In this document: in pieces, positions 1-20,000 of the stretch | Layout of the letters: each line of letters begins with the position of its first letter | Numbering within the stretch: position 1 is the first letter of the stretch | Source: an uncultured virus (IMG/VR IMGVR_UViG_3300042881_004667) | Lineage: Duplodnaviria > Heunggongvirae > Uroviricota > Caudoviricetes | Reading direction: 5' to 3' (one strand) | DNA: 20,000 nucleotides | IMG/VR virus record: IMGVR_UViG_3300042881_004667 | Translations under genes and position numbers: made by a program | Notes under the pieces: model-generated | The model's input: the letters and a program-made list of their open reading frames with translations, nothing else | What the model was told of the DNA's origin: nothing | Database searches by the model: none

Positions 1-1
1 T

Positions 2-88
2 GAAAGGTTTAACAATCTTGAACAGTTAAAGCAAATTAAACGGGTTGATTGGGACGCGGTTTTAGCAGCAGACTTGATCAGAGTTTGA
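2..88 (+). CDS. 3' end of an upstream gene (partial), possibly helix-hairpin-helix/ComEA-like
   Basis: Open frame ERFNNLEQLKQIKRVDWDAVLAADLIRV* ends in TGA at 86-88 and is followed by a terminator. F..LEQL..IK resembles the end of HhH domains. Confidence 0.5.
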   Translation, partial: ERFNNLEQLKQIKRVDWDAVLAADLIRV

Positions 89-104
89 TACTTATCTCCT
101 ATCT

Positions 105-130
105 AACCCCTGGGAAACCAGGGGTTTTTT
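105..130 (+). terminator. Rho-independent terminator
   Basis: AACCCCTGG-GAAA-CCAGGGGTT perfect stem with a GAAA tetraloop, followed by a T run, directly after a stop codon. Confidence 0.85.
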
Positions 131-135
131 GCTCG

Positions 136-141
136 TAAAAT
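136..141 (+). promoter_or_regulatory. Putative -10 promoter element (TAAAAT)
   Basis: TAAAATAA 15 nt before ATG 157. The same motif recurs before many genes in the window. Confidence 0.5.
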
Positions 142-156
142 AAGAAATAAAACAAC

Positions 157-891
157 ATGGCATATTCCGTTCATCGTTCTGGATATACAGGTCCCAGCGC
201 AAAGATCGGTGGTAGTACGGACTATCACATTGATCTAAAGATGTTGCAATCATTGCCGATTGCAGAGCGCGTTAAAGCGATGGACGCAGTAGCAAATCAA
301 TACAATGCTTTGGGACGTAATGTTGAATTTTCTAATGCTGCAGTATCAGGGCGAAGATGGGATCCAACAGCAAATCTTGCGGACAAAGTTGATTTATTAG
401 AACGTGCATCAGGTGCCCATAGTCATAGCAGACATCCCGGCTGGGACTCATTTGATTTTTATGTACCTTTTAAAGGCAAGAGTAGGTTTGATAAAGGAGC
501 TGTAGAAGACGCATCTATTTATCTCCCTGGTGTAGCAGGAGGTAAAATTCGTCGCGGCAGTGGTGGAGGGTATGGGTATTTTTCTGAGGCCTTGGATCCG
601 CGTGGCAAAGTTCTTTTCCGCGTTGGTCATGGCAATGTTGATCGTCCTGAAGCAGAAACAGAAGTCTTAGTTCCCACTGGTCAAGCTGTTAGTCCAGGCG
701 CTACTGCTGATGCAAATACTGCAGAAACACGACAGGATTTTTTGAAACGTTATATGCAAGATCAAATGCAAACAACAATGATGCAACAATTACTTAATCC
801 CCCGCAACGCACAGATCATCGCGCAACAATGGAACAAATGATGCAAGCAATGGGAGGCCTTGGAGTTCTACAAAATCCAATGAGCTTATAA
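157..891 (+). CDS. Putative virion-associated M23-like peptidase, apparently circularly permuted, with a Q/M-rich C-terminal tail
   Basis: Motifs GYTG...GST.YHID (aa 9-26), HPGWDSFDF, GGYGY and FRVGHG resemble M23 elements but occur in a permuted order. Confidence 0.5.
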   Translation: MAYSVHRSGYTGPSAKIGGSTDYHIDLKMLQSLPIAERVKAMDAVANQYNALGRNVEFSNAAVSGRRWDPTANLADKVDLLERASGAHSHSRHPGWDSFDFYVPFKGKSRFDKGAVEDASIYLPGVAGGKIRRGSGGGYGYFSEALDPRGKVLFRVGHGNVDRPEAETEVLVPTGQAVSPGATADANTAETRQDFLKRYMQDQMQTTMMQQLLNPPQRTDHRATMEQMMQAMGGLGVLQNPMSL

Positions 892-914
892 TGAAAAACA
901 TACGGAACTAAGCT

Positions 915-1376
915 GTGCATCTCAGCGACTTCGATAAAAGTAGAGTCCGATACCACCTCGGCTACTTCACGGTCACCGTACCAGCGGGCGATTACGCACG
1001 TCTGGAAGAAGCTATGAACACAATCCCGGATTCATACTTCTACGACAAAGTTATTATTCAACTTGGTCGTTGCGATACTGCCGAGAAGAAAACCGAAGTT
1101 GCTACTTCGCCTTCTACTCGTATTGAAAACATCGTTGGTGACGTGGATCGTACGATTCGCTCCAGCAATGCCAGAGAATCTTTGAAGGTTTGGGACGAGA
1201 TTTATCTCTACGAAACCAATCGACTTGCACAGATTCTTTACGTTCCAAACTACAAAGATCCGTTCCAGGCTCGTTATCGTTACGAACGTTCTGGTGCTGA
1301 ATTCATCCAGGCATTACCTGGGCCTGCCGACACTGCTGTTGGTTCACGCATTTATTTACATGAGGTTTGGAGGTAA
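915..1376 (+). CDS. Phage protein, possible head-tail adaptor
   Basis: 153 aa ORF with GTG start. The N-terminal LSDFDKSRVRYHLGY resembles phage connector-type proteins, and it lies in a structural gene block. Function is tentative. Confidence 0.45.
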   Translation: MHLSDFDKSRVRYHLGYFTVTVPAGDYARLEEAMNTIPDSYFYDKVIIQLGRCDTAEKKTEVATSPSTRIENIVGDVDRTIRSSNARESLKVWDEIYLYETNRLAQILYVPNYKDPFQARYRYERSGAEFIQALPGPADTAVGSRIYLHEVWR

Positions 1377-1378
1377 TT

Positions 1379-2248
1379 ATGCAGGAATTTTTTACCAAAG
1401 CAGGTGGCTTACTTAACCGTATTACAGGTGGCCCACAGCAATTAGGACTAGGTGCTCTTTTGTATGGTTCGTCACAAATACAAGAGCCTTTAAAAAGAAC
1501 GTTTGGTTTACCAACTACAGGCGATTATTTGCGTCAATGGGAGTCGCAAAAAACTGCCCCTGCTAAACAAACTAATGCTGGCCAACAACAGCGGCCTATT
1601 GGTACACAAGCAGTATTAAACGGTAAACCTGTCTATTGGGGTGGCGATGATTACGGTTGGCAATTATTGAATAGAACTGGAAGTAGCGCCACTTTAAACT
1701 CTCTTAACGCCCCTGGAACGCAAGGTCGTTTTATTCAAGACACTGCACCACGTTCTCCAGGAGCAGCACAAGGTGGAGGGGGTGGCTTTTCCGGTGCAGG
1801 TTCTTTCGCACCTATTGATCCGTACGCTGCACAAAACCGTGAGTACGAACGGGAGCGTGCCAGGGTTGAGGCGATGGTGAAAGCTAACCCTGACATGCAA
1901 AAGCAAGCGATTGCTGATGAGCGTGCTAAGGTACGTGACCAAGGCATGGCAATTTGGGCTGCAGCAAATCCTGATCTTGCGAAACAAGTAAAACCAGGCG
2001 CTGTTGGTTATGATGTAATCCAACAAGGTTTACTGAGTAAGGATGCAGGTCAAGCAGCTAGGCAAGCTTTTGGTTATCAAACACCACAACAAATTACATT
2101 CACACCTCCACCAGGTGTGAACACTCCACAAGGGTTTCCTGCGGTACAGTCCATTACTCCAACGGAAACGTACGGCGCACAAGGATTACAAACCGACCCA
2201 GAAATGCTTAAGAAGTTTCAAGCCCTTCTTAACTCAAGAACCAAATAA
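1379..2248 (+). CDS. Hypothetical protein, possible internal virion protein
   Basis: Long Q/G/A/P-rich ORF. ATG 1379 follows a GAGG Shine-Dalgarno and the upstream stop (the ORF track start is 1367). Confidence 0.6.
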   Translation: MQEFFTKAGGLLNRITGGPQQLGLGALLYGSSQIQEPLKRTFGLPTTGDYLRQWESQKTAPAKQTNAGQQQRPIGTQAVLNGKPVYWGGDDYGWQLLNRTGSSATLNSLNAPGTQGRFIQDTAPRSPGAAQGGGGGFSGAGSFAPIDPYAAQNREYERERARVEAMVKANPDMQKQAIADERAKVRDQGMAIWAAANPDLAKQVKPGAVGYDVIQQGLLSKDAGQAARQAFGYQTPQQITFTPPPGVNTPQGFPAVQSITPTETYGAQGLQTDPEMLKKFQALLNSRTK

Positions 2249-2334
2249 ATATTTGGCATTGCTCAGCATGTAAGCCCAACCTACTGGACACAGATCTTTG
2301 ATCTACGGGGGCCAGTGTTGTTGCTTTTAAACCA

Positions 2335-2451
2335 ATGATTCTCTGTCCTAATTTTGTTAAGCGTTTAGCCACGAAGATCAGTCTTGTTGCCGCTGTACAG
2401 ACTGTTTTTATTCCTGGACTCAAAGCAGATTCAAATTGGGTAGGAGAATAA
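2335..2451 (+). CDS. Small 38-aa peptide, signal-peptide-like, absent from the ORF track
   Basis: MILCPNFVKRLATKISLVAAVQTVFIPGLKADSNWVGE* fills the gap on the coding strand and stops 13 nt before the next ATG. Confidence 0.45.
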   Translation: MILCPNFVKRLATKISLVAAVQTVFIPGLKADSNWVGE

Positions 2452-2464
2452 GGACCTAATTGCC

Positions 2465-3142
2465 ATGGCCACACCACGAGTTGGAATCCTTCCTACAAAC
2501 GAAAGGCAAGCAATCTTTGAGGGAGCTAAGCGCCTTGGCTTAGATCCCTATGAATTTGGCGCATTTTTATCCCTGGAATCAGGGATGAATATGGATCCTA
2601 ACATTGTAGGGGGCGCAGGAGGACGGCACAAAGGTTTAATTCAGTTTGGACAGAACGAACAAAAACTATACGGAATTACTGGTCCTCAAACAAGGGCTGG
2701 TCAAATGCCTGCTGTTTTGAAGTATTTTGAAGACAGAGGTTTTAAACCAGGCATGGGCATTGATCGTGCATATGCCACGGTCCTTGGTGGTAATCCAAAT
2801 GTTTCTCTGGAAGCAAAGGATTCTTTTGGCACATCTGTCCGTGGAGTACTTCCACGTTTTAGAAAAGGAGGAGATCTATACGCTAACGCACAACGTGTAT
2901 TAGGAGATCCTCTTGACGTTGGCGGACAACCTTCTGTCGCAGCGCCAGCACCACAAGTAGCGGGCTCTGCACCTGTGTATGGACCTACGCTTGAAGAAGC
3001 AATGGGTATCAAGTTGATGCAACAAGCTATGCAAAGTGCACCACAACCTAAAAATGCAGGTCAACGATTTGCAGAATTTTTAGGTGGTATGAGCAAGAAT
3101 CTAGGTGTTATAACTAATCCATTATCTACACCTGGTTATTAA
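2465..3142 (+). CDS. Lytic transglycosylase (SLT/lysozyme-like fold), probably virion-associated
   Basis: Catalytic-type LSLESG, followed by N.DPN...G and GLIQF motifs, then a P/A linker and a Q/M-rich tail. Confidence 0.75.
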   Translation: MATPRVGILPTNERQAIFEGAKRLGLDPYEFGAFLSLESGMNMDPNIVGGAGGRHKGLIQFGQNEQKLYGITGPQTRAGQMPAVLKYFEDRGFKPGMGIDRAYATVLGGNPNVSLEAKDSFGTSVRGVLPRFRKGGDLYANAQRVLGDPLDVGGQPSVAAPAPQVAGSAPVYGPTLEEAMGIKLMQQAMQSAPQPKNAGQRFAEFLGGMSKNLGVITNPLSTPGY

Positions 3143-3180
3143 AACTCAGGTATAATGGTGGATATTAGTGTTGTAGACCC

Positions 3181-3969
3181 TTGGCTTCGACAAATACAAA
3201 TAAGCAGCCCCTGTTAGTTGACAGGCCTCTTTTTGATTCGGTACGAGTCACGACTCAAACCGTTGGTAGCGCATCCGCTAACACACTCTTTGTGCAAGGC
3301 GGCCAAGCTCCTTCGATCCTTGTCGATATGGATGCTGCACTTCAAGAAGACAATAATAGTGGTGGCGTTGTCGACTCCATCACTATTGTTCGTAATGATT
3401 ACTATCGCAACCCTGATTACACTCTTGATTCCACAACTACTGGCACACGCATTCGATTGGTAAGTGGCCAGACTGTTTTTATTACAGCTACTGGACTTAA
3501 CACTCCAGCAGCAGAGAGTGGTCTTGGGTACTACACCTATACAGGTGCGACGGCAATTACCGGTACAATGGGAACCATTCGGTACTCCGGTGTTGCGACT
3601 CCTGATGCAAGTGGCTTTTCTTACGGCGGTACCGTTGGTCCGTACCAGCCAGAAGTGACGTTTGTTGTCTACCAGACCCGTGGTACCACGCAGCCTATTC
3701 CTGCGAGTGGCGACTACAAAGTTGTGTTTGCTAAACGTGTTCCTGCCAATACGCAGCAAGTTGATTGTTCTGATGTGATGCCACAACTTGCGGCACCCAA
3801 CCCAGCCGCTGGTAACGCCTCAGGGCTCTCTGCTGGTGCTCCGTTACGCAACCGTGGCATCTACCTGGAACGTGGCGACCGTCTGTACGTAGGCGTGTTT
3901 CCTGATGGTCCTAACGCATCTGGATACATCCCAGGTGCACACGTCTACGCTGAAGGCGGTTTCTTCTAA
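3181..3969 (+). CDS. Putative virion structural protein
   Basis: 262 aa, TTG start, beta-rich T/G/V composition, TATAAT at 3151-3156 upstream. Confidence 0.6.
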   Translation: MASTNTNKQPLLVDRPLFDSVRVTTQTVGSASANTLFVQGGQAPSILVDMDAALQEDNNSGGVVDSITIVRNDYYRNPDYTLDSTTTGTRIRLVSGQTVFITATGLNTPAAESGLGYYTYTGATAITGTMGTIRYSGVATPDASGFSYGGTVGPYQPEVTFVVYQTRGTTQPIPASGDYKVVFAKRVPANTQQVDCSDVMPQLAAPNPAAGNASGLSAGAPLRNRGIYLERGDRLYVGVFPDGPNASGYIPGAHVYAEGGFF

Positions 3970-3971
3970 TC

Positions 3972-5516
3972 ATGTCAAAAAGAGGCAACTCTTTCGGCGG
4001 ACAAAGAACAAATTCTTTTGGTGACTTTGGTAAGGTAAAAGACCAGATCAATCCCAAGGAAGTAAAACCAATTCAAGGAGAGTTTTCCAAAGGATCAGTC
4101 CCTGGTTCGATCTGGACGATCGATAGGGAGTCGGCATGGGCACGTTGGCGCAGGGGTTACGAAATATATTCAAACGGACAATATTTCACATACGAGTTTG
4201 AATACAATATTCCGGACGTTGTATTTGCTCCCAGTCCTCCCATTGTTATCCAGGGGGCGTTTATTGGCTTCCCAACAAAGAGTCGAGAGCTTGGCATGCA
4301 TTGGTGTCTATGGCGCTATGCAGGAGCTATTAGAACTGACTTATATACCGACCCCGTGAGTACCAGTAACCTATCTGTTGAATCAGTAACAGAAGATAGA
4401 AACTATTGGTACGTAAAACTGACAGGCACCTGGAGCACATCGAACCCATTGCCACCACCGTTCTTTTTCCCTGGTGGGCAGAAGCCTTTGATCTCGGAAG
4501 TGTTCGAGGATCGCATTGTTGCTTCCGGTGGTGAGTTAATTGAAGTTGATACAATCAATCCCAGTACGCAAACACGGTACGGCTACGTATCCGCAGTGTT
4601 ACTAGACATCAACGAAAACACCGGTATTCTTAAGTTTCGAAAGTCGGGTTCCGTACAAGCAACACCAGATGAAAACTTTGTAACTCCTTCACCTATTGGA
4701 TTTACTCCAGGACGCTATTTAAACTCTGGTGCACGATACAGTTGCACATGCCAAGACTTTACACGGCGGGACTACTTCTATGTATCCTCGGAGAATCCAA
4801 GGAAGTTATTTCCACGCACTAATATTGCCACGGTTAAACCAGGTCGTTTTGAACTTACCAAACGTGACGGTATCTTAAGAACTCCTGCGCAAATAGACCC
4901 CTCCATCAATCTCACATTAGAAATTACGGCTCCTCCTTCGTTTGATTTGACAAATCAAGTCACAACAGAACGTGTCATTAGTCGTGATGCAACGCGAGAC
5001 AGCCCAGGACTTTACGCAGACTTTGGTGGCACTTATACACGTAGCACTGATAACCTTGGTACTCAAGGCTCTTTTGCAGAAGGCATGCCAACCTTTGCTG
5101 ACTATACTTCTGTCACGGAGACACTTGATAGCAGTTCTATTCCACAGATTACGCTGACAACTCTTGAGGACAGATGGACACCTGTTTTAGACGAGCTGCG
5201 TTATTGTAAGCACATCTATTCTCTTAAATTTGCAGATCGAGTATTTCCTCCTGAGCCATCTGATTTTCCAACAGACATAGAGAGCATGGCTGAATGGGAA
5301 AGACAACTAGTAGCAAAGACAGATAGTGAAATAGACGCCATTAAAAAAGATAGACTTACCAAGGAGTCACTCTCAAAGATGGATGTACCTCCTTACAACT
5401 GCCAATCATTATCTGTGTATCCGATGTTGCAACGCTTGTTTAACTTTGCAACAGATCGGATTGAGGTACAAAATTTTACAATGATTGATCAGTATGGCAA
5501 TCGCTCGCAACCATGA
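3972..5516 (+). CDS. Hypothetical protein with a split SWIM-type zinc finger
   Basis: YSCTCQDF (C258, C260) and YCKHIY (C412, H414) match the two halves of SWIM CxC...CxH. Confidence 0.6.
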   Translation: MSKRGNSFGGQRTNSFGDFGKVKDQINPKEVKPIQGEFSKGSVPGSIWTIDRESAWARWRRGYEIYSNGQYFTYEFEYNIPDVVFAPSPPIVIQGAFIGFPTKSRELGMHWCLWRYAGAIRTDLYTDPVSTSNLSVESVTEDRNYWYVKLTGTWSTSNPLPPPFFFPGGQKPLISEVFEDRIVASGGELIEVDTINPSTQTRYGYVSAVLLDINENTGILKFRKSGSVQATPDENFVTPSPIGFTPGRYLNSGARYSCTCQDFTRRDYFYVSSENPRKLFPRTNIATVKPGRFELTKRDGILRTPAQIDPSINLTLEITAPPSFDLTNQVTTERVISRDATRDSPGLYADFGGTYTRSTDNLGTQGSFAEGMPTFADYTSVTETLDSSSIPQITLTTLEDRWTPVLDELRYCKHIYSLKFADRVFPPEPSDFPTDIESMAEWERQLVAKTDSEIDAIKKDRLTKESLSKMDVPPYNCQSLSVYPMLQRLFNFATDRIEVQNFTMIDQYGNRSQP

Positions 5517-5551
5517 GGTGAGCTTAGAATAAGTTAACGGCCATTGACAGC

Positions 5552-5890
5552 ATGTTTTGCAACGAGCACGAGCCCCTCGCCCTGCTAGTTGAATTAACAC
5601 CAAAGCTTGCCAAAAAACGTTTTAGACAAAGCATATATGAAGCCTGGGATTACAAATGCGGATATTGTGGTGACTCGGCGTCAAGCCTTGATCATATTAT
5701 TCCAAGGTTTAAGTCGGGTTCTTCTAATCGACATAATTTGATTCCTTGTTGCAGGCGTTGTAACGCAAATAAAGGATCAGAGGATATGAAAAAGTGGTAC
5801 GAAAAACAATCTTTTTTCTCTTCCTCGTCTCTTGCTAGGATTGAAGCCTGGATCCTGCAACAATCTGTTTTTATTTTTGGTGAATGCTAA
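5552..5890 (+). CDS. HNH endonuclease (McrA-like, Zn-binding)
   Basis: CGYCG, LDHIIP..SG...RHNLIPCCRRCNANKG. Confidence 0.9.
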   Translation: MFCNEHEPLALLVELTPKLAKKRFRQSIYEAWDYKCGYCGDSASSLDHIIPRFKSGSSNRHNLIPCCRRCNANKGSEDMKKWYEKQSFFSSSSLARIEAWILQQSVFIFGEC

Positions 5891-8883
5891 TGGGCGTTTT
5901 TGAAGATTACGTATTCACTTATGGTGATTTAGAGAAAGCATACAATAATAGTGGAGCCTTAAATTACGAAGCGTACGTAGACAGCTATTCTGATTTAGCT
6001 AGTGCTTACGTAAATTCAGGTACGCCGGATTGGACAGCATATGTTGACAACAATAATGATCTTAAGGCAGCTTATGCAAGCTCTGGAACACCTGATTGGG
6101 TTGGATATGTTAATGCATACCCTGATTTAGTTAACGCTAAACCGAGAAATTTAACAACAGCGCAGTGGGGAGCAAAACACTGGGCAGAAAATGGTCAACG
6201 AGAAGGACGGAATCTACCAAGAACATACGCACAGACAAAAGAACAGTGGGGCGCTTCACACTGGACAAGTAATGGCCAAAGAGAAGGGAGGAGTTTACCT
6301 AGGACATACGCACAAACAAAAGAAGAATGGGGTAGACAGCACGCAAATACTTACAAAGACAGGGTTGTACCAAGGGATGAACCCTCCCAAACACCTGAAG
6401 AGTGGGGTTATACTCACTGGGATACATACGGAAAAAACGAGGAGCGCCTTCTCCCTGGAGGAGAGCAGTTTTTAGTACAGCCGAATGGAACTATTGTTGT
6501 CAACACAGATACGATAGGCGCAAAAGCACATAGTAAATTTCAAAACTTTGCTAATCAGTACAACAACAGTGATGGTACTAACTTTAAGCAAATCGCTAAT
6601 TCGTTAAATAACCTGGGATCTAAAGAAGCAGAGATTTTAAGCAATACAGGAGTAGTACAAAATCTCGTCAATACGTATTACGGGAAGGTTTCCAAATGGG
6701 ATCCTACAAGCAATAAAGCGTATCAACCACCAATGGGCGCTTTTGACCCTACTTACTACATGACAACTGGCCAAGGACAAGAAGCGTTTAACAAATGGAA
6801 TGAAGCTATCAGTGGAACTATTAATATCGGTGGGCAATTATACGAAGATGTTTCATTGGTTGGGAAATACGATCAGGATTCTTTCTTGCAATATAACTAC
6901 GCAGTTGTAAACGGCAAAACTGAAAGGGGTAACGCCGTTACCAAAGCAGAGCAGGCTGAGGATTTTGAAGAAGTCCCAATGACCGATGCACAATACCAAA
7001 TGTATCGTGACCAAGTAATGGGACTTGGTTCTTACAACAATTTAAAGGAGTGGGAAGCCGCACAAAACCCTGAGTTTTTAAAACAATGGATTTCTTCTTT
7101 GTCTCCAGAAGATGCGGCAGATAGGGCAAGTGGTTACTTAACAATTCCAACTATTACTCAAATACCAGAAAGACTTCGCGCAGAAGCAAAGATGTCTCGT
7201 GGAAGCACAATACTTGAAGGTAAATTGTCCAGTGTTCTTGGCCCTAAAGAGCAAGAAGCTGCCGATAAGTTTAGATCATTGACTGTAGATACATTTAATG
7301 AGACATTAAAGGAATACAAAAAACAACGCGCCAGAGAACAGCAATACGATTTTTATAGCGGGTTACCCGGTTTTGATGAGATTTTTAAAGTGAACCAAGA
7401 ACTATCTAACTCTCTTTTAGGAGATACAGGTGTAGGAGGTTTACTTTCCCTGGGAGGACAAGATCAAGAAAAAGCAGAAGATCGTTTAGAAAAACAATTC
7501 TCTGCAATTACAGGTATTCCTTCTCGATCAAACTCAGTATATAGCTGGCAGAAATGGTTTGATGAAACATTGACAAAACGATACGAAGAAGGTGCTACTT
7601 TTTCGGATTGGCAAGATGCTTCCAAACAGTATGTAGTGGATAAAGAGTTTGCGGACGATTACATCAAACGTTATTTAAACCCACGCTTTAACACGTCTCG
7701 TTCTATGTCAGAGTTCATGAGTTACATGGATGTAAAACAAGGAGAAGAAAACATTTTTCAAACACAAAGCGCATTAAATTCTTTGAAAAGCATGGCAGAC
7801 TTACGTGCACAACGTTGGTTGGATACTGTCAAGTCTTCAGGGACTTCAGGATTTGATTCAGAGTTCTACTTTAATCCTTCTGGAGGTGACGTGAGCATTG
7901 AGAAGCACAGCTTGCAGGCATCAAAAGTAAACGAAGATTGGGAAGCAGCAAAAAGAAATGGCGAGCAGGTTGTACCAGGTACAAATCCACCTTCTACATG
8001 GAATCAATTAGCTTATTTGTACGGCTATAACGTAAATGATAAAGCGCAGTTTGCAAAATTACACTACCAAGTGTATGGAATCCATCAAGGATTTGACCCT
8101 GCACGTGACAAACTATCGTTAAGTGAAGCGCAGTCATTTATTGATAACAGTATCCTTCCAGCCATTGCCAATGAAAAAGTAAATCTAGGAAATGTTTCTT
8201 TCTTAAATTTTGTGACGCCTCGTGAGTACGCAGACAAGATGTTAGAAGGTATTGATCCTGCTAAAAATAAAGCTGAGTGGGAGAAAGTACTTGAGTCTAT
8301 GGGCCTTTCTGGTAAAGATATGGGAATTGAAGAAGTAAAAACATATATTGAAGAAGCTTTTCAAACAGGAGAAGCAACCAAGATTCGCGAGGCAATCAAA
8401 TACTTGAACGAAAAGAAAGAAAAGGTAACACAAGAGAAACTTGGCGTAGACTATATTGAACGGCCAGAAGACACGGCACCTCGCAAAGATCCCACTGAAA
8501 CACAGTTATATAACGTGTTTAAAAGCGCAGGATTCGCAGGAACTGAAGATGACTTTTACAAAGAGTTTATGCCAGACGTAAATCGAGAAGACATGGAACT
8601 TTTAACGCAAGCAGGAAAAGGTTTCAAAGAAGGCAGTGTGTTTAGCAAATTAAGCAGTAGTGACCCATTTGAGTCTCTTGGATCTATTGAAAGTTTGTTT
8701 GCAGATGAAAAAACGACTGAGGAGACCAAGAAAAAAACAAGTACTCCTATAGAGAAAAGATCTTACTTCAATCTGTATAGTGATGACGATGAAGAAGATA
8801 CTGTAACCGCAAAATCAAAGTCAGGCCAAGGCTTCCTTGGCAGTTTTACCAGTGCCTTTAAAGGCCTGACACCTAAGTACTAA
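5890..8883 (+). CDS. Large (about 997 aa) putative virion protein with N-terminal nested repeats
   Basis: Long ORF. ATG 5890 overlaps the HNH stop (TAATG); the alternative start is 5884. Contains YV..Y.DL..AY and WG..HW...G..EGR repeats. Confidence 0.7.
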   Translation: MGVFEDYVFTYGDLEKAYNNSGALNYEAYVDSYSDLASAYVNSGTPDWTAYVDNNNDLKAAYASSGTPDWVGYVNAYPDLVNAKPRNLTTAQWGAKHWAENGQREGRNLPRTYAQTKEQWGASHWTSNGQREGRSLPRTYAQTKEEWGRQHANTYKDRVVPRDEPSQTPEEWGYTHWDTYGKNEERLLPGGEQFLVQPNGTIVVNTDTIGAKAHSKFQNFANQYNNSDGTNFKQIANSLNNLGSKEAEILSNTGVVQNLVNTYYGKVSKWDPTSNKAYQPPMGAFDPTYYMTTGQGQEAFNKWNEAISGTINIGGQLYEDVSLVGKYDQDSFLQYNYAVVNGKTERGNAVTKAEQAEDFEEVPMTDAQYQMYRDQVMGLGSYNNLKEWEAAQNPEFLKQWISSLSPEDAADRASGYLTIPTITQIPERLRAEAKMSRGSTILEGKLSSVLGPKEQEAADKFRSLTVDTFNETLKEYKKQRAREQQYDFYSGLPGFDEIFKVNQELSNSLLGDTGVGGLLSLGGQDQEKAEDRLEKQFSAITGIPSRSNSVYSWQKWFDETLTKRYEEGATFSDWQDASKQYVVDKEFADDYIKRYLNPRFNTSRSMSEFMSYMDVKQGEENIFQTQSALNSLKSMADLRAQRWLDTVKSSGTSGFDSEFYFNPSGGDVSIEKHSLQASKVNEDWEAAKRNGEQVVPGTNPPSTWNQLAYLYGYNVNDKAQFAKLHYQVYGIHQGFDPARDKLSLSEAQSFIDNSILPAIANEKVNLGNVSFLNFVTPREYADKMLEGIDPAKNKAEWEKVLESMGLSGKDMGIEEVKTYIEEAFQTGEATKIREAIKYLNEKKEKVTQEKLGVDYIERPEDTAPRKDPTETQLYNVFKSAGFAGTEDDFYKEFMPDVNREDMELLTQAGKGFKEGSVFSKLSSSDPFESLGSIESLFADEKTTEETKKKTSTPIEKRSYFNLYSDDDEEDTVTAKSKSGQGFLGSFTSAFKGLTPKY
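5899..6459 (+). repeat. Intragenic degenerate tandem repeats: four 66-nt units, then four 75-81-nt units
   Basis: The 22-aa period YV..Y.DL..AY occurs four times. Q/E-WG codons at 6163, 6244, 6325 and 6400 give spacings of 81, 81 and 75 nt. Confidence 0.85.
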
Positions 8884-8885
8884 TC

Positions 8886-9182
8886 ATGAGCAAGCACAAG
8901 AAAGCCGCTAGTGCCGCCAAGATCCACAAGGATTCCATGGAGTGCAACAAGCCAAGAAAAACTCCTGGTCATGCAACTAAATCACACGTTGTCAAAGCAT
9001 GTGAAGGAGGCGAGGAAAAAATCATTAGGTTTGGTCAACAAGGCGTAGAAGGCGCCGGTAAGAATCCCAGAACAGAAAAAGATAAGGCGCGTAAAAAATC
9101 GTATTACGCCAGACATAACGCACAGGATGCAAACCCTGACAAAATGTCGGCACGGTACTGGTCGCATAAAACGAAATGGTAA
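8886..9182 (+). CDS. Conserved basic phage protein of unknown function
   Basis: KIIRFGQQG...ARKKSYYARH...SARYWS..KW, a pattern familiar from phage hypothetical proteins. Confidence 0.7.
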   Translation: MSKHKKAASAAKIHKDSMECNKPRKTPGHATKSHVVKACEGGEEKIIRFGQQGVEGAGKNPRTEKDKARKKSYYARHNAQDANPDKMSARYWSHKTKW

Positions 9183-9222
9183 ATAGCGTTAAGTGGTAGA
9201 ATAACTGGGTTGCTCGAGCCCA

Positions 9223-9648
9223 ATGTCTAACGCCAACAGCCGTTTTGTTTCTGTGTATTGTGAAACATGTGGATGCGAAGGATCCATTCGGCTAGATCAG
9301 TACACTCGCCGACAGGGGTTATGGAAATGTAGATCTTGCAATAAGAAAGGGCAAGTACCAGCTAATAAAGGCACAGGAGTAAAAAATAATCCTGCACTTT
9401 TTAGAACGCGTTCTAGTTATTACAAAGCAAAATATCGTTGTAAAACGGGTCACAGAGGATACTACGTAAATGTTGAGTTTCGTTTTACATCACTTCAACA
9501 GTTGATTGACGAGATTGGAGTAAGGCCCGAAGGTTACAGTTTAGATCGAATTGACAATTTAGGACACTACGAACCAGGAAACGTAAGGTGGGCTACACAC
9601 AAAGAGCAATGTAATAATAGAAGAAAGAAAGGTACTGTTCAAAAGTAA
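9223..9648 (+). CDS. HNH-type putative homing endonuclease with an N-terminal zinc ribbon
   Basis: CETC...CRSC, plus RPEGYSLDRIDNLGHYEPGNVRWAT..EQ.NN, typical of phage HNH-like endonucleases. Confidence 0.8.
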   Translation: MSNANSRFVSVYCETCGCEGSIRLDQYTRRQGLWKCRSCNKKGQVPANKGTGVKNNPALFRTRSSYYKAKYRCKTGHRGYYVNVEFRFTSLQQLIDEIGVRPEGYSLDRIDNLGHYEPGNVRWATHKEQCNNRRKKGTVQK

Positions 9649-9656
9649 AAGGTGAA

Positions 9657-9893
9657 ATGGTGATGCAGTTAGCAGGAAAGTATTTGGAATTTGACATGTT
9701 ATTGAGTCCAGCATTTAGGACTACTCTTGGACCTCAGTATGAAAATATTACACAAGATCAGTTTAAAAAACTGGACAACGCCTTAAGAACACTTGGTACT
9801 GCTCCTCAGGGAAGCGATCAAGCTATTAAAGGAATGATTCAATTAGGGGAAGTTCAAAACGAAATAGGTGCAGCCATGGCTGTACGTCGCTAA
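9657..9893 (+). CDS. Hypothetical protein
   Basis: 78 aa ORF preceded by AAGGTG and tightly packed on the coding strand. Confidence 0.55.
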   Translation: MVMQLAGKYLEFDMLLSPAFRTTLGPQYENITQDQFKKLDNALRTLGTAPQGSDQAIKGMIQLGEVQNEIGAAMAVRR

Positions 9894-9919
9894 ACTGTGT
9901 AGGCCGCTTTTTCATCAGT

Positions 9920-10042
9920 ATGGCAAAGCCTAAGTCCACCACGATCTTAATTGAGTCCAAGCCTAAGAAGACTCGTCAAGGCGACGGCAAGCATTCACGT
10001 CCTAGCCACGGACGTAAATTGTCTCGCGGCCAAGGCAAGTAA
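9920..10042 (+). CDS. Small basic 40-aa protein, absent from the ORF track
   Basis: MAKPKSTTILIESKPKKTRQGDGKHSRPSHGRKLSRGQGK*. The KKTRQG...RGQGK pattern resembles small cyanophage proteins. TAAACT lies upstream at 9891-9896. Confidence 0.7.
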   Translation: MAKPKSTTILIESKPKKTRQGDGKHSRPSHGRKLSRGQGK

Positions 10043-10056
10043 AAATTATGTATACT

Positions 10057-10080
10057 TGGGGGTAACACTTGTTACCCCTA
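10057..10080 (+). promoter_or_regulatory. Hairpin occluding the endolysin start, preceded by a -10 element (TATACT 10051-10056)
   Basis: TGGGGGTAAC-ACTT-GTTACCCCTA; the stem includes the A of ATG 10080. Confidence 0.6.
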
Positions 10081-10709
10081 TGGATAATTACAGGCAAGCG
10101 ATTGATTTAATTTGTCGTTACGAAGGTTTCAATGAACTTGCTTACCCAGATCCTCAAACAGGTGCAGAGCCTTACACGATTGGATTTGGTACACAGTATT
10201 ATCCTGACGGCAGTGTTGTAAAGAAAACCCAGTGCTGCACACAACGCAAAGCCCTGGAGTATCTTGTCGATGAACTCACCGTTTTAAACACAGAACTTTT
10301 GAAGTTGAACCTAGGCTTGGATGAGTGCATGCACCAAGCACTGCTTTCGTTCTGTCATTCGGTTGGTTGGGAAAGTTTCCTGTACAGTTCCATCATTGAC
10401 TGCCTTGAAGTCGATGACTACGTTGGCGTAACAGAAGAAATTGCACGGTGGGTCTTTGATGCAGATCACCAAGTCATCGGTGGTCTCCTGGAACGACGCA
10501 GGGAAGAAATCAACCTATTCCTTGCCGACGTTGAAGCCAAGCCTTGGGTTGCCACAGACGTACTACTGCGTGCGTTCAGAAGCTATGGTGCGAAGCCCCA
10601 TGAGACGGAAGCAATCCGAACCTTGGAAGCGACAATCAACCCCTATGCGCTCGCCGAATTTGCTAACCGTTTCAAGCTTGACGACGCCTCTGCCTTTTCA
10701 AGTGACTAG
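10080..10709 (+). CDS. Endolysin, GH24 phage lysozyme with a C-terminal extension
   Basis: RYEGF...AYPDP...YTIGFG carries the catalytic E/D/T pattern; also ALLSFCHSVG and GLLERRREE. The true start is probably 10080, not 9951. Confidence 0.9.
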   Translation: MDNYRQAIDLICRYEGFNELAYPDPQTGAEPYTIGFGTQYYPDGSVVKKTQCCTQRKALEYLVDELTVLNTELLKLNLGLDECMHQALLSFCHSVGWESFLYSSIIDCLEVDDYVGVTEEIARWVFDADHQVIGGLLERRREEINLFLADVEAKPWVATDVLLRAFRSYGAKPHETEAIRTLEATINPYALAEFANRFKLDDASAFSSD

Positions 10710-10742
10710 CGTCCTAGAATAAATGCAGTACTCAGGCTTTCC

Positions 10743-11039
10743 ATGGAGAACGAATCCACACGTAAAGAGTTTGAATTACCTTTAGAACTTCAGTTTGCTA
10801 TGCGTAAAGCTGAGCTGCAAACAGAGGAGATGTGTTGGGAAGAACTGCAGGCGGCACTGTTAAACCTGTACTTCCAACGGATGATGGAATGGGCAGCCGT
10901 TAAAGAAATCATGTGTTCTGAAGGGATTGATATTGAGTGGGATCTGCCTAGTGAGTTGGAACTCAGTGAACTCGCCCTGGCTTGTATGCAGGACGAGTCG
11001 GACGATGACGACGATTTACACTACGCTCATCCCTTTTGA
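10743..11039 (+). CDS. nblA: NblA-like phycobilisome degradation adaptor with an acidic C-terminal extension
   Basis: ELPLELQFAMRKAELQTEEMCWEELQAALLNLYFQRMMEWAAVKEIM fits the NblA pattern L.LEQQF.....E.....M..E.....L..LY.Q.M......K. Confidence 0.65.
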   Translation: MENESTRKEFELPLELQFAMRKAELQTEEMCWEELQAALLNLYFQRMMEWAAVKEIMCSEGIDIEWDLPSELELSELALACMQDESDDDDDLHYAHPF

Positions 11040-11353
11040 CTTTCGTCCAATTGAATAAGACGATCTAGGTACCACTGTGCTTTCTTCAGTGATTCTGTCT
11101 CGCCTTTGTGGCGCTCACGCCAAATATACTTTATGTTATTTCCCTTGCAGTAACCACGGAATTCTTCGTTGGTTAAAGCCGCCTCAATGGCTTCGATGCA
11201 TTCGATGCCCCCATCGGTGTAATGCGAGGGATGATTTACAACATCCTCTTTGATTGTGGGCGTTGTTTCGAGCGGTTTAATGGTAACCCATGGTACTGGA
11301 CAAACGCCATCTACACACCCATTGGTTTCTTCAACAGGGGAAAACATGTCCAT
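11027..11353 (-). CDS. DUF3310 protein (SaV-like / T7 gp1.7-related nucleotide kinase family)
   Basis: DVVNHPSHYTDGGIECIEAI...GYCKGNNIKYIWRERHKG..ESLKKAQWYLDRL. Confidence 0.85.
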   Translation of the reverse strand: MDMFSPVEETNGCVDGVCPVPWVTIKPLETTPTIKEDVVNHPSHYTDGGIECIEAIEAALTNEEFRGYCKGNNIKYIWRERHKGETESLKKAQWYLDRLIQLDESQKG

Positions 11354-11386
11354 TGTAAAAATGCCGACTGAGACAGCCTAGCAGGT

Positions 11387-11752
11387 TTAACGCATTAAGC
11401 CTTTGCGTTTGGCGGAAAGCAGAAGTTCCATCTCATCTGGATCACCGTCAATATCACCAAGGACGCCAGGAGATTTGGGGTTTGCGCCATATAAAGCCAT
11501 ACCTTCTTCCATGGAAGGAATGTAACCCGTCAAGCCTGGACGTTGACCATATAAACCTTGACCTTCAATATTAAGTGGATTGCGTTGCATACCATCCATG
11601 GGAGCAACTAAACCCGTGTTATACATATCTTGAAGAGGTACGTCGTTGGCCACGGTATCAAGGGGTGCACCAAAATCTTCAAAACCAATACAACGGCACT
11701 TTACTTGATCATTATTTGCTGCAAACTCTTGCAAAAACATTGAGGGCCGCAT
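11387..11752 (-). CDS. Hypothetical protein
   Basis: 121 aa ORF on the same strand as the DUF3310 gene; it fills the gap between neighbours. Confidence 0.6.
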   Translation of the reverse strand: MRPSMFLQEFAANNDQVKCRCIGFEDFGAPLDTVANDVPLQDMYNTGLVAPMDGMQRNPLNIEGQGLYGQRPGLTGYIPSMEEGMALYGANPKSPGVLGDIDGDPDEMELLLSAKRKGLMR

Positions 11753-11789
11753 TGTTTTCTTAGCGATATATCCTTTCTATAATGATAGT

Positions 11790-12113
11790 ATGAGCAAGTT
11801 TAGATCCGAGACTTACGACGCAGCCAAGGACTCCGGCACTTCTGCTGGGGTACCAACGGATCTGAACCCTGGAAGAGCTTATAACGTGGATCTGCGGTAC
11901 GTGCGACCGCAAGAACGAGGCGTCGTTGGTTCCGCGTCAAAAGGAGCAGTGGCACGCGTTGACCGCTTCATGAAAAGTGCACGTGCTGCTGGCAAATATC
12001 AGAAGAACCAACTGATTAACGAACCCACCAGTGCCAATGCTGGTGACAGTGGTGGGCGTGCAGGGTCTACCGCGTATGCAGACAAACCCAAGCAATCGTT
12101 TGGACGTAGTTAA
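11790..12113 (+). CDS. Hypothetical protein, possibly on a leaderless transcript
   Basis: 107 aa ORF. TATAAT at 11778-11783 ends 6 nt before the ATG. Confidence 0.6.
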   Translation: MSKFRSETYDAAKDSGTSAGVPTDLNPGRAYNVDLRYVRPQERGVVGSASKGAVARVDRFMKSARAAGKYQKNQLINEPTSANAGDSGGRAGSTAYADKPKQSFGRS

Positions 12114-12697
12114 ACCTGTGGAAAAACCACGGTATTTGGCTGGTCTTGGTACTTACCTTTCCGATCTTGGTAGCTGACTTCACAAGGATTACCACGGTAG
12201 AAAAGCAGTTGAGTAATCCCCTCGTTTGCGTACACACGGTTGAATAGACCAGTGCAGTTACTGATCTCAAGTGTCAGGTAACCTTCCCATCCACTTTCAG
12301 CGGGCGTAATGTTAACTAAGATTCCTGAGCGTGCGTACGTAGATTTACCAACGGCAACAACAGTGACATCACGAGGCAACTTCAAACGTTCTTGTGCAAC
12401 GCCTAAACAATACCCATACGGAGGAAGAAGAAAGTATTTGCCGCGTTCATCTTCCAGAAGTTCCGCAGGCTTTAAAATACTTTCGTCAAAGGCTTTTGGG
12501 TCGCAATCACCGGTTTGAATCTTACCAAAGATCAGGCACTGACTTGGGGACAAACGAATGTCATATCCGTAAGAGCTAAGGCCATAACTTAACAAACGCC
12601 GACCATCTTCTTTGCTGATCAAACGATCAACAAAGGGTTCGATCATTTGTTCTTTCTCGGCACGCTCTTTGATTTCCCAATCGGCCAGGACGCTCAT
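12110..12697 (-). CDS. dcd: dCTP deaminase
   Basis: SYGLSSYGYDIRL, GKSTYARSG, TPAESGWEGYLTLEISN, YANEGITQLLF and YQDRKGKYQ.Q motifs. Confidence 0.95.
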   Translation of the reverse strand: MSVLADWEIKERAEKEQMIEPFVDRLISKEDGRRLLSYGLSSYGYDIRLSPSQCLIFGKIQTGDCDPKAFDESILKPAELLEDERGKYFLLPPYGYCLGVAQERLKLPRDVTVVAVGKSTYARSGILVNITPAESGWEGYLTLEISNCTGLFNRVYANEGITQLLFYRGNPCEVSYQDRKGKYQDQPNTVVFPQV

Positions 12698-12715
12698 AAG
12701 ACCTCGATAGCTTGT

Positions 12716-13315
12716 TCAGTCTACAAGGAGATGGCCACGTTCGCCGTAGATTTTACAGAAGTGTTCTACTGCATCTCCTGACCGATCTTTGGGAGGCAGG
12801 TAGACCAAGAAAGACGTGCACGTTTGTTTTTTTTCTACATTCCCATCAAGGTTGCGAAGCAGGTAAGGGACAGTACGTAGAACGCACATGGGAAATTTAA
12901 AGATCTTTGGCTCGTATCGAATCATGTCAGGGCAGTTACTAAAGTAAAGCCCTTGCTCAATTTCATCCGCCAGCCATGCATGGTACATTCGACGGAACCA
13001 TACGGCATGCGAAGAAGTCAACGTCAATGACGAAGCGCGGGTCATCTTCCACCGTTGGTTCTTTTGGTCCCAGAAGTATGATCCCGCTGGTGGAAACAAA
13101 TAGCAGCTTCCGTACCATTGTTGGTTATTTAACCCGTCATCCACAGGTGTGTAGTATTCAGTCGCTTGTACGTACTCATTGGCAACCTTGGAGCTAGCCA
13201 CATCCAAGTCAATGCCGCCTAGAAGTTCGTTGGCAGCATGCACCAAGTCTGCGTTAGTGATGAGTTCTGCGCCTTCAACCCTGGCGGATACGCCGCGAAT
13301 ACCTTTCTCAGTCAT
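12716..13315 (-). CDS. Phage N6-adenine DNA methyltransferase-like protein with a degenerate catalytic motif
   Basis: GGIDLDVASS..AN....A..YYT..DDGL...W.G matches phage Dam-family motifs, but LFPPA replaces NPPY. Confidence 0.7.
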   Translation of the reverse strand: MTEKGIRGVSARVEGAELITNADLVHAANELLGGIDLDVASSKVANEYVQATEYYTPVDDGLNNQQWYGSCYLFPPAGSYFWDQKNQRWKMTRASSLTLTSSHAVWFRRMYHAWLADEIEQGLYFSNCPDMIRYEPKIFKFPMCVLRTVPYLLRNLDGNVEKKQTCTSFLVYLPPKDRSGDAVEHFCKIYGERGHLLVD

Positions 13316-13697
13316 CGTTAACGATGTCGTTATACGCTATTTCCAAATAGCGAAGACCCTTGTCATCATTGATGATGTACCCTGCTTTCTCCATCGGATC
13401 AATCTTTTGTGCAGCGGCAAGAATGCGTCGCAATGTCTCGGCAAGATCACCGTTATTGTTATGTTCGCAATCTTCTTCTGCTGCGTGAATTTCTTTTAAC
13501 GTCCAAAAGAATATAGACCGCTCTTTATTGTCAGGCTGGAATACCAAGACGCCAGGACCTTCTGCGTCCCAAAACTTGACGTACTGTGCGCCCATGTCCC
13601 CAAGGATGAGCTTGACAGTGGTATCAAGCATTTTTGCCTTGGTCTCATCTAGTTCAGGACCAATGACTGACGCAATTAACTTCTCACGGCGATCCAC
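13308..13697 (-). CDS. Hypothetical protein
   Basis: 129 aa; overlaps both neighbours in an operon-like arrangement. Confidence 0.7.
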   Translation of the reverse strand: MDRREKLIASVIGPELDETKAKMLDTTVKLILGDMGAQYVKFWDAEGPGVLVFQPDNKERSIFFWTLKEIHAAEEDCEHNNNGDLAETLRRILAAAQKIDPMEKAGYIINDDKGLRYLEIAYNDIVNDD

Positions 13698-14154
13698 TTT
13701 TTAACAACCCTTGACGATGCAGAGATTCTAACAGTTTTGGAGTTGGCTGGTACAAGACAACCAACTTGCCAAGCACGCCGCGTTTCTTGCAGAGTTTTCC
13801 TTGCTCATCTCGCACCTTATCAAATTCCCCGGACCTGATCAAATACTCGGCAACACATCGCAATCGACGTTTAAGAGGCAACTCTGCTTGTGGAAATTTA
13901 CCGCAGATTGTATCTGGGTTTAGGTCTTTGAATGCCAGTCGTAATCGATTGGCCAAGGTCATGCCAGAGTTGGCATCCTCTTCTTCGTAGTTCTTTAAGT
14001 TTTCTAGGTAACGACGCAAGCAACCATCATCGAAAGAACCCCAGGGTGGTAAGAACATTTCCACTTGATCTGCCAGGGATTTGGGCAGTAGCTCCTCATG
14101 GTTATCGATATTGATAGCATCGATATCAATTCCCTTAAAACGATGTGCCATCAC
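13684..14154 (-). CDS. Hypothetical protein, possible winged-helix C-terminus
   Basis: 156 aa; start/stop overlap with the upstream HTH gene; basic helix plus hairpin-like C-terminus. Confidence 0.65.
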   Translation of the reverse strand: MMAHRFKGIDIDAINIDNHEELLPKSLADQVEMFLPPWGSFDDGCLRRYLENLKNYEEEDANSGMTLANRLRLAFKDLNPDTICGKFPQAELPLKRRLRCVAEYLIRSGEFDKVRDEQGKLCKKRGVLGKLVVLYQPTPKLLESLHRQGLLKSGSP

Positions 14155-14561
14155 TCAAGAACCTCTTTGGTTGCATGATACAAGTGATACTGCGCACGTA
14201 GGTTTTTAAGATTGATGTTTTCGTTTTTAGCAAAAGACTGAATGAGGCGATTCCATGGAATACGCAAAACTGCTTTTTTGTGGACGTCAGGAGAAACGTT
14301 GACATAATGAATACCTTCTACCCAGCCTTTATCAGGGTTTTTTCTACCGATTGCAATCCAGTTGCGGATGGTTTGATCGGAGACTCCTAGACGCCTACCA
14401 CATTCTTCTGTCGAAATGTATTCATCTGCAAACATTTCGGGGTTGGCAATGTCAGTCTCAGCGTTTGAGTACCGACTATGCCACATGGAACCAAGGATAT
14501 TCCTGATTCCTTTTAGTTCGTAGGCAATGTCTTCCAAGCCTTTGCGTAGTCCGTACGGCAT
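14151..14561 (-). CDS. Helix-turn-helix DNA-binding protein (excisionase/MerR-like)
   Basis: YISTEECGRRLGVSDQTIRNWI...WVEGIHY. Confidence 0.8.
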   Translation of the reverse strand: MPYGLRKGLEDIAYELKGIRNILGSMWHSRYSNAETDIANPEMFADEYISTEECGRRLGVSDQTIRNWIAIGRKNPDKGWVEGIHYVNVSPDVHKKAVLRIPWNRLIQSFAKNENINLKNLRAQYHLYHATKEVLE

Positions 14562-14612
14562 GCTGCACTCCGATCAATTAAATGCTAGTCTTTTGTAAAC
14601 AACTTTGTGATC

Positions 14613-14921
14613 ATGGAAGAGCAAATTCCACCTAGCCAACTTCCCATGCAACAGACTTTGGAAGGGCAGATTACTCCTGAGATGTTGGCAGAAATGAAAG
14701 CACGTGCCATGGAGCTGGCTATCCAACAAACAGTACCTCAGCGTCTACCTATAGAAACCTCACTGGAAGCTTTGCCGCAAGTTGTGTATGTGCGGCGTAA
14801 TTTAACCGTGGCGGAACTGCTGTTGGTACTATTGCTTTCCTGTGGAATTGTAACAGGAATTCAAGGGCTTTGGTACTTAGGTACTAATTTATTGCCACGT
14901 CTTGAGATTAGGGTACGCTAA
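14613..14921 (+). CDS. Hypothetical membrane protein
   Basis: Hydrophobic stretch LLLVLLLSCGIVTGIQGLWYLG. ATG 14613 preferred (ORF track uses GTG 14607). Confidence 0.65.
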   Translation: MEEQIPPSQLPMQQTLEGQITPEMLAEMKARAMELAIQQTVPQRLPIETSLEALPQVVYVRRNLTVAELLLVLLLSCGIVTGIQGLWYLGTNLLPRLEIRVR

Positions 14922-14964
14922 ATAAGCCGCACTATAATAAAGGAAAGAATTGCGCAGTAGATAG

Positions 14965-16761
14965 GTGGCAAACCGCCGTATTACCGAATTTCCTGCAATT
15001 GCAGCGAACGAAATTGTAGACCAGGATGTCATGACCCTGGTCCACGTTTTTGAGGTGGACCCGTCACTGCGCAACAAAAAAATTACCTTTTCTCAATTCA
15101 GGGATTATCTCGATTTATATTACGCCCCTGGCAGTGGCGCTTTAATTAGCGGTAACGTCACTATCACTGGCAACTTAACAGTAGGTGGCAACTCCAGTTT
15201 TAATACGGTAACTGCGTCTGGCCTTAGTACGTTTAGTGGAATTGTTGTTCAAAACAATGCCACTGTCAGCGGTACTGTCAGCGGCAACACCGTAACAGGT
15301 ACTTTTATTCAAGGAAGTCAAGTTAATGCAGTAACTGGTACCTTTACAACCTTAGCGACAGGAGCTACTGCGTCTTTCCCAACGGGAAACTTTACAAGTC
15401 TTACTGGCACTACAACAAGTGGTGTAAGTGCTTTCTTTACAAATGGCACGTTCACCAACGTAACTGGTACTACATTCACAGGAACAACCGTTGCCGCAAC
15501 CACTGGTACGTTCCAGGTTTTGGGAACGCCAATTCTTGACGTTAGCGGGAACTTATCTGTTGCAAGTGGATTAACGGTCACGGGTATTGCACAATTTGCA
15601 AGCAGCGTACGTGTCACTGGAACTCTTTCGGGAACCACAATTACTGGAACTACTGCACAGTTCTCAACAGTCTCTGGCGTTTCTGGTGTATTTACTACTC
15701 AGGTATCAGGTGCCACAATTACGGGCAATACACTTTTAGTGTCTAATGCCACTGGTGTTTCGGGGACATTTACTACACGTGTTTCGGGAGCAACAGTAAC
15801 CGGCAATACGGGTGCTTTTGGTAGCATCAGTGGAATCTCTGGTGTCTTTACCCAAGTTATTTCCGGTCAGACAATTACAGGAGATGGCGGTAACTTTGGA
15901 ACAATAACGGGAGTTTCTGGTTCGTTTACAAACTTATCAGGAGCAACTGTTACAGGTACCGTTGTTAACGCAGGGACTGTTACTTCGGTTACCGGTAACT
16001 TTGGCCGCGTGTCGGGTACGACAGTAACAGGTAATGCCGGACAATTTACGACGGTCACAGGCGCCACCGTCATTGGAACTACCAGTGTTTCTGGCGCAAC
16101 GGTCACTGGTAACGCAGGTCAATTTACAAATGTCACAGGCGTTACAGTCGTTGGCACTACTAGTGTTTCAGGTGCCACCGTTACCGGTAACACAGTACTT
16201 GCAACAAACTTAACGGGTCAAGTCGGTACATTTACCACTAGTGTGTCCGGTGCAACAATCACTGGCAATACTGTTTTAAGTACGTCGGGAAGATTCCAGA
16301 ATGTAAGTGGAGCTGTTATTACCGGCGACACCATGCAAGCCGGATTAATTTCGGCCGTATCTGGTGTTTTTACAAACATTGTTTTTGTTAACACTGTTGT
16401 TTCCGGTAACTTATCAGTATTAGGTACGGGCATTTTTTCCACAGGAGGCATTGTTTCTTCGGGAACAATCAGTGGAAGTAATGTTGTTTCACCTAGTGGA
16501 ATATTTACTTATCTCTCTGGTACGACTGTTACAGGTAACACTGCTAACTTTGCAACCAGTATTTCAAGCGCTACGGTTACCGGCACATCAGTTAATTCAG
16601 TAACTGTTAGCAGCACAACGGGTACTTTTACGTCAATTACAGGATCGACGTTAAGAGTAACCACACCTTCTGGAGCAACCCCAGCCATCGTATGTTCTGG
16701 CGTTGTTTCCGGTAGCGCAAGTGGGTTTGTAATCCAAGGCCCACTAATTATTCTTCCGTAA
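14965..16761 (+). CDS. Putative tail fibre protein with Thr/Gly/Val/Ser-rich repeats
   Basis: The N-terminal ANRRITEFPA...NKKITF resembles fibre anchor segments. It is followed by many SGATVTG/GTFT repeats of 15-16 aa. Confidence 0.75.
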   Translation: MANRRITEFPAIAANEIVDQDVMTLVHVFEVDPSLRNKKITFSQFRDYLDLYYAPGSGALISGNVTITGNLTVGGNSSFNTVTASGLSTFSGIVVQNNATVSGTVSGNTVTGTFIQGSQVNAVTGTFTTLATGATASFPTGNFTSLTGTTTSGVSAFFTNGTFTNVTGTTFTGTTVAATTGTFQVLGTPILDVSGNLSVASGLTVTGIAQFASSVRVTGTLSGTTITGTTAQFSTVSGVSGVFTTQVSGATITGNTLLVSNATGVSGTFTTRVSGATVTGNTGAFGSISGISGVFTQVISGQTITGDGGNFGTITGVSGSFTNLSGATVTGTVVNAGTVTSVTGNFGRVSGTTVTGNAGQFTTVTGATVIGTTSVSGATVTGNAGQFTNVTGVTVVGTTSVSGATVTGNTVLATNLTGQVGTFTTSVSGATITGNTVLSTSGRFQNVSGAVITGDTMQAGLISAVSGVFTNIVFVNTVVSGNLSVLGTGIFSTGGIVSSGTISGSNVVSPSGIFTYLSGTTVTGNTANFATSISSATVTGTSVNSVTVSSTTGTFTSITGSTLRVTTPSGATPAIVCSGVVSGSASGFVIQGPLIILP

Positions 16762-16797
16762 TTTTCTCGGCTAAAATAAACAAAAAGAGACAACAAA

Positions 16798-18810
16798 ATG
16801 GCGTACGGCACAATTAAGGTTGATACAATCACCTTTACTGATGGTGGTGTTGATAAAAGCGTTTCAGTTTCTGGTTTAGTTGAGAATCCTACCTTTACAG
16901 GAAACGTAACAGCAACAGATACTATCTCTGGGGACATCTTACGAGGCCAAACAATTTCAGGTGTTACCGTTACTGGTACCACTGCAAACTTTACTAGCGG
17001 TAACTTTATTAATATCAGCGGTGGTACTCATACCATTACATCGGGTGTATTTGCGTCAGGTACTGCAGCAAATCCATCGATTAGTTTTGTATTAGACCCA
17101 AATTCTGGACTGTACTCCCCCGGCGCAGACCAAGTAGCCATCTCGACTGGTGGGTCTGGGAAGATTTTCATTGCCGCAGATGGAAAGCTTGGGGTACTAA
17201 CAGCATCTCCAACCACTGCTTTAGATGTTGCGGGCGGGATTTCTGGAACTGGAGCCTTAAATATCAGCGGTGGGGGATGGGGTGTCTTGTCTTATGTCGC
17301 CAACTCTTTTGTTGTTGATAGCGTTCCAGGACAAACGCGAATATTCGCAACCGGAACTGATGCTTCAACTCACGGCAATCTTCTTTTCTTTACGGGCACA
17401 ACTAATGGCACTGCTGCCGAGCGCCTCCGCATCACATCGGACGGGAGACTAGGTCTGGGGACTAGTATTCCTGGCAGCTTTAGTGCAGCGGCAAACCAAC
17501 TTGTTGTTGGCTCTGGCAGTGGTGCAAGCGGAGTAACAATTTTTTCAGGCTCCGCAAGTGCTTCAAATATCTTCTTCTCAGATAGTACAGCTTCTCCGAG
17601 TGTTGGATTTATACAATATGAACACACCACAGATGCGTTAAGACTTGGAACTAATGATGGAACAAGGCTTTACATTGATTCCTCAGGCCGAGTAGGGATT
17701 GGCACTACGGCGTCTCCGGTTGGTGCATCAATCAAACTGACACTTGATGGCTCAAACGGTGGCGGCATTGAACTTGTTTCTGCTAACAATGGCGGAGGAG
17801 CACTTGTTCCATCAGCAGGTGGCGGAATTCAGTTTTATACACATACCGGAGCTGTTGGATCTGAGTCTTATTCCGAACGCGCCCGCATCGACAGCTCCGG
17901 CAGGTTGTTAGTTGGCACGTCTACGAGCGCTAGCGCTGGCGATTCGCAATACTCCAAGCTGCAGATACGTGGCAACACATCAGGAAATCCACAACTTGGG
18001 ATCATCTCAATTCAAAGAGATGAAGCGGCATCTGCTATTACCACCGGCGAAGGCATTGGTGAGATTGTATTTACAGACAATGCCGGCAATACTTTTGCCG
18101 CTGTTGTTTGTGAAGCCGATGCAAACGCCGGTTCGGGTGACTATCCAGGGAGACTAACGTTCTCCACTACCGCCGACGGAGCGAGCAGCCCGACGGAGCG
18201 GATGAGGATTGGGAGTAACGGATATGTTCAATTTTCGGAAACAGGAACATACAGTCCTGACGCTACCAGTGGTTGGCACAAGTTTTACCAGTCTGCCGAT
18301 CAAAGGTGCATTCAGACCTACAGTACTAGCAGCACATTTACAAATTACTCGCTTATTCAATACATTGCTGCCGGGGGCGGCACAGGGTCCGGGTTTGCTT
18401 CTGGATATAGCGACAATGGCTCTATTCAACGCTACATTATCTTCTCAAATGGAAATATCCAAAACACAAACAATAGCTACGCGGGTATCTCGGACATCAA
18501 GTTAAAAGAAAACATTGCAGATGCAAACTCGCAATGGCTGGACATTAAGTCGTTACAAGTTCGCAACTACAATCTTAAGCACAGTCCCGGTCATCGACAA
18601 ATCGGAGTCATTGCCCAAGAAATTGAGCAGATTTCGCCTGGCTTGGTCTACGAGACCCCCGACCGCGACGAAGAAGGCAACGACCTTGGCACCGTCACCA
18701 AGAGCGTCAATTATTCGGTGCTCTACATGAAGGCAGTGAAGGCGCTGCAGGAAGCAATGGAGCGGATCGAAACGCTTGAGGCCGATGTAGCTGCACTCAA
18801 GACGTCGTAA
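16798..18810 (+). CDS. Tail fibre protein with a C-terminal intramolecular chaperone (Peptidase S74)
   Basis: Repeated ER.RI.S.GR.GIGT modules; SDIKLKENI...IGVIAQEIE...SVNYSVL...KALQEAMERIETLE matches the ICA cleavage site and coiled coil. Confidence 0.9.
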   Translation: MAYGTIKVDTITFTDGGVDKSVSVSGLVENPTFTGNVTATDTISGDILRGQTISGVTVTGTTANFTSGNFINISGGTHTITSGVFASGTAANPSISFVLDPNSGLYSPGADQVAISTGGSGKIFIAADGKLGVLTASPTTALDVAGGISGTGALNISGGGWGVLSYVANSFVVDSVPGQTRIFATGTDASTHGNLLFFTGTTNGTAAERLRITSDGRLGLGTSIPGSFSAAANQLVVGSGSGASGVTIFSGSASASNIFFSDSTASPSVGFIQYEHTTDALRLGTNDGTRLYIDSSGRVGIGTTASPVGASIKLTLDGSNGGGIELVSANNGGGALVPSAGGGIQFYTHTGAVGSESYSERARIDSSGRLLVGTSTSASAGDSQYSKLQIRGNTSGNPQLGIISIQRDEAASAITTGEGIGEIVFTDNAGNTFAAVVCEADANAGSGDYPGRLTFSTTADGASSPTERMRIGSNGYVQFSETGTYSPDATSGWHKFYQSADQRCIQTYSTSSTFTNYSLIQYIAAGGGTGSGFASGYSDNGSIQRYIIFSNGNIQNTNNSYAGISDIKLKENIADANSQWLDIKSLQVRNYNLKHSPGHRQIGVIAQEIEQISPGLVYETPDRDEEGNDLGTVTKSVNYSVLYMKAVKALQEAMERIETLEADVAALKTS

Positions 18811-18848
18811 CCCTACTCCCATCGAGGCGTGGCTTGGTATAGTAGATA

Positions 18849-19090
18849 AGTTCCCGCTCTGCCATTTGCATCGGGATTAAGTCCCTGTCAACAGGGCCTC
18901 ATCGGGTTTACCGAGGCTGACTCTCCGTAGGCAGTCCCCCGATGCGACAAGATCAGCGGTCGCGGATTCGCCAAGACTGCCGAGGTAGCCGAGCCCCTGG
19001 GAAACCGGGGGCTTTGGTGTGCTTGGGCGAATTCCTTGACCTGCGTGGTAGGGTGGGTGGGCAGGCGTGCGTCAACACCCTGCCCTGGCC
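18849..19090 (+). ncRNA. Candidate structured non-coding RNA or regulatory leader, family unassigned
   Basis: GC-rich intergenic region after TATAGT (18838-18843) with several nested stems, e.g. TTGCATCGGG/CCCGATGCGA, CCCTG/CAGGG, GACT/AGTC, GGATTCGCCAAG/CTTGGGCGAATTCC and GGGCAGG/CCTGCCC. Confidence 0.55.
18992..19015 (+). terminator. GAAA-loop hairpin, either a weak terminator or part of the RNA structure
   Basis: AGCCCCTGG-GAAA-CCGGGGGCT followed by TT; near-identical to the hairpin at 107-124 but with a short T tail. Confidence 0.5.
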
Positions 19091-19107
19091 ACGATCCCCT
19101 AGAGACC

Positions 19108-19323
19108 ATGACCCAACAAGATTACCCCAAGCTCACGCCTACCGAATGGCTTGAGCAGCGTGAAACTCACATGGAGAAGCATTCCGCGTGGGTTAAAGAT
19201 GGCGTTGTAATAATGGCAAACAACTGCGATCCGTATTACACGGAAGCATTTGAAACCCGCGAAGAGGTAGAGCGCTTTATTGCTTACCTGCTTCAGAAGG
19301 CTGATGAAGCTTGGCCAAACTGA
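19108..19323 (+). CDS. Small hypothetical protein (71 aa)
   Basis: ATG 19108 (MTQQDYPK...) is more plausible than TTG 19036, which lies within the structured region. Confidence 0.65.
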   Translation: MTQQDYPKLTPTEWLEQRETHMEKHSAWVKDGVVIMANNCDPYYTEAFETREEVERFIAYLLQKADEAWPN

Positions 19324-19341
19324 GTAACCATTACCACTTCT

Positions 19342-19593
19342 ATGTCTGAACTTTCACCCCAAGCTCAAGAGGTGTTCTGGGCGTTTAACCAAGCAGCCAG
19401 CGGCAAGCCTGATGACTGGCACTATCTGCCTGCCATTGCCGCCGCCCTGCGAGCTGCTGCGGATCAGGTGGTGCCGGACGACAAGCCCAGCTCCTTCTTA
19501 CCTGGCACACCGCAGGCATTTGCGATTCAACGACGCACAACGCGCCGCCAACTCCTCACCATCGCCGCCGAGCTAGAAAGCTTCGCTCAATAG
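19342..19593 (+). CDS. Small hypothetical phage protein
   Basis: 83 aa with an LSPQAQ.V...IAAALRAAADQV...LLTIAAELE pattern. Confidence 0.7.
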   Translation: MSELSPQAQEVFWAFNQAASGKPDDWHYLPAIAAALRAAADQVVPDDKPSSFLPGTPQAFAIQRRTTRRQLLTIAAELESFAQ

Positions 19594-19607
19594 TCACCTT
19601 TATTTCT

Positions 19608-19748
19608 ATGCTTGTCCCACTGACCCCAGAAGAAAACGAGCGACGTTTTAAAGAGTGTATGGAGTGGATCCACAATCTCACCCGCGAAGAGCTGGTTGGA
19701 TTGATGGGCGAAGAGTGGCTTGAAGACTATCGCCGCCAGTTTCCTTAG
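19608..19748 (+). CDS. Small hypothetical protein (46 aa), absent from the ORF track
   Basis: MLVPLTPEENERRFKECMEWIHNLTREELVGLMGEEWLEDYRRQFP*; it has the same TTCTATG start context as 19342. Confidence 0.6.
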   Translation: MLVPLTPEENERRFKECMEWIHNLTREELVGLMGEEWLEDYRRQFP

Positions 19749-19797
19749 TTACTTTCATTGATCACCCCTGGTAAAATAAAAGAAAATATCATTAACT

Positions 19798-20000
19798 ATG
19801 GCCAACACTGTTTGGGATATTGCTAACCTCGAACGTCATCTTCCTGATGGTGACACCTGTCCTGATGGCGCTGTATACACCGTCCATTGGACCGCATCCC
19901 TGGAAGAAGACGGTGAAACTGCCGGTTGTTACGGCAGCGTTGGCCTTGGTGAACCCGACCCTGATAACTTCACTCCTTTTAGTGAACTCACTAAAGAAGA
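19798..20000 (+). CDS. Phage protein, tail-fibre-associated type (5' part only; runs off the window end)
   Basis: MANTVWDIANLERHLPDG...GAVYTVHW.....DGETAGCYGSVGL...DNFTPFSELT, preceded by TAAAAT at 19772-19777. Confidence 0.7.
   Translation, partial: MANTVWDIANLERHLPDGDTCPDGAVYTVHWTASLEEDGETAGCYGSVGLGEPDPDNFTPFSELTKE

Follow-up and report, generated by a model that had tools for sequence, protein, structure and literature searches.

Phage-encoded small RNAs are few, and most have come from model coliphages. The stable ones include the oop RNA of lambda and the species 1 and 2 RNAs that lie in the tRNA cluster of T4. Other phage RNA elements, such as boxA and boxB of the lambda nut sites and the put sites of HK022, are promoter-proximal and act on the transcribing polymerase. 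In the accessible text of two reports, T4-type phages carry promoter/stem-loop cassettes (PeSLs) that are repeated within each genome (PMC2839356, PMC4122927). RNA also takes part in conflicts between phages and hosts: the pseudo-ToxI of phage PhiTE is reported to be an RNA mimic directed against an RNA-controlled defence (PMC3475682), and the abiF-motif RNA neutralises the AbiF toxin (PMC12373285).

Here we examine positions 18838-19090 of a 20,000-nucleotide stretch of DNA (the window) from an uncultured freshwater phage, whose nearest isolate is Synechococcus phage S-EIV1 (45% protein identity). The initial annotation had read the interval as a single RNA of three domains, but domain 3 is conserved independently of domains 1 and 2, together with the next gene. 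The interval is a mosaic of two parts: a probable ncRNA gene of about 175 bases and, 3′ of it, the promoter and leader hairpin that belong to the next gene. The designation 'phage ncRNA' is supported for 18850-~19024, a non-coding unit that runs from a predicted start to a terminator-like hairpin in three unrelated contexts and covaries in its 5′ part, and does not extend to the rest. That unit, on the plus strand, displays modular conservation, a promoter signature, covariation in SL1 and hairpin P2, and no coding signal; taken as a whole it is probably a stand-alone modular ncRNA gene, the explanation that we prefer.

Like oop and the T4 species RNAs, the window RNA is predicted to be a short, untranslated, structured transcript with a sigma-70-type promoter and a terminator hairpin, situated between operons, and the link of the T4 RNAs to tRNA genes has a parallel in its 5′ module, SL1, which heads tRNA genes in sister phages. 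In sequence and by Rfam it is unrelated to the coliphage RNAs; it does not lie antisense to a neighbouring gene, and its modules are found apart from one another in other phages. The features of the locus are as follows.

18812-18818 (+): CCTACTC boundary motif, directly 3′ of the tail-fibre stop codon (18808-18810)
18835-18843 (+): promoter P1, extended -10 TGGTATAGT with hexamer 18838-18843 and no -35
18850-18875 (+): SL1, 5′-terminal hairpin GUUCCCG-CUC-UGC-(loop CAUUU)-GCA-U-CGGG, holding CAUCGGG copy 1
18876-18898 (+): linker AUUAAGU, hairpin P2 (CCCUG-UCAA-CAGGG, 18883-18896) and CC, from model R1 and covariation
18899-18949 (+): lineage-specific middle part, long form only
18900-18906 (+): CAUCGGG copy 2, in the middle part
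18902-18905/18911-18914 and 18915-18919/18932-18936 (+): P3 and P4, in the middle part
18938-18947 (+): 3′ strand CCCGAUGCGA, able to pair with CAUCGGG copy 1 or copy 2
18953-18983 (+): H4, irregular hairpin GCGGUC-GCG-GAUU-CGC-CAA-GACUGC (18956-18980) with flanking UC/GA, marked by its invariance
18984-19024 (+): H5, terminator-like hairpin, where homology between contexts ends
18992-19013 (+): H5 core AGCCCCUGG-GAAA-CCGGGGGCU, a 9-bp GC-rich stem with a GAAA loop
19013-19024 (+): U-rich tail of H5, UUUGGUGUGCUU, which pairs with 18984-18991 as the lower stem
19022-19035 (+): CTTGGGCGAATTCC, 3′ strand of the domain 2 outer stem, context A only
19046-19054 (+): promoter P2 of the downstream small-gene operon, extended -10 TGGTAGGGT
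19059-19085 (+): domain 3, hairpin or inverted repeat GGGCAGG..CCUGCCC, opening the leader of the downstream gene
19108-19323 (+): downstream small gene, 71 aa, no family hit

The strings on which the initial annotation was built sit where it had placed them: TATAGT at 18838-18843, CATCGGG at 18869-18875 and 18900-18906, CCCGATG at 18938-18944, GGATTCGCCAAG at 18964-18975 opposite CTTGGGCGAATTCC at 19022-19035, and GGGCAGG..CCTGCCC at 19059-19085.

The RNA unit and its three genomic contexts

The unit recurs at 90-94% identity in three unrelated genomic contexts (A, B and C), the flanks of which are unrelated between contexts. A context A contig (L141) is 94% identical to the window over 296 nt, flanks included. 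Context B has 18850-19027 at 90-92% identity in L090/L097 and L108 and includes a complete 33.9-kb phage with terminal repeats that is without a relative of the window's 514-aa protein; context C is represented by L151. Homology between contexts begins exactly 6 nt past a TAnnnT -10 box and stops after H5. The long form comprises seven contigs with five distinct sequences, plus one variant on a contig from an RNA run (X15). In relatives the CCTACTC motif stands directly behind the stop codon of other upstream genes as well, and it forms the left edge of a conserved intergenic cassette. Of the 12 loci from a metagenome scan, 9 are real and 3 are chance matches. Searches for further D1 homologues gave only four known contigs in viral scans and none with an nhmmer profile over all loci gathered, and with either the element or SL1+E2 as query INPHARED (isolated phages) and PLSDB (plasmids) yielded nothing beyond short chance matches.

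We regard the unit as non-coding: in the window copy all six frames are interrupted by stops inside the element, indels of 1-2 nt distinguish the variants, and variable sites fall 18/12/10 over the codon positions with no 3-periodicity. These same features make it extremely improbable that the locus encodes a small protein, in ORF 18942-19154 (plus strand), the coding alternative that the initial annotation had raised, or in ORF 18888-19109 (minus strand). Both ORFs exist, and a minus-strand frame is open across the element in four of five variants; against this, there is no Pfam hit, and the ORFs extend across the module boundaries 18950 and 19035, past which the relatives have unrelated sequence.

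Comparisons with known RNA families were negative, in keeping with the lack of any family assignment in the initial annotation. Rfam 15 (4227 models) gave no match in the window at gathering score; at E ≤10 on 18700-19250 the best match was symR, on the minus strand, at 24.4 bits against a gathering score of 61, and no CRISPR-DR family appeared. No Rfam match on L141, L151, L158 or L160 lies on the element, and the abiF RNA model (RF03085, 37 nt) matches neither the window nor any of the long-form variants. ARAGORN found no tRNA or tmRNA genes in the 20-kb window; in the cloverleaf at 18866-18947 the closing stem is 10 bp long and the arms measure 7, 4 and 5 bp. A scan for antisense targets in the phage's own 31.4 kb gave a longest complementarity of 10 nt (E 3.9).

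The plus strand of 18838-19107 folds better than shuffled controls, with a minimum free energy (MFE) of -124.8 kcal/mol (z -3.78; 0 of 200 shuffles as good). Fold z-scores of -3.78, -2.55 and -2.67 support structure, the last for the cloverleaf, which is the MFE structure of 18862-18950 (2 of 200 shuffles). The minus strand of the interval gave z -1.72, with 9 of 200 shuffles as good.

The proposal of TATAGT as a -10 box is supported. A TAnnnT hexamer stands at the same spacing in all long forms and in many SL1 contexts, exactly 6 nt before a conserved G in five of five distinct long forms (TATAGT in the window and L141, TAGCCT in L090 and L108, TAGAAT in L151; TATAAT in the X15 variant). The window hexamer, 18838-18843, has the sigma-70-type form (TAnnnT 6-7 nt before the start) with TG at -15/-14. 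Among the 110 SL1 contexts listed, T-12 is found in 70, A-11 in 84 and T-7 in 84, with no other upstream position conserved, and TAnnnT occurs at the 6-nt spacer in 64, compared with at most 4 at any other spacer. A consensus promoter scan listed no -35/-10 pair at P1 (TTGACA 16-18 bp upstream), and a -35 with 4/6 matches occurs in at most 8 of the 110 contexts listed at any one spacer. We predict from these patterns that the host sigma-70-type RNA polymerase would start at G18850 from a -10-only (extended -10) promoter, and that transcription would stop in the U-rich tract after H5.

The 3′ part of the unit is an optional module, D2, made of H4 and the terminator-like hairpin H5, which is found alone in 12 contigs and stands alone behind the same promoter in sister phages. 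H4 is unchanged across long and short forms save for one G.U to G-C change in L108. The H5 lower-stem pair 18985/19022 is G-C, with G.U in L090 and A-U in L108. H5 itself is absent from the terminator scan listing because its U-tract, UUUGGUGUGCUU, is interrupted; a near-identical twin hairpin with a T6 tail at window 105-135 (hairpin 105-126) is listed as terminator-like. In four short-form loci (L138, L140, L146 and L152) D2 has no recognisable -10 box, so there it would be a 3′ UTR or terminator. The long outer stem that the initial annotation drew for domain 2 is kept in context A, where CTTGGGCGAATTCC has compatible changes (L141; L138/L140), and is missing from contexts B and C, two of the three that carry the RNA; since CTTGGGCGAATTCC lies after the U-rich tract, this stem would form only in read-through RNA.

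Could the whole locus be no more than the end of the tail-fibre transcript, a 3′ UTR and terminator assembled from recombining hairpin modules without an RNA function of their own? The element does stand at an operon end in contexts A and B, a different simple hairpin occupies the same site in five relatives (L082, L085, L051, L068 and L056) and D2 alone occupies it in others, and the four loci with promoterless D2 fit such a mosaic. An RNA-library contig is also continuous from the upstream gene: the sole one that covers the element (X15 record 4) spans 18790-19090, across both promoters and into a different upstream gene, although it is an assembled contig whose ends are uninformative, from a library that may hold DNA. 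Runs X15 and X19 have one contig each over the element or part of it, again from libraries possibly with DNA, and runs X16 and X17 cover the tail-fibre chaperone-domain part only (18640-18790). A mere terminator, however, would not need 100 nt of conserved 5′ structure, nor would it explain why three unrelated contexts, and 64 of the 110 SL1 contexts listed, place a -10 box at a constant distance of 6 nt, or why a 175-nt unit is 90-94% identical between phages sharing nothing else detectable. We consider this explanation unlikely.

The SL1 hairpin family and hairpin P2

The SL1 family is defined by the pattern GUU-CCCG-CUC-UGC-loop(3-7)-GCA-U-CGGG, situated at +1 of a -10-only promoter and occurring once per genome, and window 18850-18875 is a member. 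A pattern scan recovered at least 120 loci of viral origin, which represent at least 110 distinct contexts. Because the matches were gathered with an exact-stem pattern, conservation of the stem among them is by construction; in the exact-stem matches listed, SL1 is conserved in stem sequence and not in pairing alone, and its loops vary (26 TTCG, 11 CTCG and others). Pair 18853/18875 is exchanged from C-G to A-U in L141 and L151. The family is spread over unrelated phage types of 34-265 kb and is single-copy in all five genomes tested (G005-G009, 58-265 kb), with one copy also in the 31.4-kb record of the window's phage (G000); psbA was found in none of five SL1-bearing genomes. SL1 has no entry in Rfam 15, and literature searches by sequence string or topic found no description of it.

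Among the matches listed, SL1 heads tRNAs, abiF antitoxin-like RNAs, other structured RNAs and some mRNAs. A same-strand tRNA lies within 400 nt in 16 of the 110 SL1 contexts listed, and 8 of these 16 begin 1-7 nt after SL1. Two sister units have an abiF RNA (RF03085) above gathering score behind SL1 (L167, 53.5 bits; L237, 41.9 bits); the ORF that follows in L167 resembles, judged by eye from a motif, a sigma factor and not an AbiF protein. These stand-alone abiF RNAs indicate that an SL1 locus can carry an antitoxin-type RNA without an adjoining toxin gene. They also bring the window RNA close to the abiF and pseudo-ToxI mimics, as these are described in the accessible text; yet it has neither an abiF motif nor repeats, and the likeness is one of genomic position only.

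As at nut and put, a conserved hairpin lies immediately 3′ of the promoter. SL1 contains CGCUCU, the core of boxA, a match of 6 nt that may be due to chance. In contrast to those sites, SL1 occurs once per genome and not per early operon, and eight contexts listed have a tRNA within 1-7 nt of it. We rejected the idea that other SL1 RNAs are generally closed over a long range by a CGATGC downstream of SL1: in the contexts listed, the motif is downstream in 28 of 110 versus 12 upstream and 8 for the reversed motif, a single related tRNA-like group supplies much of the excess, and the 7-mer shows no enrichment. Locus L193, similar at the junction, was also set aside, as it folds no better than shuffles (z 0.21).

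The window belongs to a subfamily, SL1-P2, in which SL1 is followed by a linker ending in AAGU and a hairpin closed by CC/GG. Model R1 (SL1 plus hairpin P2) finds 18850-18898 at 46.3 bits (E 6e-10), its sole place in the window. A hairpin with complementary arms occupies the P2 place in 16 of 18 SL1-AAGUCC contexts, with at least 11 different arm sequences; all six pairs have changes on both sides, and the covariation score is 0.037 versus 0.007 in shuffles, none of 500 of which reaches it, in an alignment that was fitted to the model. On this comparison the position of hairpin P2 appears conserved and its sequence free. Compensatory change in homologues is thus strong for hairpin P2 and weak for the RNA as a whole, for which the score is 0.100 versus 0.084 or 0.080 in shuffles (reached by 41/500 and 20/500), because only five distinct full-length sequences are available.

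These data bear on whether the element acts as DNA, with its RNA structure incidental: a promoter/stem-loop recombination hot spot, a protein-binding site of the PeSL kind, or the core of a host-gene attachment site. SL1 and the PeSLs, so far as the accessible text describes the latter, share a conserved early-type promoter and stem-loop at the borders of shuffled modules in diverged phages. Module boundaries at this mosaic hot spot are sharp; the conservation of stem sequence, not pairing alone, suits a DNA site, and single-copy SL1 is attachment-site-like, with one copy (L085) about 190 nt upstream of an ORF that, by its C-terminal RHxxxxxY-type region as read by eye, resembles a tyrosine recombinase (integrase). 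However, the G.U-tolerant, strand-specific pairing and the compensatory changes in hairpin P2, H5 and SL1 point to RNA, as does a minus strand that folds no better than shuffles. PeSLs are repeated many times per genome in the accessible text (PMC2839356, PMC4122927), whereas SL1 has one copy in each of G005-G009 and G000; it also stands at transcript +1, mostly heading non-coding cargo, across unrelated phage types of 34-265 kb. A 20-mer from H4 (the query was H4, not SL1) gave a single chance match, in Rhodopirellula, among 185,579 species genomes. A DNA-level element therefore seems quite improbable.

Alternative folds and the downstream operon

The alternative pairing that the initial annotation saw in the duplicated CAUCGGG is real and energetically balanced. 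In fold A, a cloverleaf, the 3′ strand pairs with copy 1, and in fold B it pairs with copy 2; constrained folding places the two 0.6-3.8 kcal/mol apart in five of five variants. Fold B would be a row of hairpins with SL1 intact, and fold A would open SL1 to form the cloverleaf; the basis for switching would be the repeat of the 3′ half of SL1 (CAUCGGG) together with the complementary CCCGAUGC in the middle part. Each fold has slight covariation support. For fold A, L151 offers a single compensatory change (18873 G>A with 18940 C>U), and C18903>T with G18913>A adds to it in the X15 contig, which also has a C.A mismatch in the closing stem of fold A; for fold B, SL1 is autonomous in more than 100 other contexts.

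The details drawn inside the cloverleaf fared less well than the alternative pairing itself. The inner hairpin CCTC..GAGG is broken in three of the four other variants in the alignment, P3 is broken in L090 and L108, and GACT..AGTC fits the variants less well than GGCUG/CAG(U/C)C does. GGGAT-TAA-GTCCC is present in the window sequence and only there, other variants having GGGCTAAGTCCC or GGTCTAAGTCCC. A long 5′ pairing, CUGCUUCGGCA with UGCCGAGGUAG, in the MFE structure of L090 is not kept in the window or L108 and was discarded.

Beyond the unit, 19036-19090 holds the next operon's promoter and its leader hairpin. At the aligned position of promoter P2, 13 of 15 relatives have TAnnnT and 2 have CATAAT, and the relatives include some without domains 1 and 2. 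The core of domain 3 (GGGCAG/CUGCCC) is invariant or nearly so in 15 loci, with an upper stem of GUG/CAC in 10 and GAG/CUC in 5. Domain 3 starts 4 nt past the -10 box and so may lie partly upstream of the start site; it may be an RNA hairpin or a DNA operator. Homologues of the small gene, 83-86% identical in six other viral contigs plus one identical copy, all stand behind promoter P2 and domain 3.

This arrangement bears on the claim that the element is a switch or attenuator for the downstream small genes, in which transcripts from P1 would enter the small-gene operon unless the fold terminates them at H5, with the CAUCGGG duplication as the switch. Like a riboswitch or attenuator, the window RNA has mutually exclusive pairings, here from a duplicated 7-mer, upstream of a terminator. 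The balance of its two folds speaks for such a leader, as do the position of the element in context A, directly upstream of the small genes and in the same direction, and the outer stem 18964-18975/19022-19035, kept in context A and able to form in read-through RNA only; fold A also pairs 5′ CUGCC with GGUAG of the lower H5 stem, although this pairing is lost in L108. But the terminator-like hairpin H5 lies outside the alternative pairing, and in each of the five variants its core is present whichever of the two folds is imposed. A separate -10 box after H5 serves the downstream gene in 15 of 15 relatives, those without the element included. The gene that follows in context B is convergent and encodes an HNH endonuclease, leaving no regulated downstream gene, and in context C the next gene has its own promoter and a copy of SL1. 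Nor does the RNA match any known ligand-binding family. We therefore think an attenuator improbable, and return to the reading of the unit as an RNA gene.

Possible roles of SL1-headed RNAs

We hypothesize that the transcript of this RNA gene is made of portable modules: SL1, hairpin P2, the lineage-specific middle part and D2. In many unrelated phages SL1 would head a single locus for stable RNAs (tRNAs, abiF antitoxin-like RNAs and other structured RNAs), as a common 5′ module through which the RNAs would be stabilised, processed or recognised by a host factor. We infer that the RNA is made as a discrete species that acts in trans. By analogy with the cargo of sister SL1 units, its most likely role would be that of a host-takeover or counter-defence RNA, as a decoy or an antitoxin-type mimic.

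A bolder version of this model, possible but in our view doubtful, would make SL1 a 5′ tag read by one host factor at a single-copy 'RNA cargo locus', where it would protect or license stable RNAs. The interchangeable cargo (tRNAs, stand-alone abiF mimics and the window RNA) would then form a counter-defence arsenal, and CAUCGGG/CCCGAUGC would render SL1 switchable, giving a decoy with its tag exposed or hidden.

The window RNA would add a well-delimited RNA gene from uncultured freshwater phages, and through SL1, its conserved head, it joins a much larger family that Rfam 15 lacks. The occurrence of SL1 before tRNAs, abiF RNAs and other structured RNAs, once per genome, points to a common means of expressing or marking phage ncRNAs. 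SL1 units may constitute an RNA-based counter-defence locus, and the 26-nt motif with its -10 box provides a handle for virome mining.

Make-up of the tail-fibre gap

The window corresponds to the minus strand of an IMG/VR viral record 31.4 kb long. Its gene content is that of a phage, including an endolysin and a dCTP deaminase, and by its 514-aa protein the closest isolated phage is Synechococcus phage S-EIV1 (44.8% identity over 98% of the query). The feature lies in a 297-nt gap between the tail-fibre stop codon (18810) and a small gene.

5552-5890 and 9223-9648: two HNH endonuclease genes, among structural and lysis genes
16798-18810: tail fibre, with a C-terminal Peptidase_S74 chaperone domain
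18850-18875: SL1, 5'-terminal hairpin
18883-18896: P2, second hairpin
18899-18949: hairpins P3 and P4
18956-18980: H4, irregular hairpin
18984-19024: H5, terminator-like hairpin
19059-19085: domain 3, inverted repeat
19108-19323: small gene (71 aa)

All strings named by the initial annotation are present in the sequence, and the predicted folding is better than chance: the plus strand of 18838-19107 reaches -124.8 kcal/mol against a shuffle mean of -103.9 (z -3.78, 0/200 as good; z -1.72 for the minus strand), and the proposed cloverleaf is the minimum-free-energy structure of 18862-18950 (z -2.67). ARAGORN called no tRNA or tmRNA, Rfam 15 gave zero matches at gathering scores over the whole window and chance-level matches only at E up to 10, and no look-alikes were found among 50,697 phage records or 72,556 plasmids.

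The interval is not, as annotated, a single three-domain RNA. Among 80 loci around tail-fibre relatives and 7 around small-gene relatives, only the window-identical contig has the whole gap; most share only its final 73 nt (19035-19107), and 18951-19107 is common to one further contig. When viral contigs and metagenomes were scanned by motif, 18850-19027 turned up at 90-92% identity with very different neighbours. A long form, comprising annotated domains 1 and 2, occurs in 7 contigs (5 distinct sequences) and a short form, from 18951 onward (H4 and H5), in 12. The long form has three contexts, in which L-numbers denote related viral contigs.

Context A: tail fibre upstream, small gene downstream (window, identical contig, L141)
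Context B: junction of two convergent gene blocks (L090 = L097, and L108)
Context C: a different upstream gene (L151)

In context B, an HNH endonuclease gene on the opposite strand comes next after the RNA, and the 33.9-kb genome that contains L090 is complete, carries terminal repeats and lacks a relative of the window's 514-aa protein. We predict that the element forms a phage RNA gene in its own right, modular in build, a reading that we regard as fairly probable. The rival explanations are a mosaic of 3' untranslated regions and terminators, a DNA-level cassette or attachment site, a small protein and a cis-acting attenuator. A small protein, which would agree with the coding ORF that the annotation weighed against an RNA, is contradicted by stop codons in all six frames of the window copy, by 1- and 2-nt indels separating variants and by the lack of a Pfam match for the two overlapping ORFs, both of which span module borders. 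Across the three codon positions, the 40 ungapped sites that vary are distributed 18/12/10, a count partly inflated by local misalignment of the window row.

Directly after the stop codons of several different upstream genes stands CCTACTC or CCTGCTC (window 18812-18818, L082-L088, L134, L139, L143-L149), which is the left border of a shuffled intergenic cassette.

Expression data came as contigs from four RNA-library runs (X15, X16, X17 and X19). From X16 and X17, coverage is limited to the conserved chaperone part of the tail fibre. One 434-nt X15 contig spans 18790-19090 with 27 differences and 2 gaps and runs into a different upstream gene, and one 222-nt X19 contig covers 18938-19117 with a diverged domain 1 in front; these are sequence variants, not proof of a discrete transcript. 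Many aquatic, sediment and soil RNA-library contigs match 18640-18790, in the chaperone domain, at 85-99% identity; the segment is a conserved one that is shared widely among phages.

The 5'-terminal hairpin family

Long-form homology starts at the G of GTTCCC/GTCACC in 5/5 distinct forms, in each case exactly 6 nt 3' of TAnnnT (TATAGT, TATAGT, TAGCCT, TAGCCT, TAGAAT). Given its homology with other SL1 loci, the window unit would start at 18850. Short forms have TATACT or TACACT 6 nt upstream of the first shared base; in L138, L140, L146 and L152 a hairpin takes the place of the -10 box.

Scanning viral contigs with the pattern CCCGCTCTGC-N3-7-GCATCGGG gave at least 120 loci in 110 distinct contexts. 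Among the matches listed, GTT precedes the motif in 90/110 contexts, the loop is variable (TTCG 26, CTCG 11, and many others including GAAA and GTAA), and just three upstream positions are conserved: T -12 (70/110), A -11 (84/110) and T -7 (84/110). The TAnnnT spacer in these listed contexts is 6 nt in 64, 7 nt in 4 and at most one at each other length from 3 to 11, and the same 110 have no -35 signal upstream of SL1. This pattern is that of a -10-only promoter with +1 at the G. SL1 occurs once per genome in 5/5 genomes (58, 74, 85, 86 and 265 kb; three rated complete), which gave 0 matches to a reversed-pattern control, and once in the window's own record.

Copies are also found in L019 and L085, and L151 repeats the first ~28 nt 6 nt after TAGAAT, before a protein gene, with the copies 230 nt apart. 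At about 425-475 in L213 there is a tandem SL1 pair whose first copy ends GGAT, not GGGC. A palindrome, GCAGGATCCTGC, lies directly 5' of the -10 box (TAGCCT, TAACCT or TAGCGT) in L169, L173, L174, L181, L185, L186, L194, L202, L206 and others, and may be an operator or the preceding gene's terminator.

Among the matches listed, 16/18 distinct contexts in which AAGUCC follows SL1 form the P2 hairpin from the CC of this string; its arms, of 4-9 bp, comprise at least 11 different sequences, all complementary. A covariance model of SL1 plus P2 (R1), built from three members and this structure, aligned 97 matches, 82 of them distinct. In this alignment, fitted to the model, 6/6 P2 pairs changed on both sides, the P2 covariation score was 0.037 versus 0.007 in shuffles (0/500), and 99% of P2 cells were paired versus 27-45% with the partner slid. 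R1 has a single match in the window (18850-18898, 46.3 bits, E 6e-10). The outer SL1 pair changes from C-G to A-U in L141 and L151.

What follows SL1 varies. Among the matches listed, 27/110 contexts continue with E2, a recurrent structured element of ~60 nt (GAUAGAGCCCAAGCCYCUGUGCGUCCUUGAGGCGUCUCACGCUUGGGCCAUC), 14/110 with the AAGUCC-P2 hairpin and 16/110 with a same-strand tRNA within 400 nt, 8 of which start 1-7 nt after SL1; two protein genes follow in 6 and 3 of the 110, abiF-like motifs in 3/110 and other sequences in about half. E2 was located in L085 (4037-4216) and L019 (5077). In L085 it occupies the gap upstream of a 300-aa ORF that by eye resembles a tyrosine recombinase (integrase); E2 may represent a further uncatalogued phage RNA or belong to an attachment region. 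In L181, L202, L219, L244, L248 and L279, a tRNA-like unit for which ARAGORN made no tRNA call stands ~30-110 nt after SL1; its T arm is clear (GCGGGTTCGAATCCCGC), and its stem CACCCAG/CTGGGTG resembles an acceptor.

Downstream of SL1, abiF RNA (Rfam RF03085, gathering 37) was matched in L167 (559-595, 53.5 bits) and L237 (650-686, 41.9 bits). The L167 ORF next to it is, by eye, presumably a sigma factor and not an AbiF protein. No AbiF gene adjoins the abiF RNA of L167. Both RNAs are candidate phage-borne antitoxin mimics. RNA bearing abiF motifs is reported to bind the AbiF toxin directly and thereby neutralize it (PMC12373285).

Alternative folds and the 3' end

The 3' half of SL1 (GCAUCGGG) has a second copy, CAUCGGG, at 18900-18906, and CCCGAUG(C) at 18938-18945 can pair with either copy, as had been annotated. 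Fold A is the annotated cloverleaf, with SL1 opened; fold B keeps SL1 and P2 and encloses P4 in the pairing of the second copy with the 3' strand. Constrained folding (A/B) gave -74.3/-70.8 for the window, -73.1/-70.9 for L141, -73.3/-75.9 for L090, -69.7/-73.5 for L108 and -70.2/-70.8 for L151, and RNAalifold chose fold B as consensus. Fold B gains support because SL1 is autonomous in more than 100 other contexts. Fold A is favoured by a joint change in L151 (18873 G>A with 18940 C>U) and by 18903 C>T with 18913 G>A in the X15 contig, which preserves P3; it is disfavoured by 18871 T>C in that contig, which leaves the closing stem with a C.A mismatch but touches only a bulged base of SL1, and by the broken P3 of L090 and L108. 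Full-length covariation over five sequences is statistically weak: the score was reached by 41/500 shuffles for fold A and 20/500 for fold B, in an alignment where the 5' strand of the closing stem is off by one column in the window row. These models make a bistable design plausible.

A switch or attenuator controlling the downstream small genes, the other option annotated, is not supported. As a cis attenuator the RNA would regulate through its folds, but the H5 core forms in A and B alike, so termination is not under the control of this switch.

Homology ends after AGCCCCUGG-GAAA-CCGGGGGCU and its U-rich tail (H5). Because this tail is interrupted, H5 is absent from the terminators listed by a consensus scan. 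The scan does list a near-copy of H5 that has a T6 tail (105-126), so this phage uses the H5 hairpin type as a terminator. That near-copy belongs to a canonical intrinsic terminator at 105-135 (AACCCCTGG-GAAA-CCAGGGGTT followed by TTTTG), upstream of an ORF at 157-891. In the lower stem of H5, 18984-18991 pairs with the U-rich tail, and the 18985/19022 pair is G-C in the window, G.U in L090 and A-U in L108.

For annotated domain 2, H4 and H5 are almost invariant across 19 contigs (H4 shows a single G.U to G-C change), but the outer stem with 19022-19035, past the U-rich tail, is kept with compatible changes in context A and missing in contexts B and C. Domain 3 belongs elsewhere: block 19036-19107 accompanies the small gene. 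It carries TAnnnT at 19049-19054 in 13/15 relatives (CATAAT in 2/15), and the domain 3 hairpin starts just 4 nt after this -10 box. Its core, GGGCAG/CUGCCC, is invariant or nearly so; 10 relatives have GUG/CAC in the upper stem and the other 5 have GAG/CUC (by eye, in columns that RNAalifold left unpaired). Domain 3 may be a 5'-terminal RNA hairpin or a DNA operator.

A putative role in infection

Literature matches listed for SL1 strings were primers or unrelated, and among those listed for S-EIV1 and for cyanophage non-coding RNA none was relevant. Systems compared include lambda oop and nut, HK022 put, the T4 species 1/2 RNAs and RNA anti-CRISPRs. PeSL cassettes (PMC2839356, PMC4122927) and pseudo-ToxI (PMC3475682) were also compared.

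By analogy, we tentatively suggest a putative trans-acting RNA in host takeover or counter-defence, a possible role to which we give rather low probability. It is favoured by the neighbours of SL1, which include tRNAs and stand-alone abiF antitoxin-like RNA, and by the single-copy occurrence of SL1 and its conservation across unrelated phages. SL1 would then serve as a common 5' tag on trans-acting phage RNA.
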